DNA of 23,986 nucleotides, taken from the IMG/VR virus record IMGVR_UViG_2529292907_000023, positions 1 to 23,986 of that record. One strand, given 5' to 3'. How positions within the stretch are numbered: the stretch's first letter is position 1; every line of letters starts with the position of its first letter. Positions 1 to 23,986 of the stretch are shown here, piece after piece. The translations under genes were made by a program, and so were the position numbers. Origin of the DNA: a virus (Duplodnaviria > Heunggongvirae > Uroviricota > Caudoviricetes). Below the pieces are notes generated by a model that ran no database searches, had not been told where the DNA came from, and worked only from the letters and a program-made list of their open reading frames with translations.

Positions 1-1536
1 ATGGAAACCTGTTTTAAGATCCTTCAGCTCAAGTTCGACAAGAAGCTGACTAACCGTTGTATCGGACTGACGTTACACATCAGCGCCTCAACCGTTTTTG
101 AGGTTCTTGCCCGCTTCAAAGCCTCTTCTCTGTCATGGCCATTACCTGCTGATATATCCCATGACACGCTGGAGAAACTCATTTTTCCGCCCAAAGACAC
201 CTTTGCATCAGAGCTTGTAATGCCTGACATGTTGTACTTCGATACGGAAATGAGAAAACCAGGTGTGACGCGGCAACTGTTGTGGATGGAATACAAGGCA
301 CAGGCGGGTGACAAAGCGATGGGATACTCGCACTTCTGCCGTTGCTACCGGGAGTGGAAAAAAACGCGACGTCTCTCCATGCGCCAGGAGCATCGTGCCG
401 GCGAAAAGCTTTTTATCGACTTCTGTGGTCCTACGGTTCCTGTTATTAATCCGGACACCGGTGAGATACGCCGCGTGGCAATCTTCGTGGCCGTAATGGG
501 GGCGTCCAACTATACCTACGTTGAAGCGTGCGAAGGTCAGGACATGATGTCATGGTTAAATGCCCACAGCCGTTGCCTGACCTTCCTGGGCGGCGTACCG
601 AAGCTGCTCATCCCCGATAACCTCAGAAGCGCAGTGAAAAAGGCCGATCGCTATGAGCCTGTCATCAACGACAGTTATCAGGCACTGGCTGAGCACTATG
701 GCACGGTTATCATCCCGGCCCGACCACGCAAACCTAAAGATAAACCAAAAGCAGAAAACGGCGTCCTCATCGTCGAACGATGGCTTCTTGCCCGCATCCG
801 TAATGAAACCTTCCACACGCTCAGGGCGCTGAATGCGCGCCTTAGGGAGTTACTGACAGACATGAATAACCGGCCAATGAAGGGGTACGGCAATCAAACC
901 CGTGCAGAACGCTTCCGCATACTGGATGCGCCAGCACTCTCTCCGCTGCCTCTGGCACCTTATGAATACACGGAATACAAAGCTGTGAAGGTTGGCCCTG
1001 ACTACCACGTTGAATATGCCCGTCACTGGTACTCCGTTCCACACGAACTGGTCGGTCAGCGTCTGTCACTGAAGGCGGGGCAGTCGGTGGTACAGCTCTG
1101 GCACAAGGGGCAGTGTGTGGCGCAACATCCGCGCAGCACACATGAATATAAACACACAACCAATCCGCTTCACATGCCAGAGCGCCACCGGCAGCACGGG
1201 ACATGGACACCGGAACGCCTGATCGAGCAGGGAAAACGTACGGGCCCGTCCACAGGCCGGGTGGTTGAATCCATGCTGAAGGCAAAACCCCATCCGGAAC
1301 TGGCTTATCGTGCAGTTCTGGGGCTGCTGGCACTTCAGAAAAAATACGGCCCGGAACGGCTGGAAAAGGCCTGTTACGTTGCCCTGCACTATAACGCCCC
1401 TGACAGACGCTTTATCGACAATCTGCTGCGTCACCATCGGGAGAACCTGGAGCTTCCATTATCCCGCCAGGGCGAACAACATCCGGCATATGCTTCAGAG
1501 CATGAAAACCTGCGTGGTCCGGGCTACTACCACTGA
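1..1536 (+). CDS. istA: IS21-family transposase IstA (possibly N-terminally truncated by the window edge)
   Basis: 511-aa ORF starting at window position 1; central DDE-type region (DFCGP...D...E) and the C-terminal region typical of IstA; immediately followed by istB. Confidence 0.85.
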   Translation: METCFKILQLKFDKKLTNRCIGLTLHISASTVFEVLARFKASSLSWPLPADISHDTLEKLIFPPKDTFASELVMPDMLYFDTEMRKPGVTRQLLWMEYKAQAGDKAMGYSHFCRCYREWKKTRRLSMRQEHRAGEKLFIDFCGPTVPVINPDTGEIRRVAIFVAVMGASNYTYVEACEGQDMMSWLNAHSRCLTFLGGVPKLLIPDNLRSAVKKADRYEPVINDSYQALAEHYGTVIIPARPRKPKDKPKAENGVLIVERWLLARIRNETFHTLRALNARLRELLTDMNNRPMKGYGNQTRAERFRILDAPALSPLPLAPYEYTEYKAVKVGPDYHVEYARHWYSVPHELVGQRLSLKAGQSVVQLWHKGQCVAQHPRSTHEYKHTTNPLHMPERHRQHGTWTPERLIEQGKRTGPSTGRVVESMLKAKPHPELAYRAVLGLLALQKKYGPERLEKACYVALHYNAPDRRFIDNLLRHHRENLELPLSRQGEQHPAYASEHENLRGPGYYH

Positions 1537-1552
1537 CAGAAGGAACAACAGT

Positions 1553-2308
1553 ATGAGTGATAACCTGTTAAACAAACTGACCCAACTGAAACTCCCGGCG
1601 ATGGCCGGGAGCCTGATACGGCAGCGGGAAACGCCTCAGACCTACGACGAACTGTCGTTCGAGGAAAGGCTGACGCTGCTGGTTGATGACGAGCTTCTGA
1701 GCAGGGAAAACAGCCGTGTGGCACGGTTGAGAAAAAATGCCGGCCTGAAATACCAGGCAACACCGGAAGGGCTGCGCTATCCGGCCTCAAGAGGTCTGCG
1801 GGCTGAACAGATGAGAGAACTGCTGAACGGCCACTACATAACCCACAGGAAAAACCTGCTGATAACCGGTCCGACAGGATGTGGCAAGAGCTGGATAGCC
1901 AATGCACTGGGCGAACAGGCATGTCGACAGAAACACAGCGTCCGGTACTGTAGAACCGGGCGATTACTGGAACAACTGGCTCAGGGACGTGTTGATGGCA
2001 GCTGGCTGAAATATCTGAAACAGTTGCAAAAAATACAGGTTCTAATCCTGGACGATCTGGGGCTGGAACAGTTAAGTAACGCCCAGTGTAATGACCTTCT
2101 GGAGCTCATAGAGGATCGTTACGGACAAAGCAGCACGATAGTGGTAAGTCAGTTCCCGGTAGATAAATGGCATGGTCTGATGGAGAACCCAACAACAGCA
2201 GATGCCATCCTGGACAGACTGGTACATAACTCACACCGGGTGGTCCTTCAGGGAGAGTCACTGAGGAAAAATCCCCCGGTAGTGGAAAGCAGCGAAAAAA
2301 CGCGTTAA
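1553..2308 (+). CDS. istB: IS21-family ATP-binding helper IstB
   Basis: 251 aa from ATG at 1553 preceded by AAGGAAC RBS; Walker A GPTGCGKSW and Walker B LILDDLG; DnaC-like AAA+ fold typical of IstB. Confidence 0.9.
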   Translation: MSDNLLNKLTQLKLPAMAGSLIRQRETPQTYDELSFEERLTLLVDDELLSRENSRVARLRKNAGLKYQATPEGLRYPASRGLRAEQMRELLNGHYITHRKNLLITGPTGCGKSWIANALGEQACRQKHSVRYCRTGRLLEQLAQGRVDGSWLKYLKQLQKIQVLILDDLGLEQLSNAQCNDLLELIEDRYGQSSTIVVSQFPVDKWHGLMENPTTADAILDRLVHNSHRVVLQGESLRKNPPVVESSEKTR

Positions 2309-2329
2309 AAAGCGGTAGAAAAAGTTAAG

Positions 2330-2420
2330 TTCCCGGTTGATCGAATGGATGCGAATCGCTGATCGGACTTCGATGCCAATCCGTGATCGAATAGAGCGGA
2401 ATACGCAATCAGAGTGCCTC
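2330..2420 (+). repeat. Sub-terminal direct repeats of the IS21-family element (putative IstA binding sites)
   Basis: TGATCGAATGGA (2338-2349), TGATCGGACTTCGA (2360-2373) and TGATCGAATAGAG (2384-2396) within 60 bp downstream of istB. Confidence 0.5.
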
Positions 2421-2672
2421 TTACTCCTCCCACAAGAACACGATGCAGTAAAATCCATTCAGGCTGAGCCGTATGGACATCTCACACCTGTGACTCTCGG
2501 CATTATCGCCAGAGCATTAACACAGCCCATGCTTATGCGTATTAAGACCAATATAAATAACTGGTTGAATGAAGAATTAAGCTACCTTGATTGTGAGTGG
2601 GACAATCATTACGCAAAAACACAAAAAGAACGCATCTTCAGTCGATTATCCAGCAACAGATAACGAGCCACC

Positions 2673-3479
2673 TTATATACGCCCTTTCAGATAAGTCATC
2701 CCCGGCTGCATCCAGTCAACAGGTGCTTTCTTAAAGGGCGTATTATCAAAATCACGCAGAAGAGCCTCCAGCACAACTGCATCATTGTCAGCACCACTGG
2801 CCATCATTTCAATCTCAGCTGCTACCTGCAGATATCCCATGCAACGACCAATGCGCTTCATCAGCCCCTGCTTTTTATTGTTCTTCAGGTAATCAATGGC
2901 AAATTCAATGAGCGCCTCACTATGCTGGTGCGATGGCGGTGTTAATTTCCCATTTTCTGAGATGGTTATTTTCCCGCCATCTCCGTATACAACAAAGGAT
3001 GGCCGGTTACACTCCCATTCCTGATCTTTATCAGGTGCAGACGCAATAAAATAACGTTTATTTCCTTCCTCTCCGGCACTTTTAACCGTAATGGAGTACT
3101 CAGACTGCAGACAAGACGCCTCTTTTTCTGACCGCAGTGTTGACGGCGGCATCTTCAGAGAACCAGTAATTCTTCCCGGTAGCTTTCCTTTGTAGGTTAT
3201 CAACACATCCTGCGCCTCTAAAATTATGGGGCGCTTTTCCGGCAACGGTTCGTTCCCTTCACATAACCCGGCAGCAACATCCATGAAAAACTGCTTCGCC
3301 TGCTTTTTCGCCTCAGCTTCGTAAAACTCCAGCGTGGCACCTTCAGTACGGTCAAGACTAATCGCCACATTTGGCAACAACAGTGACGGATACCCACCAA
3401 TTTCCAGTACCACAGTAACAGTAATCTTATCCGGGTAATTATTTATCCCTTTAACAACCAGTTCGTATTTTTTCTTCAT
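2673..3479 (-). CDS. Hypothetical protein, 268 aa, in the endolysin position of the lysis cassette; function unknown
   Basis: ATG at 3479 lies 4 nt after the pinholin stop; its SD (GGGGAGAG) is formed by the last codons of the pinholin gene. No N-terminal hydrophobic SAR segment and no lysozyme or transglycosylase motif that I can recognise. About 45% GC. Confidence 0.7.
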   Translation of the reverse strand: MKKKYELVVKGINNYPDKITVTVVLEIGGYPSLLLPNVAISLDRTEGATLEFYEAEAKKQAKQFFMDVAAGLCEGNEPLPEKRPIILEAQDVLITYKGKLPGRITGSLKMPPSTLRSEKEASCLQSEYSITVKSAGEEGNKRYFIASAPDKDQEWECNRPSFVVYGDGGKITISENGKLTPPSHQHSEALIEFAIDYLKNNKKQGLMKRIGRCMGYLQVAAEIEMMASGADNDAVVLEALLRDFDNTPFKKAPVDWMQPGMTYLKGRI

Positions 3480-3483
3480 CGCT

Positions 3484-3699
3484 TTACTCTCCCCGCGCCG
3501 CCTTACGCCGGTCCTCTCTGATTTTGAAATACAGGTTAGTCAGATATGTCAGCAGCCCAAACAGCAGACTCCCCAGCACGCCTATTGCCGCCCACTGAGA
3601 CGGGGAAACCCTGTCCAGCAACTGCAGGAACCAGTAGCCCGTTCCCACCGCTGACGTGGTGTATGACACACCTGTTGTGATTTTTTCCATCTGGTACAT
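3484..3699 (-). CDS. S: Class II holin (pinholin), phage 21 S21-type, dual-start MYQM
   Basis: Protein [71 protein letters not shown] closely matches my recollection of S21 (…[46 protein letters not shown]); GGGAGA RBS upstream of ATG 3699; the longer ORF to 3777 would run through an upstream terminator hairpin. Confidence 0.85.
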
Positions 3700-3732
3700 A
3701 CCCCGTCTCCCGTTATCCGGAAGCTGACAACA

Positions 3733-3765
3733 ATAAAAAAAGCCACCAGTTAAGTACTGATGGCT
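3733..3765 (-). terminator. Intrinsic terminator-like hairpin between nanS-p and the pinholin gene
   Basis: Imperfect 10-bp stem (AGCCACCAGT / ACTGATGGCT), 5-nt loop, followed on the minus strand by TTTTTTTATT. Confidence 0.5.
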
Positions 3766-3849
3766 CTGATAACTCATGCAGGCATCTCAGACGACCCACT
3801 GACACTACCGGTGAGTTTAACGATACCTTCCATTTGACTGGCTCACTTT

Positions 3850-5703
3850 TTATGATGATGCCGGTGCATTTATCTCCAGCACCAGACTTTCTATCTCAAC
3901 GCCATACGCTGCATTTTTGGTAATATCCGTCAGCGTCAGTGCATTCAGTCCCACTGTCAGACTGTCTTTTATGACCTGGAATGCCGGGCCAGCCACTCCA
4001 TTCAGTTTCGGAGTAACCGTGGCACTGCCGGCGGTGAACACCAGCTCCAGCGTCTGCCAGTCGTTACTGTAATTCCCGAACTCGCCCAACTTTGTGTTTC
4101 CGGCTTTCTTGTGATGCATCAGATTCAGTTTGCCGTCTGTGGTCTGGGTGAAGAACGACATCAGGAACGGGTTACCAGTCCCGGTCATCGCCACGACGTC
4201 AGGTAACGCTACATCGGTATACAGATAAATTCCCAGACCGAACTGATTGTTGGTCAGTGCGCCTGACAGTCGAAACTTACAGCTCAGTCTGCCACCCCGT
4301 GTCAGCAGGGAGACTGCGTCATCCACCGGGCGCGTCAGGGACCAGGCTTTATTGCTCTGCTTGGTGATCTTAAATACACCATCTGACAACTGAATTCCGC
4401 CATTCTTAATGCTCCAGCCCTGCGCAGCAGCATCTCCGGCTGTCGGCAACAGGGAGATTGTGCGTACGGATGCATCTTCAGACGGCCCCGATGGCGTGTC
4501 GACGCCGGGCGAGGGTTTGATTTCCGGTGCCTTACCACTGATGAAGGCTGAGGTGCGCCCGGCTGCGTTCAGAATAGCGGTTGCCATACGATCCGGAATA
4601 ATGCTCCTGCGCGCCCATGAACTGAAATGTGTCGGGCGGTTTGATGATACCTGGTTTCCATTCGTTCTCGATGCCGCACCGTAATATCCTGATGCCGGAA
4701 TATCCGGATCTTCTGCCGGTGCGTTAGTGGCGGTATTGACGCCGTTACCGTCTGTCATGAAGGGCACAAAATAAACGCCCTCACTCTCCCTGTTTTTATA
4801 CCCTCCGTACACGGTGTCGTACTGGGTAGCGTATGTATTTTTCCAGTAATACGTCGTGTCACCACAAATCCACGGTACAACTGCAGCACTGCCGCCATGG
4901 CACTGCGCGTTAAATCCGGAAAGGTCAGTACGGAACTGCTTCAGCATGGCCGTGAACAGGTCCGGTTGCTGTGCGTAGGTGGCAGCGCTCATGTCAAATT
5001 CGCCCTGCATCCAGCACACCGCCAGCAACACATTTTTCGGGTTCTTCTGTAATGCAGCTTTAGTGCGCGCAATCAGGTCCTGATATAGCGGTTTACCCAC
5101 ACCCCAGCGTGCCGAATCCTGGCTGGCCCCCGCGTCCGCACTGAATGTCCCCTCCGCGCCCTGGGTGAATGCCGAACCACCACGACAGCATGGTACCAGC
5201 AGGATCCCCGCGTTATTCGGGATATACGGGAGCAGTTTTTTGGCAATATGTAAGCCCTGGCCGACACAGCCGTACTGCCCTTTGCTCAGGTCTGCCTTCG
5301 GATGATTCAGCGTACTCATATCCTGCACATCATGCAGACAGTGGTCAGCCGGGATGATGTCGTTATACGTACAACTCTCTCCACCCGGAGTTACCGTGCT
5401 GCGGCGCGCCAGCTGTTTAATGCGCGGATCCGGAGCATCGTAAGAATCCGGTAACGGAAGCCCTTCACCGTAGGCCATGCCGTTGGACTGTCCGGCAAGC
5501 ACAACCACGTAGAACCAGTCCGGCTCAGATGAAGGGCCGACCTGTGGATCTCCTTCAATAGCCACCGCCTGCATCAGTGTGTACGGCGTAATGGCAACCG
5601 GTCCGCCATATGGCTGCCAGCCCTCTTTCAGTTTGTGTGTCAGCTTTTCCGCAAGGTCTGACGGCGACGCCGCCCTGACAACATCATAGTGTTTAAATGC
5701 CAT
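3850..5703 (-). CDS. nanS-p: Prophage sialate 9-O-acetylesterase NanS-p (DUF1737 N-terminal domain plus SASA/SGNH esterase domain)
   Basis: 617 aa; N-terminus MAFKHYDVVRAASPSDLAEKLTHKLKEGWQPYG (DUF1737-like) followed by the GQSN esterase motif (VVLAGQSNGMAYG); strong RBS GGGAGGA; sits downstream of the tRNA cluster as in Stx and other lambdoid prophages of E. coli. Confidence 0.8.
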   Translation of the reverse strand: MAFKHYDVVRAASPSDLAEKLTHKLKEGWQPYGGPVAITPYTLMQAVAIEGDPQVGPSSEPDWFYVVVLAGQSNGMAYGEGLPLPDSYDAPDPRIKQLARRSTVTPGGESCTYNDIIPADHCLHDVQDMSTLNHPKADLSKGQYGCVGQGLHIAKKLLPYIPNNAGILLVPCCRGGSAFTQGAEGTFSADAGASQDSARWGVGKPLYQDLIARTKAALQKNPKNVLLAVCWMQGEFDMSAATYAQQPDLFTAMLKQFRTDLSGFNAQCHGGSAAVVPWICGDTTYYWKNTYATQYDTVYGGYKNRESEGVYFVPFMTDGNGVNTATNAPAEDPDIPASGYYGAASRTNGNQVSSNRPTHFSSWARRSIIPDRMATAILNAAGRTSAFISGKAPEIKPSPGVDTPSGPSEDASVRTISLLPTAGDAAAQGWSIKNGGIQLSDGVFKITKQSNKAWSLTRPVDDAVSLLTRGGRLSCKFRLSGALTNNQFGLGIYLYTDVALPDVVAMTGTGNPFLMSFFTQTTDGKLNLMHHKKAGNTKLGEFGNYSNDWQTLELVFTAGSATVTPKLNGVAGPAFQVIKDSLTVGLNALTLTDITKNAAYGVEIESLVLEINAPASS

Positions 5704-5897
5704 GAATCCTCCCGGCCGGGATAATATTGTGAGTAAAATGAGGAGCGGGCTGAAGTCCGGAAGTTACAGGACAATGGCAGAAGAGAGACAATAGCCCGCA
5801 ATACGAAAAAGGCCGCGCTATTGCGCAGAGTGATTACTGTCGGATATTATTCGCCAGCTGAAATATTACTTCACGTTTTGTTGTTTATTCCTTGCCG

Positions 5898-5925
5898 CCC
5901 GCGTCTCCCTGCGCGGGATTTTTTT
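5898..5925 (+). terminator. Plus-strand intrinsic terminator (6-bp GC stem, T7 tail) in the tRNA/nanS-p intergenic region
   Basis: CCCGCG-tctccctg-CGCGGG followed by ATTTTTTT on the plus strand. Confidence 0.5.
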
Positions 5926-5931
5926 GTCCAT

Positions 5932-5955
5932 AAGAAAGCCCCTCCGGAGAGGGGC
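5932..5955 (-). terminator. Minus-strand intrinsic terminator-like hairpin (7-bp stem, tetraloop)
   Basis: GCCCCTC-cgga-GAGGGGC; on the minus strand it is followed by TTTCTTAT. Abuts the plus-strand terminator, forming a convergent pair. Confidence 0.45.
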
Positions 5956-6151
5956 TGGAGAGTGGCGCTATGTGCCATTGCATGGTGCCGGGTGCCTCCC
6001 GGTGAATTCAGTACCAGCACCTGAATCCGCGATTATCCCATATACCTACTCGCTGATTGCCCCTCCGCACAGGGGGATTCACCATGCCAGTTTCTTTTAA
6101 CAAACTCCCCGCAAAACAGACAACTGTCAACCGTCTGAATTGTGAGACATT

Positions 6152-6178
6152 TAAAAAAAGGCCCGCAAAAGCGAGCCA
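6152..6178 (-). terminator. Intrinsic terminator immediately downstream of the tRNA cluster
   Basis: On the minus strand GGCTCG-cttttg-CGGGCC followed by TTTTTTTAA, directly 3' of tRNA-Arg(UCU). Confidence 0.6.
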
Positions 6179-6191
6179 GGGAAAATAAGTG

Positions 6192-6268
6192 TGGCGCGTT
6201 GTACTGGATTCGAACCAGTGACCGATTGCTTAGAAGGCAATTGCTCTGTCCGGCTGAGCTAACAACGC
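6192..6268 (-). tRNA. argO: tRNA-Arg (anticodon UCU)
   Basis: Reverse complement GCGTTGTTAGCTCAGCCGGACAGAGCAATTGCCTTCTAAGCAATCGGTCACTGGTTCGAATCCAGTACAACGCGCCA folds as a cloverleaf (7-bp acceptor, GTTCGAATC T-loop, CCA end); anticodon loop CTTCTAA. Symbol assigned only by positional analogy to phage 933W. Confidence 0.9.
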
Positions 6269-6281
6269 AGGGTACAGATAA

Positions 6282-6358
6282 TGGACCGCCATCGAGGACT
6301 CGAACCCCGCGCAACCAGCTTCGAAGGCTGGCGCTCTATCCTGATGAGCTAATGGCGG
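6282..6358 (-). tRNA. argN: tRNA-Arg (anticodon UCG)
   Basis: Reverse complement CCGCCATTAGCTCATCAGGATAGAGCGCCAGCCTTCGAAGCTGGTTGCGCGGGGTTCGAGTCCTCGATGGCGGTCCA; anticodon stem CCAGC/GCTGG with loop CTTCGAA (U33, anticodon UCG, A37). Symbol by positional analogy only. Confidence 0.85.
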
Positions 6359-6365
6359 TATGTGA

Positions 6366-6441
6366 TGGTGGCCCTTGCTGGATTTGAACCAGCGACCTGG
6401 CGATTATGAGTCGCTCGCTCTCACCACTGAGCTAAAGGGCC
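6366..6441 (-). tRNA. ileZ: tRNA-Ile2-like (anticodon CAU, lysidine type; Met cannot be excluded from sequence alone)
   Basis: Reverse complement GGCCCTTTAGCTCAGTGGTGAGAGCGAGCGACTCATAATCGCCAGGTCGCTGGTTCAAATCCAGCAAGGGCCACCA is very similar to E. coli ileX (tRNA-Ile k2CAU) as I recall it; anticodon loop CTCATAA. Confidence 0.9.
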
Positions 6442-6490
6442 GCGCGCAGAATAATAACGTTACGGAATTAATACTGCAATCTCATCCGTT

Positions 6491-7540
6491 TCAAACGATT
6501 AAATCCTGAACTTCCCTGACTGTCTGCTCAAAACGTCCGGTCTCCAGCTCAACACCAATCGCACGACGCCCCAGTGCCATCGCCGCTTTTACCGTTGAAC
6601 CCGACCCCATGAAAAAATCCGCAACCAGATCACCAGGACGACTACTTGCGCTGATTATCTGCTGCAGCATTTCTGCCGGTTTTTCGCACGGATGTTTCCC
6701 TGGATAGTACTGCACCGGTTTATACGTCCACACATCGGTGTACGGCACCTGCACCGTCACACCGAAATACCGCCGCAAATTTTTATATTCACTCAGCAGT
6801 TCCATATACTGCCGGTTCAGCTCACTGTATGTGCTGACCAGCTGGTGGTGTGGCTTTTCCAGTTCCCCGCGCTGATGTTTCTCTTCTGCCACCCGGGCAA
6901 ACAGCGACTGTAATTTCAGATAATCGCTTTCGTTCGGTAGCTGCCACTGACTGGCACTGAACCAGTGCGGCACCATGTTTTTCTTTCCTGTGGCATCTGC
7001 AATCTGTTTTGCCGTTATCCCCAGGGCAGCGCGCGCATCACGAAAGTAAGCAATCAGCGGGGCCATCACATGCTGTTTCAGTGCCCTGCCCTTCGCCTCA
7101 TACCCGGCATCTTTCGGACGATACGGCCCCTGATAATGTTCCGCGAACAGAATGCGCTCTGTGGCGGGGAAATACGCCCGCAGGCTTTCCTTGTTGCATC
7201 CGTTCCAGCGTCCGGACGGCTTCGCCCAGATAATATGGTTCAGCACACTGAAGCGTTCACGCATCATGATTTCGATATCAGATGCCAGGCGATGACCACA
7301 GAACAGGTAAAGACTTCCGGCAGGTTTCAGCACCCGCCAGAACTGCGCCAGACACTGGTCCAGCCACTTCAGGTAATCATCGTCGCCCTTCCACTGGTTA
7401 TCCCAGCCCTCAGGCTTCACTTTAAAGTACGGCGGGTCCGTGACTATCAGGTCAACAGAATTTTCGGGTAACGACCGGATAAATTCCAGGCAGTCGGCGT
7501 TGATTAACTCACAACTGGATATTTTTACAGTATTAGCCAT
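6491..7540 (-). CDS. Orphan DNA methyltransferase (beta-class N6-adenine or N4-cytosine MTase)
   Basis: 349 aa; motif IV DPPY (LIVTDPPYF) near the N-terminus and AdoMet-binding motif I FFMGSGST near the C-terminus (beta-class order); no adjacent restriction endonuclease candidate. Confidence 0.85.
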   Translation of the reverse strand: MANTVKISSCELINADCLEFIRSLPENSVDLIVTDPPYFKVKPEGWDNQWKGDDDYLKWLDQCLAQFWRVLKPAGSLYLFCGHRLASDIEIMMRERFSVLNHIIWAKPSGRWNGCNKESLRAYFPATERILFAEHYQGPYRPKDAGYEAKGRALKQHVMAPLIAYFRDARAALGITAKQIADATGKKNMVPHWFSASQWQLPNESDYLKLQSLFARVAEEKHQRGELEKPHHQLVSTYSELNRQYMELLSEYKNLRRYFGVTVQVPYTDVWTYKPVQYYPGKHPCEKPAEMLQQIISASSRPGDLVADFFMGSGSTVKAAMALGRRAIGVELETGRFEQTVREVQDLIV

Positions 7541-7676
7541 AGATCAATAAGCACTTCTCTGATAGGCTCATTCTGCTTTTGCGCAAAGCAGTGGGCCTGA
7601 GGTTTGCTTGTGAACCCAACGCATGAGCAGATGGCTGGTGGGTGCCCCTAACACCCACCAGCCGCCCATTTACCAC

Positions 7677-7704
7677 AAATAAAAAAGCCTTCACTGCGGA
7701 AGGC
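7677..7704 (-). terminator. Intrinsic terminator between the small post-tR' ORF and the methyltransferase gene
   Basis: GCCTTC-actgcg-GAAGGC hairpin followed on the minus strand by TTTTTTATTT; overlaps the stop codon of the 65-aa ORF. Confidence 0.65.
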
Positions 7705-7888
7705 GTCTGTAACAACCGAACTGATAGTCTGCCAGACCCGCCATAACCAGCTGGGTCAGTATTAACTGGCAGCGTTCGCGTGAAAGGTAAGTATTCTGCG
7801 CTATCTCCCCGACTGTCGCCGGTTCGGTAACGCTTAATTCATTAAACACTACTCTGGCGGTTTCTGTCATATCCTGCTGTTTCAGCAT
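7691..7888 (-). CDS. Hypothetical small protein (65 aa), possible winged-helix-like; alternative start at 7870
   Basis: ORF MLKQQDMTETARVVFNELSVTEPATVGEIAQNTYLSRERCQLILTQLVMAGLADYQFGCYRRLPQ; weak RBS; sits between two intrinsic terminators downstream of pR'. Confidence 0.4.
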   Translation of the reverse strand: MLKQQDMTETARVVFNELSVTEPATVGEIAQNTYLSRERCQLILTQLVMAGLADYQFGCYRRLPQ

Positions 7889-8010
7889 GTCTTTTTCCCT
7901 TTTTCGGTTAACGTGACACACCAATAACTCTTGTCGAAAAAGCCAGCAAGCTGAAAGACAGGTATTCACCGCCACCAGCACGTTTACTGTACTGGACCGA
8001 TTTCAGCCAT

Positions 8011-8035
8011 AAAAAAACCCGCTCGCGGCGGGTTT
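8011..8035 (-). terminator. tR'-like intrinsic terminator downstream of Q (end of the short late-promoter transcript)
   Basis: On the minus strand AAACCCGC-cgcga-GCGGGTTT followed by TTTTTTT; about 70-95 nt downstream of the Q stop, matching the lambdoid Q / pR' / tR' arrangement. Confidence 0.75.
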
Positions 8036-8103
8036 AAGCTGTGTGGCGAAGTAACCACTCTTAACATACTGACATACTTTTTGCGGACCGCACTAATCAT
8101 TTT
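8036..8103 (-). promoter_or_regulatory. Presumed late promoter pR' with Q-utilisation (qut) region
   Basis: Position only: the segment between the Q stop codon and the tR'-like terminator. I could not assign convincing -35/-10 hexamers by eye. Confidence 0.4.
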
Positions 8104-8484
8104 TTACTTTTTTAGCAGCCAGTCGTCCATCTCCAGTCTTACCCCCAGCACAGACAAACATCCGTCAATAAACCCTTCGGCTATCTGCATCTCAATTCGT
8201 ATTGCTTTTTCGCTTTTCTTTCTCGTCCTGGCTATCTGTCTTTTTGATATTCGCAACAAATAATGAGCAATGAGAAGCGAATACTCCTCAGGTTTTTTCT
8301 GCTTCAGACGAGCAAGACAGTTTTCAATGATAAGTCCGTCATCATCGCAGCAGGCCGGACGTGGTTTAGTGGCAGATGGTAAAAGTCCTTTGAATCCGGC
8401 AGCGATCGGAGAATAGTCCACCCCGGTGTTACCACTTGCAGCCCATGCCCCCCAGCGTTCAAGAACCATCTGAATATCACGCAT
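8104..8484 (-). CDS. Q: Late-gene antitermination protein Q (phage 21/82-type)
   Basis: ATG at 8484 with GGAGA RBS; N-terminus MRDIQMVLERWGAWAA and a CCDDD motif match my recollection of phage 82/21-type Q proteins; followed by a pR'/tR'-like region. The track ORF begins at a TTG at 8499. Confidence 0.8.
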   Translation of the reverse strand: MRDIQMVLERWGAWAASGNTGVDYSPIAAGFKGLLPSATKPRPACCDDDGLIIENCLARLKQKKPEEYSLLIAHYLLRISKRQIARTRKKSEKAIRIEMQIAEGFIDGCLSVLGVRLEMDDWLLKK

Positions 8485-8501
8485 CAACTTTCTCCACAAA
8501 A

Positions 8502-9521
8502 TCAGGACAGCACACCAATCGCCAGCGCGCGATCGATAAAACGAAATATCAGCTCCAGTTGGGAACCATACTTCTCTTCAAATGCCACGGTATCCGCATG
8601 CAGTTCGTCATGGTGTTTTCTGCACAAAGGCAACACAAAAAGGTCATGCGCTTTTGTACCCATTCCACCCTGACCATGACCAATCAGGTGATGAGGATCG
8701 TCGGCTGGCTTACCACAACATGCACACGGCTGCGTCTTAACCCAGCGCGTGTACTTTTCATTAACCCAGCGACGACGTTTTGGGCGTAACATAAAAGACT
8801 CCGGCGACTCCGGATCCACTTTCAGCGCCAGCACCTTTTTCGCCTTATCCTGGATGATGCTGGTGGCAGTAACCGAAGGCACAAGGTCACTTTCCCGGGT
8901 GACAGACGGCACAACAGGCTTCGGTAATCTCAGTGCCTTACGGGCTGCACTTTCCGGTAAGGCATCCGCCAGGTCATTACGAATCAGCCACCAGCACAGT
9001 TCCGGCATTGTCACAACGTGACTGTCATCAAAACCAAGATCACGGCGCACAACAGATAACACCCAGCGGGCACAGTTATCCGTTGCCATTGCTTCCAGCC
9101 GTTCCGTGAACTGGTCACGGAGAAGATTGTCACAGTGCCAGCACAGACGGATTGCACCCGGCGCGTGCCGCATTGTGGTCATGTTCTCGCTGTGCCATCC
9201 GGAATGAGGCCACTGACAGCCCTTTTCACGAAGTAACCAGCTTTCAAGACATTCCACCCCACCAGTACAACGAATAACTGCCTCATTGCGGAACACGGCC
9301 CGAACGGCAGGATCATCCGCCAGCGGTTGTGATGCTGCCGGAACGGCACCGCTGGCGAAAGATGAATAACGTTCCGGCTCAGGCTCCAGCAGGACACGCC
9401 CCTGCATAAACAGGGGCATCAGCTCTGAACCGGGCCTGAACAATACAATCCCCATACGCGGGGCAATTTCAGGGGTCAGCAGTGCTCTCACGGTCACCTC
9501 AGCAAACGATATTGAATGCAT
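8502..9521 (-). CDS. DUF968-family prophage protein (YdfU-like) with a Cys/His-rich HNH-like C-terminal region
   Basis: 339-aa ORF; C-terminal CACCGKPADDPHHLIGHGQGGMGTKAHDLFVLPLCRKHHDELH; located immediately upstream of Q, as ydfU is relative to quuQ in the Qin prophage (from memory). Start codon uncertain (no clear SD at 9521). Confidence 0.55.
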   Translation of the reverse strand: MHSISFAEVTVRALLTPEIAPRMGIVLFRPGSELMPLFMQGRVLLEPEPERYSSFASGAVPAASQPLADDPAVRAVFRNEAVIRCTGGVECLESWLLREKGCQWPHSGWHSENMTTMRHAPGAIRLCWHCDNLLRDQFTERLEAMATDNCARWVLSVVRRDLGFDDSHVVTMPELCWWLIRNDLADALPESAARKALRLPKPVVPSVTRESDLVPSVTATSIIQDKAKKVLALKVDPESPESFMLRPKRRRWVNEKYTRWVKTQPCACCGKPADDPHHLIGHGQGGMGTKAHDLFVLPLCRKHHDELHADTVAFEEKYGSQLELIFRFIDRALAIGVLS

Positions 9522-9542
9522 ACAGAGAAAAAAACTCAGTCA

Positions 9543-9800
9543 TCACGCAGTAAACTCCTTCACCAGTATTTCAAACTGGCTTACCTGTCCTTCCAGTTCC
9601 GCCACGCAATCCACCAGCTCATCCACCGCCTTTTGTGTGCGGTGTTTTGCCTGCAGCAGATCACGAAGCGCCGGAGTAAGCTGCTTGCGGAGCGTATCTT
9701 TTTTCACGCTCGTTTTTTCCATCTGTTCAGCACAACGAAGCATCTCCTGCGCCTGCCGACGAAGTTGTTCCGGTGAAACAGTGATTGTTCTGTTGTTCAA
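9543..9800 (-). CDS. Hypothetical protein (85 aa), predicted coiled-coil
   Basis: ATGA start/stop overlap with the upstream helicase gene (9797-9800) indicates translational coupling. Confidence 0.55.
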   Translation of the reverse strand: MNNRTITVSPEQLRRQAQEMLRCAEQMEKTSVKKDTLRKQLTPALRDLLQAKHRTQKAVDELVDCVAELEGQVSQFEILVKEFTA

Positions 9801-11197
9801 AATAAACGCTCCGTTTTACTGCCCGACATGCGGTTATTGCTGTATCTGCGCGGATTGCCCGGCGTCATGGGTGTGGAAAGAACCCGGGCACTCTCCTGGT
9901 CCACAGGCAGAAAATGTCCGTTATGAAAACGCCGGTAAATGGTCCCGAGCGTGCCATTACGCTGTTTCGTGATGTTGATTTCTGCTATGCCTCTGGCCTG
10001 AGTTTCCGGGTTGTATACCTCATCCCTGTAAAGCATCAGAATGATGTCGGCATCCGCCTCGATTTCCCCGGAGTTTTTCAGGTCCGAGTTCATTGGGCGT
10101 TTATTGGGTCTGGATTCCACGCCGCGGGAGAGCTGGCTCAGAGCAATCAGCGGAAAACCGCCGGATTTTGCCAGGCTTTTAAGTCCCTTTGAGATTTCCC
10201 CCACCGCAAGGTCGTGACGCCCCGTGCTGCGGGTTTTAATCAGGCCGAGGTAATCGACCACCACCAGCGCCGTTTCCGGGTGTTTCATCCGGTGGTGCTT
10301 CGTGGTTGCACATATCTCATCAATGGTCAGGTTTGCCTGGTCCACCATCCAGATATTACGCCCCGTCATTCGTCCCACGCCCTGCGAGAAACGCGCCCAG
10401 TCTTCATCTTCAAAACGGGCAACAGACTTAAGACGGGATACCGGCATTCCACCGGCAGCAGACACCATACGTTCACCAATCTGGATGTTCGCCATCTCCA
10501 TGGTGAACAGAAGCACGCCATGCCCCTGCTCAGTCACCTTGTCGATGATGTCCAGCGCAAGTTCGGTTTTCCCCATCGAAGGACGGGCGGCAATGAATAC
10601 CAGGTCTCCGGGCTCCATACCGCCCGTTTTTGCGTCCAGTTCATCAATACCGGTCATCAGCGCCCTAGATTTCTCCAGTCCCTGATTGCGGCATTCAACA
10701 CGGTCGACCACTTCCGGAAGGACATCATCAATGTGAACCGGCTGAATGACGCCCTTTCCGGTCGACAGTGAGGCCATCATGTTCTGCGCATCCTTCAGGG
10801 CATCCTCGGCTGCTTCACAGGTATACGCATCACGTAAATTCTGTAATGCTTCAGTCAGTGTTTTTTCTGCATCACGCAGTGCGGCATTGCGCCGCAACGC
10901 TGCGACATAGTGCTCCAGTGAAGACTTCACCCAGGTTTTGCGTCCGGTGTCGGTAATCTCCGGGGCAAGTTCCGGCATCTCATTGCACAGCAGTACGGGG
11001 TCAATGACGCCGGATATGCGAGCCTGTCTGCAAATCCCCGCGTAAATATCCCGGTACTGACGCACAAAAAATACATCCGCCGGAAGTGTGGCCAGAATAT
11101 CCATCACTTCCGGATCGGCCCCACGCAGAAAAAACGCACCGATGACAGCGCCTTCCAGGTCATCGTTACGCCATGCCGGGGTGTTCTGGCTGGTCAT
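9797..11197 (-). CDS. Replicative DNA helicase, DnaB family
   Basis: 466 aa; Walker A (ARPSMGKTELALDI) and Walker B (LLFTMEM) motifs and a DnaB-like N-terminal domain; ATGA overlap with the upstream loader gene. Confidence 0.9.
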   Translation of the reverse strand: MTSQNTPAWRNDDLEGAVIGAFFLRGADPEVMDILATLPADVFFVRQYRDIYAGICRQARISGVIDPVLLCNEMPELAPEITDTGRKTWVKSSLEHYVAALRRNAALRDAEKTLTEALQNLRDAYTCEAAEDALKDAQNMMASLSTGKGVIQPVHIDDVLPEVVDRVECRNQGLEKSRALMTGIDELDAKTGGMEPGDLVFIAARPSMGKTELALDIIDKVTEQGHGVLLFTMEMANIQIGERMVSAAGGMPVSRLKSVARFEDEDWARFSQGVGRMTGRNIWMVDQANLTIDEICATTKHHRMKHPETALVVVDYLGLIKTRSTGRHDLAVGEISKGLKSLAKSGGFPLIALSQLSRGVESRPNKRPMNSDLKNSGEIEADADIILMLYRDEVYNPETQARGIAEINITKQRNGTLGTIYRRFHNGHFLPVDQESARVLSTPMTPGNPRRYSNNRMSGSKTERLF

Positions 11198-12093
11198 GCG
11201 GCAACACCTCCGATACGAGAACGGTAGCTGGGCCAGTTAAACGACAACCAGTTGCGCCCGCCATCGGTGATCCTGTCGGCAATCCGGGGACTGATGAACG
11301 CCCACAATTCTTCCGGTGAAAGGTTGCTGATCAGGATAGTTGGCAAAATACCCTCATACCGGGCATTGATAATTTCCTGCAAAATGGCCATTTCAGCCGC
11401 ACTGCCAAACTGAACGCCGACTTCGTCGACAATCAGCAAATCCAGTGACGCATAATGCTCAATGACGTCATCCGCTGTTTTTTCACTGTCATTCCGCCAG
11501 CAGTTTTTCACAGCCCGGGTAAGGCGCATCACGTCGGTGATCTCCACACTGGCCAGATAGTTACGGATGATGTGTTTTGCCATTGATACCGCCAGATGAT
11601 TTTTCCCGGTACCGCAACTGCCGGTCATAACAAGACTGGTACCGTTCTCCAGCATATCTGGCCAGTTCTCCGCATAGCGGCGACAGGCCGCAAGATTTCT
11701 GGCTGCGTCAGGATTAACCTCCAGATAATTATCAAACTCGCAGTCCCGAAAACGCAGAGCAATTCCGGCGTTATCAGTCAGTTCTTCCGCCTTGAGGGAC
11801 GACAGTTCCATGGTCAAATCACTGGCCTCAGCGATCAAGCAGTCAGGGCAGCATGAAATTTTTTCTCTGTCCTCGCCATTACGATCGATCCACACCAGTA
11901 TATGCGTACGATATTTACCGTGTTTTTCGCAATATCCGCGACCTTCACGCATCAGGCAGGAACGATAAGGCCATGGCTTTTCGCCCTTCTGAGCAAATGC
12001 AATCTCTGCCCGTAACTCATCCATTTCTGCCCGTAACTCATCCATTCGCGCCTGTAGTCTTGTTTGTTTCTCACGTTGGTCAATCGTCATCAT
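11194..12093 (-). CDS. DnaC-like helicase loader (AAA+ ATPase)
   Basis: Walker A MTGSCGTGKNHLAVS and Walker B LLIVDEVG; ATG at 12093 preceded by GAGGTG RBS (the track ORF extends to a GTG at 12102); N-terminus contains a tandem MDELRAE duplication. Confidence 0.85.
   Translation of the reverse strand: MMTIDQREKQTRLQARMDELRAEMDELRAEIAFAQKGEKPWPYRSCLMREGRGYCEKHGKYRTHILVWIDRNGEDREKISCCPDCLIAEASDLTMELSSLKAEELTDNAGIALRFRDCEFDNYLEVNPDAARNLAACRRYAENWPDMLENGTSLVMTGSCGTGKNHLAVSMAKHIIRNYLASVEITDVMRLTRAVKNCWRNDSEKTADDVIEHYASLDLLIVDEVGVQFGSAAEMAILQEIINARYEGILPTILISNLSPEELWAFISPRIADRITDGGRNWLSFNWPSYRSRIGGVAA
12005..12046. repeat. Perfect 21-bp tandem duplication (2 copies) inside the 5' end of the DnaC-like gene
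   Basis: TCTGCCCGTAACTCATCCATT occurs twice back to back (12005-12025 and 12026-12046), encoding MDELRAE-MDELRAE in frame. Confidence 0.9.
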
Positions 12094-12103
12094 CGCTGTC
12101 ACC

Positions 12104-13096
12104 TCAGAATGTCAATTTGTTACTGGATTTACCGAATTTGTCAGACATGGCTCCCAGGCCAGCCAGGACATCGACCTGTCGCTGTCGCCCACCTCCGTGA
12201 GCGGCTGGCTGTTGCCAGTAATCTTCGAAGTGACGATCGGGTCCAAAGAACGTCGCAGCCTGCTTCACGAACTGTGTGCCGGTATTTCCTGTAGCACGTA
12301 CCCAGGCGGCATACCGCTTCACGCCATCAAGCATGGTCTCCGGTTTTATTCCCTCCCTGATACGGGCTTTCCAGGCTTTGAAGGCTGCTGACTTGGAATT
12401 GCCACCAGCACGTTTGGGATATTCCTGCCAGGCCTGTTCAAATTCCGGTGAATATTCCTGTCGGGCAGAACGCGCTGGCGCAGACGCGTCAGCGGATGCA
12501 TCAATAGTGTTTTTAGTCTCCGTTGTAATCTCTGTAGTAATCTCTGTATTTGTATCAACATTCGGCGTATCCCCTGTTCCGTTATGACGTCGGGGGGTGT
12601 TCCGTTTTAACGTAATAGCTGTATCGCTGATTGCATTATTGCTGTTACTTTCTGGCGAAACAGAAGAAGGTGTGGTGATGGCCGCAATTGCCTGTGGGTT
12701 GATCCCGACAAACAAAATATTGCTGCATTTCACCCCATCGAGCATTTCCACCGTGCGTAAATCCAGAGTAATAAACCCTGCATCGCGCAGACGCTTCAGC
12801 GCATCTGCGGTTTCCCTTTTCCCGAAACCAAACTGCTCAGCAAACGCCTGGTAGCTTCTTTGCAGTTTGTCGCCCTGAAAACGCTTGCGATATCCCAACA
12901 ACGCTCCGGTGTGCTCATCCCTGACCTCTGTCGGGCGGTACCAGTAAACGATCTCTGAAAGCAGAGCGATAGCCGTCGCATCCGGACGCCCACTGGGTAG
13001 TCGAATATATTTCCACCAGTTCGCAGGTGTAACATTGCCGGAAATATTAATTTGACCAATAGCCATAACTTCCGGTGTGGGGGCATAACGGCTCAT
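12104..13096 (-). CDS. Replication initiation protein (lambda O-like / replisome organiser) with internal low-complexity linker
   Basis: 330 aa; strong RBS AAGGAGG; position directly upstream of the DnaC/DnaB pair; N-terminal DNA-binding-like region, central TEITTEITTE/DASADASA linker encoded by tandem DNA repeats. Confidence 0.6.
   Translation of the reverse strand: MSRYAPTPEVMAIGQINISGNVTPANWWKYIRLPSGRPDATAIALLSEIVYWYRPTEVRDEHTGALLGYRKRFQGDKLQRSYQAFAEQFGFGKRETADALKRLRDAGFITLDLRTVEMLDGVKCSNILFVGINPQAIAAITTPSSVSPESNSNNAISDTAITLKRNTPRRHNGTGDTPNVDTNTEITTEITTETKNTIDASADASAPARSARQEYSPEFEQAWQEYPKRAGGNSKSAAFKAWKARIREGIKPETMLDGVKRYAAWVRATGNTGTQFVKQAATFFGPDRHFEDYWQQPAAHGGGRQRQVDVLAGLGAMSDKFGKSSNKLTF
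12505..12610. repeat. Candidate replication origin: tandem iteron-like repeats inside the O-like gene
   Basis: GTAATCTCTGTA x2 in tandem (12524-12547) with a partial third copy, followed by an AT-rich stretch and two copies of TGTTCCGTT (about 12576 and 12598). Confidence 0.4.
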
Positions 13097-13392
13097 ACAA
13101 CCTCCTTCCGCGGCATGAGAATTGTGTAGCCACGCGCAGGTTGTAGTCTGGCTTTTGCATCAATAGTAAGCGTTGCAATTTTTCGGATATGAAGATAACC
13201 AGCTCTTTCCAGTGCCAGGGTTTCCCTGAATATCGCTTGCTTAGAACAACAGCAGAAATCAGCAAGCACCTGATGATCAATAACTCTCTCGCCTTCACCG
13301 TCTGAAGAACCCGACATCAAAACACGCAACATAATTAGGCGCTGAATCGGGTTATCGAAAGCACATCCGCACACAAACTGAAAACAGTTCAC
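13093..13392 (-). CDS. Hypothetical protein (99 aa)
   Basis: ATGA overlap with the O-like gene start (13093-13096); part of a run of overlapping small ORFs. Confidence 0.5.
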   Translation of the reverse strand: MNCFQFVCGCAFDNPIQRLIMLRVLMSGSSDGEGERVIDHQVLADFCCCSKQAIFRETLALERAGYLHIRKIATLTIDAKARLQPARGYTILMPRKEVV

Positions 13393-13613
13393 GCCACACC
13401 TCCCAGACGCTTAAACATTTTTCCAGACAGAAATACCGCCAGAGGGTAACTGATGGTGTAGCTACGCCCCTGTAGTTCGCACACGACTTTCTGGCTTTCA
13501 GCGTTGACTAGGCAAACCCGCAGAACGTGACCGTTGCTGGTGGCGAACCACTGCCCCACACGGGGGCAACGGTTGTATCGGTGATACAGGGAATTAACGA
13601 TGTGGCGGATCAT
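13389..13613 (-). CDS. Hypothetical protein (74 aa)
   Basis: 4-nt overlaps with both neighbouring ORFs suggest a coupled operon. Confidence 0.5.
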   Translation of the reverse strand: MIRHIVNSLYHRYNRCPRVGQWFATSNGHVLRVCLVNAESQKVVCELQGRSYTISYPLAVFLSGKMFKRLGGVA

Positions 13614-13804
13614 GGACGCACCTCCGCCGTAGTTACGTATTTAACCGGGCTACCTTTCATTGAGATGGTTTCACACATCTCTGCCGCTTTCAGTTCCGCT
13701 GTTTTTCTGGATTTATAGCGACGGTGCCAGACAGATACATCCGTGCGAACTGATACATCGTTTCTGTATTCCGTAGTGGAGATGATGATTTCGTAACTAA
13801 TCAT
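13610..13804 (-). CDS. Hypothetical protein (64 aa)
   Basis: 4-nt overlaps with neighbouring ORFs. Confidence 0.45.
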   Translation of the reverse strand: MISYEIIISTTEYRNDVSVRTDVSVWHRRYKSRKTAELKAAEMCETISMKGSPVKYVTTAEVRP

Positions 13805-14364
13805 GGGCGAACCTCCTTGTCAGAACCATTCAGCCTGGAATCAACAAGTGCAGCGCCAAAAACAGCATCACCAACACGGTCGTACAGTTTGCTAGCCAGC
13901 GGAGATTCAACGGCCTTAAGCATTGGATAAAGCTGGCTTGTCCAGATTTGATGGATTTCACGCAAATGCAGGTATACGCCTCTGGCGTTTCGTGCGACAG
14001 CTGACATATCAGACGCATCGGCACCTGATAAACTCTTCTCCATCAGGTTAAAGGCGTTGATGTATGCCTCTTTGAACCGGGCAGCACGTTTACCAGTGAA
14101 GCCCATGGCAAGAAACGCAAAACCGTCGCGGGTGATTTGGTAACAAGGGAGCTTGCGTGTACCACCGTTCGGTTGATTTACCGAAATCGATGTCTCCGCA
14201 AAATTGCGGGCACAAAACTCAGGGGAACAATCCAGAGTGCGGATCTTTTTCAGCACATCGTCATGACGCTTGGAGAAGAAGTTGGCAACAGCCAAAGAAG
14301 TGGTAACGGCCTGGCCGTTGTCAATGGTGATTTCAGGTTGAGTGAGGGCTGGGATCGTAGCCAT
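13801..14364 (-). CDS. Rha-family phage regulatory protein (Phage_pRha-like domain)
   Basis: From ATG 14364 with GGAGG RBS: QAVTTSLAVANFFSKRHDDVLKKIRTL … YQITRDGFAFLAMGFTGKRAARFKEAYINAF resembles the Rha domain consensus as I recall it. The ORF stays open in frame to 14664 (Gly/Ala-rich, no RBS), so the N-terminus is uncertain. Confidence 0.55.
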   Translation of the reverse strand: MATIPALTQPEITIDNGQAVTTSLAVANFFSKRHDDVLKKIRTLDCSPEFCARNFAETSISVNQPNGGTRKLPCYQITRDGFAFLAMGFTGKRAARFKEAYINAFNLMEKSLSGADASDMSAVARNARGVYLHLREIHQIWTSQLYPMLKAVESPLASKLYDRVGDAVFGAALVDSRLNGSDKEVRP

Positions 14365-14748
14365 GATGGCAGCCTCCGTTGACAGTGAAAAACTTCCACC
14401 ACCGGAAACGCCAATTTCACTGGTGGTGAACTGGACGGGGTTGGCGTAACCGGCGTCAACGGAGACCGGCGCACCTTTCGGTGCCCCCGCCCAGCCCACC
14501 ATAATCTGGATGTGAGCAAATGCGGACGATAAAAAAGACGCTGACGCGTCATACATCGCCGTTGACAATTTCAGGACGCCAATCCCGGCACCCGCTTTAT
14601 AAGGTGCAGAGACAGTGTAACGTCCCGAAATTGCAGAATCAATATTTGGTCTTGAAATGATCATATAGCTGCTGATATCTTTAGAACTGTTCTTGGATGT
14701 TTCAGAGCCGTTTTATGCGAAACAGCTCCCCGTTATTGATGTTGAGTG

Positions 14749-14774
14749 AGCCGGGTTACTCCCGGCTTTTTTTT
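14749..14774 (+). terminator. Plus-strand intrinsic terminator antisense to the early-right operon (oop-like RNA terminator)
   Basis: GCCGGG-ttact-CCCGGC followed by TTTTTTTT on the plus strand, abutting the stop codon of the minus-strand gene 14774-15481. Confidence 0.7.
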
Positions 14775-15481
14775 CACCGCTGCCAACCAATAACCTGAAA
14801 TAACCCCATTTTCGGGTGATACCAGCGAGTCCCTCGCGGTTCTGCTTCCTCCATAACCCGATAAAAAGCAGCCATAAACGGTTCCACAGCAACAATTGCG
14901 CGACGTGACAACAATCCGTCCGGCGTCATGAACTCATGGGTGTCTGTAGGAATCTGATAGGCGTTCACCAGATTGCGGCATTTATCATCTGACAAACCGG
15001 TTTTTGCTTTCAGTTGGCGATATCCGGCATAGCCCTCACGAATAGTGCCCTTTTTAATTTGCTCGACTGTTTCAGCAACGTGGCTGACTTTTTCTTCCAC
15101 CTGAGTGATACGTTTCTGTTGGCGAACGGCTTCAAGAGCCATCGCGGCAACCATTTCGATTTCGCTCATTGGCTTACGGATCTGTTCTTCCAGTTCGCGC
15201 CAGCGATCTACCAGGCGAGCTGTGAATTCAGGACAGAGCTGTGCGACGACAATGATGCTGTCGCGCTTACCTCGTTCACCTTCGAATACATACGCGCTAG
15301 AAAATCGGCGAGGCCCAAGTGATTGTTTATTCTCAATTTCCACAGTCTGTGGAAATTGGATGATTCCCTTTTTAGCCAGTGTTTCAATAGTTCTCTTAAC
15401 ACTATCTGGTCGGCTTCCCACCAGCTCTGCGATCTCAACGCTGGTCATGGATGCTTTGCCGTTAAAAATTGCGGTGTTCAT
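14774..15481 (-). CDS. Phage regulatory protein, probable Rha/antirepressor-like N-terminal DNA-binding domain
   Basis: 235 aa; AGGAGA RBS; N-terminal MTSVEIAELVGSRPDSVKRTIETLAKKGII and later DSIIVVAQLCPEFTARLVDRW resemble the Rha/ORF6N-type motif; second gene of the rightward early operon. Confidence 0.45.
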   Translation of the reverse strand: MNTAIFNGKASMTSVEIAELVGSRPDSVKRTIETLAKKGIIQFPQTVEIENKQSLGPRRFSSAYVFEGERGKRDSIIVVAQLCPEFTARLVDRWRELEEQIRKPMSEIEMVAAMALEAVRQQKRITQVEEKVSHVAETVEQIKKGTIREGYAGYRQLKAKTGLSDDKCRNLVNAYQIPTDTHEFMTPDGLLSRRAIVAVEPFMAAFYRVMEEAEPRGTRWYHPKMGLFQVIGWQR

Positions 15482-15705
15482 TGTTGGTCTCCTGTGGGCT
15501 TGTCATCTTCTGTATTCGCTAGACTTGGGTGTGTATATGGAATGCTCGGATCCAGATGACAAAGAATGGCAACATCCTCCGGAACACCTCGCGTTTTCCA
15601 CTTTCCAACACCTTGACTGCCACGAGGCCTTCCTTTCTTTGGGAACCTGCGACCAATAGCGGCATTGGTTTTAAATTGAATTTTTAATATTTCATAAAGG
15701 GTCAT
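15478..15705 (-). CDS. Hypothetical protein (75 aa) in the cro position (first ORF of the early-right operon)
   Basis: Divergent from cI across a 110-bp operator region; basic region GRRFPKKGRPRGSQG; weak RBS; no HTH I can recognise, so a Cro identity is not supported by sequence. Confidence 0.4.
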   Translation of the reverse strand: MTLYEILKIQFKTNAAIGRRFPKKGRPRGSQGVGKWKTRGVPEDVAILCHLDPSIPYTHPSLANTEDDKPTGDQQ

Positions 15706-15816
15706 TCTTTAGTCTCACACCAGATACTTTGTTATCCAACGATGTTAACCACAGGAACCCAAAGTATCAAGAAATTCTGTTACTTTAGTATCAACAGCCA
15801 TGAGAGGAGAAGAAAA
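15706..15816. promoter_or_regulatory. oR-like divergent promoter/operator region between cI and the early-right operon
   Basis: Three copies of a GTATCA-core motif: GATACTTTG (15723-15731, inverted), CAAAGTATCAAG (15760-15771), TTAGTATCAAC (15784-15795); the first two form an inverted repeat 28 bp apart. Confidence 0.55.
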
Positions 15817-16473
15817 ATGAAGTCTTTAGGTGAACGTCTCATCAACGCACGGCAAAAAGCTGGGTTAACACAAGATGCGTTGGCTAAAAAAGCTGGGGTC
15901 ACCAGAGTTGCAATCAGTAAAGCCGAGCAAGGCCTTACAAAAAGTTTCAACGGTGACACCCTTTTTAAAGTTGCAGCTGCACTGCGGTGTTCACCGCAGT
16001 GGCTTCAGAACGGAGATGAAAAAGATAAGCATTGGGAAAATAATGTTAAGAGCTGCCCACAGAGAGACACAGCACACTCTTACCCTGTAATTAACTGGGT
16101 TCAGGCAGGATTATTCGCAACTTCTGGTGATGACTACAACATGTATGATCAGGATAATTGGAGGCATTCTGTAAAATACGCTGGTGAGAGGGGGTTCTGG
16201 CTGGAAGTGCACGGAGACTCAATGACTTCGCCCGTAGGAATAACATTTCCTGAAGGAATGTCGATCCTTGTCAACCCAGATAAAGAAGTTTTTTCAGGGT
16301 GTTACGTCATCGCCAGAAAAAAATCTACCAATGAAGCAACATTCAAAAAATATATTTCTGACATGGGAAAGGCGTTTCTAAAGCCCCTTAATCCACAATA
16401 TCCAATCATAGAAATGGACAATGATTGCGAAATAGTAGGTGTTGTGGTTGATGCCAGGTGGGATATTTTCTGA
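15817..16473 (+). CDS. cI: CI-type prophage repressor (XRE HTH N-terminus, LexA-like S24 autopeptidase C-terminus)
   Basis: ATG 15817 with GAGAGGAGAAG RBS; HTH (LTQDALAKKAGVTRVAISKAEQG); Ala-Gly cleavage-site candidate (VQAGLF); catalytic Ser in GDSM and downstream Lys (IARKK). Confidence 0.85.
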   Translation: MKSLGERLINARQKAGLTQDALAKKAGVTRVAISKAEQGLTKSFNGDTLFKVAAALRCSPQWLQNGDEKDKHWENNVKSCPQRDTAHSYPVINWVQAGLFATSGDDYNMYDQDNWRHSVKYAGERGFWLEVHGDSMTSPVGITFPEGMSILVNPDKEVFSGCYVIARKKSTNEATFKKYISDMGKAFLKPLNPQYPIIEMDNDCEIVGVVVDARWDIF

Positions 16474-16576
16474 CCAGACACAAAACACAAAAAGAAACCA
16501 AAGTATCAAAAATCACTTGCCACACCTTGATACCTTAGTTACCATAAAACAAAGTTCGTAACTGAGGTATCATCTC
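16474..16576. promoter_or_regulatory. oL-like operator cluster downstream of cI
   Basis: Three more GTATCA-core sites (CAAAGTATCAAA about 16498-16509, TTGATACC about 16527-16534 inverted, GGTATCA about 16565-16571); the first repeats the oR site nearly exactly. Confidence 0.45.
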
Positions 16577-16993
16577 ATGATCAATAAAGCTACAACTCTT
16601 GACTGTCTCGAAGAACTGAAAAACCTCGGCAGCCTCATTACACTAATAGCAAAAGCAACACCTGATGCTACGCTCTCTAGCGATATAGAGTCATGCGCAG
16701 GACTGGCATGGGATATGACAAATAGCATATCCAGAAAGCTATCGTCAGCAATGCTTTTACAGAACAAAAATTCTGCAATCAACAACCGTCTTCGCACCCA
16801 ACGCGAAGCCTGCGGCTTAACAACCGCCGAACTCGCCAGGCTGCTCGATCTCGATGAAGAAATTATCATCCAGTGGGAGAGCGGAGAGTATGAACCAACT
16901 ATCAGTATGCTTATCCCACTGGCAAATATTCTTGGCTGCGATGCGATGTGGCTGTTAACTGGCGAAACGGCAGCAAAGGATATCTGCGCATGA
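16577..16993 (+). CDS. XRE-family HTH protein (138 aa) with C-terminal HTH and N-terminal domain of unknown function
   Basis: C-terminal INNRLRTQREACGLTTAELARLLDLDEEIIIQWESGEYEPTISMLIPLANILGCDAMWLLTGE is a classic XRE HTH; the N-terminal ~60 aa are unrecognised; AT-rich. Confidence 0.6.
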   Translation: MINKATTLDCLEELKNLGSLITLIAKATPDATLSSDIESCAGLAWDMTNSISRKLSSAMLLQNKNSAINNRLRTQREACGLTTAELARLLDLDEEIIIQWESGEYEPTISMLIPLANILGCDAMWLLTGETAAKDICA

Positions 16994-17232
16994 AAAACTG
17001 TAATGCTTACCATATTTGTCTCATTGGTGAATTGCTTGATTTCATACAAAAAAGCACTGCGCGCAATAATAAAAATATAACATATGGTGATCTGGTAATA
17101 ATTTCAGAGGATATAAAGAGCATCGCTCTTAAATTCAAGAGCGACGCGAGTATTGATGACGCTATTTACGCTTATCTTGCGAAAATAATTGACGGATCCA
17201 AAATCCAGCCTCTGGATGAACCTCGTCAGTGA
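16990..17232 (+). CDS. Hypothetical protein (80 aa), translationally coupled to the upstream HTH gene
   Basis: ATGA start/stop overlap at 16990-16993; AAAGGA RBS-like sequence upstream; AT-rich; no recognisable motif. Confidence 0.5.
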   Translation: MKNCNAYHICLIGELLDFIQKSTARNNKNITYGDLVIISEDIKSIALKFKSDASIDDAIYAYLAKIIDGSKIQPLDEPRQ

Positions 17233-17389
17233 AAAACTCCTTTGATGAAGATGAGAACTGCTTCATAAACTTTACTTTATCTTCAGGTGAAACTACCTGA
17301 CGAATTAATGCGGAGATAGCAACTTTGTGCCAAATTAATTCTTTTTTGAGTTCTGAAATCTCTTTTTCGAGTTGCTCTGCGTTAATCAT
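17162..17389 (-). CDS. Hypothetical protein (75 aa), convergent with and 3'-overlapping the preceding ORF
   Basis: Very strong SD (GGAGGATAAATG) at the minus-strand start 17389; coiled-coil-like N-terminus (EQLEKEISELKKEL). Confidence 0.6.
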   Translation of the reverse strand: MINAEQLEKEISELKKELIWHKVAISALIRQVVSPEDKVKFMKQFSSSSKEFFTDEVHPEAGFWIRQLFSQDKRK

Positions 17390-17568
17390 TTATCCTCCAT
17401 TGAGAGCTGAATTGAAAATGGGGACCAACACGCGGCTACGTGTGGTCGTGCGCCGGACACGGATAAGCATCCGGTAACTGATTATCAATCATTGCGGAAA
17501 CAGTCTCAATATGAAAACACTTCTGAGACTCGCTATATAGCAGAACATATAAGTCAGCTGAGGAAGCC

Positions 17569-17934
17569 ATGAAAAAGTTCGAAAACATAACTGTTCTCCA
17601 TGTTGATGACTTTGATTATACAAACCCGGAACTTCTCCCGGAGGTTGTAAAGGCAATAGATGTTGCCGATATAGTGATTAGAGAAAAGAGAATTGTCAAA
17701 AACAGGCTCGCATGCACTTCAGGAGCAATGACAGAAACAACCTCACAGCAAGATAATTACGAAGGCATTTGTCTGGAGCCTGATTCATTTGCGGTAAATG
17801 TTTATCATTTATTGCATGCAACACAGGTATTACATATGTCCAGTAATCACGAAACGAAAACACTCGGCAGCGAAATTCTGAGTTTTGCATGTGAGTATAC
17901 AAAAGCTGCTGCCGAAAAAGAATTAGCGCAATAA
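17569..17934 (+). CDS. Hypothetical protein (121 aa), AT-rich orphan gene
   Basis: GAGGAAG RBS; about 38% GC versus about 50% for neighbouring phage genes; no recognisable motif. Confidence 0.6.
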   Translation: MKKFENITVLHVDDFDYTNPELLPEVVKAIDVADIVIREKRIVKNRLACTSGAMTETTSQQDNYEGICLEPDSFAVNVYHLLHATQVLHMSSNHETKTLGSEILSFACEYTKAAAEKELAQ

Positions 17935-18012
17935 CAACAAATATGCCCTGAACGTTTATTGCGGTTTTATCGCCGGGGATTGTTACAACCTTAATCCACA
18001 GGAGGCTTTATT

Positions 18013-18126
18013 GTGACTTTTATAAAGAATATGGCATCACACAAGACCGCCTGCCTTATTGCACAATACGGTGAAAATTACATGCATATTGCCTGCTTAT
18101 TTCTGCGTAAAGCATACGGGAGATAA
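18013..18126 (+). CDS. Small ORF (37 aa, GTG start) with strong SD; possible leader peptide or small protein
   Basis: GGAGG then 7 nt then GTG; its stop (TAA 18124-18126) lies 2 nt before the ATG of the next gene. Confidence 0.35.
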   Translation: MTFIKNMASHKTACLIAQYGENYMHIACLFLRKAYGR

Positions 18127-18128
18127 TA

Positions 18129-18317
18129 ATGCATCAGAAAACAGCAGAACACGAACAAACCAGAATATTGCTGACCATCAAAAACGGGAAAGTAATATTC
18201 ATTCGCCATGTTCATGACGATGAACATGTAGGAACTCTTTCAACATTCCTGTTTATTGCAGAAAGGGCAGGATATGACGTTATTGCACCAGCAGATGAAG
18301 ATGAAGATGAGGAATAA
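18129..18317 (+). CDS. Hypothetical small protein (62 aa) with acidic C-terminal tail
   Basis: GGGAGA RBS; C-terminus PADEDEDEE. Confidence 0.55.
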   Translation: MHQKTAEHEQTRILLTIKNGKVIFIRHVHDDEHVGTLSTFLFIAERAGYDVIAPADEDEDEE

Positions 18318-18322
18318 ATATC

Positions 18323-18904
18323 ATGCAATACGATGAATTCCAGGCTGAAGCAACAGCCAATGGTATACGAACTGGCAGTATGACGATTGATTATCACGAC
18401 GCCATACGTCGTCTGGATGCCGGAGAATTCGATACTCCTAATGTGCGAGGTTTACGTATCCTTCAGTGTCTGGCGCAAGCCGACGAAGCAGGATTACTGG
18501 GTAAACTTCCGGTTGAGATGAAGGTTGCTCAGTGGCGATGGTTGTATGTGACGACATTCATCAACGAAGAAGAAGACAAGAACGGCACAATTGATATCCT
18601 GAATGAACACGGAACAACTGAACACGCCGTGGTATATAACGGGATGTATGGGTTTATGACGATATATCCCGGCCCCATTCGATTTGCCTTACAACAGTAT
18701 ATTGAATGGAATTTAATTCAAAAATACGGCGAAGCTGAAGGAATGGGAAGAGCGCTGTTTCTTTATCAGAAAATGCTCACTACTTCCCCTGATAAAGGTT
18801 TCATTCTTTCAGATATGGGTCGAGAAGGGCTTGAAATCCTTCTGGATGAAATTATTAACGAAATGAATACTCATGGCATGCAATCCGAAACAGATATTAA
18901 GTAA
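18323..18904 (+). CDS. Hypothetical protein (193 aa)
   Basis: ATG 5 nt after the upstream stop with GAGGA RBS; no recognisable motif. Confidence 0.6.
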   Translation: MQYDEFQAEATANGIRTGSMTIDYHDAIRRLDAGEFDTPNVRGLRILQCLAQADEAGLLGKLPVEMKVAQWRWLYVTTFINEEEDKNGTIDILNEHGTTEHAVVYNGMYGFMTIYPGPIRFALQQYIEWNLIQKYGEAEGMGRALFLYQKMLTTSPDKGFILSDMGREGLEILLDEIINEMNTHGMQSETDIK

Positions 18905-18914
18905 AAGGGACCAC

Positions 18915-19163
18915 ATGACCGTTATCGAGTATATCCAGGAAAATCCAGATTGCAGTAGAGAAGATATATCCCTCGCACTTGGAAGAAGCGCAACTTCTAT
19001 CAGTAATGAATTATCACGGTTATTGTGGAATGGGTTAATAGTACGAACTGGAGAAAAAAACAAAATGATTCTGTACTGCGTAAACAATCTGCCGTTTGGA
19101 TACAGCAATCCCCTAAGTGTTATGTTCAACCAGTTACTTAAACAGGTAAGAAATGGCAACTGA
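18915..19163 (+). CDS. Small putative winged-helix DNA-binding protein (83 aa)
   Basis: ATG 18915 with AAAGGGA RBS; MTVIEYIQENPDCSREDISLALGRSATSISNELSRLLWNGLIVR resembles a wHTH. Confidence 0.5.
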   Translation: MTVIEYIQENPDCSREDISLALGRSATSISNELSRLLWNGLIVRTGEKNKMILYCVNNLPFGYSNPLSVMFNQLLKQVRNGN

Positions 19164-19470
19164 CTCACAACTAACCATAGAAACGGCCCTGAATGTCGGC
19201 CTGGCGCTCCTTGGTTATTTTTACATCGTGTTCTGCAGCGGACGGTGGCTGTCGCTGTTGTTCCTGAAAAAATGGAATAAACGCCGTAAGCAGGATGAAC
19301 GCCAGAAGGCAATGAATGCGTTTTCCGAAGCCTTCGGAATTGACGGCATGGAACCAGGGGATCCAGCTCGCGCAATCAGCAGAGGGGGTGTAGTAATCCT
19401 TGTATATCGGAGTGAAGAGAAAAATGACGATCACAAAACAACGAGTAGAAAAAATCATATATCGCCATGA
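19153..19470 (+). CDS. Small membrane protein (105 aa, one predicted TM helix)
   Basis: AGGTAAG RBS; hydrophobic segment ALNVGLALLGYFYIVFCSGRWLSLLFL followed by a basic stretch KKWNKRRKQDERQK. Confidence 0.5.
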   Translation: MATDSQLTIETALNVGLALLGYFYIVFCSGRWLSLLFLKKWNKRRKQDERQKAMNAFSEAFGIDGMEPGDPARAISRGGVVILVYRSEEKNDDHKTTSRKNHISP

Positions 19471-19738
19471 AATGGGACTGAACAGCGATGTCACTGCCGA
19501 AGAGGTTTATGACCTGGCTGTACTGGCGCTGAATTTATCAAATATCGCAAACCTGAAGCGATACGAGCTTGATATGGATGGTTGCGACTCGTGCGGTCAG
19601 GATTGTGGCGCAGATATGACTGAAGATCCTGATGGTGATTATGTCCTGTTTGATGACGTGGTTAAGTTGTTTGAATTTGATACAACCACTCAAAAGTTAG
19701 AAATCCCGGCAAAGGAGGCTGCCAGTGAGCAAGATTGA
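19424..19738 (+). CDS. Hypothetical protein (about 105 aa; alternative start at 19472)
   Basis: Acidic C-terminal half and a Cys cluster (CDSCGQDCG); overlaps the upstream ORF by 47 nt if 19424 is used. Confidence 0.45.
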   Translation: MTITKQRVEKIIYRHEMGLNSDVTAEEVYDLAVLALNLSNIANLKRYELDMDGCDSCGQDCGADMTEDPDGDYVLFDDVVKLFEFDTTTQKLEIPAKEAASEQD

Positions 19739-19907
19739 CTATCAGGCACTGCGCGAGGCGGCGGAACAGGCAACGCAAGATGAATGGGTAGCATATATTT
19801 GCCGGGTCATAACGGCATTTATCCTGCGCGCACGTCTGAGGGTAGGCATTGCGGATACTTTATTGACTGGCCTGGCGTCTGTCAGGGGCGGGAGAGCATC
19901 AACATGA
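19725..19907 (+). CDS. Ea22-like protein N-terminal module (60 aa), possibly a truncated or frameshifted paralog
   Basis: GTG start with AAAGGAGG SD; N-terminus MSKIDYQALREAAEQATQDEW parallels the MSEINYQALREVAER start of the gene at 20407. Confidence 0.4.
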   Translation: MSKIDYQALREAAEQATQDEWVAYICRVITAFILRARLRVGIADTLLTGLASVRGGRAST

Positions 19908-20410
19908 GCATCAGAACCTACGCAGTGAATTGCAATGACGCATGGCTAAACACCGAAGGTGATGACATCTCCGGCTCATACGTTAAGTACAAAGACCATC
20001 AGGAAGTGGTTGCCGCTCTTGAGGCCAAGTGCGCGGCGCTGGCAGCGGAGAATGCGGGAATAAAGTCTGCAATTCCAGAATCACGGGATATTGAGGATGA
20101 CAATGACAATATGGATGACGTATCTCTCGCGGAAGACTTCGGGTTCAATCATGCAATAGAACGGATGAGGAGACAGATACCTGAAACGCCAACCACTGAT
20201 GCTTTCCTGGCTGAAGTCCGGGCGCAGGGGGTGGATGCTGCTATAGAAGCTGCAAAAAATCTGGTGGCCCAAGAATATGAGTATAAGGATTTCAAAGCGG
20301 CGCAGAGTGATTGCTGTATGTACCCTGGTTCAGACCTGGTAGGGAAGGTTGAAATGACTGAGTGGTTAGTTGACTTTGCTGCCCAGCTTCGCAAAGGAGG
20401 CAACCAGTGA
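19904..20410 (+). CDS. Hypothetical protein (168 aa), Ea22-like central region
   Basis: ATGA overlap with the preceding ORF; Ala-rich coiled-coil segment (VVAALEAKCAALAAENAGIK) and an acidic stretch. Confidence 0.5.
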   Translation: MSIRTYAVNCNDAWLNTEGDDISGSYVKYKDHQEVVAALEAKCAALAAENAGIKSAIPESRDIEDDNDNMDDVSLAEDFGFNHAIERMRRQIPETPTTDAFLAEVRAQGVDAAIEAAKNLVAQEYEYKDFKAAQSDCCMYPGSDLVGKVEMTEWLVDFAAQLRKGGNQ

Positions 20411-20892
20411 GCGAAATTAATTACCAGGCACTGCGTGAGGTGGCGGAACGTGCAATTCCAGCAATGGAACGCCTGTTAATGTTGCCAGCTGATGATGACT
20501 TGTTAAGTGAACAGGAACTTAAAGATTACGGTGTGGATATTGATGCGCTCAACGCCTTCAAATTTCTGACCGGACCAGAAACCGTGCTGGCACTGCTGGA
20601 TGAACGGGAAAGAAACCTGCAATACATCAAAAGCCGCGATCAGGAGAACGAGGATATTGCGCTAACGGTAGGGAAGCTGCGCGTTGAGCTTGAAGCAGAA
20701 AAACAGCGGGCAAAAGTTCTATTTATGGAAAATGCTCGGCTTAAGTCAGGCATAGCCGGTCTGATACACCTCGGTATTCGATATGCAGATGTTGAGGTCA
20801 TGAAAATTGCTGGAGATGCCCAGCTTTCTACCCCATGCACTGACAGCATCATAAACAGCATTGCAACAGGCATTCGCATCAAAGGAGAGTGA
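20407..20892 (+). CDS. Ea22-like family protein (161 aa)
   Basis: GTG start with AAAGGAGG SD; N-terminal MSEINYQALREVAER and VLALLDERE resemble the prophage Ea22-like family as I recall it; C-terminus TGIRIKGE is encoded by a 24-bp repeat. Confidence 0.55.
   Translation: MSEINYQALREVAERAIPAMERLLMLPADDDLLSEQELKDYGVDIDALNAFKFLTGPETVLALLDERERNLQYIKSRDQENEDIALTVGKLRVELEAEKQRAKVLFMENARLKSGIAGLIHLGIRYADVEVMKIAGDAQLSTPCTDSIINSIATGIRIKGE
20869..20892 (+). repeat. 24-bp direct repeat, copy 1 (GGCATTCGCATCAAAGGAGAGTGA)
   Basis: Identical 24-mer recurs at 21363-21386; it encodes the C-terminal residues and stop of one gene and the SD of the next. Confidence 0.9.
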
Positions 20893-20894
20893 GA

Positions 20895-21386
20895 GTGCAG
20901 ATTTCACCGGTTACTCTTCGTGTTGCGAAGGCGTTTATATCCAGACATCACCGACACAATAAACCCCCGGTGGGGCATAAATTCAGCATTGGTCTGAGAA
21001 ATGATGCCGGAGAATTGATAGGTGTGGCGACAGCCGGTAGACCTGTTGCACGACATTTGGACGATGGATTAACGCTTGAAGTAAATCGCACATGTACCAC
21101 AGGAGAACGCAACGCTAACAGCGCGCTTTATGGTGCTGTCTGGCGGGCAGCAAAGGCTATGGGTTATCAACGTTGTATTACGTACACCCAGGCAGATGAA
21201 TCAGGAGCATCTCTTCGCGCAGTTGGTTTTGTTCGTGTGAAAGAGCTTCCTCCAAGAAAAAGCTGGGCGGAATCAAGCGTCGCCCTGCGGAGTAAACGCG
21301 ATCCGGTCGGAAACGGTGGTGTTCCTCGTGTGCTCTGGGAAATCAGGAGAATGAGTACCACTGGCATTCGCATCAAAGGAGAGTGA
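20895..21386 (+). CDS. Conserved prophage protein of unknown function (about 163 aa), His/Arg-rich N-terminus
   Basis: GTG start (20889 or 20895) after AAAGGAGAG SD; motif RHHRHNKPPVGHKFSIG; flanked on both sides by the same 24-bp repeat and ends with the same TGIRIKGE tail as the upstream gene. Confidence 0.55.
   Translation: MQISPVTLRVAKAFISRHHRHNKPPVGHKFSIGLRNDAGELIGVATAGRPVARHLDDGLTLEVNRTCTTGERNANSALYGAVWRAAKAMGYQRCITYTQADESGASLRAVGFVRVKELPPRKSWAESSVALRSKRDPVGNGGVPRVLWEIRRMSTTGIRIKGE
21363..21386 (+). repeat. 24-bp direct repeat, copy 2 (GGCATTCGCATCAAAGGAGAGTGA)
   Basis: Perfect copy of 20869-20892; the 27-nt neighbourhood matches at 26 positions. Confidence 0.9.
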
Positions 21387-21387
21387 T

Positions 21388-21555
21388 ATGAGCGCTATAA
21401 CCAAAGAACGTATCAAATTATTCATTAAAAATCCGCTTGATAACGGACTTACTCGTGGTGAACAAATGGAACTGGCACGGATTGCGCTGGCATCGCTGGA
21501 AGCAGAGCCGGTTGTGTTCTGGTTTGAAAAATATCAAGAAGGGGCTACGGCATGA
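21388..21555 (+). CDS. Small ORF (55 aa)
   Basis: Begins right after the repeat-encoded SD; ATGA overlap with the next gene; contains [12 protein letters not shown], echoed as [11 protein letters not shown] in the downstream protein. Confidence 0.4.
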
Positions 21556-21896
21556 CGACTTTTACCAGAGAGCAGTTAATAGCTCACGCAGAGGAGACTA
21601 TTGAAGCACAGAGACTGTGCATACCGGGCACAATCGACCATGACATCATCCGCACATATAAGATGGATATTGCTGTTCTGGAAATCGCACTGGTATCGCT
21701 GGCAGCAGAGCCAGCCGGTAAATTGCATGAATACAAACCAGTGGGATATCAGCGTCTGGTCGATGAGTTAACCATGCTGGTAAAGCAGTTAACCTGGCAA
21801 CTGAGGAAAGCGAAGCCAGACTGCAAATTACCGGATAAGGCGATGAGTTATCTGGAGCGGAACGGACTGATAAGCGTGGAGGATATTTTACGATGA
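21552..21896 (+). CDS. Hypothetical protein (114 aa)
   Basis: ORF with translational coupling on both sides. Confidence 0.55.
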
Positions 21897-21976
21897 CCTG
21901 GCCTGAAGCATTAACAACGGTAGGAATTGCGATGGCGGTGGCGCTGGTGGTGTATTCGATTTGCCGCTGGGGATAA
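21893..21976 (+). CDS. Small hydrophobic peptide (27 aa)
   Basis: ATGA overlap with the upstream stop; [27 protein letters not shown] is a single TM-like segment. Confidence 0.3.
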
Positions 21977-21980
21977 CCAC

Positions 21981-22223
21981 ATGTTCGCTTTGATTCAACG
22001 CGGTCAGATATACACGGACAGAGCCGGATACCCCGTGGTGATTACTCGCATCACTGAGCACTCAGTGTTCTTTCGACGGATGGACGGACGATCCGGGCGG
22101 GTACGCATTGGTGAGTTAAACTGCCTGTTCGAACATATTGACCACCAGGAGTACCGCAAAATTCTCGCGGACACTGAGCAGGAAAAGCACCTGAAAAAAT
22201 TACGAGCCATAAAAAGGAAGTAA
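21981..22223 (+). CDS. Hypothetical protein (80 aa)
   Basis: ATG at 21981 a few nt after the preceding small ORF; basic C-terminus. Confidence 0.5.
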   Translation: MFALIQRGQIYTDRAGYPVVITRITEHSVFFRRMDGRSGRVRIGELNCLFEHIDHQEYRKILADTEQEKHLKKLRAIKRK

Positions 22224-22226
22224 AGA

Positions 22227-22373
22227 ATGAATAAAGCATTTGAACGATGGGTCCACCAGCGTTACGGCAATCGCTATGACCTGACGCGAGATGTTGACGG
22301 CTTCTACTGTCGTGAAGTTGTGAAGCGAATGTTTGAAGTGTGTTGCCACTGCCGTGGGCTGAGTGTTGTGTGA
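22227..22373 (+). CDS. Small Cys-rich hypothetical protein (48 aa)
   Basis: GGAAG RBS-like sequence upstream; CxxxxxCCHC pattern near the C-terminus. Confidence 0.35.
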   Translation: MNKAFERWVHQRYGNRYDLTRDVDGFYCREVVKRMFEVCCHCRGLSVV

Positions 22374-22381
22374 GGTAATAC

Positions 22382-22618
22382 ATGGGCAATGTGATTCAAC
22401 TGGCTCCCAATGAATGGGTTTGTGAAAGCGTTCTTATCGCAATTACCGGGCTCAAACCAGGCACAATTCTTCGGGCCCGGAAAGAATGCTGGATGGTTGG
22501 AAGAGAGTATATTCACGTATCACCAGACGGTAATCCAAAGCCTTCCAGTGAATGTATGTATAACAGAAAAGCAATAGATGCCTGGGTCGCCTCAATGAAA
22601 AACAAACAACCCAGGTGA
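22382..22618 (+). CDS. xis: Excisionase-like protein (Xis)
   Basis: 78 aa immediately upstream of the integrase; GAGGT RBS; MGNVIQLAPNEWVCESVLIAITGLKPGTILRARKECWMVGREYIHVSPDG matches enterobacterial prophage excisionase-like proteins as I recall them. Confidence 0.65.
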   Translation: MGNVIQLAPNEWVCESVLIAITGLKPGTILRARKECWMVGREYIHVSPDGNPKPSSECMYNRKAIDAWVASMKNKQPR

Positions 22619-22673
22619 TTTAATATCATGAAATATGTAAGCTCGTATCGCTCTTGGGCGTCTGGAGGTATCG

Positions 22674-23986
22674 ATGGATAAAGTCAAATATCCAACAGGC
22701 GTCGAAAACCACGGCGGCACATTACGCATCTGGTTTAATTTTAAAGGTAAACGTGTCAGGGAAAATCTTGGTGTCCCTGACACTGCCAAGAACAGGAAGA
22801 TCGCCGGGGAACTGCGGACATCAGTATGTTTTGCCATCCGCACAGGAAGCTTTGATTATGCTGCACAGTTCCCTGACTCCCCCAACCTTCAGGCTTTTGG
22901 GGTAAGTAAAAAGAAATTACGGTGAAGGAACTTGAAGAAAAGTGGCTGGATCTGAAACGAATGGAAATCTCTGCAAATGCATTCAATCGCTATGAATCCG
23001 TTGCAAGAACGATGGTTCCGAAAATTGGAGGCAGTAGACTGGTGTCATCGGTAACCAAAGAGGAATTGCTGTATATCAGGAAAGATTTGCTGACCGGGTA
23101 TCAGAATTCAACGAAAAACAAAGCAGCAGCAAAAGGACGGAGCGTCGTTACTGTAAATTATTACATGACGACAATCGCTGGAATGTTTCAGTTTGCTGCA
23201 GATCACGGTTACTTAGAAGCAAATCCCTTCCAGGGAATTAAGCCTCTTAAAAGAGCCAGGGCAGAGCCAGATCCGCTAACTCGTGACGAATTTATTCGCC
23301 TGATAGATGCTTGCCGACATCAGCAGACGAAAAACCTGTGGTCATTGGCTGTGTACACAGGAATGCGTCACGGTGAACTGGTCTCCCTGGCCTGGGAAGA
23401 TATCGATCTGAAGGCAGGAACAATTACCATCAGGCGCAATTATACGAAACTTGGTGAGTTCACTCTACCGAAAACTGAAGCAAGCACAAACAGGGTTGTG
23501 CACCTTATCCAGCCCGCTATCAGTGTCCTGAAAAATCAGGCTGAAATGACAAGACTGGGTAAGCAGTACAACATCAAGGTGCAACTACGTGAATATAGAC
23601 GTTCAGTGAACCATGAATGTACTTTCGTGTTTAACCCTCAAGTGGTTAGAAAAAGCGAACAGGTAGGTTTTGTCTACAAAGTCGATTCTGTAGGTGACTC
23701 ATGGGAAACAGCCATTAAGCGTGCAGGGATCAGGCATCGAAAGGCATACCAGTCACGACACACTTATGCGTGCTGGTCATTATCTGCCGGAGCAAACCCA
23801 AGCTTCATTGCCAGCCAGATGGGCCATGCAAGTGCCCAGATGGTATTCAATGTATACGGAGCATGGATGACTGACAGCAATGCAGAACAGATCGCAATGC
23901 TGAATCAGAAGCTGACAGATTATGTCCCAATGATGCCCCATAGTCACCAAAGTGACACCAGAGGCTTATTAAAATCAGTAAGTTAA
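22674..23986 (+). pseudogene. int: Phage tyrosine integrase interrupted by a -1 frameshift in an A-run (arm-binding domain 22674-22925; core and catalytic domains 22922-23986)
   Basis: N-terminal ORF carries an arm-binding-type motif (KYPTGVENHGGTLRIWFNFKGKRVRE); the second ORF carries the catalytic core (R…HTYACWSLSAGANPSFIASQMGHASAQMVFNVY). The frames switch at GTAAGTAAAAAGAAATTACGG (about 22902-22922); a -1 shift at the AAA-AAG codons reads through as ...VSKKEITVKELEEKW... Confidence 0.75.

Follow-up and report, generated by a model that had tools for sequence, protein, structure and literature searches.

A probable ISSso4 insertion between the holin and endolysin genes of a lambdoid Escherichia coli prophage

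The stretch of viral DNA that we analyzed (23,986 nucleotides; hereafter, the window) begins within an insertion sequence, and shortly beyond this element it carries a lysis region with a holin gene and with no endolysin or Rz gene. This raises the question of whether the element has removed part of the late region, as a preliminary description of the locus had proposed, or whether the absent genes instead belong on the far side of an insertion, past the first base of the window. We consider it very probable that an ISSso4 copy was inserted into a 104-aa accessory gene located between a DUF1327 gene and the endolysin gene R of a lambdoid E. coli prophage, and that the distal late genes belong beyond the element.

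Identity and boundaries of the insertion element

The first 2,407 nt of the window (1 to 2407, + strand) correspond to positions 233 to 2639 of a 2,639-bp element, with window position 1 being the ATG of istA and the left 232 bp of the element lying outside the window. istA (1 to 1536, + strand) encodes a 511-aa DDE transposase of the IS21 family (NF033546, E=2e-84, 283.6 bits against a cut-off of 160; PF22483, E=3e-20), in which the rve domain scores 32.1 bits, slightly below its cut-off of 32.6. istB (1553 to 2308, + strand) encodes the 251-aa IS21 helper AAA+ ATPase (NF038214, E=9.4e-77, 257.8 bits against a cut-off of 200; PF01695, E=1e-60). Both genes are intact, and they follow one another on one strand with 16 nt between them, which is the arrangement of the IS21 gene pair. 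These profile matches bear out the earlier assignment of an IS21-family element to the left end of the window. A mechanically called ORF of 332 aa (1310 to 2308) is too long for istB, since the start codon used in RefSeq copies corresponds to the ATG at 1553. The PF01695 match at 11194 to 12102 was considered as a second insertion sequence and rejected, as it is a phage DnaC-like loader adjoining DnaB.

ISSso4 is the ISfinder name of an IS21-family element first found in Shigella sonnei. Many E. coli copies match window positions 1 to 2407 at 99.4 to 100% identity, and both proteins are identical to those of the L003 copy (IstA, WP_000447015.1; IstB, WP_001282653.1), whose IstB has the RefSeq product name “ISSso4 family helper ATPase IstB.” The same two accessions are carried by the IncK plasmid pCT (NC_014477), and the pCT copy shares with ours its length of 2,639 bp, its TG...CA termini, and its five left and two or three right sub-terminal repeats. 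The two copies are 99.96% identical, differing by one mismatch over 2,639 bp that falls outside the window. The pCT copy has been named ISSso4 (PMC6361801), and we identify the present element, from its sequence, as ISSso4, a name based on RefSeq product names and on that one paper’s labeling of the pCT copy. The median copy number of ISSso4 in carrier genomes is 1, with up to 35 places per genome, and the element is often found on conjugative plasmids.

The right end of the element (2338 to 2407) comprises sub-terminal repeats, at about 2338 to 2402, and a terminus (...AATACGCA) that ends in CA at 2407, a position set by the point at which six other copies (five independent copies plus that of pCT) diverge into their own flanks. 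The preliminary description had placed this end near 2431, about 240 bp from a 268-aa ORF; the terminus at 2407 puts the distance at 265 bp. It was right, however, about the sub-terminal repeats, which are inverted copies of five 20-nt repeats (spacing of 22 to 24 nt, consensus about TCGATCAnnGnTTTGGCAT) in the left end of the element, outside the window. We took the sequence of this left end from a contig that is identical to the window. The tips read TGCAAAATGG... on the left and ...GAATACGCA on the right, so that the element has TG...CA termini with terminal inverted and sub-terminal repeats.

The interrupted gene and the order of the late genes

The interval between the element and the 268-aa ORF had been described as a gap in which no ORF is left. 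Positions 2408 to 2672 instead hold codons 21 to 104 of a 104-aa phage gene of unknown function, identical to orf6 of phage 86. The 3' remnant (2408 to 2663, + strand) consists of the last base of codon 20, codons 21 to 104, and the stop, and the right terminus of ISSso4 meets the gene precisely at codon 20/21. The remnant matches phrog_1853 (E=8.4e-50), and orf6 of Stx2 phage 86 (Stx2-86_gp06) shows 100% identity over window positions 2407 to 2700. Intact targets in phage 86 and in strain SW070912 align from window position 2408 on, and the gene is intact in L001 (5943 to 6257). The 104-aa gene is a conserved, accessory phage gene and the target of the ISSso4 insertion.

The late operon runs leftward on the − strand, from a 617-aa SASA-family esterase gene (3850 to 5703; DUF1737-SASA-DUF6645 by Pfam matches), which is the first gene of the operon, through holin gene S (3484 to 3699; 71 aa, class II, P21 type; PF04971, E=9e-33, and PHROG holin families) to the intact 268-aa gene of the DUF1327/YdfR family (2673 to 3479; PF07041, E=1.7e-43). 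A mechanically called holin ORF of 97 aa (to 3777) is overextended, since relatives annotate 71 aa. The holin gene is located downstream of Q (8104 to 8499, − strand), the position of a lysis-cassette holin. The exact esterase protein occurs in 5 contigs only, and the exact 268-aa protein in 627 blocks of the collection. At all 10 of the 10 places listed for the identical 268-aa protein, the order is holin, DUF1327 gene, 104-aa gene (opposite strand), lysozyme, Rz, and terminase, and intact relatives read from the esterase gene through the holin gene, the DUF1327 gene, and the opposite-strand 104-aa gene to endolysin gene R, Rz, and terminase. A ydfR-like gene in this place is also seen in the Qin prophage of E. 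coli K-12, where the order is essQ-ydfR-rrrQ, with the DUF1327 (ydfR) gene between the holin and endolysin genes. Given this precedent, the 268-aa ORF is a normal interposed gene rather than the end of the cassette, although it differs from Qin ydfR in being longer (268 aa, with DUF1327 N-terminal only) and in having the additional 104-aa gene next to it.

Because the element lies within the 104-aa gene, R, Rz, and the packaging genes belong across it, beyond position 1; judging from intact relatives, R should start some 187 bp from the point of insertion, to the left of the element and outside the window. As the preliminary description had stated, the window contains no endolysin or Rz gene: tblastn searches, with two R proteins, Rz, and Rz1 among the queries, found no homologues of endolysin, Rz/Rz1, Ant, Bor, terminase, or capsid proteins in the window, and the 104-aa gene was the sole match among the lysis and late proteins searched. 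The window thus has the holin of a lysis cassette without R and Rz/Rz1, the expected place of which lies beyond both the window and the contig. Their absence had been read as a sign of loss, but the seeming loss comes from where the window and the contig end and is not a demonstrated deletion.

To the right of the element, intact prophages align colinearly with the window at 99.6 to 99.9% identity, beginning at the first base after the terminus, and this colinearity extends across the rest of the window to the integrase gene at its other end. Nothing, therefore, has been deleted on the right side; of the proposal that the element inserted into or partly deleted the late region, the insertion stands and a deletion to the right of the element does not. 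Complete prophages cover 86 to 94% of window positions 2408 to 23986 at 97 to 99% identity, and the prophage of strain 100416 has about 26 kb more of late genes. The window carries the int, CI, DnaB, Q, methylase, and tRNA genes, and the host prophage is a stx-negative, Stx2-phage-86-like lambdoid prophage of E. coli. Phage 86 (NC_008464) and related E. coli prophages, including those of O104:H4 strains, share with it the esterase gene, holin gene S, the DUF1327/YdfR gene, and the opposite-strand 104-aa gene at 99.6 to 99.9% identity. In phage 86, however, the 104-aa gene is followed by R, ant, Rz/Rz1, bor, and terminase, and stx2AB lie upstream of the esterase gene, whereas in the window the 104-aa gene is split by ISSso4 and the stx genes are absent.

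We conclude that ISSso4, 2,639 bp in length with istA and istB intact, transposed into the opposite-strand 104-aa gene between the DUF1327/ydfR-like gene and R. With such an insertion, R, Rz/Rz1, and the genes for packaging and morphogenesis would be cut off from the holin gene and from the promoter-proximal part of the late operon. At a minimum, it would have placed 2.6 kb of oppositely transcribed DNA in the late operon and destroyed one small gene.

The left junction and what it may mean

The left end of the element can be read in a public draft contig, AIFW01000028.1 (GCA_000249615.2), which matches the window over 15,703 nt with 0 mismatches, reaches 246 nt upstream, and ends 14 bp beyond the ISSso4 left end. 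At this junction CGTATTAATTTTGG is joined to TGCAAAATGG, where ...GGGTAAAATCAGA joined to TGCAAAATGG was expected, and the 14 bp are neither the 104-aa target gene nor a target-site duplication. IS21-family elements generate target-site duplications of 4 to 8 bp, and duplications of 5 to 6 bp flank all 7 of the 7 other ISSso4 copies examined. On the right of our copy, ATCAGA (2408 to 2413; the intact target reads GGGTAAA-ATCAGA-GTGCC) is the predicted right-hand copy of a 5- to 6-bp duplication, and it resembles the 5- to 6-bp targets of other copies (ATTCA, TTCAGG, and GCAGAT). No duplication was found, however, when ATCAGA was compared with the 14-bp left flank at the contig end (...ATTTTGG). 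The lack of a duplication is a matter of this copy’s history or of assembly quality rather than of the element’s family; the causes proposed for the left junction are an IS-mediated deletion or inversion, a replicon fusion of the IS21 type, or a contig-end artifact, and the junction accommodates a rearrangement of this kind and an artifact equally well. Given the foreign left flank and the duplications at seven of seven other copies, the simple picture in which R lies immediately beyond the element may be false. The preliminary description had pointed upstream, to displaced genes and a clean target-site duplication, as the place to decide; the left end of the element followed by 14 foreign bp without a duplication leans slightly toward its reading.

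We searched for the origin of these 14 bp. Allowing up to 1 mismatch, CGTATTAATTTTGG was absent from the window, from the 49.5 kb of late region and flanking chromosome of the closest complete relative, and from the other relatives fetched. In complete E. coli genomes and in plasmids, it was not found bordering the left end of any ISSso4 copy. The 14-mer is too short to be searched by itself: in genome_contigs and viral_contigs it gave chance matches in unrelated taxa, with 0 of 240 loci similar to the window or to lambdoid relatives. The best partial match to the left flank, the fimE copy of strain Ecol_517, was rejected, since its flank differs and it has a TTCAGG duplication of its own. We also rejected a tandem (IS21)2 junction, as the left flank is unlike the right end of the element.

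One explanation, to which we assign about an even chance, is that the junction is a true breakpoint at which the DNA to the left was replaced through recombination with a second ISSso4 (by deletion or inversion), through an adjacent deletion, or through replicon fusion. In that case, R, Rz, and the structural genes would either be gone or lie a long way from the holin gene, and lysis and packaging would be lost, which is essentially what the preliminary description had envisaged. The missing duplication and the 14 foreign bp, set against the duplications of the seven other copies, argue for a breakpoint. IS21 transposes via tandem or joined-end intermediates and thereby gives rise to replicon fusions, whose IS copies each border target DNA on a single side (a cointegrate has the order target, IS, donor replicon, IS, target). 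The one-sided target DNA of such products and the frequency of ISSso4 on conjugative plasmids fit this explanation. The evidence amounts, however, to 14 bp at the end of a contig, and the same left junction is missing from complete E. coli genomes and plasmids. In addition, since the 14-mer is absent, with up to 1 mismatch, from about 49 kb of the closest relative’s late region and chromosome and from other relatives, there is no support for a short deletion next to the element inside this prophage. Our suggestion that ISSso4 marks the breakpoint of a deletion, inversion, or replicon fusion that cut the distal late region off from the holin gene, leaving a “locked-in” prophage, is a tentative one, which we place just short of even. 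Immunity, replication, Q, the tRNAs, the esterase, and a holin lacking its endolysin would remain in such a prophage, which would produce neither lysis nor particles.

Alternatively, the event may have been a simple insertion, in which the element is directly followed on its left by the other half of the 104-aa gene, a second copy of ATCAG(A), R, Rz, and the genes for morphogenesis. The 14 bp would then be an assembly artifact, such as a read end misjoined at the repeat boundary or a spur contributed by another ISSso4 copy. We regard such a simple insertion as a real possibility, if one that we would wager somewhat against; it predicts that the 5' part of the 104-aa gene ends in ...GGGTAAAATCAG(A) at the ISSso4 left end. 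The right junction is a textbook transposition junction, the remainder of the prophage appears intact, and no position for the 14-mer was found in related prophages or in the chromosome beside them, all of which are consistent with a simple insertion. Moreover, the contig stops 14 bp past a 2.6-kb repeat, where draft assemblies are least reliable, and ISSso4 can be multi-copy, occupying up to 35 places in a genome. Nevertheless, its median copy number is 1, and a single-copy element would not make such an artifact; a G-to-A change private to the contig’s element, located in its left end, also weakly suggests that copy-specific reads, and not a collapsed consensus, built that end. Finally, although the junction occurs in a single public draft assembly, it is very improbable that an assembler chimera joined the prophage contig to an IS contig with no real insertion, as the join falls precisely at the canonical CA terminus, which a random chimera would not respect to the base, and the flanking ATCAGA resembles the 5- to 6-bp targets of other copies.

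Occurrence of the insertion and its consequences

No match spanning the junction was found in 5,426 complete E. coli genomes or in phage or plasmid collections, the 34-nt right junction was absent from species-representative genomes and metagenome contigs, and none of the chimeric junction ORFs starting at 2337, 2349, or 2373 was on record. A 42-aa remnant ORF was recovered from the same draft assembly, from contig-end fragments, and from one intact locus at which a short start had been called. The insertion site is therefore new, and our copy differs from ISSso4 elsewhere in this site and in lacking a target-site duplication in the sole contig that carries the junction; ISSso4 and its behavior were already known. 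A known element has acted in a known way, and the event is an ordinary one. Its main value is for annotation, which can now set the terminus at 2407, treat the supposed gap as the remnant of a disrupted 104-aa gene, and regard the 268-aa gene as normal in such cassettes.

If the left junction is real, the locus would be another case of prophage grounding by an insertion sequence in pathogenic E. coli and would bear on the inducibility and cargo transfer of such prophages. IS-driven prophage grounding is well documented, and IS629 in the Sp prophages of O157:H7 Sakai is an example of the disruption of lambdoid prophages in pathogenic E. coli by an insertion sequence. The likeness is that of an insertion sequence within a lambdoid prophage backbone that may ground the prophage; in the Sakai prophages, however, the element belongs to another IS family and occupies other sites.

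Identity and ends of the IS element

We found that the IS21-family istA-istB element placed at the left end by the preliminary description agrees with NCBIfam and Pfam alike. The transposase gene istA (1-1536, +), a 511-aa ORF, matches the IstA model NF033546 (E=2e-84, with 283.6 bits where the cut-off is 160) and, in agreement, PF22483 and rve, while the helper ATPase gene istB (1553-2308, +) matches NF038214 (E=9.4e-77) and PF01695 (E=1e-60). The mechanical istB ORF in the six-frame list spans 1310-2308; RefSeq copies begin at the ATG equivalent to 1553. RefSeq labels this IstB "ISSso4 family", and a single base separates the full element from the copy on the IncK plasmid pCT (NC_014477), named ISSso4 in the published analysis of that plasmid (PMC6361801). 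The element is a copy of an IS that already has a name. When window 1-3600 was compared by megablast with 5,426 complete E. coli genomes, many IS copies appeared at 99.4-100% identity, all ending within window 2409-2424, and no record among these genomes reached 80% coverage of the query. The left end of ISSso4 is present in 549 of the 5,426, at a median of 1 place per genome (maximum, 35), and is often carried by plasmids.

To set the terminus, five independent copies were fetched with their flanks and aligned. They share ...GAGCGGAATACGCA, past which the flanks diverge, so that the right terminus lies at window 2407, leaving 265 bp to the 268-aa ORF, where a terminus near 2431 and a gap of about 240 bp had been proposed. 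The common left end, TGCAAAATGGCATC..., starts 232 bp ahead of the istA ATG in all five copies; the element thus measures 2,639 bp, of which the final 2,407 bp fall inside the window. The sub-terminal repeats noticed earlier are real: five 20-nt repeats spaced 22-24 nt apart lie at the left end, with inverted copies at window 2338-2402. Direct target duplications flank the five copies (ATTCA, TTCAAA, ATTGAG, GTATCC, and GCAGAT), a sixth copy in fimE (TTCAGG), and the pCT copy (AAGTAT).

The interrupted gene

Window 2405-3900 matches intact prophages from 2407 on at 99.6-99.9% identity, including those of O104:H4 outbreak strains and strain SW070912, as well as the Stx2-converting phage 86 (NC_008464). 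Their annotated order is SASA-family esterase, class II holin S (71 aa), 268-aa YdfR/DUF1327 protein, a 104-aa hypothetical gene on the strand opposite to these three, lysozyme R, (Ant), Rz/Rz1, (Bor), and terminase. In the alignment, the window tracks the IS copies to ...AATACGCA and then the intact targets (GGGTAAA-ATCAGA-GTGCC) from ATCAGAGTGCC... on, a switch resolved to one base. Since this switch falls inside the 104-aa gene, that gene was interrupted by the IS, and the 265-bp gap, previously described as free of ORFs, holds its 3' remnant (2408-2663, +), which runs from the third base of codon 20 through codons 21-104 to the stop and is 100% identical to phage 86. We regard it as secure that ISSso4 has inserted between the DUF1327 gene and R, within the 104-aa gene. 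It is normal for a DUF1327 gene to lie between the holin and endolysin genes, as ydfR does in Qin of K-12.

The 104-aa gene is assigned to phrog_1853 and has no match in Pfam or NCBIfam. It is optional, since three contigs with an identical 617-aa esterase lack it, passing from the DUF1327 gene directly to R across a 43-bp gap (13031-13074 in contig L018 and 7684-7727 in contig L019); the gene is a moron-like insert. The motif GAGCGG occurs both in the tip of the IS, GAGCGGAATACGCA, and in GAGCGGGTAAA, the target sequence immediately to the left of where the IS inserted (window 2385-2413 versus 5990-6007 of L001, a relative with the gene intact), and because of it the tblastn match of the 104-aa protein stretches back to residue 15; the sharing is probably chance. 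From a TTG within the IS right end, a chimeric ORF of 108 codons (2337-2663, +) runs in frame into the remnant, with in-frame ATGs also at 2349 and 2373. None of these three starts corresponds to a gene call in the databases searched, and a truncated fusion product is conceivable.

The left side of the insertion

The late operon runs on the minus strand from Q (8104-8499, -), with the esterase gene, S, and the DUF1327 gene following in turn, so its continuation is to be sought leftward. The start codon of R in phage 86 is 187 nt past the insertion point, and in 10 of 10 contigs examined that encode an identical 268-aa protein the 104-aa gene, a 177-aa Phage_lysozyme gene, an Rz-type gene, and terminase genes follow. 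On the side expected for R and Rz, the window contains the IS and breaks off inside it. Tblastn queries from two relatives (R, Ant, Rz, Rz1, Bor, terminases, and capsid protein) matched nothing in the window, the sole match being the 104-aa remnant. The earlier claim that no endolysin or Rz genes are left thus holds for the window but carries no information on the genome. The window starts exactly at the istA ATG (1) and ends exactly at the integrase stop codon (23986); these edges are gene boundaries and not biological ends, so the IS left end and everything beyond were cut off by construction.

Few contigs, five in all, encode the exact 617-aa esterase. One of these, the 83.8-kb AIFW01000028.1 (assembly GCA_000249615.2), has IstB and IstA adjoining the DUF1327 gene, is identical to the window across all 15,703 overlapping bases, and reaches 246 nt further. 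This extension comprises the 232-bp IS left end and 14 preceding bases, CGTATTAATTTTGG, at which the contig starts. The IS left end carries a private G-to-A in the fourth sub-terminal repeat (contig positions 102-121, outside the window), GATTTAGCAT versus GATTTGGCAT elsewhere; it is the sole difference from the pCT copy, and the other copies examined all have GATTTGGCAT. A simple insertion would give ...GGGTAAAATCAGA at the left flank. The contig has CGTATTAATTTTGG instead, so the target is not the source of the left flank, and the ATCAG(A) duplication is absent. The preliminary description had proposed looking for a target-site duplication and, upstream of the window, for displaced genes; there is no duplication, and the upstream sequence reached consists of the IS left end and 14 foreign bases before the contig starts. 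The 14-mer was not found within the window, in the relatives' late regions, in 49.5 kb of the closest complete genome that spans the late region and the chromosome next to it, or, among complete genomes and plasmids, beside any end of ISSso4, and large collections gave chance matches only. No other public sequence carries the same IS-prophage join.

There is about an even chance that the foreign flank marks a real breakpoint, produced by recombination with a second copy, by an adjacent deletion, or by IS21-type replicon fusion, in which each IS copy keeps target DNA on one side only. The duplications at seven of seven other copies, the median ISSso4 copy number of 1, and the private base change all point this way. 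Nearly as plausible is a simple insertion, the left flank having been corrupted where a draft contig ends, given that only 14 bases are at stake, that they sit exactly at the contig end beside a repeat, and that they match nothing in the neighbourhood. That the assembler itself made the IS-prophage join is very improbable. The direct effects of the insertion would be the loss of one small accessory gene and the placement of a 2.6-kb element, whose transcription runs counter to that of the late operon, between S and all distal genes. Pathogenic E. coli offers well-documented cases of IS insertions that may ground lambdoid prophages.

The prophage right of the IS

Complete prophages cover 86-94% of window 2408-23986 at 97-99% identity. 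The preliminary description had the IS probably inserted into the late region or deleting part of it; on the right side of the IS, nothing is missing. The gene content includes three tRNA genes, a DNA methylase gene, Q, DnaB, a DnaC-like loader, a CI-type repressor, and, at the far end, an integrase (22922-23986). The prophage is of a familiar type with nothing new in kind; novelty is confined to the insertion site, and the finding is otherwise ordinary. We considered a second IS at 11194-12102 (-), which matches IstB_IS21 (Pfam, E=4e-14) and Bac_DnaA, but it lies directly upstream of DnaB in the replication module and is a DnaC-type helicase loader adjoining the DnaB gene (9797-11197). The tRNA genes (6192-6441; Arg-tct, Arg-tcg, and one with a CAT anticodon, called Met by ARAGORN and Ile in the RefSeq annotation of a relative) lie upstream of the esterase gene, the same placement as in Stx phages. 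The site of stx2AB in phage 86 is here a 488-bp slot without toxin genes (within window 5704-6441), which makes this prophage a stx-negative relative of a Stx2 phage.

Follow-up and report, generated by a model that had tools for sequence, protein, structure and literature searches.

A long-form YdfR/DUF1327 gene coupled to a pinholin gene in a lambdoid lysis cassette that adjoins an IS21-family element

Introduction

YdfR (b1555, P76160) is a protein of 103 aa encoded by the Qin prophage of Escherichia coli K-12, where the lysis region is laid out as essQ, 4 nt, ydfR, rrrQ and rzpQ. A 2026 report described the binding of YdfR to the catalytic half of RNase E (PMC13232886). Residues 1-72 of K-12 YdfR were isolated by a two-hybrid screen with RNase G, an RNase E paralogue, as the bait, and this fragment produced a higher two-hybrid signal with RNase E constructs. 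A two-hybrid interaction was also seen between full-length YdfR and Rne1-597, and when Strep-YdfR was purified Rne1-598 co-eluted and DNase-resistant nucleic acid co-purified with it. In the same report, overproduction of YdfR changed few transcripts and left growth unaffected, and a K-12 ydfR mutant is cited as having been picked up in an envelope-integrity screen (PMC13232886). A literature search returned this report alone on YdfR and found no report on the function of DUF1327, the domain to which YdfR belongs. DUF1327/YdfR is among the few conserved lysis-region genes of lambdoid and Stx-type prophages, K-12 and O104:H4 included, that are without an assigned role.

The DNA analysed here, referred to as the window, is a stretch of 23,986 nt from a Caudoviricetes virus record (IMGVR_UViG_2529292907_000023). 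One of its genes, encoding a protein of 268 aa, has the same placement as ydfR in K-12, namely 4 nt past an S21-type holin gene (essQ in K-12, where the rrrQ lysozyme gene and Rz are found downstream). The N-terminal domains of the two proteins are homologous with 44% identity over 78 residues (E 1e-20). However, K-12 YdfR consists of this domain and a short helix, whereas the window protein adds a linker and a C-terminal domain of 116 aa.

Genomic Organization of the Locus

The gene was located at 2673..3479 on the minus strand as an ATG-initiated ORF of 268 aa in the ORF listing, with MKKKYELVVKGINNYPDK as its first residues and its stop codon at 2673-2675, and was assigned as a long-form YdfR/DUF1327-family gene by its matches with PF07041 and phrog_1085. 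Immediately upstream, an ORF of 71 aa (3484..3699, minus strand) matched Pfam PF04971 (Phage_holin_2_1, 'Bacteriophage P21 holin S') with E 9e-33, which identified it as an S21-type class II holin (pinholin). This holin has MYQM where S21 carries its dual start, and the same gene in relatives is labelled 'class II holin family protein' in RefSeq. The holin stop codon TAA (3486-3484) is followed by AGCG (4 nt) and then by the ATG of the 268-aa gene (3479-3477). The Shine-Dalgarno sequence of the 268-aa gene, read directly from the DNA as GGGGAGAG at 3487..3494 on the minus strand, lies within the final holin codons GGA GAG TAA, and its GGAG (3492-3489) is 9 nt 5' of the ATG. The spacing to the pinholin gene and the embedded Shine-Dalgarno sequence were as described in the first-pass annotation of this DNA.

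The upstream neighbour in the late operon is a gene for a NanS-p-type sialate O-acetylesterase (3850..5703, minus strand) with Pfam matches to DUF1737, SASA and DUF6645; in relatives the gene is annotated as a SASA family esterase. Between this gene and the holin gene, a terminator-like hairpin with a T-run at 3739..3767 (minus strand) was identified as a consensus match, from a scan of the phage 86 locus (L001 9361-9333; window positions are obtained by subtracting 5594). A search for internal promoters of the 268-aa gene or of the convergent gene described below gave 3 promoter-like sites against 3.0 expected in shuffled sequence. The gap of 4 nt, the Shine-Dalgarno sequence in the holin codons and promoter-like sites at chance level together point to expression from the late operon.

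Protein Family, Domains and Selection

The 268-aa protein matched PF07041 (DUF1327) with E 1.7e-43 and 147.2 bits (gathering cutoff 25 bits), with residues 1-100 aligned to profile positions 1-88 of 93, and matched phrog_1085 in PHROGs with E 2.5e-159. DUF1327, named the YdfR family by NCBI, was its sole Pfam match and the NCBIfam scan of the protein produced nothing, so that no lysozyme, amidase or transglycosylase family was hit, in agreement with the earlier observation that no recognisable lysozyme or transglycosylase motif is present. The first-pass annotation had taken the gene to be unknown and had named homology to a routine lysis-accessory protein as evidence to the contrary. The profile searches found essentially such homology, to the DUF1327/YdfR lysis-accessory family, and a protein with 99.3% identity is already annotated as gp05 of Stx2-converting phage 86 (NC_008464; YP_794052.1, 'YdfR family protein'). 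The RefSeq note on phage 86 gp05 that refers to COG0188 (Type IIA topoisomerase subunit A) was not reproduced in Pfam or NCBIfam and appears to be spurious.

No transmembrane or signal-like segment was found in the 268-aa protein, for which the best 19-residue Kyte-Doolittle mean was 1.3, and the first-pass statement that the N terminus is not hydrophobic was borne out. The N terminus is polar (MKKKYELVVKG) and the pI is 6.2. As the protein has no transmembrane helix, an identity as holin or antiholin was rejected.

The AF2 model showed soluble alpha/beta domains, with a mean pLDDT of 46 when 15 sequences were used as input and 62.8 with 51 sequences. The N-terminal domain (residues 1-75; 3255..3479, minus strand), delimited by AF2 and by homology to K-12 YdfR, is the DUF1327 core and comprises three beta strands and one long helix. 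Its pLDDT block means were 67-87 for residues 1-70 and its dN/dS was 0.25-0.29; the domain has been swapped as a cassette, with a dS of 1.5 compared to ~0 in the remainder of the gene. A variable mosaic linker (residues 76-152; 3024..3254, minus strand) was delimited by pLDDT, dN/dS and the alignments A1 and A2. All pLDDT values for residues 72-152 were <50 and the dN/dS of the linker was 0.5-0.96. The linker indel falls between 'SEK' repeats in both alignments, and the window allele is without the coiled-coil insert of ~30-70 aa found in alleles of 296-333 aa.

The conserved C-terminal domain (residues 153-268, 116 aa; 2676..3023, minus strand), delimited by alignment A3 and AF2, comprises three short strands and four helices, with pLDDT block means of 64-89 and a dN/dS of 0.29-0.40. 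Residues H186, L198, G211, G215, L217, Q218, P248 and K250 were invariant in A3, an alignment of 51 sequences, and the domain carries the motif KR[IL]GRCMG[YL]LQVAAEIE ... DNPPFK ... W..PG..YLK.R. A Pfam scan of all 51 alignment members returned no family besides DUF1327, leaving the C-terminal domain uncatalogued. Over the whole gene, dN/dS was 0.43-0.68, and in both folded domains values of 0.25-0.40 indicate purifying selection. These values in the two folded domains, together with Salmonella homologues down to ~30% identity, show that the ORF is a real gene.

Structure prediction, which the first-pass annotation had suggested as a check, thus gave two folded domains, and no significant fold match was obtained for the 268-aa protein, lysozyme folds included. 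When PDB sequences were searched with profiles from the full-length and C-domain alignments, the best E values were 0.019-0.12, which is noise. Since both domains have a beta-beta-beta-alpha order, an internal duplication was also considered and was rejected at the sequence level (hhalign probability 0.1%).

Relatives and Gene Neighborhood

At the DNA level, the locus matched the holin-gp05-gp06 segment of Stx2 phage 86 with 99.6% identity, and in that phage gp05 is followed by gp06, R, ant, Rz/Rz1 and bor. In the stx-less prophage of E. coli O104:H4 2011C-3493, an intact 268-aa copy is followed by gp06 and then by a lysozyme gene. Both are essentially the same gene as that of the window, with the same flanking holin gene and nanS-p. 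However, these two prophages are intact 3' of the gene (gp06, lysozyme, Rz), whereas the window copy adjoins an IS21-family element instead. The ORF was also intact in 55 complete E. coli genomes with at least 99% identity.

Homologues in Salmonella prophages retain the architecture of N- and C-terminal domains at ~30% identity, a comparison which suggests that the short forms arose by truncation of an older two-domain form. Certain E. coli prophages carry the C-domain part and the DUF1327 part as two neighbouring genes, in reversed order; the two parts therefore stay linked even when unfused. Length varied from 162 to 333 aa, in addition to N-only (103-112 aa), C-only and split forms, and some copies were called pseudogenes by the NCBI PGAP pipeline. 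In Salmonella, the gene precedes a holin gene of another family (PF16080), while its place in E. coli is after the S21 holin gene; the lysozyme downstream is of the same type in both, with a Gly/Ala-rich, SAR-like N terminus. The slot of the gene in Salmonella comes after a tRNA gene and STnc100, where E. coli phages carry stx and nanS-p. At every locus examined, the gene was embedded in the lysis cassette or abutted it.

Next to the 268-aa gene, the window holds the remnant of a convergent gene of ~104 aa (2407..2663, plus strand), identified by a PHROGs match and by alignment with phage 86 as gp06 (phrog_1853). The first ~20 codons and the upstream region of this gene are replaced by IS21 sequence, and the remnant matches positions 70-158 of 159 of phrog_1853, with its stop 9 bp from that of the 268-aa gene. 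In a search seeded with gp06, the gp06-like gene was always tail-to-tail with a C-domain gene (31/31 IMG/VR loci and 4/4 phage records), while roughly half or more of the C-domain genes lacked such a partner. The gp06 proteins of E. coli and Salmonella share 44% identity (E 4e-28), and the pair is kept although its position relative to the holin gene differs.

The IS21-family Element and the Missing Endolysin Gene

As stated in the first-pass annotation, no lysozyme or Rz gene was found downstream of the 268-aa gene within the window. The space is filled by an IS21-family element (ISSso4-like; 1..2409, plus strand) with istA at 1-1536 and istB at ~1553-2308; its right end is at ~2407-2412 and its left end is outside the window. 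The element had been placed correctly beyond the gene, but its distance from the stop codon is ~264 bp and not 240 bp. It was 99.4-100% identical to istA/istB copies in many E. coli genomes, with matches ending at 2409-2424, and homology to the intact phages ends at about 2407. The 34-mer across the junction had no exact match in the genome, metagenome and viral contig collections, and no complete E. coli genome contained the junction, all matches stopping at window position 2407.

A comparison of gene neighbourhoods, also proposed in the first-pass annotation, showed that a lysozyme gene lies 40-910 bp downstream on the same strand in 126 of the 132 sequences with a C-domain gene. Five other exceptions run off contig ends at most 923 bp after the gene. 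The window was the sole sequence with room (2676 bp) yet no lysozyme gene, the room being filled by IS21. Intact relatives have the order holin, long-form YdfR, an optional convergent gene of ~100 aa, lysozyme with a SAR-like N terminus and Rz/Rz1. The downstream R of these relatives begins with MNTKIKYGLSAAVLALIAIGAPAP, unlike the polar N terminus of the 268-aa protein. The 268-aa gene had been described as sitting where the endolysin should be; in K-12 Qin and in the intact relatives, however, the position between holin and lysozyme is the ordinary one for a DUF1327 gene. The endolysin gene is missing from the window because the IS21-family element inserted in the convergent gene and separated the holin gene from R and Rz. 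The lysis cassette of the window prophage is therefore broken or rearranged, and the insertion predicts a lysis-defective prophage element.

Discussion

Taken jointly, the evidence makes it almost certain that the 268-aa gene is a long-form YdfR/DUF1327 accessory gene of lambdoid lysis cassettes and not an endolysin substitute, that its transcription is part of that of the late operon and its translation coupled to that of the S21-type pinholin gene, and that its product is a soluble cytoplasmic protein in which a variable linker connects two folded domains. The gene is already catalogued and common in E. coli prophages, and the oddity of a pinholin without an endolysin is damage from the IS insertion. 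The defence or abortive-infection function suggested in the first-pass annotation found no support in the PADLOC search reported below or in the coupling to the late operon, although some small chance of it is left.

For the function, a mechanism based on RNase E and RNA is put forward tentatively and may well prove wrong. The link to the RNase E data is the N-terminal domain, which is 44% identical to the corresponding region of YdfR (E 1e-20). The DUF1327 domain would be a module that binds the catalytic half of RNase E and/or RNA, and the C-terminal domain would bring in a second partner or serve as a surface for oligomerisation. The protein would be made late in infection alongside the lysis proteins and, in the cytoplasm, would influence the RNA-decay machinery of the host, with altered stability or processing of late transcripts as a possible effect, and would be dispensable for lysis itself. 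Against this, the published data concern a 103-aa homologue without the C-terminal domain, and nothing in the present analysis explains that domain. The YdfR data consist of two-hybrid signals and co-elution from lysates without an in vitro pull-down or nuclease control, so that bridging by RNA is possible, and overproduction of YdfR altered few transcripts with no effect on growth (PMC13232886). In addition, the strict tie to SAR-lysozyme cassettes in two genera fits a lysis-specific role at least as naturally.

Such a role, in which the 268-aa protein is a cytoplasmic factor for the timing or control of pinholin/SAR-endolysin cassettes, is possible though unlikely. The factor would tune pinholin triggering, with the holin's cytoplasmic tail, the not yet exported endolysin or the membrane potential as its target. 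The position in or next to the lysis cassette at every locus examined and the translational coupling to the holin gene are consistent with it, as is the SAR-like lysozyme that is shared behind an upstream S21 holin in E. coli and a downstream PF16080 holin in Salmonella. However, the protein has no membrane segment, and the linkage may mark only a recombination or moron hot-spot, as the Salmonella slot is the stx/nanS-p slot of E. coli. Phages 21 and 933W are not known to have a gene between S and R, so that such a gene would not be needed for lysis. The recovery of a K-12 ydfR mutant from an envelope-integrity screen, as cited in PMC13232886, would favour lysis control, but the envelope phenotype of the deletion could be a polar effect on rrrQ downstream.

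It is less probable that the gene forms, with the convergent gp06-like gene of ~100 aa, a piece of cargo unrelated to lysis, serving superinfection exclusion, abortive infection or a toxin-antidote function. The gp06-like gene was found solely tail-to-tail with C-domain genes, in all loci and phage records counted above, the pair is kept between E. coli and Salmonella despite its differing place relative to the holin gene, and the alleles of the linker and the N domain evolve fast and are highly mosaic, a common trait of conflict genes. However, roughly half of the C-domain genes, or more, do without gp06. In PADLOC-DB v2, neither the 268-aa protein nor the IS21-truncated gp06 remnant had a match at E up to 0.1. 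Coupling to a late lysis gene should keep the gene unexpressed in the lysogen, the state in which defence genes normally work, and no promoter signal above chance was seen for either gene. Finally, the N-only homologue YdfR was not toxic when overproduced (PMC13232886).

A drifting, recombinogenic filler ORF that has no dedicated function and persists between two essential lysis genes is quite improbable. The range of lengths from 162 to 333 aa, the N-only, C-only and split forms, the PGAP pseudogene calls on some copies and the whole-gene dN/dS of 0.43-0.68 would fit such an ORF, but purifying selection acts on both folded domains, the architecture and invariant residues are retained to ~30% identity in Salmonella, and the ORF is intact at 99% identity or more in the 55 complete E. 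coli genomes. A new type of endolysin or muralytic enzyme in place of R, suggested only by the position after the pinholin gene and the lack of a recognisable lysozyme gene downstream in the window, is effectively refuted, as the protein has no signal, SAR or transmembrane segment and hence no means of reaching the periplasm through a pinholin, shows no muralytic family in Pfam or NCBIfam, only families of unknown function in PHROGs and no lysozyme fold, and is accompanied by a separate downstream lysozyme in every relative with enough flanking DNA.

Overall, an accessory long-form YdfR gene together with the RNase E/RNA mechanism is, taken whole, the best explanation of the locus, and one held at appreciably less than even probability. 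A broader proposal, that long-form YdfR with its convergent partner where present is a hitherto unrecognised module of pinholin/SAR-endolysin cassettes in enterobacterial prophages, is a long shot. Here the protein would be late-expressed and cytoplasmic, would dock on the RNase E catalytic domain or on RNA by way of DUF1327, and would use the C-terminal domain to couple RNA decay in the host to the expression of late genes, Stx and nanS-p included, or to the timing of lysis. The family would then be a novel kind of phage modulator of RNase E, or else add a fourth type of component to lysis cassettes. The present analysis adds that the ancestral form appears to be two-domain, with a C-terminal domain that is missing from Pfam and mis-called as pseudogene by automated annotation, that both domains are under selection, and that the gene keeps the company of SAR-type lysis cassettes in E. 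coli and Salmonella, frequently with a convergent partner. With the report on YdfR and RNase E (PMC13232886), these points make a concrete and cheaply testable hypothesis.

Extra regulators of lysis cassettes are known in P1 LydB, P2 LysA, LysB and LysC, and Mu releasin. Like the 268-aa gene, these are cassette genes other than those for holin, endolysin and spanin. However, several of them are membrane proteins, whereas the 268-aa protein is soluble, no homology to them was found, and no lysis phenotype is known for any DUF1327 gene. Phage-encoded modulators of RNase E include the T7 gp0.7 kinase, phiKZ Dip and T4 Srd, of which Dip contacts RNase E at its C-terminal scaffold. No relationship of sequence or fold between these three and the 268-aa protein was detected; the likeness, if the present lead holds, would be the targeting of RNase E during infection. 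The site of contact would also differ from that of Dip, since the published mapping places K-12 YdfR on the enzyme's N-terminal catalytic half (PMC13232886).

Gene context and family identity

An ATG-initiated gene of 268 aa was confirmed by the ORF listing at 2673-3479 (-), downstream of a 71-aa S21-type holin gene (3484-3699, minus strand; Pfam 'Bacteriophage P21 holin S', E-value 9e-33). The sequence showed that four bases separate the holin stop codon TAA (3486-3484) from the ATG and that the end of the holin coding sequence contains a Shine-Dalgarno sequence, GGGGAGAG (3494-3487), 9 nt away from the start codon. The encoded protein had a computed pI of 6.2 and no hydrophobic segment, at the N-terminus or elsewhere (highest 19-residue Kyte-Doolittle mean of 1.3), and no lysozyme, Rz or Rz1 gene was found downstream of it within the window. 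The first-pass annotation of this locus was borne out. A terminator-like hairpin with a 12-pair stem and a T-run was also present between nanS-p and the holin gene (3739-3767, minus strand); it falls in the stretch by which the holin ORF is lengthened on its upstream side (3700-3777) and may attenuate read-through into the lysis genes.

The gene had been regarded as unknown and possibly novel, but its family is already catalogued, and RefSeq contains identical copies. Residues 1-100 scored 147 bits in Pfam DUF1327 (PF07041), for which the cutoff is 25, and the protein was assigned to phrog_1085 of unknown function (E-value 2.5e-159). NCBIfam and PADLOC scans of the protein gave no matches. The family is narrow: when 1.84 billion cluster representatives were scanned exhaustively with HMMER, only 71 clusters reached E ≤0.001. 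A profile search added proteins from Salmonella enterica prophages that carry the annotation 'hypothetical'.

The window at 2407-4000 was 99.6% identical in DNA to the Stx2-converting phage 86, in which the gene order is stx2AB, nanS-p, S holin, gp05, gp06 (opposite strand), R lysozyme, ant, Rz/Rz1, bor and terminase. The counterpart of the 268-aa gene is gp05, annotated as 'YdfR family protein'. The note in the phage 86 record that gp05 (L001 8267-9073) is 'Homologous to COG0188: Type IIA topoisomerase A subunit' had no counterpart among the Pfam and NCBIfam matches and appears to be spurious. At least 80% of the window at 2350-3500 was present in 55 complete E. coli genomes, including O104:H4 outbreak strains. 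The locus of O104:H4 2011C-3493 is a stx-less prophage with methylase, tRNAs, nanS-p and holin ordered as in the window, an intact 268-aa ORF and a lysozyme gene beyond gp06. The prophage in the window is likewise a stx-less member of the Stx-phage-like group. No stx genes were present at 5703-6441, where the tRNA cluster (6192-6441; Met-CAT, annotated as Ile in relatives, then Arg-TCG and Arg-TCT) is separated from nanS-p by only ~490 bp, and an STnc100 sRNA match (Rfam, 139 bits) was found in this gap at 5926-6116. In addition, a C4 antisense RNA (Rfam, 81 bits) and an adjoining isrK Hfq-binding RNA (62 bits) were found in the early or immunity region at 14419-14607 (-); the same pair was found at 404-594 in L011, a Salmonella locus bearing a YdfR-like gene.

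Missing endolysin and the IS21 element

A total of 131 related loci were gathered from public assemblies, IMG/VR, RefSeq genomes and phage records, and the N domain (DUF1327 core), C domain (conserved C-terminal part), both holin types, lysozyme and gp06 homologues were placed in them by tblastn. A lysozyme gene was located on the same strand, 40-910 bp downstream, in 126 of the 132 C-domain-gene sequences, which is not a tally of independent events since many of the loci hardly differ from one another and the set seeded with gp06 shares members with the first. Despite this dependence, the order of C-domain gene followed by lysozyme had no exception. In five lysozyme-less sequences the contig ends within 923 bp; the window was the sole sequence with ample downstream DNA (2676 bp) and yet no lysozyme, and that DNA is an IS21 element. 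The gene does not stand in for the endolysin; the endolysin is missing after the pinholin because of the IS21 insertion.

This ISSso4-like element (istA, istB) occupies position 1 to ~2409 and is 99.4-100% identical to copies scattered over E. coli genomes, the first base of the window being exactly the start of the istA ATG. Alignment with phage 86 placed the breakpoint at ~2407, inside the convergent gp06, with IS sequence standing in for the first ~20 gp06 codons. A 34-mer spanning the IS21-phage junction had no occurrence in genome, metagenome or viral contig collections, and the junction was not found in any complete E. coli genome searched. The lysis cassette of this prophage is predicted to be disrupted.

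Domain architecture

Alignments divided the protein into an N domain (~1-75), a variable mosaic middle (76-152) and a strongly conserved C domain (153-268). Residues H186, L198, G211, G215, L217, Q218, P248 and K250 were invariant in the 51-sequence alignment, and the C domain carries the motif KR[IL]GRCMG[YL]LQVAAEIE ... DNPPFK ... W..PG..YLK.R. The middle of other alleles holds coiled-coil inserts of 30-70 aa, and the 268-aa allele appears to have arisen by loss of sequence between two 'SEK' repeats. The N plus C architecture was kept in Salmonella members at ~30% identity, and phrog_2735, which matched the N domain of the window, still detected Salmonella N domains. No Pfam family covered the C domain in any of the 51 members. 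PGAP labels the intact 268-aa ORF at L133 5267-6073 (O104:H4 2011C-3493), as well as L004 5738-6073, as a partial pseudogene ('YdfR family protein, missing C-terminus') covering only the N-terminal 112 codons, unlike the RefSeq phage 86 record, where all 268 aa are annotated. Evidently, curated models do not represent the C domain.

The AlphaFold2 model built on the 51-sequence alignment predicted two folded units joined by an unstructured linker (residues 72-152, pLDDT <50). The N unit comprised strands 5-14, 18-27 and 38-43 and helix 50-73 (pLDDT block means 67-87 over residues 1-70), and the C unit strands at 162-180 and four helices (block means 64-89). The dN/dS values were 0.25-0.29 in the N domain and 0.29-0.40 in the C domain, against 0.5-0.96 in the linker. 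Compared with one relative, dS was 1.5 in the N domain versus ~0 elsewhere in the gene, indicating cassette swapping of N-domain alleles. Comparison of the window (N domain at 3255-3479) with L039 and L048 gave dS of ~1.5 in the N domain but only 0-0.04 in the linker and 0-0.14 in the C domain, which places a recombination breakpoint at the N-domain boundary. The family is split and permuted in some prophages of E. coli, one of them a Stx prophage (L008-L010, ~4782-6847), in the order holin, 213-aa gene (coiled coil and C domain), 75-aa DUF1327 gene, unrelated opposite-strand 95-aa ORF and lysozyme. In H-19B and among the Stx1a and Stx2c phages sequenced, N-only forms of 103-112 aa were the most frequent.

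Genomic neighbourhood

The proposed comparison of neighbourhoods, holin-linked or scattered in defence islands, tied the gene to SAR-type lysis cassettes in both E. coli and Salmonella. In the E. coli loci compared, an S21-type holin always precedes the gene; in Salmonella a holin from a different family (PF16080) comes shortly after the gene, with a closely related lysozyme and Rz beyond it. Lysozymes of both hosts have a hydrophobic N-terminus rich in Gly/Ala, as is typical of SAR endolysins. In Salmonella a tRNA and an STnc100 element immediately precede the gene, and in the window the same element stands before nanS-p; the Salmonella position therefore corresponds to the classical late-operon cargo slot.

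The convergent ~100-aa gp06-like gene (phrog_1853, unknown function) was located at 2407-2663 (+) in the window, truncated by IS21, at 7943-8257 in phage 86 (L001) and at 4809-5126 (-) in L011. Roughly a third to a half of the loci have it in tail-to-tail orientation with the C-domain gene, the stop codons being 9 bp apart, and the E. coli and Salmonella versions share 44% identity. In gp06-seeded searches it never occurred without the C-domain gene (paired in 31/31 IMG/VR loci and 4/4 phage records).

Putative function

Profile and structure searches recovered the DUF1327 family and the two folded units but no significant functional match from any sequence or fold search run; profile searches against PDB returned only noise. 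The first-pass annotation holds in that no function is known for the protein and that it is no muralytic enzyme. The sole experimental information on function comes from K-12 YdfR (PMC13232886). A bacterial two-hybrid screen baited with RNase G, a paralogue of RNase E, recovered residues 1-72, for which the signals with RNase E constructs were higher; the full-length protein also interacted with Rne1-597. Strep-YdfR co-eluted Rne1-598 from lysate, without an in vitro or nuclease control, and the nucleic acid co-purified with YdfR was DNase-resistant. YdfR overproduction changed the transcriptome little and left growth unaffected (PMC13232886). Based on these data, we tentatively prefer a cytoplasmic protein made late, which may dock on RNase E and/or RNA via its DUF1327 domain. 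A role in lysis timing is a possibility about as plausible, because the tie between the gene and lysis cassettes of the SAR type is invariant. For the gene paired with gp06, a role as cargo or in defence, abortive infection included, is a less likely possibility, with no positive support from PADLOC or expression logic.

Overall, the new description is modest: a two-domain architecture that appears to be ancestral, a C domain that had not been catalogued and a convergent partner gene that is conserved. As in the window, E. coli K-12 Qin has its DUF1327 gene after the holin (essQ, 4-nt gap, ydfR, rrrQ, rzpQ), and the N-terminus of the window protein is 44% identical to residues 1-78 of K-12 YdfR.

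Follow-up and report, generated by a model that had tools for sequence, protein, structure and literature searches.

What does a lambdoid prophage carry at the place where Shiga toxin-converting phages hold stx, when the late genes around that place are arranged as in those phages and the toxin genes are absent? The locus considered here lies in a window of 23,986 nt, positions 1 to 23,986 of virus record IMGVR_UViG_2529292907_000023. In this window the interval 5704-6191 is the exact gap of 488 nt between a tRNA-Arg gene and the ATG of nanS-p. The original prediction described about 450 bp of it as an empty stx slot, belonging to either a never-converted relative or an stx-loss derivative. 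Two questions follow, namely where exactly stx would sit and whether it ever sat there.

Gene order of the late region

The late genes are all present in the predicted order, that is Q, tR', methylase, tRNAs, NanS-p and an S21-type holin, all on the minus strand. Q (131 aa, 8499..8104; PF06530 Phage_antitermQ, E 1.6e-52) occupies a position at which RefSeq relatives annotate an 'antiterminator Q family protein'. Just 3' of Q and pR', the terminator scan detected a tR'-like intrinsic terminator (8035..8015, in a part spanning 8008..8035) with a stem of 8 bp, AAACCCGC/GCGGGTTT, followed by TTTTTTT, and window 8067..8011 corresponds to the pR'/qut/tR' region of 933W and VT1-Sakai with an 83-84% match. 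Between tR' and the tRNAs lies an N6/N4 DNA methyltransferase gene (7540..6491; PF01555 N6_N4_Mtase, E 1.9e-44), also present at the equivalent location in the Stx2a phage Stx2_14040. A 96-aa ORF separating tR' from the methylase (7691-7981, minus strand) has no Pfam match and is followed by a terminator-like hairpin (7704..7687); RefSeq relatives annotate merely a 65-aa hypothetical protein at this site. ARAGORN and the Rfam tRNA model both found three tRNA genes, an ileZ-type tRNA(CAT) (6441..6366), labelled ileZ/tRNA-Ile in the 933W, Sakai and RefSeq annotations, a tRNA-Arg(TCG) (6358..6282) and a tRNA-Arg(TCT) (6268..6192). This cluster (6192..6441) is equivalent to ileZ-argN-argO of 933W and Sakai Sp4/Sp5. 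It ends at an intrinsic terminator recovered by the same scan on the minus strand (6153..6177; GGCTCGC-TTTT-GCGGGCC + T7), whose homologue in 933W is annotated as 'possible rho-independent terminator upstream of the stx genes'. Beyond the interval come nanS-p (5703..3850), coding for a sialate O-acetylesterase of 617 aa with DUF1737, SASA and DUF6645 domains and homologous to 933W L0105/ST933Wp42 and Sakai ECs_1088, and a P21-type class II holin gene (3777..3484; PF04971 Phage_holin_2_1, E 2.3e-32) in a region 93-95% identical to Stx phages.

Q/tR', the ileZ-argN-argO tRNAs, nanS-p and the holin thus stand in Stx-phage order on one strand. Synteny with Stx phages is borne out by the interval itself, which matches 288 phage records, the majority of them Stx-converting, and blastn alignments to 933W, VT1-Sakai and Stx2_14040 were collinear. 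The description of the interval as holding several hairpins and no credible ORF was also correct, with four terminator-like hairpins within the 488 nt and six ORFs (40 aa or longer) for which Pfam gave no match. Over 5600-8200, eight terminator-like hairpins were counted, against 2.6 +/- 1.9 in shuffled sequences. The folding z-score was -2.4.

Downstream of the holin gene, a DUF1327 (YdfR-family) ORF (2673-3479, minus strand) of 268 aa has its Pfam domain in the first 100 residues only; the counterpart in genome 09-02E is annotated as a truncated pseudogene, and the C-terminal 170 residues in the window are without explanation. Just past these two genes, where relatives carry endolysin and Rz, an IS21-family element fills window 1-2406. 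Its plus-strand ORFs (1..1536 and 1310..2308) comprise an IstA-type transposase with rve and Mu-transposase C-terminal domains, incomplete because the window begins within it, and an IstB ATPase (PF01695, 2.4e-60). Related prophages align only from 2407 or 3152 onwards. An interrupted lysis cassette is probable, and the prophage may therefore be defective. Elsewhere in the window, two minus-strand Rfam matches above their gathering scores adjoin each other, C4 antisense RNA (RF01695, 81 bits, 14506..14419) and isrK (RF01394, 62 bits, 14607..14531). The site 14419-14607 adjoins Rha/ash-type genes in relatives, and resembles a P1/P7-like module of the c4 type for the control of immunity or antirepressor, here in a lambdoid prophage.

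The stx insertion joint

The place of stx was located from the flanks of the toxin cassette in two Stx2 phages. In Stx2_14040, blastn aligned window 8600..6154 with locus positions 217..2665 (94.9%) on the left, and 6149..5596 with 4001..4578 on the right. In 933W, the corresponding matches were 6592..6154 with 2970..3409 and 6149..5979 with 4745..4926. Homology to stx2 phages is therefore broken between 6154 and 6149 on the minus strand, and since the breakpoints are the same in both phages, the 1335-bp stx2 cassette (933W locus 3410..4744; Stx2_14040 locus 2666..4000) stands where the window has only about 4 nt (6153..6150). Homology to phiP27 (Stx2e) likewise stops at window 6154. The cassette extends from 53 nt before the stxA2 start codon to 41 nt beyond the stxB2 stop. 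Its left edge is the final T of the tRNA-cluster (argO) terminator and its right edge is the first base of a conserved block, TCACAATTCAG, which starts about 44 nt beyond stx1B in VT1-Sakai and also opens the corresponding region of PhiR5_1, a phage without any tRNAs. The cassette ends bear a short imperfect repeat, ATATCTGCG / TAATCTGTG.

From these breakpoints it follows that the real stx slot is a single joint and that nearly the whole interval is Stx-phage spacer. Calling the interval an empty stx slot was consequently mistaken, since 6149..5704 aligns with the spacer running from stxB to nanS-p in Stx1 and Stx2 phages, and since it is not vacant, holding an STnc100-family sRNA gene and, convergent to it, an antisense RNA that has a terminator of its own. 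Window 6009..5704 finds a 98% match in VT1-Sakai, and an alignment of nine sequences showed the whole spacer to be conserved whether or not the phage carries stx. The phages 933W, Sakai Sp5 and Stx2_14040 share with the window the tRNA cluster, its terminator, the STnc100-family sRNA, the nanS-p leader and the gene order. The difference is that Stx2 phages read tRNAs, stx2AB, EcOnc27(STnc100)/AsxR, nanS-p, with the cassette at the joint, whereas the window has none there. We are thus highly confident that 5704-6191 is the conserved pre-nanS-p spacer of stx-positive and stx-negative phages and not an emptied toxin site and, as part of the same judgement, that the window is the int-to-lysis part of a stx-negative lambdoid E. 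coli prophage, with a late leader modular as in Stx phages.

Several phages share the unoccupied arrangement. In Nil3 (AM051322), PhiR49_2, vB_EcoS-611R1 and the group TL-2011a, phi296 and PPwrbA, tRNA-Arg is joined to the sRNA module without stx, as in the window. The first three are 97-98.6% identical to it at the joint; the latter three differ from it, with about 87% identity and a joint about 29 nt longer. These extra nucleotides (ATTACAGGAAAGACACTGGACAGTGAAATG; phi296, 3936-4010 of its locus) sit between the tRNA terminator and the sRNA module, and empty sites therefore exist as at least two alleles.

Whether stx once occupied the joint is a separate matter. The check for remnants of stxA, stxB and the stx promoter that had been proposed was carried out and none was detectable. 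Indeed, tblastn with Stx1A/B and Stx2A/B over the window and over 5600-6300 returned chance-level hits only, as did blastn over the same two ranges with the 933W cassette, promoter and 3' region included, and with the VT1-Sakai stx1 region. The best tblastn hit in the interval had an E value of at least 0.05 and blastn matches were 17 nt or shorter. Neither stxA nor stxB lies between pR'/tRNAs and nanS-p, and no stx similarity was found anywhere in the window.

The joint of the window is, moreover, a common one. Counting matches to at least 80% of a 141-nt probe spanning the joint, we found it empty in 1020 of 5426 complete E. coli genomes (about a fifth), at up to eight places per genome; among them are 55989, O104:H4, O55:H7 and uropathogenic strains. 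An equivalent probe found the stx2-filled joint in 592 genomes of the same comparison. The genomes closest to the window (09-02E, AREA_504 and 100416) are stx-negative and match at 98-99% over about 80% of it, and all genome matches at that level are non-STEC human isolates with an empty joint, in at least one of which the prophage sits at yecE. The best phage match, PhiR49_2, is also stx-negative (95.3% identity, 60% coverage).

A recent loss of stx at 6150-6153, by deletion or by recombination with a stx-free phage, nevertheless deserves consideration. The backbone is shared with Stx2a, Stx2d, Stx1a and Stx2e (phiP27) phages at 88-93% identity over 40-54% of the window, relatives are found at yecE, a site also occupied by Stx2a phages, 77 nt of tRNA-Arg and terminator are 100% identical to Stx2c phages, and the imperfect direct repeat around the stx2 cassette could mediate a deletion. 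However, no coding, promoter or 3' remnant of stx was found, and an independent deletion would be expected to leave a private junction, whereas the joint observed is the common allele, found again at 99.1% identity in Sakai Sp4. Nor is any stx-positive phage close on both flanks, identity being at most 94.9% on the left and 72-79% to Stx2 phages over the first 140 nt on the right, and none exceeds about 93-95% over long stretches. The empty joint in every one of the closest genomes also argues against recent loss, which we regard as improbable. Finally, each edge of the cassette meets the border of a unit, a terminator ending on one side and the sRNA module starting on the other; moron addition predicts this, and random deletion would rarely produce it. 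Joint frequency, stx-negative relatives, flanks and boundaries together make a long-standing unoccupied site much likelier than recent loss. Of the two origins first proposed, the never-occupied one is thus favoured, and recent loss finds little support given the common joint, the stx-negative relatives and the missing remnant. Most likely, this module boundary was unoccupied from the outset and the joint was not left behind by a deletion, a direction that we read from parsimony and boundary logic. An ancient loss that was also precise, with the short imperfect repeat of the cassette as its possible route, is conceivable in principle.

Two predicted convergent RNAs upstream of nanS-p

The spacer right of the joint has a close and well-studied counterpart. 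Window 6275..5640 is identical to prophage Sp4 of E. coli O157:H7 Sakai at 630 of 636 positions (99.1%), and Sp4 carries ileZ1-argN1-argO1, a 489-nt spacer and a nanS-p paralogue (ECs_1088), without stx. The order tRNA-Arg, terminator, sRNA pair, nanS-p and the unoccupied joint are common to both. Sp4 differs in having an AraC-family gene, not a methylase, upstream of the tRNAs and IS629 downstream, whereas the window has a Q21-type Q and the methylase, and its lysis region contains the IS21-family element. Tree et al. 2014 (PMC4104026) described a moron insertion site 3' of PR' that carries convergent sRNA genes; Sp5 has stx2 there, with EcOnc27 and AsxR 3' of stx2B, and Sp3, 4, 9, 10, 11, 15 and 17 are organised like Sp5. 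Their Table S2 lists three Hfq cross-linking peaks for Sp4. Through the alignment, EcOnc05 (Sakai plus strand, northern about 222 nt) falls on window 6055..5947, minus strand, while EcOnc08 and EcOnc21 (Sakai minus strand, together a northern band of about 271 nt) fall on 5851..5923 and 5760..5845, plus strand. This mapping takes the coordinates of Table S2 and NC_002695.2 to be the same at Sp4. The peaks coincide with the 3' half of an STnc100 match and with an RNA whose 3' edge is at a plus-strand terminator, and this fit of peak edges to both terminators supports, without proving, a zero offset. At Sp5, Table S2 puts AsxR and EcOnc27 about 135 nt below their NC_002695.2 coordinates, and Sp4 is apparently unshifted; reuse of these coordinates calls for re-anchoring by sequence. 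The mapping of EcOnc42 (Sp15) was dropped in favour of Sp4 because the published coordinates are shifted from NC_002695.2 at Sp15 too. The EcOnc13 probe, listed for Sp3, matches exactly the Sp15 / VT1-Sakai copy and not the Sp3 stretch compared, and we used it only to show that the RNA covers the region just 5' of GCATGGTG.

On the late strand, an STnc100-family sRNA gene (5926..6149, minus strand) is identified by a full-length match to RF02076 (6116..5926; model positions 1-206) with 139.2 bits for a gathering score of 47 (E 4.8e-31), and by a conserved fold that ends in a terminator hairpin detected by the terminator scan (5956..5937, minus strand). The gene is a homologue of EcOnc05/13/27 and is related to PasD. 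The consensus fold of seven homologues has 43 pairs, six of them with compensatory change, and retains a long closing stem, three internal hairpins and the terminator. Between the hairpins lies a hypervariable unpaired segment (about 6055..6031), in which the window is of the Sp4/Nil3 type, unlike the variants of 933W, VT1-Sakai and PhiR5_1. The family was found directly 3' of stxB in 933W (208 bits), VT1-Sakai and two further Stx2 phages, and also in three stx-negative phages. Similarly, STnc100/EcOnc27 has been placed about 75 nt downstream of stx2B (PMC12370729, PMC12711010). A discrete RNA associated with Hfq has been reported both for the Sp4 copy (EcOnc05) and for EcOnc27 of Sp5.

The sRNA 5' end is placed near 6150 solely from the northern size of about 222 nt. 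A sigma-70 scan gave no convincing promoter for the STnc100-type RNA. By eye, a TTGACA at about 6131 was considered and set aside, being not conserved in VT1-Sakai, and CACAAT/TTAAAT candidates were weak. Counted back from their terminators, the species of about 222 nt (Sp4) and about 235 nt (Sp5) both start at the module boundary, so that the sRNA 5' end falls on the stx insertion joint to within the accuracy of northern blots. With no promoter found and 5' ends at this boundary, the RNA may arise from a weak promoter across the joint or by processing of read-through transcripts.

The opposite strand would encode a convergent antisense RNA (5732..5924, plus strand), a homologue of EcOnc08/21/42. 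It shows the 99.1% identity to Sp4, lies on the strand opposite to the STnc100-type RNA, and has its own intrinsic terminator (5898-5917 followed by T7, to 5924) facing that of the sRNA. Its 5' end is uncertain, at about 5732 from the sole promoter-like site given by the sigma-70 scan (ATGCCA-17-GATAAT, 5697-5725, plus strand), or at about 5654 from the northern size; the promoter-like site predicts about 193 nt against the band of about 271 nt. The RNA is predicted to be complementary to the nanS-p 5' leader and, by analogy with Sp4, both RNAs would be expressed from the prophage.

AsxR, AgvB and EcOnc03 were rejected as the convergent partner. For AsxR and AgvB (RF02703 / RF02702), no Rfam hit at E <= 10 was obtained in the 257 nt of 5704-5960, none of the three gave a blastn-short match in the interval, and the AsxR/AgvB 3' motif of about 42 nt (GTATCTCATGC..TTGCCCGAACCCA.TCGGGC) was not found on the strand opposite to late transcription. 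Among the phages compared, AsxR was detected in 933W only, at the spot equivalent to the plus-strand RNA, so that the convergent partner is AsxR (RF02703) in 933W and of EcOnc08/21 type in the window. Within the nanS-p leader, the terminator scan also revealed a hairpin that runs into a CCTTTTTCGT tail (5813..5828, minus strand), about 110 nt upstream of the nanS-p start and kept in all nine aligned phages, 933W included. It could be a late-strand leader terminator or a structural element of the antisense RNA. In 933W, AsxR has replaced the sequence neighbouring the homologue of this hairpin.

One could argue that the spacer is passive, a stack of terminators followed by nanS-p leader structure with no RNA gene at all. 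The four terminator-like hairpins in 488 nt, the lack of an identified promoter for the late-strand RNA and that of an established function for STnc100 in published work would all fit such a view. It is nonetheless hard to reconcile with a full-length Rfam match at three times the gathering score, or with conserved helices that carry compensatory changes and flank a hypervariable single-stranded segment. Moreover, Hfq-bound RNAs of about 222 and 271 nt have been reported from the Sp4 locus, and STnc100 RNA has been found in STEC vesicles by RT-qPCR. We therefore consider a passive spacer very improbable, and retain the two RNA genes. Least credible of all is that one of the small ORFs of 40-67 aa on either strand codes for a real protein: PHANOTATE-annotated phages do list three 'hypothetical proteins' in the homologous stretch and RefSeq marks a partial pseudo-CDS there, but Pfam matched none of the six, homologues differ in the hypervariable block and through indels with lengths not divisible by three, no CDS is given there in the curated annotations of Sakai, 933W and VT1-Sakai, and structured RNAs account for the sequence; the protein-coding reading was rejected.

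Probable working of the module and its meaning

The module may be pictured along the late strand as the tRNA-cluster terminator, the unoccupied moron joint (6153..6150), the STnc100-family gene and the convergent antisense RNA. The first RNA would be an Hfq-binding sRNA of about 220 nt ending at its own terminator, and the second, read from the other strand and complementary to the nanS-p 5' leader, would end at the terminator 5898-5924. In Stx phages, the stxAB moron lies exactly between the tRNA terminator and the STnc100-type gene. In lambdoid and 933W-type phages, Q-modified RNA polymerase passes tR' and terminators after induction. Upon induction of this prophage, Q-modified polymerase starting at pR' would likewise pass tR' and the tRNA and sRNA terminators and reach nanS-p and the lysis genes. 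In the lysogen, tR' would halt the transcripts from pR', and both sRNAs as well as the tRNAs would be made independently, as published Hfq cross-linking and northern blots have shown for the Sp4 locus.

We speculate, with little confidence, that the STnc100-type RNA lacks its own promoter and is released by processing of read-through transcripts, the occupant of the moron site setting the sRNA supply. If so, the source of the sRNA would be the tRNA operon in stx-free prophages and the stx / pR' transcript in Stx phages, and a conserved Hfq-binding sRNA would be coupled to toxin transcription in converted phages only.

Altogether, the arrangement is real, ordinary and already described. Rfam and published work cover its RNAs, the sequence is almost that of a well-studied prophage in the reference EHEC strain, and lambdoid prophages that lack stx but have tRNAs and nanS-p in their late region are common. 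A non-coding stretch upstream of nanS-p is not to be taken for a vacated toxin site and says nothing about past carriage of stx; it is the joint after the argO terminator that is informative. For surveillance and annotation, the 141-nt joint sequence separates unoccupied sites from those occupied by stx2. Since stx-free lambdoid prophages carry the convergent pair too, any regulatory role of the two sRNAs would not be tied to the toxin.

Follow-up and report, generated by a model that had tools for sequence, protein, structure and literature searches.

Why should the early-right (pR) operon of a lambdoid prophage, which is read on the minus strand, hold a strong intrinsic terminator for the plus strand? 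The question is raised by a 23,986-nucleotide stretch of viral DNA, analysed here at its full length and referred to as the window. It spans the part of a lambdoid E. coli prophage that governs immunity and replication, and shares 99% identity with a prophage of strain E300082. An initial annotation had read this terminator, together with a promoter-like site upstream of it, as the two ends of an antisense small RNA similar to the oop RNA of phage lambda.

The spacer and its neighbours

The terminator is located in a non-coding spacer of 109 bp (14665-14773), which separates a Rha-like gene from an isrK-C4-antirepressor module. The same spacer holds the promoter-like site, whose TTGAAA hexamer reaches into the first codons of the following ORF, 'ash'. 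The surrounding genes and RNAs are:

15742-16473, plus strand: cI-like repressor of the LexA family
15478-15705, minus strand: small gene in the cro position
14774-15481, minus strand: gene upstream of the spacer, encoding a Rha-like winged-helix protein of 235 aa (708 nt), with weak Pfam matches to Phage_pRha and HTH
14614-14642, minus strand: putative isrK promoter PisrK, seen in the sequence as TTGATT (14642-14637), a 17-nt spacer and TACACT (14619-14614)
14531-14607, minus strand: isrK-type RNA (seqA-like), Rfam RF01394
14419-14506, minus strand: antisense RNA of the C4 / CI / STnc1160 type, Rfam RF01695
13801-14664, minus strand: 'ash' and Rha antirepressor ORF, with Pfam Phage_ASH at aa 16-111 and Phage_pRha at aa 121-210

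Three small ORFs follow the ORF at 13801-14664, and next come an O-like gene (12104-13096) and a DnaC-like gene. The gene at 14774-15481 appears in phage records as 'Roi' or 'DNA-binding protein', and a Pfam search found no cII-type domain in it.

The two RNAs downstream of the spacer match their Rfam models over the full length: 61.6 bits against a gathering score of 50 for isrK (model positions 1-77 of 77), and 81.4 bits against 45 for C4 (1-87 of 87). One C4 hairpin covaries between phages (GCACC/GGTGC versus GAGCC/GGCTC). Position 1 of the isrK model corresponds to 14607, which was taken as +1, and a pattern scan placed isrK's own leaky terminator at a hairpin (14550-14537) that is followed by a T-run. 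The hexamers TTGATT and TACACT, identical in 190 IMG/VR instances, would serve as the isrK promoter by analogy with PisrK of Gifsy-1 (PMC4825925). P1 immI, P4 seqA-CI and Gifsy-1 share the order PisrK, isrK, leaky terminator, C4-like RNA, leader ORF and antirepressor (PMC4825925; PMC10111431). The layout of the module in the window agrees with the IsrK-STnc1160-orf45-AnrP arrangement of Gifsy-1 as given there, and the equivalent of the Gifsy-1 orf45 AUG is found at 14502 (PMC4825925). Likewise, P1/P7 c4-icd-ant and P4 seqA-CI are modules of the same kind as the minus-strand segment 14419-14607 with its Rha-type antirepressor ORF. The two well-supported RNA genes pose an annotation problem, as they are hidden within an ORF that pipelines call 'ash' or 'Rha family protein'; the initial annotation had also overlooked them in the downstream 'gene' at 13801-14664.

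Of 5426 complete E. coli genomes, 237 carry the spacer. A blastn search of 50,697 phage records found it in nine, six of which are Stx2a-converting phages and one an Stx2d-converting phage; it is also present in about 90 IMG/VR contigs and in metagenome contigs. Strains that bear it include E. coli O111:H- 11128 (NC_013364.1, around 2433076-2433218) and ATCC 43886. It comes in three diverged types, A (that of the window), B and C, all of them in a single context and always between the same two neighbours. No other genomic context was found by blastn of the phages and E. coli genomes or by scans of IMG/VR and metagenome contigs that were anchored on the promoter side or on the RNA body. In Yersinia, Providencia, Proteus, Trabulsiella, Shigella and Atlantibacter, homologues of the Rha-like gene directly adjoin the gene downstream, and neither the hairpin nor isrK/C4 is present there, which implies that the hairpin belongs to the spacer and not to the gene. 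Where this 708-nt gene occurs in Stx1 and Stx2 phages, only 2 nt separate it from a downstream DUF4222 gene, whose end lies within the -35 of PisrK. On the other side of the junction, about 80 of the 190 IMG/VR instances of PisrK are preceded by DUF4222, and others by a gene with a stop codon that overlaps the ATG of ash (ATGA); the latter have the Shine-Dalgarno sequence GGAGGTG. Non-coding DNA with a reverse terminator lies upstream of PisrK only in the 87 of 190 instances that bear the spacer; elsewhere, a coding gene abuts PisrK. These contexts of the Rha-like gene and of PisrK indicate that the spacer, together with the first ash codons that carry TTGAAA, is a distinct, optional insert at this junction.

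Promoter-like and terminator signals on the plus strand

Within and next to the spacer, the following plus-strand features were delimited:

14652-14657, plus strand: -35-like hexamer TTGAAA, found by scanning, inside codons 3-5 of the 'ash' ORF
14673-14681, plus strand: extended -10-like element, found by scanning, composed of TG (14673-14674), one base and TATCTT (14676-14681), 18 bp from the -35-like hexamer
14688-14774, plus strand: predicted RNA of about 85 nt, placed from promoter and terminator
14689-14701, plus strand: 5' block GTTCTTGGATGTT, from alignments of the types, with GTTCTTGGAT retained in types A, B and C
14705-14728, plus strand: internal hairpin GAGC-C-GTTTT-ATGC-GAAAC-A-GCTC, from folding, ambiguous as to strand
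14748-14774, plus strand: intrinsic terminator with stem GAGCCGGG/CCCGGCTT, loop TTACT and T8, from sequence, pattern scan and folding

The terminator that had been described as GCCGGG-TTACT-CCCGGC plus T8 (14750-14774) was confirmed, as was its position inside a minus-strand operon, directly at the stop codon of the gene at 14774-15481: the last T of the T8 is the complement of the A in this gene's TGA. The hairpin occupies 14748-14768, with a core stem at 14750-14766, the T8 at 14767-14774 and a folding energy of -14.5 kcal/mol. In the pattern scan, it ranks second among the terminator-like sites in 10 kb, with 8 pairs, 6 of them G-C. A perfect stem of at least 6 bp followed directly by at least 7 T occurs only once on the two strands of the 24-kb window, compared to an expectation of 0.003 (mean over 300 first-order Markov simulations of the window). 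T8 is also the longest plus-strand T run in the window, where just two plus-strand runs reach T7 or more. The combination of a G+C-rich hairpin and a U-tract that defines an intrinsic terminator is present on the plus strand and absent from the minus strand, where the tail after the hairpin reads UCACUCAAC, and the site should thus terminate plus-strand transcription only. The stems are invariant in about 100 viral contigs, in metagenome contigs and in all five divergent E. coli prophage loci aligned, except for a single variant, GAGCTGGG, which creates a G-U pair and thereby retains pairing on the plus strand only. The loop, in contrast, exists in six variants (TTACT, TCACTC, CCACTG, TCACTA, TTACTA and TGACTA), while the T-run ranges from T6 to T8.

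The promoter-like site was recovered as well, with TTGAAA, TGaTATCTT and the 18-bp spacing exactly as first annotated, although its score alone is at chance level: it matches 9/12 positions, and 16 such sites were observed in 10 kb versus 13.6 expected. The same scan recovered the real po and t_oop of lambda, with an equal score (9/12, TG present). The candidate promoter gains weight from its TG, from its distance of 93 nt to the end of the T-run downstream, and from its conservation. TTGAAA is invariant in types A, B and C, apart from one TTGGAA among 24 unique sequences, and is confined to phages bearing the element; the candidate -10 is TATTTT in types B and C. Differences between the types affect 1 of 14 promoter positions as compared with 8 of 16 other spacer positions (Fisher p = 0.017). 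The 'ash' ATG (14664-14662) falls within the spacer of the candidate promoter, and in element-bearing phages the candidate -10 region takes the place of the strong 'ash' Shine-Dalgarno GGAGGTG seen in other contexts. The candidate promoter and PisrK stand back-to-back, with their -35 boxes 9 bp apart and their predicted starts approximately 81 bp apart.

Taken over the whole element, types A, B and C have in common TTGAAA, the 18-bp spacing, TG-n-TAT(C/T)TT, GTTCTTGGAT, GTTGAG(Y)GAGCCGGG...CCCGGC and T6-T8. Variation falls in the promoter spacer, the terminator loop and the RNA body, which differs by about 28% and has indels, and a 6-nt indel alters the distance from the -10 to the 5' block. 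Conserved signals amid a variable rest would be the pattern expected of a working promoter and terminator, here in few independent lineages and one context. With three types in one context, the conservation could possibly also reflect hitch-hiking with conserved flanks.

If transcription starts 6-8 nt past the -10, the RNA would have its 5' end at about 14688 and its 3' end within the T-run, at about 14770-14774. The predicted RNA (MFE -24.5 kcal/mol, z = -2.1) would begin with a free 5' block, after which come an internal hairpin, a linker rich in U, and the terminator. Around the 5' block, the body is highly divergent between the types, and GTTCTTGGAT is its sole part conserved across A, B and C. 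In types B and C, another hairpin takes the place of the internal one; hairpins were folded type by type, as indels in loop and body put them out of register between types. The RNA would overlap coding sequence by 1 nt, at the Rha-like gene, and would overlap neither a ribosome-binding site nor isrK.

An Rfam search with 14688-14774 (plus strand) brought no family near its gathering score, isrK (RF01394) and C4 (RF01695) included, and the candidate RNA also differs from the isrK/C4 family in lying on the opposite strand and upstream of PisrK. In two sections of the Gifsy-1 paper, no divergent partner RNA for isrK is mentioned (PMC4825925), and a literature search with the hairpin sequence returned no paper. 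A small plus-strand ORF (14697-14798, 33 aa) was rejected, as it crosses the terminator, is read in frames that differ between types, and yields an unconserved peptide with no Pfam match. A nut/boxB-like site on the minus strand was dismissed as well (variable loop, no boxA seen), and so was a Rho-dependent terminator (C/G ratio just 1.1-1.5, no rut signature). Neither a LexA box nor an operator shared with the cI-cro region was found.

The spacer is therefore probably best described, as far as its sequence tells, as a small, self-contained plus-strand transcription unit that would make a previously undescribed non-coding RNA of about 85 nt. That a plus-strand transcript exists appears reasonably likely, with appreciable room for doubt. 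For this unit and the cis action proposed below speak the terminator, which is far beyond chance and directed to one strand, the lack of the hairpin next to homologues of the Rha-like gene elsewhere, the retention of hexamers and TG while the promoter spacer diverges and of stems and T-run while the loop varies, the equal score of lambda po/to, the restriction of reverse terminators upstream of PisrK to spacer-bearing instances, the -10 at the place of a Shine-Dalgarno sequence, and the precedents of oop, sar and BTP1 discussed below. Against them count the chance-level promoter match with its 18-bp spacer and weak -10, the restriction of three types to one context, the greater stability of the type A internal hairpin on the opposite strand, and the 1-nt coding overlap that leaves ribosome-binding sites and isrK uncovered.

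Comparison with oop and sar

Convergent small antisense RNAs are known from phage immunity regions: oop and sar (PMC12197685), and the OOP of BTP1 (PMC7067206). Much of the predicted unit is reminiscent of lambda OOP. It is small (about 85 nt compared to 77 nt in lambda), convergent with pR and directed towards cro/cI; its place is past the second pR gene and ahead of the replication genes; and its sequence signals would make up a sigma-70 promoter with a TG-extended -10 (9/12) and a strong intrinsic terminator. In both units the promoter extends over the start of the ORF that comes next, O in lambda and 'ash' here. Lambda po reads TTGAGT-17-CATAAT, and the distance from -10 to terminator is 86 nt in lambda versus 93 nt here.

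Whereas oop extends approximately 56 nt into cII (the lambda terminator lies at locus positions 703-730, within cII at 461-754), the candidate RNA would share a single nucleotide with its partner gene, which is Rha-like and not cII. Lambda oop adjoins O, but here PisrK, isrK, C4, the ash/Rha ORF and three small ORFs precede the O-like gene. No sequence similarity to the lambda po-oop-to unit was detected, the local score of 16 being that of shuffled sequences (15.8 +/- 2.4). What stands of the oop-like antisense RNA first proposed is thus a convergent promoter-terminator unit of similar size, with signals conserved in three types; homology, a cII partner, the overlap of about 56 nt and the junction with the replication genes fall away, and the comparison with the lambda locus fails at the level of sequence and of Rfam. 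From its sequence, the candidate unit would be oop-like in its working at most, and not a member of the oop family.

The sar RNA of the P22 immI region, an antisense RNA of 68-69 nt that represses ant (PMC12197685), is, judged by layout, as close an analogue as oop. Both sar and the candidate are small RNAs within an operon, just upstream of an antirepressor and convergent with its promoter (PMC12197685). However, sar covers the ribosome-binding site of ant, whereas the candidate RNA would cover no ribosome-binding site, isrK or C4: it would start at about 14688, roughly 24 nt upstream of the 'ash' ATG, and complementarity of the sar type to the ribosome-binding site of antirepressor or leader was not found. 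Nor was there conserved complementarity of the candidate RNA to isrK, C4 or the orf45 leader. That the 5' block pairs with ACAUCCA in the orf45 leader, a 7-nt match upstream of the AUG, was rejected, as the match is at chance level and unconserved in element-bearing phages.

Cis action, its rivals and possible consequences

Since the unit is convergent with pR, and its promoter stands back-to-back with PisrK and straddles the 'ash' start, it would most likely act in cis. The mechanism that we put forward, tentatively and at somewhat less than an even chance, is an oop- or sar-like damping of pR read-through by the convergent plus-strand unit. Each of its steps, like the transcription and the RNA ends themselves, is deduced from sequence signals. 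RNA polymerase would bind the extended -10 sigma-70 promoter (14652-14681), start near 14688, and be stopped by the one-way terminator at about 14770-14774. Polymerase bound at or firing from this promoter could interfere with pR read-through into the antirepressor and replication genes. The RNA would in addition be fully complementary to the intercistronic read-through transcript, and the resulting 85-bp duplex may be a substrate for RNase III. In lambda, the duplex of oop and cII mRNA is cut by RNase III. The terminator, in turn, might prevent transcription from running on through the Rha-like gene and cro in antisense and into cI in sense. One observation sits uneasily with a purely cis-antisense role, namely the conserved 5' block, for which such a role has no need.

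It is this block that gives substance to the thought that the RNA acts in trans, as an Hfq-type small RNA whose single-stranded 5' seed GUUCUUGGAU pairs with host or phage mRNAs; convergence with pR would then be incidental, and the unit a moron-like gene. The architecture, i.e., conserved 5' block, internal hairpin, U-rich linker and a terminator with 7-8 U, is of this kind, and the T6-T8 run, the preceding hairpin and the U-rich linker are present in all three types. Pathogenic E. coli commonly carry Hfq small RNAs encoded by prophages (PMC4104026), and two of these RNAs, AgvB and AsxR, are likewise short RNA genes in a lambdoid intergenic gap, with their own promoter and a long-U terminator (PMC4104026). 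Yet these anti-sRNAs are without homology to the candidate, and they have a conserved 3' part and a variable 5' part, which is the opposite of the situation here. Although GTTCTTGGAT is conserved as a seed would be, no conserved target was found in the phage DNA searched: the 7-nt match upstream of orf45 is unconserved, and the 98 element-bearing contigs hold no second phage target or copy of the seed complement. The element is also confined to one context, unlike a freely mobile moron. A trans-acting RNA is unlikely.

A different view dispenses with the plus-strand RNA altogether and has the hairpins act on the minus-strand pR transcript, either by shielding the 3' end of the cro-Rha mRNA or by marking a place of processing or pausing before the isrK module, with the T-run (an A-run on the mRNA) and hexamers being incidental. 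As a strand test by G-U asymmetry, the internal hairpin gives a mixed result. The type A form favours the minus strand: it has 10 bp there, including G-U pairs whose plus-strand counterparts are A-C mismatches (z of -3.1 to -3.8 versus -0.6 to -1.6), and the L128 variant pairs on the minus strand only; the first hairpin, moreover, begins 8 nt past the stop codon of the Rha-like gene. On the other hand, the L110, L127, L134 and L256 variants keep their pairs solely on the plus strand, L110 and L256 by means of G-U pairs. A role on the minus strand leaves the conservation of T6-T8, -35, TG and -10 unexplained, the tail UCACUCAAC is unfit for intrinsic termination, and neither a boxA/boxB-like conservation nor a rut signature is seen. 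We regard this view as improbable.

About equally improbable is that the unit is an insulator and nothing else, in which the AT-rich region upstream of PisrK fires divergently, the terminator shields the Rha-like gene and cro from antisense and cI from sense transcription, and the RNA is a by-product. Back-to-back promoters with -35 boxes 9 bp apart, a strong one-way terminator at the first possible place before the upstream gene, and an RNA body that is poorly conserved and contains indels would all fit. But a by-product would not be expected to retain GTTCTTGGAT and a hairpin at the same position in three types, and other phages abut a coding gene to PisrK and do so without an insulator.

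Lambdoid genomes are mosaics, and the restriction of the element to one junction might suggest a non-functional relic of recombination, for instance a terminator left behind by a plus-strand gene since lost. This is very unlikely, as stem, T-run and hexamers persist although the body has diverged by about 28%, variation falls mainly on the loop and the promoter spacer, and 237 E. coli genomes as well as Stx2a phages retain the element. Finally, a true lambda oop homologue displaced by mosaic recombination, for which the shared orientation to pR/cI, the place upstream of the replication genes and the similar size and quality of promoter and terminator could be cited, can practically be dismissed in view of the chance-level similarity, the lack of a cII gene, the 1-nt overlap, the isrK/C4/ant module and three small ORFs intervening before the O-like gene, and a blastn search of 50,697 phage records that returned only nine phages of the same context.

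The convergent cis-acting unit remains the preferred reading, and what it would mean depends on the module at whose entrance it stands. In Gifsy-1, the isrK-C4-antirepressor module triggers prophage induction (PMC4825925). E. coli prophages, with several Stx2a-converting phages among them, have a module of this kind in their early operon, and the candidate unit lies at its entrance. A bolder proposal, to which we give little credence at present, is that the antirepressor switch is governed by three small RNAs and not two, with the RNA of about 85 nt, divergent from PisrK, either coupling pR read-through to the isrK/C4 decision or, via the seed GUUCUUGGAU, reaching host mRNAs as an Hfq small RNA expressed in the lysogen. 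More soberly, the spacer plausibly encodes, to judge from its signals, a new convergent small RNA of phage immunity regions, and its main interest lies in its position at the entrance of an antirepressor controlled by isrK and C4 in Stx-type prophages. If real, the unit would provide a second worked example of convergent RNAs in the style of oop or sar, set among different genes, and the decision to release phage and Shiga toxin would be subject to one more layer of RNA control.

Surroundings of the isrK promoter

The predicted candidate RNA (plus strand, 14688-14774), which lies in the 109-bp spacer upstream of the isrK module, begins at a short palindrome:

14683-14693: palindrome AGAAC-T-GTTCT, coinciding exactly with the predicted RNA start

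The palindrome is restricted to spacer type A, the sequence type of the window, and is absent from the diverged types B and C. Phages that lack the spacer have a DUF4222 gene just upstream of PisrK, the inferred isrK promoter, and the TGA stop codon of this gene falls within the PisrK -35 element (TTGATT); this arrangement is found in SfV (L022), L025, L026 and approximately 80 IMG/VR contigs. In GenBank records, the DUF4222/PisrK region is often merged into a single long ‘antirepressor’ ORF in a different frame. Some IMG/VR prophage contigs carry the PisrK/ash module in tandem, as two or three copies with a spacing of exactly 656 nt:

L028: copies at 6500 and 7156
L029: copies at 3527 and 4183
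L031: copies at 9903, 10559 and 11215

Other elements of the window

The Rha-like gene (minus strand, 14774-15481) contains a further symmetrical element, a possible RNA hairpin or binding site for a protein:

15334-15358: perfect 12-nt inverted repeat, CAATTTCCACAG / CTGTGGAAATTG, arms separated by 1 nt

PGAP places the start of the cI-like repressor at a downstream ATG (~15817) instead of 15742, and the cI-cro intergenic region therefore comprises about 110 bp (15706-15816), in which no operators were identified. The top terminator-like site of a 10-kb scan (17147-17120, 12 pairs) is located on the minus strand, inside the leftward (plus-strand) gene region. A cluster of RNA genes was also found:

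5926-6116 and 6192-6441, minus strand: STnc100 small RNA (139 bits) adjoining three tRNA genes (Arg-tct, Arg-tcg, Met-cat)

This group resembles the tRNA cluster in the late region of lambdoid prophages of the Stx type.

isrK and C4 within the ash ORF

ORF 13801-14664 (minus strand), named ‘Rha family phage regulatory protein’ or ‘ash family protein’ by PGAP, contains two RNA genes:

14419-14607, minus strand: isrK and C4 RNA genes, both full-length, within codons 20-82 of the ORF

The Pfam domain Phage_ASH (aa 16-111) directly overlies both. Across phages, one hairpin of C4 covaries (GCACC/GGTGC versus GAGCC/GGCTC), a change that is non-synonymous in the ash ORF, and the linker between isrK and C4 is hypervariable in its encoded amino acids. 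In other phages, however, a strong Shine-Dalgarno sequence precedes the ash ATG, which is also coupled to the gene upstream through an ATGA overlap. Taken together, these observations suggest that the isrK-C4 region of the ash ORF may be RNA-coding and protein-coding at once.

Follow-up and report, generated by a model that had tools for sequence, protein, structure and literature searches.

A putative early-operon regulator of the XRE fold and an optional two-gene cassette beyond candidate cI operators in an Escherichia coli prophage family

The window analysed here, the whole 23,986-nucleotide stretch of the Caudoviricetes record IMGVR_UViG_2529292907_000023, carries a cI-type repressor gene beside a cro-like gene, followed by a 138-aa XRE helix-turn-helix (HTH) gene, two small orphan genes (orf80 and orf75) and a homologue of L08 (Table 1). 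Relatives of the repressor are named 'LexA family protein' by PGAP. A scan of the whole window for GATAC-N4-GTATC with up to two mismatches returned 15 occurrences against 6.8 expected, 6 of which fall in two triplets flanking cI, and the two spacers on either side of cI have 10 exact 8-mers in common (0.47 expected; 0 of 500 shuffles reached 10). The operator-like cluster that a first-pass annotation had placed downstream of cI is thus present, as three sites starting at 16494, 16529 and 16558, the last overlapping the Shine-Dalgarno sequence (GAGG) of the 138-aa gene. At the level of consensus sequence, on which all promoters, operators and terminators reported here were called, a sigma-70-like promoter occupies the spacer between repressor and HTH gene in all seven related immunity types and an intrinsic terminator separates the two genes in three of them. 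In the immunity type of the window itself no terminator was found after cI, so that in the lysogen transcripts from the cI promoter may run on into the 138-aa gene.

Table 1. Coordinates of genes, domains and candidate control elements around cI in the window
Feature	Position	Strand	Basis or remark
cro-like gene	15705..15478	-	
OR-type operator triplet, between cro-like gene and cI	15723-36, 15755-68, 15779-92 (15723..15792)		GATAC-N4-GTATC scan
Promoter-like site TTGATA-17-TAACAT	15770..15742	-	Overlaps OR-type triplet
cI-type repressor, 218 aa, HTH_3 + Peptidase_S24	15817..16473	+	Pfam
OL-type operator triplet, after cI	16494-507, 16529-42, 16558-71 (16494..16571)		GATAC-N4-GTATC scan
PL-like promoter TTGCCA-17-TACCAT, straddled by operators	16517..16545	+	Consensus scan, 9/12 matches
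138-aa XRE-HTH gene	16577-16993	+	
Immunity-type-specific N-terminal domain (aa 1-67) of 138-aa protein, an antiparallel pair of long helices	16577..16777	+	AF2
Near-invariant acidic XRE-fold domain (aa 68-131), short tail, stop codon	16778..16993	+	
Replaceable 516-bp cassette, orf80 + orf75	16966..17481		Homology breakpoints, mutually exclusive alleles
orf80, 80 aa, E. coli-only orphan, predicted three-helix protein	16990..17232	+	phrog_23054
12-bp palindromic hairpin, 15 nt past orf75 stop, inside orf80	17120..17147	-	Terminator-like on minus strand only
orf75, 75 aa, E. coli-only orphan, coiled-coil-like N-terminus	17389..17162	-	phrog_20080, PGAP-annotated
50-aa remnant of 80-aa phrog_6104 gene, truncated by cassette	17436..17588	-	
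Promoter-like sites upstream of orf75: TATAAT; TTGAGA-17-GATAAT	17620-17615; 17509-17481	-	Weak consensus calls
L08 homologue, 121 aa, next operon gene	17569..17934	+	phrog_5451

An operator triplet and promoter after cI, together with terminators in three of seven types, would place the 138-aa gene at the head of a PL-type operon, in the position of lambda N, and the genes downstream of the OL-type region all lie on the + strand up to Phage_integrase. Leftward (PL-type) early transcription, here on the + strand, would start from the promoter that the three cI operators surround, and departure of cI from OL would thus switch on the 138-aa gene. Taken together with the cassette described below, this account of a cI-controlled early operon that begins with the 138-aa gene and runs to int is one towards which we lean, if only slightly. 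Lambda rexAB lies between cI and OL/PL, on the cI transcript. Both rexAB and HK022 nun adjoin the repressor gene on the same strand, as the present genes do, and on this likeness the locus had been assigned a rexAB-equivalent position; however, OL-type operators and a promoter intervene between cI and these genes, three of the seven types have a terminator behind the repressor, and no sequence, fold or membrane-protein similarity connects rexAB with the window genes, so the assignment does not hold.

Lambda N is likewise the first gene past an OL/PL region in an operon ending in xis and int, but the window protein differs from it in being acidic (pI 4.4), in adopting an XRE fold and in having no arginine-rich motif, in agreement with the earlier remark that no lambda-N-like arginine-rich protein is encoded here. 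An N-type antiterminator was rejected on the acidity of the protein and the lack of nut evidence: a search for lambda boxA returned one exact 9-mer, inside a hairpin and at chance level, with none in the rightward operon, and an Rfam scan of 15400-18400 at E <= 1 returned one meaningless sRNA match and otherwise nothing.

Domain searches bore out the description of the 138-aa protein as a C-terminal XRE HTH preceded by an unrecognised N-terminus. The match to Pfam HTH_3 spans aa 72-126 and scores 42 bits, above the gathering cut-off of 23, and a five-helix XRE fold is present, placing the protein in the XRE / HTH_3 family; the N-terminal 70 aa have no Pfam match. The AF2 model (pLDDT 80 overall) consists of a helical hairpin plus HTH, with the helices of the N-terminal domain spanning residues 2-27 and 31-78 (pLDDT about 80-88), and the hairpin probably serves dimerisation or partner binding. 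Searched among 1.84 billion representatives, the N-domain found only three proteins at E <= 1e-10 and, beyond close relatives, just spurious long repetitive proteins. The best NCBIfam match of the protein is DicA (NF007257), at 44.3 bits against a curated cut-off of 101; assignment to this repressor subfamily was rejected on that score and on the match being confined to the HTH domain.

Homologues of the HTH protein number 152, one form occurring in more than 1000 contigs. Although repressor, cro type and replication module vary, the gene immediately following the repressor is invariably this one: a family member holds this place at all 99 loci examined, which are mutually related and over-represent the window's type (70 of 99), and in each of the 195 E. 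coli genomes that carry the window's cI type. The HTH domain is near-invariant across the family, and the N-domains fall into at least seven unrelated-looking types, seven of which pair one-to-one with seven repressor types (0 off-diagonal in 98 loci). Within the 195 E. coli genomes carrying the window's cI, that gene, the spacer and the N-domain invariably move together as a single block, and homology breaks at about 16790, the domain boundary within the 138-aa gene. These comparisons support an immunity linkage of the module solely via the N-terminal domain of the HTH protein, and the earlier description of the module as immunity-linked stands for that domain and not otherwise. Judged from the same genomes, the HTH gene belongs to the core of these loci and is not accessory. 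Its product falls in a large enterobacterial prophage family found in many E. coli prophages, Shiga-toxin phages among them. Many family members carry a second HTH domain, and two-HTH forms of 216-232 aa were found; a deletion in such a form may have given rise to the 138-aa protein with its single HTH, which is possibly partly decayed. A split-gene origin, with the 138-aa and 80-aa products together making the 216-aa form, was discarded, the extra part of that form being the second HTH domain and unrelated to orf80. Scanning genome contigs for the HTH domain yielded no confirmed locus, and a literature search found no functional study of the family.

The next gene of the operon offers a further connection to this family. 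The C-terminal half of L08 is homologous to the N-domain of another HTH-family type (BLASTP, 43% identity over 47 aa, E 1e-9), the similarity being to the N2 type of N-domain and not to the window's N1 type. L08 might thus be compared with SinI, which shares the helical hook of SinR, as a free-standing copy of a helical domain that serves as N-domain elsewhere in the HTH family; the analogy applies to the N2 type, not to N1.

The HTH domain of the 138-aa protein shares its fold with the DNA-binding domains of P22 C2, 434 repressor and 434 Cro, and can be superposed at 0.8-1.1 A on the complex of P22 C2 with its operator, but its charge is the opposite: the domain has a net charge of -5 to -9 in 51 distinct proteins against +1 to +7 in the aligned repressor domains, and of -7 in the window against +7 for the cI domain of the same phage. 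The recognition helix starts D-E-E, and these acidic residues occupy the DNA-contact positions of P22 C2 and 434 repressor; the loop that follows reads E-Y-E-P-T-I where 434 has K-T-K-R-P-R. Q99 in the recognition helix and a basic stretch, RLRTQR, in helix 1 are retained. The usual DNA-contact face of the fold is acidic, and the charge of -7 and the D-E-E start of the recognition helix argue against canonical sequence-specific DNA binding.

Two readings of the protein can be set against these data, and we consider them about equally likely. In the first, the 138-aa protein would be a classical dimeric DNA-binding early regulator (Cro/CII/DicA-like) that dimerises via the hairpin, places its XRE HTH on a conserved site and represses or activates, for example, a lysogeny-establishment or int/xis promoter. 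This tentative possibility draws on the HTH_3 match above cut-off, the close superposition on an operator complex, DicA as best NCBIfam match, the existence of two-HTH forms and the invariance of the HTH domain, which would suit an invariant DNA target outside the immunity region, as well as on the labels 'CII-like regulator' (phrog_4836) and 'putative CII repressor' (ASU11). These 'CII' labels, however, rest on similarity only (PMC9751135), the DicA score is far below its cut-off, and the charge and the acidic contact positions speak against the reading, as does the failure to find a conserved candidate DNA site: the sole notable inverted repeat, AGTCTCA-N15-TGAGACT at about 17511-17539, is missing from many family loci.

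The second reading, which we favour although it too is held tentatively, is a protein-binding switch modulator resembling TP901-1 Mor. TP901-1 Mor, an HTH-fold protein encoded by the first lytic gene, is not known to bind DNA by itself with high affinity, and acts as antirepressor by binding the CI N-terminal domain (PMC11149083). By analogy, the 138-aa protein would modulate or counteract repression in its own immunity switch through protein contacts, and would not be a repressor that binds operators: the acidic face of its HTH would contact a basic DNA-binding surface, cognate recognition would be supplied by the type-specific N-domain, and the protein would reinforce derepression after PL fires, as Mor does. 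The Mor proteins of TP901-1 and phi13 are also HTH-fold products of the first gene of a repressor-controlled lytic operon, but Mor is a 72-aa single domain in the cro position in phages of Gram-positive bacteria, whereas the window protein has an extra N-terminal hairpin, its gene lies across cI from that position, and a cro-like gene is present as well; any likeness in function is speculative. Several observations run counter to a Mor-like role. The one-to-one pairing of N-domain and repressor can be explained by adjacency alone, without functional interaction, because the spacer is about 100 bp long and offers no homology for recombination within it; an invariant HTH domain is hard to square with binding to variable repressors; and acidic proteins can still bind DNA. 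With a self-cleaving S24 repressor and a cro-like gene already present in these phages, the need for an antirepressor is also not obvious.

The 80-aa frame had been reported with an ATGA overlap, which is present (ATG at 16990, TGA of the 138-aa gene at 16991-16993), and the convergent, partly overlapping 75-aa gene with a strong Shine-Dalgarno sequence was likewise recovered, with a 71-nt overlap of the 3' ends and GGAGGA at 17398-17393, 3 nt before the ATG (4 nt in most relatives). Both genes lie in a cassette that 54 of 5426 genomes carry. In its place, further prophages of this cI type have about 156 bp holding the 3' part of a phrog_6104 gene, and orf80/orf75 and the phrog_6104 allele are mutually exclusive. 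The conserved pair is orf80 with orf75, found together in 28 of 28 loci across four N-domain types, and not the 138-aa/80-aa pair proposed at first, since 71 of 99 loci have the HTH gene but no orf80. Genome comparison supports the cassette as a real accessory segment, optional and replaceable. The first-pass annotation therefore merges two things, an early-operon regulator and an optional cassette: its accessory module is accurate for orf80/orf75 and not for the HTH gene, and its AT-richness applies to the small genes (36.6% and 36.8% GC) and not to the HTH gene (46.8%, against 49.4% for the window).

All three open reading frames look coding, and substitution patterns across nine sequence variants indicate purifying selection on orf80 and orf75. 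For orf80, pN/pS is 0.23 in its own frame, the sole frame without stops, against 0.69-0.98 in the other five; for orf75 it is 0.26, with variable sites distributed 5/3/13 over the codon positions. Remote-homology and structure searches, which identified the HTH_3 fold of the 138-aa protein, gave no family or fold match for the small proteins. Among 5.8 billion proteins orf80 forms five clusters, its AF2 model (pLDDT 68) has no match in Foldseek, and it is unannotated by PGAP; orf75 forms six clusters and is interrupted by IS1 or a frameshift in some genomes. The hairpin inside orf80 (folding energy -19.5 kcal/mol, weak U-tract) is kept in all nine variants, and RNA folding of the conserved spacer 17390-17568 gave modest z-scores of -2.1 to -2.3. 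Phage morons, small AT-rich units with their own promoter and terminator, are likewise low in GC, patchy and replaceable, and orf75 has signals of its own; the cassette differs from them as a convergent two-gene unit without known family, half of it coupled to the early operon.

Translational coupling to the early operon means that orf80 should be expressed in lytic growth. Lying on the opposite strand with its own Shine-Dalgarno sequence, promoter-like sites and hairpin, orf75 may for its part be expressed in the lysogen, with PL transcription acting against it. The two might form an antagonistic pair: the lysogen would make orf75, perhaps an exclusion or regulatory factor, and orf80, made from PL in lytic growth, would neutralise it, convergent transcription keeping their expression mutually exclusive. 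Strict co-occurrence, the 3' overlap with a hairpin inside orf80, purifying selection on both genes and the IS1 or frameshift breaks of orf75 are consistent with this idea, but its basis is purely architectural, without homology, and the promoter calls are weak; we regard it as unlikely.

Distinctly unlikely, in our judgement, is the defence or superinfection-exclusion function originally suggested, under which all three genes would form a lysogen-expressed module like rexAB or sieB, co-transcribed with cI. The absence of a terminator between cI and the 138-aa gene in the window's immunity type would permit such transcription, the small genes are AT-rich and patchy like morons, and orf75 has promoter- and terminator-like signals directed against PL. 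Operators and a promoter nevertheless separate cI from the genes, a terminator stands behind the repressor in three other immunity types, the whole family has the HTH gene, and orf80 would lie on the PL transcript. Nor was the function upheld by searches of the encoded proteins: PADLOC gave generic HTH matches only, Pfam and PHROGs placed none of the three proteins in a defence family, and no transmembrane segment was found (maximum 19-residue hydropathy <=1.67, and <=0.77 for the small proteins). A type II toxin-antitoxin system, with the 138-aa gene as XRE antitoxin and orf80 as overlapping toxin, is very improbable and was ruled out by co-occurrence (orf80 is missing from most HTH loci and never found without orf75), the ATGA overlap and weak XRE matches to antitoxin families (HipB-type 26 bits, MqsA-type 25 bits) being outweighed also by cut-offs of 62-72 bits, by the lack of a toxin family or fold match for orf80 and by a promoter placed under cI operators in place of an autoregulated one.

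The orf80/orf75 cassette matters only if a phenotype exists, and should the 138-aa protein prove an ordinary DNA-binding early regulator the finding would be routine. A bolder proposal, which we think rather improbable as a whole, is that the HTH family is a possible unrecognised third component of the switch in those lambdoid prophages of E. coli and Salmonella that lack N, long-tailed Stx1/Stx2 phages among them, in which an acidic repressor-fold protein made first from PL would act on the cognate repressor or Cro via its immunity-specific N-domain, with orf75 and orf80 forming, separately, a pair that opposes lysogenic to lytic expression. The prophage group concerned is very common in E. 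coli, as the contig count for one form attests, and for the long-tailed Stx phages within it early-region variation has been linked to toxin output (PMC11333237). If an acidic HTH protein does modulate the switch, it would add an extra component to the textbook cI/Cro circuit and would provide an enterobacterial case of the HTH fold being used for protein binding, not operator binding.

The stretch examined (the window) comes from a lambdoid E. coli prophage of phiP27-like type, with 94.5% identity to phage phiP27 across 15417-17995 and near-identical copies adjoining yecN/cmoA in strains such as ZH063. Plus-strand genes run uninterrupted from cI to the tyrosine integrase. This is the lambda layout, with int last in a leftward (PL) operon on the same strand as cI. 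The three ORFs that the first-pass annotation placed directly downstream of cI were all recovered there. The first encodes a 138-aa protein in which an HTH does follow an unrecognized N-terminus (Pfam HTH_3 at aa 72-126, 42 bits against a cut-off of 23; first 70 residues unmatched). The ATG of the second (orf80, 80 aa) overlaps the TGA of the first, and the convergent third (orf75, 75 aa) carries the expected strong Shine-Dalgarno (GGAGGA) and overlaps orf80 by 71 nt. Their PHROG families (4739, 23054 and 20080, respectively) are all of unknown function. The AT-richness ascribed to the group held for the small ORFs (GC about 36.7%) but not for the HTH gene (46.8%; window 49.4%).

Features of the immunity and early-left region
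Feature	Coordinates	Strand	Remarks
cro-like gene	15705..15478	-	cro position
Operator-motif triplet 1	15723, 15755, 15779		between cro and cI; GATAC-N4-GTATC scan
cI	15817-16473	+	HTH_3 and Peptidase_S24 domains
Operator-motif triplet 2	16494, 16529, 16558		between cI and 138-aa gene; GATAC-N4-GTATC scan
Sigma-70-like promoter TTGCCA-17-TACCAT	16517-16545		among second triplet
138-aa HTH gene	16577-16993	+	
orf80	16990-17232	+	
Palindromic hairpin, 12-bp	17120-17147		terminator-like on minus strand only; -19.5 kcal/mol, conserved, weak U-tract
orf75	17389-17162	-	
Promoter-like TTGAGA-17-GATAAT	17509-17481	-	conserved, upstream of orf75
L08 homologue	17569-17934	+	next operon gene
Promoter-like TATAAT	17620-17615	-	conserved, upstream of orf75
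Two Rha-family genes, replication genes, Q		-	
Tyrosine integrase	22922-23986	+	end of plus-strand gene run

The operator-like cluster reported behind cI was confirmed: the window has 15 matches to GATAC-N4-GTATC (up to two mismatches) where 6.8 are expected, six of them make up two triplets, and the spacers on either side of cI have ten exact 8-mers in common (0.47 expected; 0 of 500 shuffles reached ten). Within the second triplet, one operator lies upstream of the promoter -35, one across its spacer and -10, and one over the Shine-Dalgarno of the 138-aa gene; a promoter-like site on the cro side has the same arrangement. Promoter-like sites scoring 8-11 of 12 occupy the repressor-HTH gene spacer in all seven immunity types, and three of the seven have a clear intrinsic terminator directly 3' of the repressor gene, exemplified in another immunity type by AACGGGCTTTGCCCG followed by T8 and then TTGACA-17-TAATAT. 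By motif content, what separates cI from the 138-aa gene is an operator/promoter region rather than a gap within an operon. These operators and promoter, together with the terminators in relatives, strongly indicate that the 138-aa gene is the first gene of a repressor-controlled early-left operon. An equivalence to lambda rexAB had been proposed but is not supported; with an operator/promoter region preceding the genes, the place is that of lambda N. The window's own immunity type has no terminator 3' of cI, so some read-through into the 138-aa gene from the cI promoter could occur. The 75-aa protein in cro position belongs to PHROG 4749 (function unknown), has no Pfam match and varies together with repressor type, with YdaS-like or P22-Cro-like proteins in other immunity types. 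Further downstream, a 62-aa ORF (18129-18317, +; phrog_340) has weak similarity to the C-terminal portion of two anti-repressor PHROGs, 4792 and 2379.

A protein search yielded 152 homologues, all enterobacterial, and one 230-aa family form is found in more than 1000 contigs. The HTH domain is nearly invariant (RTQREACGLTTAELARLLDLDEEIIIQWESGEYEPTISMLIPLAN.LGCD), preceded by a helical N-domain of 60-90 aa in several unrelated-looking types and, in many members (216-232 aa), followed by a second HTH domain. The 99 surveyed loci comprise the window, 80 IMG/VR contigs, and annotated genomes and phages, and are mutually related and skewed to the window's type. In every one the family gene directly follows the repressor, and all 98 that could be scored obey a one-to-one pairing of seven N-domain types with seven repressor types. 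The cI gene, spacer and N-domain were inherited as one block in 195 of 195 complete E. coli genomes with this cI type, and DNA homology breaks at about 16790 (the N-domain/HTH boundary) and about 16965 (just before the stop codon). Unlike the N-domain, C-terminal architecture and downstream genes assort freely among the surveyed loci. Adjacency of the genes alone could explain the co-inheritance of N-domain and repressor. With a family gene at every surveyed locus, the 138-aa gene is a core member of a widespread prophage family rather than accessory, and its earlier grouping into an accessory two-gene cassette is not supported. In Salmonella enterica subsp. houtenae, tandem family-like HTH genes (196 and 211 aa; 3501-4855 of locus L013) follow the same 218-aa repressor type, so the family is not confined to E. 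coli and can occur in duplicate. Over residues 69-115, the 121-aa L08 homologue shares 43% identity (E 1e-9) with the N-domain of P0068, an N2-type member of the HTH family; the same operon thus also contains one type of N-domain in free-standing form, which could allow SinI/SinR-like titration in phages carrying both.

Net charge of the HTH domain is -7 in the window protein (pI 4.4) and -5 to -9 in 51 of 51 distinct family proteins (-4 to -19 for whole proteins), compared with +1 to +7 for the aligned HTH domains of cognate repressors. The recognition helix starts D-E-E where P22 C2 has S-N-V, and the next loop is E-Y-E-P-T-I, in place of the K-T-K-R-P-R with which 434 repressor contacts DNA. 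This inverted charge on a repressor-like fold argues against ordinary operator binding. The 138-aa protein would be made at once upon PL derepression and act on the immunity switch via protein contacts, recognizing its cognate partner through the N-domain and binding a basic DNA-binding surface with the acidic face of its HTH. Mor of TP901-1, an HTH-fold first lytic gene product without demonstrated high-affinity DNA binding of its own, binds the CI N-terminal domain and inactivates CI (PMC11149083), a precedent for an HTH-fold early protein acting by repressor contact. We regard such a switch modulator as a tentative assignment. About equally likely is a classical DNA-binding regulator, the invariant HTH suiting an invariant target outside the immunity region, much as the promoter on which lambda CII acts lies outside imm434; the acidic domain and recognition-helix start speak against this, and the 'CII' labels of relatives (PHROGs; phage ASU11) derive from similarity alone.

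Homology between the window and other prophages with this cI is lost from about 16966 to about 17481; there they have about 156 bp that include the 3' portion of a phrog_6104 gene (80 aa, minus strand), in place of the window's 516-bp alternative segment with orf80 and orf75. This cassette truncated the phrog_6104 gene to a 50-aa remnant (17588..17436, -) whose 5' end overlaps that of L08 by 20 nt, with a Shine-Dalgarno GGAG (17599-17596) and a conserved TATAAT upstream. Of 5426 complete E. coli genomes, 54 have the cassette, in two sequence variants, and it accompanies four different immunity types. Conserved co-occurrence, proposed as a check on the module, was seen for orf80 with orf75 (together in 28/28 loci) but not for the HTH gene with orf80, the HTH gene standing without it in 71 of 99 loci. 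The NCBI pipeline calls the 138-aa and 75-aa genes and omits orf80. Among nine sequence variants from six prophage backgrounds, the non-overlapping part of orf80 gave pN/pS 0.23 in its own frame, the sole stop-free frame of six, versus 0.69-0.98 in the five others; orf75 gave 0.26, with variable sites distributed 5/3/13 by codon position. Both are probably real genes on these substitution patterns. A search of 5.8 billion clusters gave no relative of either protein outside E. coli, neither matches a Pfam, NCBIfam or PADLOC family, and the predicted three-helix model of orf80 (pLDDT 68) has no fold match.

The hairpin falls inside orf80, 15 nt from the end of orf75. Owing to its palindromy it encodes IALKFKSDA on either strand (P0123, frameshifted P0130), and it contains the window's only exact lambda-boxA-like CGCTCTTAA, at chance level. 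This architecture would let orf75 be expressed in the lysogen and orf80 during lytic growth, the two being transcribed convergently; this possibility is all that survives of the proposed exclusion or defence module. The spacer at 17390-17568 is the region's least variable stretch (6% variable sites), and a 7-bp inverted repeat conserved in relatives (AGTCTCA-N15-TGAGACT, 17511-17539, +), upstream of L08, could be a protein-binding site or RNA stem. In phiP27 (L001, NC_003356), one extra T in a T-run near window position ~17340 frameshifts orf75, which is why L09 is annotated at 59 aa; orf75 may be a true pseudogene there, or the extra T a sequencing error of old date. IS1 interrupts orf75 in two further loci (L021 and L022).

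Overall, the region comprises a core uncharacterized early gene and a small insert of two orphan genes. None of this is new in kind, the HTH family being a variant of known phage switch regulators in which the early gene combines two unusual traits, an N-domain specific to the immunity type and a repressor-like fold that is acidic. Because it is present in Stx phages, the family merits modest experimental interest.

Follow-up and report, generated by a model that had tools for sequence, protein, structure and literature searches.

Several described systems resemble parts of the locus analyzed here. The sieB gene of Rac, lambda and P22 is a superinfection exclusion gene with a dedicated promoter and expression in the lysogen; in K-12 Rac it is encoded on the opposite strand, flanked by ydaF (DUF1391) and kilS/kilR. 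The leaders of the type I toxins hok, ldr and zor and the ompA 5′ stabilizer share a stem-loop at the 5′ terminus. Morons, a term associated with Hendrix and colleagues, are reportedly promoter–gene–terminator units inserted between operon genes. Direct homologs are found in the early-left genes of phiP27 (L07–L09) and of the Stx1a and Stx2a phages, in unchanged order.

The DNA studied here (the window, 23,986 nucleotides) is a phiP27-like lambdoid prophage of E. coli, and the interval of interest, 17390–18320, falls in its early leftward operon, which is carried on the plus strand. The phiP27 gene L08 corresponds to the 121-aa gene of the interval, L09 to a 75-aa minus-strand gene (frameshifted in phiP27) and L07, from translated alignment, to a distant homolog of the 62-aa gene. 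Homology to phiP27 extends to ~18151 of the window at 92% identity, and Stx1a phages have ~17930–19430 in common with it. The homologs in phiP27 and the Stx phages are all annotated as hypothetical and offer no transferable function. The operon is headed by an operator/promoter block equivalent to OL/pL (16480–16576, plus strand). This block contains three operator-like 15–16-mers of the TTGATACyTwrGTTwC type (16494–16509, 16527–16542 and 16558–16572), matching three in the cro–cI intergenic region (15721–15794), together with a promoter-like TTGCCA-17-TACCAT site at 16517–16545. An operator role for 17390–17568 was rejected, as the CI-type repeats sit at 15721–15794 and 16494–16572 instead. 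Downstream of the promoter-like site is the first operon gene, encoding an HTH_3 protein of 138 aa (HTH-138; 16577–16993, plus strand; Pfam HTH_3, E = 8.6e-11; phrog_4739, E = 7.6e-83) that is shorter than its relatives (166–230 aa). The 121-, 37- and 62-aa genes of the interval would be transcribed from the 16517–16545 promoter after induction. We consider it probable that 17390–18320 is not a self-contained island and represents the junction of separately exchangeable modules within this operon.

The initial annotation had described the interval as an AT-rich orphan island that stands out from the flanking genes. Its low GC content is real (0.406 versus 0.494 for the whole window; third percentile among 931-bp windows), but the low-GC tract is wider, spanning 15400–19200 (3.8 kb, GC 0.419) with its minimum at 16991–17921 and taking in cro, cI, the first operon genes and genes beyond 18320. 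The 121-, 37- and 62-aa genes have a GC of 0.39 and a GC3 of 0.29–0.42, overlapping the GC3 of 0.33–0.46 among their neighbors (GC 0.37–0.45 and GC3 0.33–0.40 for cro, cI, an 80-aa ORF and the 75-aa, 193-aa and MarR-like genes; GC 0.47 and GC3 0.46 for the HTH-138 gene). In GC and codon composition, the flagged genes are thus largely like the neighboring ones. The 180-bp region upstream of the 121-aa gene is the least AT-rich piece of the interval (GC 0.464).

The three plus-strand ORFs proposed for the interval were found as described (121 aa at 17569–17934, 37 aa at 18013–18126 and 62 aa at 18129–18317). They are real, conserved phage accessory genes, with matches to PHROG families that occupy this position in phiP27 and Stx phages as well, and rank among the common early-left phage genes, although not among the well-known ones. 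The interval as flagged is ordinary: its early-left accessory genes are conserved and its prophage type is common. The 121-aa gene (phrog_5451) travels with the region 17482–17568 (plus strand), which is also present in prophages that lack the minus-strand cassette described below, contains the inverted repeat AGTCTCA-N15-TGAGACT (17502–17530) and yielded no plus-strand promoter call. The encoded protein has an N domain joined by a disordered linker to a helical hairpin at the C terminus; the pLDDT of its AF2 model is 72 overall and ~90 at residues 80–110, and the C half occurs alone as 68-aa proteins. Its relatives fall into 28 clusters, with Escherichia as the sole genus wherever the source gives a name. 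The protein has no Pfam match, its AF2 model has no significant PDB or BFVD fold match and a PDB sequence search was empty. Shared weak phrog_4836 matches had raised a kinship between its C-terminal domain and the HTH-138 N terminus, which was dropped at a pairwise BLASTP E value of 0.95.

The 37-aa gene (plus strand) starts with GTG after AGGAGG and stops 2 nt short of the following start codon. It is a real gene and, judging from its substitution pattern, is under purifying selection: the 37-codon frame is unbroken in phiP27-type copies at ~75% nucleotide identity, differences by codon position are 9/3/17 and dN/dS is 0.06 in frame versus 0.75 and 7.5 for the two alternative frames. Together with the 62-aa gene, it would form a coupled pair among the ordinary operon genes of 17482–18320.

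The 62-aa gene (plus strand; phrog_340, E = 3.4e-23, with the match covering residues 2–61 and therefore the whole domain) encodes a stand-alone LLTIxNG...DE...AGY domain followed by a variable acidic tail. Weak matches to anti-repressor C termini were obtained (phrog_4792, E = 3.8e-08), and a profile search led to 44 clusters, among them tandem copies and one fusion to Rha (P0083). The C-terminal 40–50 residues of Rha/anti-repressor proteins (Pfam Phage_pRha; PHROG 4792 and 2379) align with the 62-aa protein; in the Rha fusion relative, Phage_pRha occupies residues 21–104 and the 62-aa-type domain residues 116–161. As judged by these alignments, a small domain that is C-terminal in Rha/anti-repressor proteins occurs in the 62-aa protein as a free copy; unlike those proteins, the 62-aa protein has neither a Rha nor a KilAC domain. 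The two Rha genes of the window do not carry the domain. Because it is such a free copy, the 62-aa protein would most likely act by protein–protein contact in the early regulatory circuit.

The acidic ending PADEDEDEE, from which a DNA-mimic or anti-defense function had been proposed, is present in the 62-aa protein, but the tail is not conserved in the family: it ranges from EE to EEEDEDEDEE in close relatives and is missing in relatives below 50% identity. PADLOC returned nothing for the 75-, 121-, 37-, 62- or 193-aa proteins; the AF2 model of the 62-aa protein (pLDDT 62, low confidence) had no significant PDB or BFVD fold match, and PDB sequence searches were empty. With a variable tail and no PADLOC, Pfam, PDB or BFVD match in support of the proposed function, a DNA mimic is unlikely. 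These results also bear on the broader possibility that 17390–18320 is an autonomous AT-rich moron, in which the acidic protein acts as a DNA mimic or anti-defense factor and the hairpins regulate the 121-aa gene. Low GC, a good RBS at each ORF, the coincidence of the gene boundaries 17934/17935 and 18128/18129 with mosaic breakpoints and the net charge of about −8 of the 62-aa protein with its acidic tail would all fit such a unit. It is, however, at odds with the extent of the low-GC tract and the neighbor-like GC3, with the family-wide variability of the tail and with the lack of matches to defense, anti-defense or DNA-mimic families. Furthermore, no plus-strand promoter- or terminator-like site accompanies the 121-, 37- and 62-aa genes in 17390–19234, save an internal match at 17728–17757; the next gene (ATG at 18323) abuts the 62-aa gene (stop at 18317) with a 6-nt spacing, and the hairpins lie in another module on the other strand. 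We regard this possibility as very improbable, and the orphan-island and DNA-mimic ideas as settled as unsupported. The term moron-like applies, in part, only to an adjacent minus-strand cassette, that of a 75-aa gene, the leader of which falls within the interval at 17390–17475.

The structured region noticed upstream of the 121-aa gene does contain inverted repeats (GACCAACACG/CGTGTGGTC at 17423–17447 and CCGGA/TCCGG at 17453–17474), but these belong to the minus strand, as the leader of the 75-aa gene; the plus strand of the region folds no better than shuffles (z = −1.5). The 75-aa gene (17162–17389, minus strand; phrog_20080, E = 1.4e-46, a family without assigned function) is the cargo of a cassette module at 16964–17481 that is present or absent between near-identical prophages. 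In E. coli SF-088, which is 99.9% identical on both flanks, ~160 unrelated bp replace 16964–17481, and the common sequence resumes at 17482. The 3′ end of the HTH-138 gene, from ~16964, falls within the module. A sigma-70 promoter-like TTGAGA-17-GATAAT (17481–17509, minus strand), agreeing with 10 of 12 consensus positions, is the joint best-scoring promoter-like site in 15400–19500 as a consensus match only; its −35 and most of its −10 fall in sequence common to the cassette-less relative. The 75-aa mRNA is predicted to start at ~17475, 1 nt before the first leader hairpin. An intrinsic-terminator-like hairpin with a 12-bp stem followed by UCUUUAUAU lies 15 nt past the 75-aa stop (17120–17147, minus strand) and has no T-run on the plus strand.

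In our interpretation, 17390–17481 would supply the leader and promoter for a small-gene cassette in reverse orientation, with the unit order of promoter, ~86-nt structured leader, strong SD, 75-aa gene and terminator. By its predicted promoter, gene and predicted terminator, and as an indel relative to SF-088, the cassette fits the moron layout. Parallel to phage morons, it has a promoter-like site, a terminator and presence or absence between near-identical prophages. Unlike morons, which are defined singly, ~18 unrelated genes are here found under one structured leader.

The leader (17390–17475, minus strand, ~86 nt) is matched by the covariance model R1 at 97.6 bits (E = 8e-23) and is a single copy in the window. 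On the minus strand it comprises P1 (17474–17453, the CCGGA/TCCGG hairpin), a linker CGCAC (17452–17448), P2 (17447–17423, the GACCAACACG/CGTGTGGTC hairpin), an anti-SD (17422–17417) that pairs with 17401–17396 to form P3, and the SD GGAGGA (17398–17393); RBS and ATG follow directly on this strand. As far as sequence comparison goes, it belongs to a family that is present in many E. coli prophages, in two sequence types built on a common three-helix layout. RNAalifold independently gave P1, P2 and P3 for type 1. In type 2 it again gave P1, with another P2 hairpin in the corresponding position and a hairpin that includes the SD. Among sequences ~85% alike (mean column identity 85%), 94.7% of the paired cells were compatible with pairing, compared to at most 48% after sliding partners by 1–3 columns, and double changes were seen in two pairs. 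Imperfections include a U·U mismatch in P1 of most copies, two A·A mismatches in the commonest P2 variant after the consensus and a C·A mismatch in the anti-SD of the window copy.

Alternatively, the hairpins could function on the plus strand or as DNA. In the first case they might be a put-like antitermination element or a processing element such as the RNase III site of the dicBF operon; in the second, a palindromic site bound by a regulator. The element lies inside early operons, the plus strand of which is transcribed after induction, and K-12 Qin retains a cargo-less leader remnant in a long untranslated stretch upstream of dicF. In addition, CCGTGTCCGGCGCACG is invariant in every leader copy inspected, which exceeds the needs of a plain stem; the P1 3′ arm and linker were fixed by the search pattern and are also invariant in five copies found by BLAST. 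The substitutions nevertheless favor the minus strand: five G–U substitutions in P2 pair on the minus strand only, as does a near-invariant U–G pair in P1, against a single change (G to A at column 52 of P2) that pairs on the plus strand only. At −23.9 kcal/mol, the consensus folds more stably on the minus strand than on the plus strand (−20.0 kcal/mol), and the minus strand was better in 23 of 28 sequences. Homology also ends at the minus-strand ATG after GGAGGA and, on the other side, approximately at the −10 box, no T-run follows the hairpins on the plus strand and the one-base bulge in P2 fits a symmetric operator poorly. For the put-like variant, R1 found nothing in 12 kb of HK022 holding the early genes. 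Specifically, an HK022 put-type antiterminator was rejected with nothing below E = 0.45 at 23.5–33.5 kb of HK022 (filters off; put sites are unannotated in that record) and with pairing that favors the antisense strand. Action on the plus strand or as DNA is therefore judged improbable.

The distribution of the minus-strand leader was then considered. More than 119 viral contigs carry type 1 and more than 120 carry type 2. Using loci fetched with an exact core pattern, type 1 was detected in 1,109 of the 5,426 complete E. coli genomes scanned (about one-fifth), at up to four places per genome and mostly unannotated. Homology among copies begins at about the predicted transcription start and ends at the start codon, beyond which stands any of ~18 unrelated ORFs of 57–101 aa (crude identity grouping of both types gave 20 clusters, two of which split one family). 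The leader was directly upstream in 20 of 20 copies of the 75-aa gene retrieved by protein search, while distant homologs of one cargo were found without it. Nine different upstream contexts each have a hexamer resembling a −10 box 5–7 nt before P1, and terminator-like hairpins follow ~8 cargo families. Pfam and PHROG scans of ten cargo families assigned no function, save a borderline GhoS match for one.

We put at roughly 0.35 the probability that the leader is an undescribed, widespread cis-regulatory RNA (~90 nt, two types, each with P1, an invariant linker CGCAC(G), P2 and an SD helix) defining a swap-in antisense small-gene cassette in the sieB slot, usually 270 nt from dicF. If true, one leader for ~18 unrelated ORFs of 57–101 aa would point to common post-transcriptional control. 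A leader that is a real control element would provide a sequence handle for prophage small genes missed by annotation pipelines, and its cassettes would be a testable system for the expression and swapping of lysogen-specific mini-proteins.

The leader might instead have no RNA function and be a recent promoter–RBS junction, spread by recombination and hitch-hiking with cargo exchange among related E. coli prophages. In its favor, lambdoid mosaics break at gene boundaries. The high similarity of the copies (mean column identity of 85%), the weak covariation and a negative SD-sequestration calculation are consistent with it, as is the result of a type-1 pattern scan of species-representative genomes, in which the single match, in a ‘Bryobacteraceae’ MAG, was unconfirmed by the covariance model and is treated as chance. 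A mere junction accounts less well for two sequence types that keep one layout, including a P2 hairpin that is placed alike but differs between them, or for P2 substitutions biased toward pair preservation. The loop and P3 spacer vary freely whereas the stems and anti-SD do not, and the leader persists under many different upstream promoters. We consider the hitch-hiking junction unlikely, although less so than plus-strand or DNA action.

In our main reading, the leader may stabilize the mRNA through its 5′-terminal hairpins, and the strong SD would drive translation, possibly gated by the anti-SD; the conserved leader may also serve as a homology joint for cargo swapping. It resembles the hok, ldr and zor leaders and the ompA stabilizer in having a 5′-terminal stem-loop at the predicted +1 and in the second hairpin and the predicted SD/anti-SD helix that follow. 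In contrast to these leaders, the calculated SD occlusion is not above background: partition functions gave an SD-unpaired probability of 0.26–0.28 versus 0.20 for shuffled controls. The proposed gating role of P3 is unsupported, because the SD is predicted to be no less accessible than with shuffled upstream sequence. No temperature effect on the SD was predicted in silico (unpaired probability of 0.262 to 0.284 from 20 to 42 °C), and an RNA thermometer or strong SD occlusion found no support on comparison with the shuffled controls. Both sides of the anti-SD/SD helix are near-invariant and show no covariation, and RNAalifold predicts the helix in both types. Unlike type I toxins, which are short and hydrophobic, the leader cargos are hydrophilic and diverse, and no cognate antisense sRNA gene was seen.

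In Rfam 15, nothing overlaps 17390–17510 at E ≤ 5, and a search of the O157 leader copy returned nearby only DicF and a sub-threshold STnc100 match. A preprint on Pas sRNAs deals with elements other than the leader. No paper containing the leader sequence was found in the searchable literature, and the elements described in the DicF paper (PMC5069750) are likewise others.

The genomic setting of the cassettes is shared with sieB. Encoded on the opposite strand, they are flanked by DUF1391/ydfB-like genes and dicF/dicB, which is the slot and orientation of sieB in K-12 Rac. The cargo and leader have no sequence similarity to sieB, and R1 found nothing in the leaderless upstream region of Rac sieB. 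Unlike sieB, the cargos are proteins of 57–101 aa from many unrelated families, and Pfam and PHROG gave no SieB annotation for the 75-aa protein or the ten other cargo families scanned. We propose that the 75-aa cassette, which sits where Rac has sieB and runs against the early operon, is expressed in the lysogen. Only the position and diversity of the cargos suggest a defense or exclusion role; if true, their diversity would hint at a hot spot for mini-proteins that are expressed in the lysogen and serve exclusion or defense, or for counter-proteins. The type-1 leader precedes a variable repertoire of small proteins and lies beside the well-studied dicF/dicB locus. In each of the eight contexts inspected, the cassette ran antisense to the operon around it, and 105 of 164 leader copies lie ~270 nt from dicF, on the opposite strand.

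Each sequence feature that the initial annotation listed in 17390–18320 was found in place, namely plus-strand ORFs of 121, 37 and 62 aa and the 180-bp spacer upstream of them (17390–17568). The AT-richness was borne out in part: GC content is 0.406 compared to 0.494 for the window (3rd percentile), but low GC is not confined to the interval and extends over a tract at 15400–19200 (GC 0.419) with its minimum at 16991–17921. Neighboring genes lie in the same GC3 range as the flagged genes. The spacer described as structured is the GC-richest part (0.464) and, as plus-strand RNA, is not unusually stable (z = −1.5), and no promoter or terminator was predicted on the plus strand for the 121-, 37- and 62-aa genes. 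The reading as an autonomous island is unsupported; the interval is ordinary: its genes are conserved early-left prophage genes, and the immunity and early region around them is AT-rich in general.

E. coli chromosomes match 16500–19500 end to end at 99% identity; the left half of this segment is 92% identical to phage phiP27 and the right half 92% to Stx1a phages, and in annotated relatives the integration site of the lambdoid prophage adjoins yecN/cmoA. The rightward early genes (a cro-like gene, two Rha genes, replication genes and Q) are on the minus strand, and a LexA/S24-type repressor gene (15817–16473, plus) is followed on the plus strand by a run of small genes, then xis and int. Six operator-like 15–16-mers (TTGATACyTwrGTTwC) flank the repressor gene in the classical OR/OL layout, three at 15721–15794 in the cro–cI spacer and three again at 16494–16572. 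The latter copies overlap a promoter-like site at 16517–16545, which suggests that the leftward early operon begins at ~16520. Its first gene encodes a 138-aa HTH protein (16577–16993, plus), and the flagged interval sits 0.8–1.8 kb into the operon.

The hairpins in the spacer belong to the minus strand and to a module other than that of the 121-aa gene. On the minus strand, a promoter-like site (TTGAGA-17-GATAAT, 17509..17481), the joint best in 15400–19500, and a predicted 12-bp terminator hairpin (17147..17120) enclose the hairpins, a GGAGGA Shine–Dalgarno (SD) sequence and a 75-aa ORF (17389–17162). The cassette would be transcribed from the promoter-like site and may be expressed in the lysogen. 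In a near-identical sister prophage of E. coli strain SF-088, 16964–17481 of the window is replaced by ~160 unrelated bp with 99.9% identity on both sides; identity restarts exactly at 17482, so 17390–17481 moves with the 75-aa gene and not the 121-aa gene. The HTH protein is short compared to its relatives (166–230 aa) and its last codons fall inside the cassette module, suggesting that the cassette replaced its C-terminal part. A putative 80-aa ORF (phrog_23054; 16990–17232, plus), absent from RefSeq annotation, begins at an ATG that shares an ATGA with the HTH stop codon, reads across the minus-strand terminator and has 71 nt in common with the 3′ end of the convergent 75-aa gene. On the other side, an inverted repeat (AGTCTCA-N15-TGAGACT, 17502–17530) overlaps the −35 element of the leftward promoter-like site and stays linked to the 121-aa gene; a regulator may bind there, or the repeat may form a hairpin in that gene's mRNA.

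Of lasting interest is the leader, a structured 5′ UTR that occurs widely, lacks annotation and precedes numerous small genes of unrelated sequence, carried as a cassette in reverse orientation. BLAST of 17380–17520 gave matches in 1,109 of 5,426 complete E. coli genomes, at up to four places per genome and mostly without an annotated feature; the matches are bounded by the ATG and, at the opposite end, by a point near 17481. More than 119 IMG/VR contigs contain an exact match to an 18-mer of the leader. Common to all copies of the type-1 leader is the minus-strand sequence CCGGAUkCUUAUCCGUGUCCGG CGCAC GACCACACG-loop-CGUGUUGGUC UCCAUU-(17 variable nt)-AAUGGAGGAUAAAAUG, downstream of which lies any of many unrelated ORFs. 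The type-2 leader, as common as type 1 (more than 120 contigs), keeps the first helix (P1) and the linker, replaces the second (P2) with the hairpin CUCCAC-7 nt-GUGGAG, has CUCCUU...CAGGAGGGUGAAAUG, and heads further ORFs. No confirmed copy was found in one scan of one-genome-per-species contigs with the type-1 sequence pattern, Rfam 15 holds no family for the element and its sequence was not found in the searchable literature.

The cargos fall into ~18 unrelated families of 57–101 aa (grouping gave 20 clusters, two of which split one family). Scans of the 75-aa family and ten others yielded none with a known function and a single borderline match, to GhoS, in one family; a role in exclusion or defense, if any, is conceivable. 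The leader was present in 20 of 20 copies of the 75-aa gene retrieved by protein search. Homologs sharing 63% and 48% identity with the GhoS-like cargo are without it, which argues that cargos were captured into the leader context.

Given no helices, RNAalifold independently predicted three in 28 distinct type-1 leaders: P1, P2 (with a one-base bulge) and an anti-SD/SD helix. For type 2, it predicted P1, an alternative P2 and an SD-containing hairpin. Among leaders that are close to one another in sequence and have the 3′ arm of P1 fixed by the search pattern, standard pairs fill 94.7% of pair cells compared to 23–48% with partners slid by 1–3 columns, and at two P2 pairs both bases have changed in a compensatory way. 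The pairing is biased toward the minus strand: five P2 substitutions give G–U pairs on that strand only and one on the plus strand only, and the consensus energy is −23.9 kcal/mol compared to −20.0 for the plus strand, with the minus strand better in 23 of 28 sequences. A −10-like hexamer, read by eye, lies 5–7 nt before P1 in nine different upstream sequences, which fits a transcript starting at the foot of P1. Most copies carry a U·U mismatch in P1. Shuffling the upstream sequence did not raise predicted SD accessibility, which was also unaffected by temperature. Weighed against these weak points, the pairing evidence is taken to support P1 and P2, and the SD gate stays a prediction; the hairpins may have a stabilizing or translational role.

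In all eight contexts inspected (the window, five E. coli chromosomes, phage P13374 with a deleted remnant, and phiSTEC1589), the cassette runs antisense to the early operon around it, and 105 of 164 distinct copies lie ~270 nt from dicF, which is on the opposite strand. Downstream of ~8 cargo families are hairpins that, read by eye, resemble terminators and end in a U-run. Directly upstream of most leaders, on the dicBF strand, is a block (CCCTGAAAAGTCAGGG) that may resemble lambda boxB. In K-12 Rac, sieB occupies the slot of the cassette on the same relative strand, with an unrelated leader. In K-12 Qin, a type-2 leader devoid of cargo sits between ydfC and dicF (~3573–3670 of locus L129; genome ~1,649,072–1,649,169); this remnant scores 27.7 bits and runs opposite to the dicBF operon. 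In phiP27 (5784–5963 of reference L002), the 75-aa gene has a frameshift in an A-run, leaving 35 aa to the stop, and is annotated as the 60-aa L09; the frameshift is either a sequencing error or the mark of a pseudogene. In P13374 and other O104:H4-type Stx2a phages (2487–2551 of L003), all that is left is P1 with half of P2, joined to the 3′ portion of a cargo gene of the MDKKLNQARW... family; the annotated plus-strand ORF16 overlaps this remnant.

The three flagged proteins gave no match by fold, PDB or PADLOC. The 121-aa protein matches phrog_5451, has no Pfam domain and has 28 close clusters, of which all source-named ones are from Escherichia. In its AF2 model, a disordered linker joins a small N domain to a helical hairpin modeled with confidence, and its C half also stands alone as 68-aa proteins. 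The 37-aa ORF is a genuine gene: at ~75% nucleotide identity the frame stays open, and dN/dS is 0.06 compared to 0.75 and 7.5 when either of the other frames is read. Its stop and the next ATG are 2 nt apart, and in some relatives a different gene follows, homology stopping exactly at that ATG. Upstream, a non-coding block at ~17950–17990 (GTTTATTGCGGTTTTATCGCCGGGGATTGTTACAACC...) matches at 39 of 42 positions by hand count between the window and phiP27 types, better conserved than the following ORF (~74%). The 62-aa protein matches phrog_340 and belongs to a family with the motif LLTIxNGxV...DE...AGYxV, whose members are mostly 60–80 aa, sometimes in tandem and in one case fused to a Rha domain; weak PHROG matches are to anti-repressor C-termini. 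Its acidic tail, which had led the initial annotation to raise a DNA-mimic role as speculation, is variable rather than a family feature, and that idea is unsupported.

Elsewhere in the window, a C4 antisense RNA (81 bits) adjoins isrK (62 bits) at 14419–14607 (minus), within or beside the Rha/anti-repressor genes, a pairing reminiscent of c4-ant in P1 and of isrK in Gifsy. An STnc100 sRNA (139 bits; 5926–6441, minus) lies beside a SASA-family esterase gene, and three tRNA genes come next; STnc100 has been tied to PasD sRNAs in a Q-esterase-holin context (2026 preprint).

Follow-up and report, generated by a model that had tools for sequence, protein, structure and literature searches.

Temperate coliphages appear to swap genes at a short dual-coded linker, here around a small Mom-like gene

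Temperate coliphages appear to swap genes at a short linker that serves two neighbouring genes at once, and in the prophage described here the gene swapped appears to be a small Mom-like one. The gene stands between two identical copies of a 24-mer in the window, i.e. the whole stretch of 23,986 nt that was analysed. Short-homology recombination at this dual-coded boundary sequence is the best explanation of the locus, and we give it a probability of roughly 0.7, judging from how the linker and its flanks are distributed among phages. We regard the locus as a clear, well-resolved case of known phage gene shuffling, not as a new mechanism.

The window is a lambdoid prophage. A pL-type operon on the + strand runs to the excisionase and integrase, and the − strand carries the replication, methylase, tRNA and late-region genes. 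The features needed here are the following.

20407–20892, + strand: Ead/Ea22-like gene, 161 aa (Pfam PF13935 Ead_Ea22, E 4.2e-31; phrog_368, phrog_250); its 3′ end is linker copy 1.
20869–20892, + strand: linker copy 1, GGCATTCGCATCAAAGGAGAGTGA, encoding GIRIKGE and stop; SD at 20882–20887, stop codon at 20890–20892; the same sequence as the 3′ end of lambda ea22.
20895–21386, + strand: cassette gene, GTG start, 163 aa, XF1762-family protein with a predicted Mom-like GNAT fold (NF045478, phrog_1384, AlphaFold2 fold match).
21363–21386, + strand: linker copy 2, the identical 24-mer; SD at 21376–21381, stop codon at 21384–21386.
21388–21555, + strand: downstream gene, 55 aa (MSAITKER...; phrog_3323, phrog_60), by its layout translationally coupled to the linker.
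22382–22618, + strand: excisionase (DUF1233), at the end of the pL-type operon and adjoining the integrase.
22922–23986, + strand: lambda-type Int, the sole integrase found in the window.

The original prediction held that perfect 24-bp direct repeats flank the cassette, that two unrelated proteins both end in TGIRIKGE, and that each repeat supplies the SD of the following gene. All three statements stood up. Beyond the two exact copies, the window holds no further 24-mer with up to three mismatches, and two or more matches occurred in none of 100 dinucleotide-preserving shuffles. The repeat lengthens to 27 nt at 96% identity (20866–20892 versus 21360–21386), and the codon preceding the 24-mer is ACA in one copy and ACT in the other, Thr in both. 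Aligned by BLASTP, the 161-aa and the 163-aa protein match over the eight tail residues only. Each 24-mer carries three codes, namely the last seven codons of the upstream gene, its stop, and the AAGGAG of the next gene. This AAGGAG lies 7 nt ahead of GTG 20895 in copy 1 and 6 nt ahead of ATG 21388 in copy 2, a position that fits a role as the SD of the next gene, and the gap from stop to next start is 1–2 nt at the linker. The GTG start at 20895 is backed by relatives that begin with MQISP at the same position. A search for structured RNA found no Rfam family match in the 19–23 kb region around the linker.

The cassette between the two linker copies is a 494-bp unit. The core of its protein ends in ...WEIRR, to which the tail MSTTGIRIKGE is appended. 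The protein belongs to the XF1762 family, with 201.5 bits over residues 3–136 against NCBIfam NF045478 (curated cut-off 50), and it matches phrog_1384 (4.6e-41), labelled in PHROGs as a Mom-like DNA modification protein. The gathering threshold of the Pfam family Mom (PF25680) was not reached (21.5 versus 27.1 bits), and a precomputed PF25680 match is present in some close relatives. An AlphaFold2 model built from 30 homologues has a mean pLDDT of 84.9, with low confidence in the last ~13 residues, the shared tail included. The predicted core is a GNAT fold resembling that of Mom: the top fold match in the PDB is phage Mu Mom (8bv8, S124A; E 1.9e-7, TMq 0.71), with numerous GNAT acetyltransferases next in rank. 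A sequence search of the PDB with the XF1762 profile returned nothing meaningful. Mu Mom itself has a GNAT fold and carries out a Gly-tRNA-dependent adenine hypermodification, and an HTH-like insertion at about residues 175–209 is reported to be essential for momylation (PMC13219725). Although the predicted fold of the cassette protein is nearest to Mom, the two proteins differ in size (~230 aa for Mom, 163 aa here), and only ~55% of Mom is covered (TMt 0.54–0.58). The HTH-like insertion is not evident in the shorter protein, as judged from length and coverage.

The original prediction also proposed looking for the 24-mer in related prophages, and there it proved to be widespread. In lambda itself, ea22 ends with the exact 24-mer, which is also found at the hkaG|hkaF boundary of HK620. 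A 37-nt query built on the 24-mer matched the upf88.3|upf89.0 boundary of P7 at 100%, and 389 of 50,697 phage records contain a linker-like match to this query; Stx phages and P22-like phages of Salmonella are among the carriers. In IMG/VR, an exact scan found the 24-mer on at least 120 contigs; its position is always a gene boundary, and almost every contig has it just once. The linker is also found in ea22-like insertions of P1/P7-like and P2-like phages. The 24-mer is thus a conserved boundary sequence of the ea / exo-xis region in lambdoid prophages, and the linker is primarily the normal 3′ end of ea22-family genes, nothing peculiar to this cassette. Among the papers searched, none contained the 24-mer or its peptide; the sole text match was unrelated.

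A scan of genome contigs for the 24-mer was largely uninformative and returned mostly short or low-coverage contigs of unrelated taxa. These contigs are probably lambda-DNA contamination.

The gene between the repeats is variably present, as had been predicted. Five loci (L007, L012, L051, L090 and L091) are empty sites: the Ea22 tail is that of the window, a single linker copy follows it, and the downstream gene is unchanged. There, window positions 20584–20892 abut 21360–21512, the two alignments overlapping on the single linker copy, which is the signature that gain or loss between direct repeats would leave. Two further loci, in E. coli AR_0372 and 100416 (L205, L206), have flanks 99–100% identical to the window and other content in the slot. 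One locus (L146) has the arrangement of the window with a different downstream gene. Elsewhere the cassette follows upstream genes other than the one seen here, and the genes after it include at least four further downstream types.

The flanks of the linker assort independently. Among phage genomes, megablast with positions 20300–22000 gave no full-length match and many partial ones that break off precisely where a repeat lies. The match to Salmonella phage VSe13 runs up to window position 20892 (query 593), and that to the P2-like PhiR44_2 covers 20871–21390 only (query 572–1091). The same pattern is seen in 2,558 of 5,426 complete E. coli genomes, where the recurrent match ends are query 465 and 984, i.e. 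window 20871 and 21390. In a BLAST comparison of 19400–22700 (3.3 kb) with the retrieved loci, the 80 nt of the two linker zones contained 211 of the 703 internal HSP ends, with hotspots at 20871 and 20892 for copy 1 and at 21388–21390 for copy 2.

Pooling the fetched loci and removing duplicates left 147 distinct junctions with a 15-nt core. These combine 14 upstream with 24 downstream types, which bears out the expectation that other gene boundaries carry the same linker. The types occur in 72 combinations and form 185 four-gamete quartets, in which a pair of upstream types and a pair of downstream types are joined in all four ways. Part of the loci were picked up by means of the exact 24-mer, the XF1762 protein or the Ea22 N-terminus, and the IMG/VR contigs are redundant; all these counts and enrichments are therefore inflated, which leaves the qualitative picture as it is. 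Flank types were defined outside a span of 45 nt (9 nt to the left, the 24-mer and 12 nt to the right), which confines the putative crossovers to about 45 bp. Each position of the linker has an information content of 2 bits, and less than 1 bit is left within ~10 nt to either side. One hybrid linker, AACATTCGC..., stands between the AACATTGGC... and GGCATTCGC... types and is the product that would be expected of a crossover inside the linker. With unrelated flanks, a spread across phages and independent assortment of left and right sides, the 24-mer behaves as a boundary sequence.

The tails of the two protein families point in the same direction. Most of 120 XF1762 relatives are 153–154 aa long and end in ...RVLWEIR(R/A) followed by 0–3 residues, and the MSTTGIRIKGE addition is limited to Escherichia-type forms. 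We compared the flanks of 77 XF1762 loci, chosen by protein similarity. Exact direct repeats of at least 15 nt flank 44 of them, all tailed forms, and in 14 tail-less forms (153–154 aa) the flanking repeats do not exceed 6 nt. Three other lineages have a linker of their own on both sides: ...GCCGCTGGCATCAAGGTGGAGG... (L200, L201), GGGAGGCTGAGTGATG (L189) and TTGAGACAGGGGGTGA (L198). The tail of the XF1762 proteins is, on these comparisons, acquired and not inherited. For the MSTT spacer between WEIRR and GIRIKGE we found no convincing derivation from the tail-less Klebsiella-type arrangement.

Ea22 proteins are mosaic, with variable C-terminal domains (PMC10834534), and those with unrelated C-terminal domains have been reported to end all in K/R-G-E, a motif of unknown significance (Dydecka et al. 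2020, PMC7093339). In our sample of 80 Ea22-like genes, chosen by the N-terminal half of Ea22, a linker-type tail ends 71 and the exact 24-mer 38, despite at least eight unrelated C-terminal domains. The tail described here likewise ends in ...KGE. At the DNA level, K-G-E-stop is AAA GGA GAG TGA, that is, the SD and stop of the linker. The motif also ends proteins other than Ea22, namely XF1762 and an HNH_3 + AP2 endonuclease that occupies the linker slot of one locus (L092) with the tail AGIRIKGE, and this points to a reason at the nucleotide rather than the protein level. The '+GE' puzzle of Ea22 thus gets a simple reading, the ribosome-binding site of the next gene.

How could such a pattern arise? 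The linker is 24 bp long and reaches 33 bp if it is preceded by the codons CGCGCCGCT. The same 24–33 bp, lying between otherwise unrelated modules of many co-circulating phages, form an island of identity. Phage Rad52-like annealases (Red-beta, for example) or the RecA of the host could carry out homologous recombination at this island. One crossover between two phages would give new pairs of left and right modules, and if the linker copies involved stood at different positions, the unequal crossover would add or remove the cassette between them. The linker would be kept in place because the stop and the SD for translational coupling are encoded there as well, and the XF1762-family gene would at some point have acquired it as its own C-terminal tail. 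The shortest segment that pairs efficiently is reported to be 23–27 bp for Red-beta and 31–34 bp for RecA (De Paepe et al. 2014, PMC3945230); the linker is at the Red-beta minimum and near the RecA minimum. Among the + strand ORFs of the window between the repressor and the ea region we recognised no Red, Erf or RecT recombinase, and a Pfam search of the ORFs 16948–17232, 17569–17934 and 18323–18904 gave no match. That crossovers at the linker are driven by homology is suggested indirectly, by the distribution of flanks and empty sites, the hybrid linker, the enrichment of alignment ends in the linker zones and a length at the Red-beta minimum; the acting enzymes and the way in which the 3′ linker copy was first fused to XF1762 are inferred as well. 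The original prediction had taken the repeat for a conserved linker at which genes are exchanged, and at this strength the interpretation is supported.

The main rival is that the sequence is constant for its function alone, as SD and stop-start and perhaps as a useful tail of Ea22, and that random illegitimate joins were filtered by selection, as in a Hendrix-type model. Several observations agree with it. The SD is canonical and correctly spaced, the stop lies 1–2 nt from the next start, and functional selection on SD and stop-start could by itself hold part of the sequence constant. Diverged variants keep SD and stop-start while the peptide changes (GIKVEAE, GIKEESE, GINLETGGE). Moreover, some XF1762 loci (L137, L138) have just ~10 nt, GGAGAGTGA, in common with their upstream boundary, and the full linker is therefore not required at every junction. 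However, SD and stop need ~6–10 nt, yet 24–33 nt are identical, all third-codon positions included, in 14 unrelated upstream contexts. On its left, the shared block nearly always begins with the same codon in the same frame, unlike what random joins would leave. The variant sites of the linker in the Ea22 sample are two synonymous and five non-synonymous, which gives no sign of purifying selection on the peptide itself. The hybrid linker also speaks against functional constancy as the whole account, which we therefore consider unlikely.

A second alternative is that a sequence-specific nuclease, for example one of the HNH endonucleases that are common in the region, cuts at or near the linker and stimulates gain and loss of the cassette by breaks, in a homing-like manner. 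The HNH_3 + AP2 gene with its linker-type tail would suit such a role, and HNH endonuclease genes are annotated beside Ea22 genes in VSe13 and ArgO145. However, the window has no endonuclease gene in or adjoining the cassette, the XF1762 protein has a predicted GNAT fold, and most linker junctions are without an HNH neighbour, which makes a nuclease-driven process very improbable.

Target-site duplication, attC-like integron sites or ancient paralogs with a conserved C-terminus, whose sole support is a pair of direct repeats around one gene and a shared C-terminal peptide, are hardly credible, given that the 24-mer is single-copy in more than 100 other contexts, lambda ea22 included. As a pre-existing conserved element that is single-copy elsewhere, the 'duplicated' sequence argues against a target-site duplication, and we found no terminal inverted repeats and no transposase, the cassette encoding the GNAT protein only. 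An integron cassette was rejected since there are no inverted repeats at the cassette ends and no IntI, and the linker is not palindromic. Ancient paralogy, the scenario that was to count against exchange at a linker, fails as well: the eight-residue tail alone is shared, families and folds differ, and most XF1762 relatives are tail-less.

Exchange at short shared boundary sequences is an established proposal for lambdoid phages. The abstract of the HK620 study by Clark and colleagues reportedly describes seven boundary sequences in the metabolic domain. To judge from the passage of PMC3029335 that cites them, Susskind & Botstein 1978 and Clark et al. 2001 propose, within the theory of modular evolution, that short conserved boundary sequences of lambdoid phages are foci of homologous recombination. 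The linker resembles these in being a short conserved sequence that marks module boundaries in the early (metabolic) region and whose flanks are unrelated and assort freely. It differs in lying inside coding sequence, as an 8-aa tail that doubles as the RBS of the next gene, and in occurring twice in one genome, where the two copies enclose a cassette of one gene for which empty sites are documented. Mosaicism has also been attributed to relaxed or short-homology recombination, carried out by the Rad52-like recombinases of phages (Martinsohn et al. 2008, PMC2327257; De Paepe et al. 2014, PMC3945230). By that mechanism, temperate phages and defective prophages could recombine over 23–34 bp of identity; in contrast, those studies deal with diverged homology around mosaics in general and not with a specific dual-coded linker.

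The cassette also recalls a moron. Morons are independent transcription units inserted between phage genes, and here too a single accessory gene is variably present between conserved neighbours. However, the cassette gene is, by its layout, translationally coupled into the pL operon. A moron was rejected on three grounds: no promoter-like site was found in 20300–22000, no terminator after the cassette gene, and no GC contrast with the neighbours.

These results touch on an old debate about phage mosaicism, in which homologous exchange at short conserved linkers is set against random illegitimate joins filtered by selection. For the linker side, the locus is an unusually clean and countable example, with a linker borne by lambda itself, dozens of assorting flanks, precise empty sites and a cassette that appears to have acquired the tail. 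The claim of exchange at the linker is directly testable by lambda genetics. The short Mom-like GNAT gene of the cassette is, from its predicted fold, a candidate DNA-modification or anti-restriction gene that may be moving through the linker slot.

It is conceivable, though on balance doubtful, that linker-mediated exchange is general, with a 'dialect' for each pool of enterobacterial temperate phages. The dialect would be GIRIKGE in Escherichia-type loci and AAGIKVEAE/VEVK, AAGIKWEAE or IETGGE-type in other lineages, and incoming genes such as XF1762 would become flanked by the local linker and fused to it at their C-terminus. If this were true, the linker would be an adaptor for both expression and recombination that sets which phages trade accessory genes, and it would work like an integron without an integrase.

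A second boundary repeat lies at the 5' ends of both tandem Ea22-like genes, where 19709-19773 and 20391-20455 are 83% identical over 65 nt. The repeat carries a Shine-Dalgarno sequence (AAGGAGG) and a stop-start overlap (GTGA), and it includes a conserved N-terminus, M-S-x-I-[DN]-YQALRE. Many of the fetched loci match this repeat at 85-98%. From these matches, ea22 genes appear to be bounded by conserved linkers at both ends. The first of the two genes (19725-20410) is read in two overlapping frames, 19725-19907 and 19784-20410, and is thus probably frameshifted; its equivalent in E. coli AR_0372 is annotated as "frameshifted" by RefSeq.

Downstream, two small genes share a "...LEAEP / LAAEP" motif, encoded by the short repeat CGCTGG(C/A)AGC(A/G)GAG, which has three copies in the window:

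21494-21507, short repeat
21697-21710, short repeat
20037-20050, short repeat

Alignment (HSP) ends cluster at 21501-21514, and the short repeat may therefore be another recombination junction, placed at a domain boundary.

Variation was also found in the linker itself. In the comparison loci L004 (2156), L214 and L241-L251, GGAGGTGAGTAA(TG) takes the place of GGAGAGTGA, giving an IRIKGGE tail followed by a TAATG stop-start overlap, and the downstream gene is always the same one (MRVACIG...). In L249 and L267, the linker is in an internal position (..AGIRIKGDAGEQNDEKP and stop). In E. coli, one XF1762 variant that is very common (P0002 and P0081; 890 member sequences in its cluster) has the C-terminus ...MSTTVIHIKGE. 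This differs from the GIRIKGE tail by two non-synonymous changes, which again suggests that the tail peptide is not under tight constraint.

Several other features characterize the window; the RNA features are Rfam matches above the gathering score, all on the minus strand:

1-1536, plus strand, ORF with rve and Mu-transposase C-terminal domains, continuing past the left end of the window
3850-5703, minus strand, 617-aa DUF1737/SASA sialate-esterase-like protein
5926-6116, minus strand, sRNA STnc100
6195-6441, minus strand, three tRNAs
6491-7540, minus strand, N6/N4 DNA methylase
14419-14506, minus strand, C4 antisense RNA
14531-14607, minus strand, isrK

The domains of the first ORF indicate an IS or transposase inserted within or beside the prophage. 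The sialate-esterase-like protein and the methylase are reminiscent of the Stx-type phage late region, and the C4 antisense RNA and isrK adjoin a Rha/Ash-type antirepressor gene (13801-14664).

A scan of genome contigs retrieved the exact 24-mer from Streptococcus, Streptomyces, Shewanella, Bacillus, Prevotella and other assemblies (L291-L328). The contigs bearing it were short, had very low coverage or measured about 48.4-48.5 kb, and we take these matches to be putative contamination of public assemblies with lambda control DNA and not true occurrences. Genuine hosts are plausibly Escherichia spp., Shimwellia and Phytobacter.

In one IMG/VR locus (L092), the protein upstream of the linker is a 177-aa HNH_3 + AP2-like endonuclease ending in ...HGVAGIRIKGE, so that a free-standing homing-type endonuclease with the Ea22 tail also sits in a linker slot. 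In Escherichia phage PhiR44_2 (PV340564.1, locus 1208-2281), whose portal is of the P2 type (GpQ), the complete XF1762 cassette follows a C-terminal fragment of Ea22 that has NIGIKGE at its end. In P1/P7-like phages, upf88.3 (Ead-like) and upf89.0 flank the linker (phage P7, locus 547-1750). Both the linker and the ea22-like modules extend beyond lambdoid phages.

Follow-up and report, generated by a model that had tools for sequence, protein, structure and literature searches.

The DNA analyzed here (hereafter the window, a stretch of 23,986 nt) is identical across 11,313 nt to AIFW01000028.1, a contig of Escherichia coli DEC6B (GCA_000249615.2), and corresponds to positions 247-24232 of that contig. 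The window ends with the last base of an integrase gene, which sits at the yecE end of a lambdoid prophage, next to the excisionase gene (Table 1). Over the 1.39 kb that carries xis and int, nucleotide identity to the best-matching complete E. coli genomes, where the integrase gene is intact, is 99.8-99.9%; the figure is 99.9% for phage PhiR49_2 and 94.7% for phiP27, a Stx2e phage. In those relatives the integrase is a single ORF of 1314 nt that encodes 437 aa, the DUF1233 gene upstream of it is annotated as an excisionase, and the gene order is DUF1233 excisionase, int, yecE (DUF72) remnant, yecN, and cmoA. The source contig has the yecE remnant directly after the int stop. In one lineage (L004, L007, L011, and L122) the yecE remnant directly after the phiP27-like prophage has itself received another prophage, whose large serine recombinase is 507 aa long, giving tandem prophages.

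Table 1. Features of the integrase locus and of other parts of the window discussed in the text (window coordinates).
Feature	Position	Strand	Details
IS21-family element	1..2406	+	istA 1-1536, istB ending 2308; near lysis region, source-contig edge
Intergenic A7 run	6153..6159	+	A8 in 184/184 complete genomes aligned over the whole 61-nt query
Excisionase (DUF1233), intact, directly 5' of int	22382..22618	+	PF06806, E=1e-32
Integrase gene, phiP27-family tyrosine, yecE-targeting	22674..23986	+	1313 nt vs 1314 nt in intact homologs
5' fragment, 83-aa ORF, arm-type DNA-binding domain	22674..22925	+	Stop TGA 22923-22925
A5 homopolymer, lesion site	22908..22912	+	Alignment and run-length census; A6 in intact homologs
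3' fragment, -1 frame, core-binding and catalytic domain, otherwise intact	22910..23986	+	

The integrase gene occupies two frames instead of one. A first-pass annotation, made from the letters and their ORFs, had assigned the arm-binding and catalytic parts to different frames, the latter shifted by -1, and both its frames and its coordinates proved correct. The 83-aa ORF contains the Arm-DNA-bind_2 domain (PF12167) at residues 7-70 (E=5e-25, 87.6 bits, Pfam cut-off 22) and, once the frame has changed, ends in the tail GVSKKKLR before its stop codon. The 3' frame is open beyond a TAA at 22907-22909 and has two candidate internal starts, GTG at 22922 and ATG at 22961; read from the GTG it gives an ORF of 354 aa (22922-23986, + strand) that reaches the last base of the window and contains the Phage_integrase domain (PF00589; E=2e-18, 67 bits, Pfam cut-off 27.1). 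Its catalytic motifs YTGMRHGEL, RHTYA, and GHAS align with YTGVRVGEL, LRHTFA, and GHAS of XerA, and the nucleophilic tyrosine can be placed in NVYGAW, an assignment made by eye only. Judged by sequence, the two ORFs are parts of one phiP27-family tyrosine integrase. The break in its frame is a deterministic feature of the sequence, for which chance is not an issue, and the gene was already annotated as defective: the GenBank entry for the C-terminal fragment (EHV57322.1, 341 aa) was labeled by the depositors ‘qin prophage predicted defective integrase [Escherichia coli DEC6B]’.

Alignment with three intact homologs, a check proposed in the first-pass annotation, located the indel to the A run of the integrase linker. 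The homologs read AGT AAA AAA GAA and the window reads AGT AAA AAG AAA, which is the sole difference at the break; the site lies at codons 79-81, just past the arm-binding domain. A -1 shift, in which AAG (22911-22913) is followed by GAA (22913-22915), yields ...GVSKKEITVKELEEKWL..., an exact match to the intact homologs, and so bears out both the one-base loss and the -1 correction to a continuous integrase that had been suggested. When one A is added to the run, the gene encodes a 437-aa protein whose only change relative to the common allele (L001) is G309R, at int codon 309 (window 23598-23600; REYGRSV to REYRRSV). This G309R allele (P0031) is found intact on 8-16 other contigs, and the split version is recorded solely in DEC6B.

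We then determined how common the shorter run is. A 61-nt probe spanning the A run had matches in 265 complete RefSeq E. coli genomes with this gene, and none of them (0/265) has A5; the best matches were 98.4% identical over 62 nt, the additional position being the extra A. For IMG/VR and metagenome contigs, a single pattern that admits either run length was used. A6 was found in 103/105 IMG/VR contigs and A5 in 2/105, one of the two (L035) being the LT-68 draft, identical to L010; all metagenome contigs had A6, with A5 in 0/33. The possibility that intact homologs naturally carry two ORFs at this position, raised in the first-pass annotation as an outcome that would overturn its interpretation, was not borne out by these collections, in which a single ORF was present in 265/265, 103/105, and 33/33 sequences, respectively. 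One ORF thus spans both integrase domains in the 265 complete genomes, whereas in the window it is broken at A5. Among the proteins of the collection searched, the exact 83-aa product occurs on 21 contigs, compared with more than 1300 for intact forms (one sequence on at least 1000 contigs, another on 306).

The records with A5 (L004-L013, L026, and L035) have int haplotypes up to ~5-6% apart and differing prophage contexts, such that A5 is found on at least seven different haplotypes or prophage backgrounds. Every A5 allele that can be compared over the full int is as near or nearer to an A6 allele than to other A5 lineages. Given these divergent backgrounds and the proximity of A6 alleles, A5 has arisen, or been called, on at least seven occasions, and we rejected the idea that it represents a single inherited lineage.

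Most of the A5 assemblies contain many further single-base homopolymer deletions. L008 has 24 indels in 10 kb; L005 and L006, which are from one strain, differ by 3 SNPs but by 22 homopolymer indels; and L004 and L007 each have 13 gaps relative to a complete genome over 18 kb. L013, the Logan assembly of SRR096442, shows 0 SNPs and 4 extra homopolymer deletions relative to the deposited DEC assembly L012, which shows that the SRR096442 project reads are prone to homopolymer errors. As a control, two complete genomes that are 165 SNPs apart over 18.6 kb of this prophage have zero homopolymer-length differences. Two A5 records are cleaner: L011 (Logan assembly of ERR2750900) is the same as the complete genome FDAARGOS_1252 across 17,979 nt, with the int A5 as the sole difference, and L026 shows no other homopolymer error over ~5 kb. 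Elsewhere in these drafts, a T6 run in cutC is shortened to T5 in L010 (LT-68), L012, and L013, and also in L006 and L008, which splits cutC; the T5 allele is present in at most 2/5405 complete genomes and is likely a systematic homopolymer undercall in those drafts.

The DEC6B contig has other shortened A runs. Compared with its closest relatives, L156 and L158 (both short-read-type assemblies), DEC6B has 18 SNPs in 10,985 nt of int and chromosomal flank, and the only indels are in the int A run and in an A run of yecE. In the latter, A7 is reduced to A6 at 11776-11781 of L009, 1.55 kb past the window end, which divides the yecE (DUF72) remnant into ORFs of 159 aa and 67 aa; the A6 allele matches 1/5424 complete genomes. 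The same yecE run is shortened too in the error-prone L005, L006, L008, and L013. The intergenic A7 run of the window (Table 1) is a probable second homopolymer undercall in the DEC6B contig. A T8 run at 14767 was considered as a further error and dismissed as a natural polymorphism, being present at 8 other loci. With only three suspicious runs in ~33 kb of source contig, this is not a grossly error-ridden assembly. Length variation of another kind is seen in a GATGAA hexamer repeat at ~18292 of the window, within a 193-aa ORF, whose copy number gives in-frame differences of 6, 12, or 18 nt between close relatives.

When these results are considered together, the reading we favor, with a probability of roughly 60%, is that the missing A is a homopolymer undercall in the DEC6B draft assembly. 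The lesion has the character of such an error in that it is a single-base homopolymer indel, absent in near-identical finished genomes, with like indels in the same and sister assemblies. From its position and nature, its recurrence on different backgrounds (mostly in assemblies with further homopolymer deletions), its absence from high-quality assemblies, and the two other rare A-run deletions of the contig, all of which are observed directly, we infer that its cause is probably technical. The DEC6B strain itself would then probably encode a normal 437-aa integrase, with nothing unusual at the A run. A possible, although more tentative, explanation is a genuine and very recent slipped-strand deletion from A6 to A5 in DEC6B that has left an ordinary integrase pseudogene: the 83-aa arm-binding domain and the catalytic core would be produced as separate polypeptides, if at all, the prophage could no longer integrate or excise by arm-dependent recombination, and it would be locked in yecE. 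Any real event would have to be very recent, since besides the frameshift only G309R separates the gene from the intact consensus allele (L001) and the catalytic motifs are intact. The undercall is favored over this deletion because one added A restores a known protein, because A5 is absent from all 265 complete genomes and all 33 metagenome contigs, because A5 is recurrent and most of its other records come from assemblies that demonstrably have further homopolymer deletions, and because the source contig has two more near-unique one-A deletions in A runs, while the closest relatives and the identical G309R integrase allele elsewhere are intact. An observation in the other direction is that A5 is the sole difference in 17,979 nt between the clean, short-read-type L011 and a complete genome, which is hard to blame on a noisy platform, and the A5 deletion therefore probably does occur in nature; L026, free of other homopolymer errors over ~5 kb, points the same way. 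The same integrase is also truly inactivated elsewhere (among L167-L172 and L176), with independent nonsense mutations (K26, E30, and E46 each to stop), an inserted IS3-family element at int nt 54-58 in DEC6A, and a 1-nt deletion at nt 126, so that a natural lesion in DEC6B would be unremarkable. An IS21-family element has entered the same prophage, and the depositors took the gene to be defective, both of which are consistent with a real deletion.

Readings that ascribe a function or a special mutability to the A run are far less probable. It is very unlikely that the A6 of the int linker is a real, recurrent mutational hotspot that grounds yecE prophages, with A5 slightly leaky through a -1 slip of tRNA-Lys, a proposal that rests on the identity of ERR2750900 to a finished genome save for A5; if it were correct, rare residual excision or reversion to A6 would be expected. 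A phase-variable contingency tract, in which reversible switching of the integrase off and on would govern prophage mobility, is very improbable. Such a tract would account for the repeated indels at this position across many backgrounds, an A7 allele (L167) among them, and for at least one apparently genuine A5 inside an otherwise identical clone. However, known mononucleotide contingency tracts are typically of at least 8 nt and the int run has only 6 A, the off-alleles amount to ~0-2% and are concentrated in error-prone assemblies, and the L167 assembly with A7 also splits yecN, suggesting error there. We give similarly little credence to the idea that full-length integrase comes from -1 ribosomal frameshifting, whether programmed or tolerated, or from transcriptional slippage at T-AAA-AAG. 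A -1 slip of tRNA-Lys on A_AAG (22910-22913) would indeed give the exact wild-type protein, and of all tetramers A_AAG is the one most prone to shift in E. coli (PMC4066793). A GGGG at 22899-22902, ~6-8 nt before A_AAG, is a candidate Shine-Dalgarno-like stimulator; it makes a weak anti-SD match and is part of Gly-Val codons that intact alleles have too. The two-ORF layout is not conserved, with a single ORF (A6) in 401/403 higher-quality sequences. The heptamer is imperfect, as the first-pass annotation had remarked: its first base is T (T_AAA_AAG), the only Z_ZZN tetramer is A_AAG, and the P-site tRNA would have to re-pair on UAA. An A5 run is also much too short for efficient slippage by RNA polymerase. 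Tetramers that lack a stimulator shift at ~0.15% against a background of 0.11%, and A_AAG reached a few percent only with a strong pseudoknot (PMC4066793); no downstream stimulatory structure was detected in the 77 nt at 22914-22990 (MFE -10.4 kcal/mol, z=0.22 vs shuffles). On the basis of the lack of conservation, the imperfect heptamer, the absence of downstream structure, and tetramer shifting at background level, programmed frameshifting was rejected, and the earlier preference for a real one-base loss or a homopolymer sequencing error over recoding fits the evidence. If A5 is real, background slippage could supply at most a trace of wild-type integrase.

The first-pass annotation had further combined the frameshift with the IS insertion and a missing endolysin to suggest a decaying prophage, and of these three arguments the insertion stands. 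The IS21-family element (Table 1) encodes an IstA of 511 aa with rve and Mu-transposase C domains and an IstB ATPase (Pfam), and its right junction interrupts, after ~58 nt, a small hypothetical gene next to which relatives carry the lysozyme gene. Only 246 nt of the source contig precede the window, with the contig start falling within this IS21 copy or shortly before it. The assembly thus broke at a repeated IS, which would place the lysis and structural genes on another contig. We therefore discarded the missing endolysin as a sign of decay, for it is an effect of the contig edge: the gene would lie off the contig, and its absence from the window is uninformative about loss. The frameshift, as evidence of decay, is more likely an assembly artifact. 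The remaining early, regulatory, and replication genes agree with those of intact relatives and are free of frame-breaking indels. The window also contains three tRNA genes at 6192-6441 (- strand), for Arg-tct, Arg-tcg, and a tRNA with a CAT anticodon that is assigned to Met by ARAGORN and to Ile in RefSeq relatives; the trio lies between methyltransferase and esterase genes, as in related Stx-type prophages.

The split integrase therefore carries little biological weight, as either a homopolymer miscall in an early draft or a routine one-base pseudogenizing deletion in a prophage integrase. It does advise caution: in such drafts, frameshifts in A or T runs that lack read support should not be taken as signs of prophage decay or recoding, and lysis genes that appear to be missing at a contig edge ending in an IS are no evidence of loss.

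Several known systems offer points of comparison. The deletion resembles the undercalls of early pyrosequencing or long-read drafts in being a single-base deletion in a run of at least 5 that is absent from finished genomes, with companion deletions, always of the -1 type, in its own assembly and in sister assemblies; unlike simple draft undercalls, the same deletion is present in the clean assembly L011. If the deletion is real, the gene would resemble the grounded lambdoid integrases of the cryptic K-12 prophages as an integrase put out of action by a small lesion, here within an IS-bearing prophage, and sister genomes with nonsense and IS lesions in the same integrase extend the likeness. 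It differs from them in that the rest of the int of the window is without decay, and the lesion may be absent from the strain. The AAA-AAG lysine codons recall the frameshift sites of dnaX (A_AAA_AAG) and of IS1 and IS3, and a -1 slip at the int A run would join two functional domains into one protein, as happens in IS3 OrfAB; at int, however, the heptamer starts with T, no hairpin or pseudoknot follows it, and homologs do not share the split. The closest counterparts are the yecE integrators phiP27 Int (NP_543053.1) and its E. coli relatives (WP_000362005.1; PhiR49_2 XSB43055.1), at 94.7-99.9% nucleotide identity over xis and int. They share with it the succession of Arm-DNA-bind_2 and Phage_integrase, the DUF1233 excisionase upstream, and the junction with the yecE remnant, and the window departs from them in being one A short of A6, which turns the 437-aa ORF into an 83-aa ORF and a 354-aa frame, and in the private G309R substitution.
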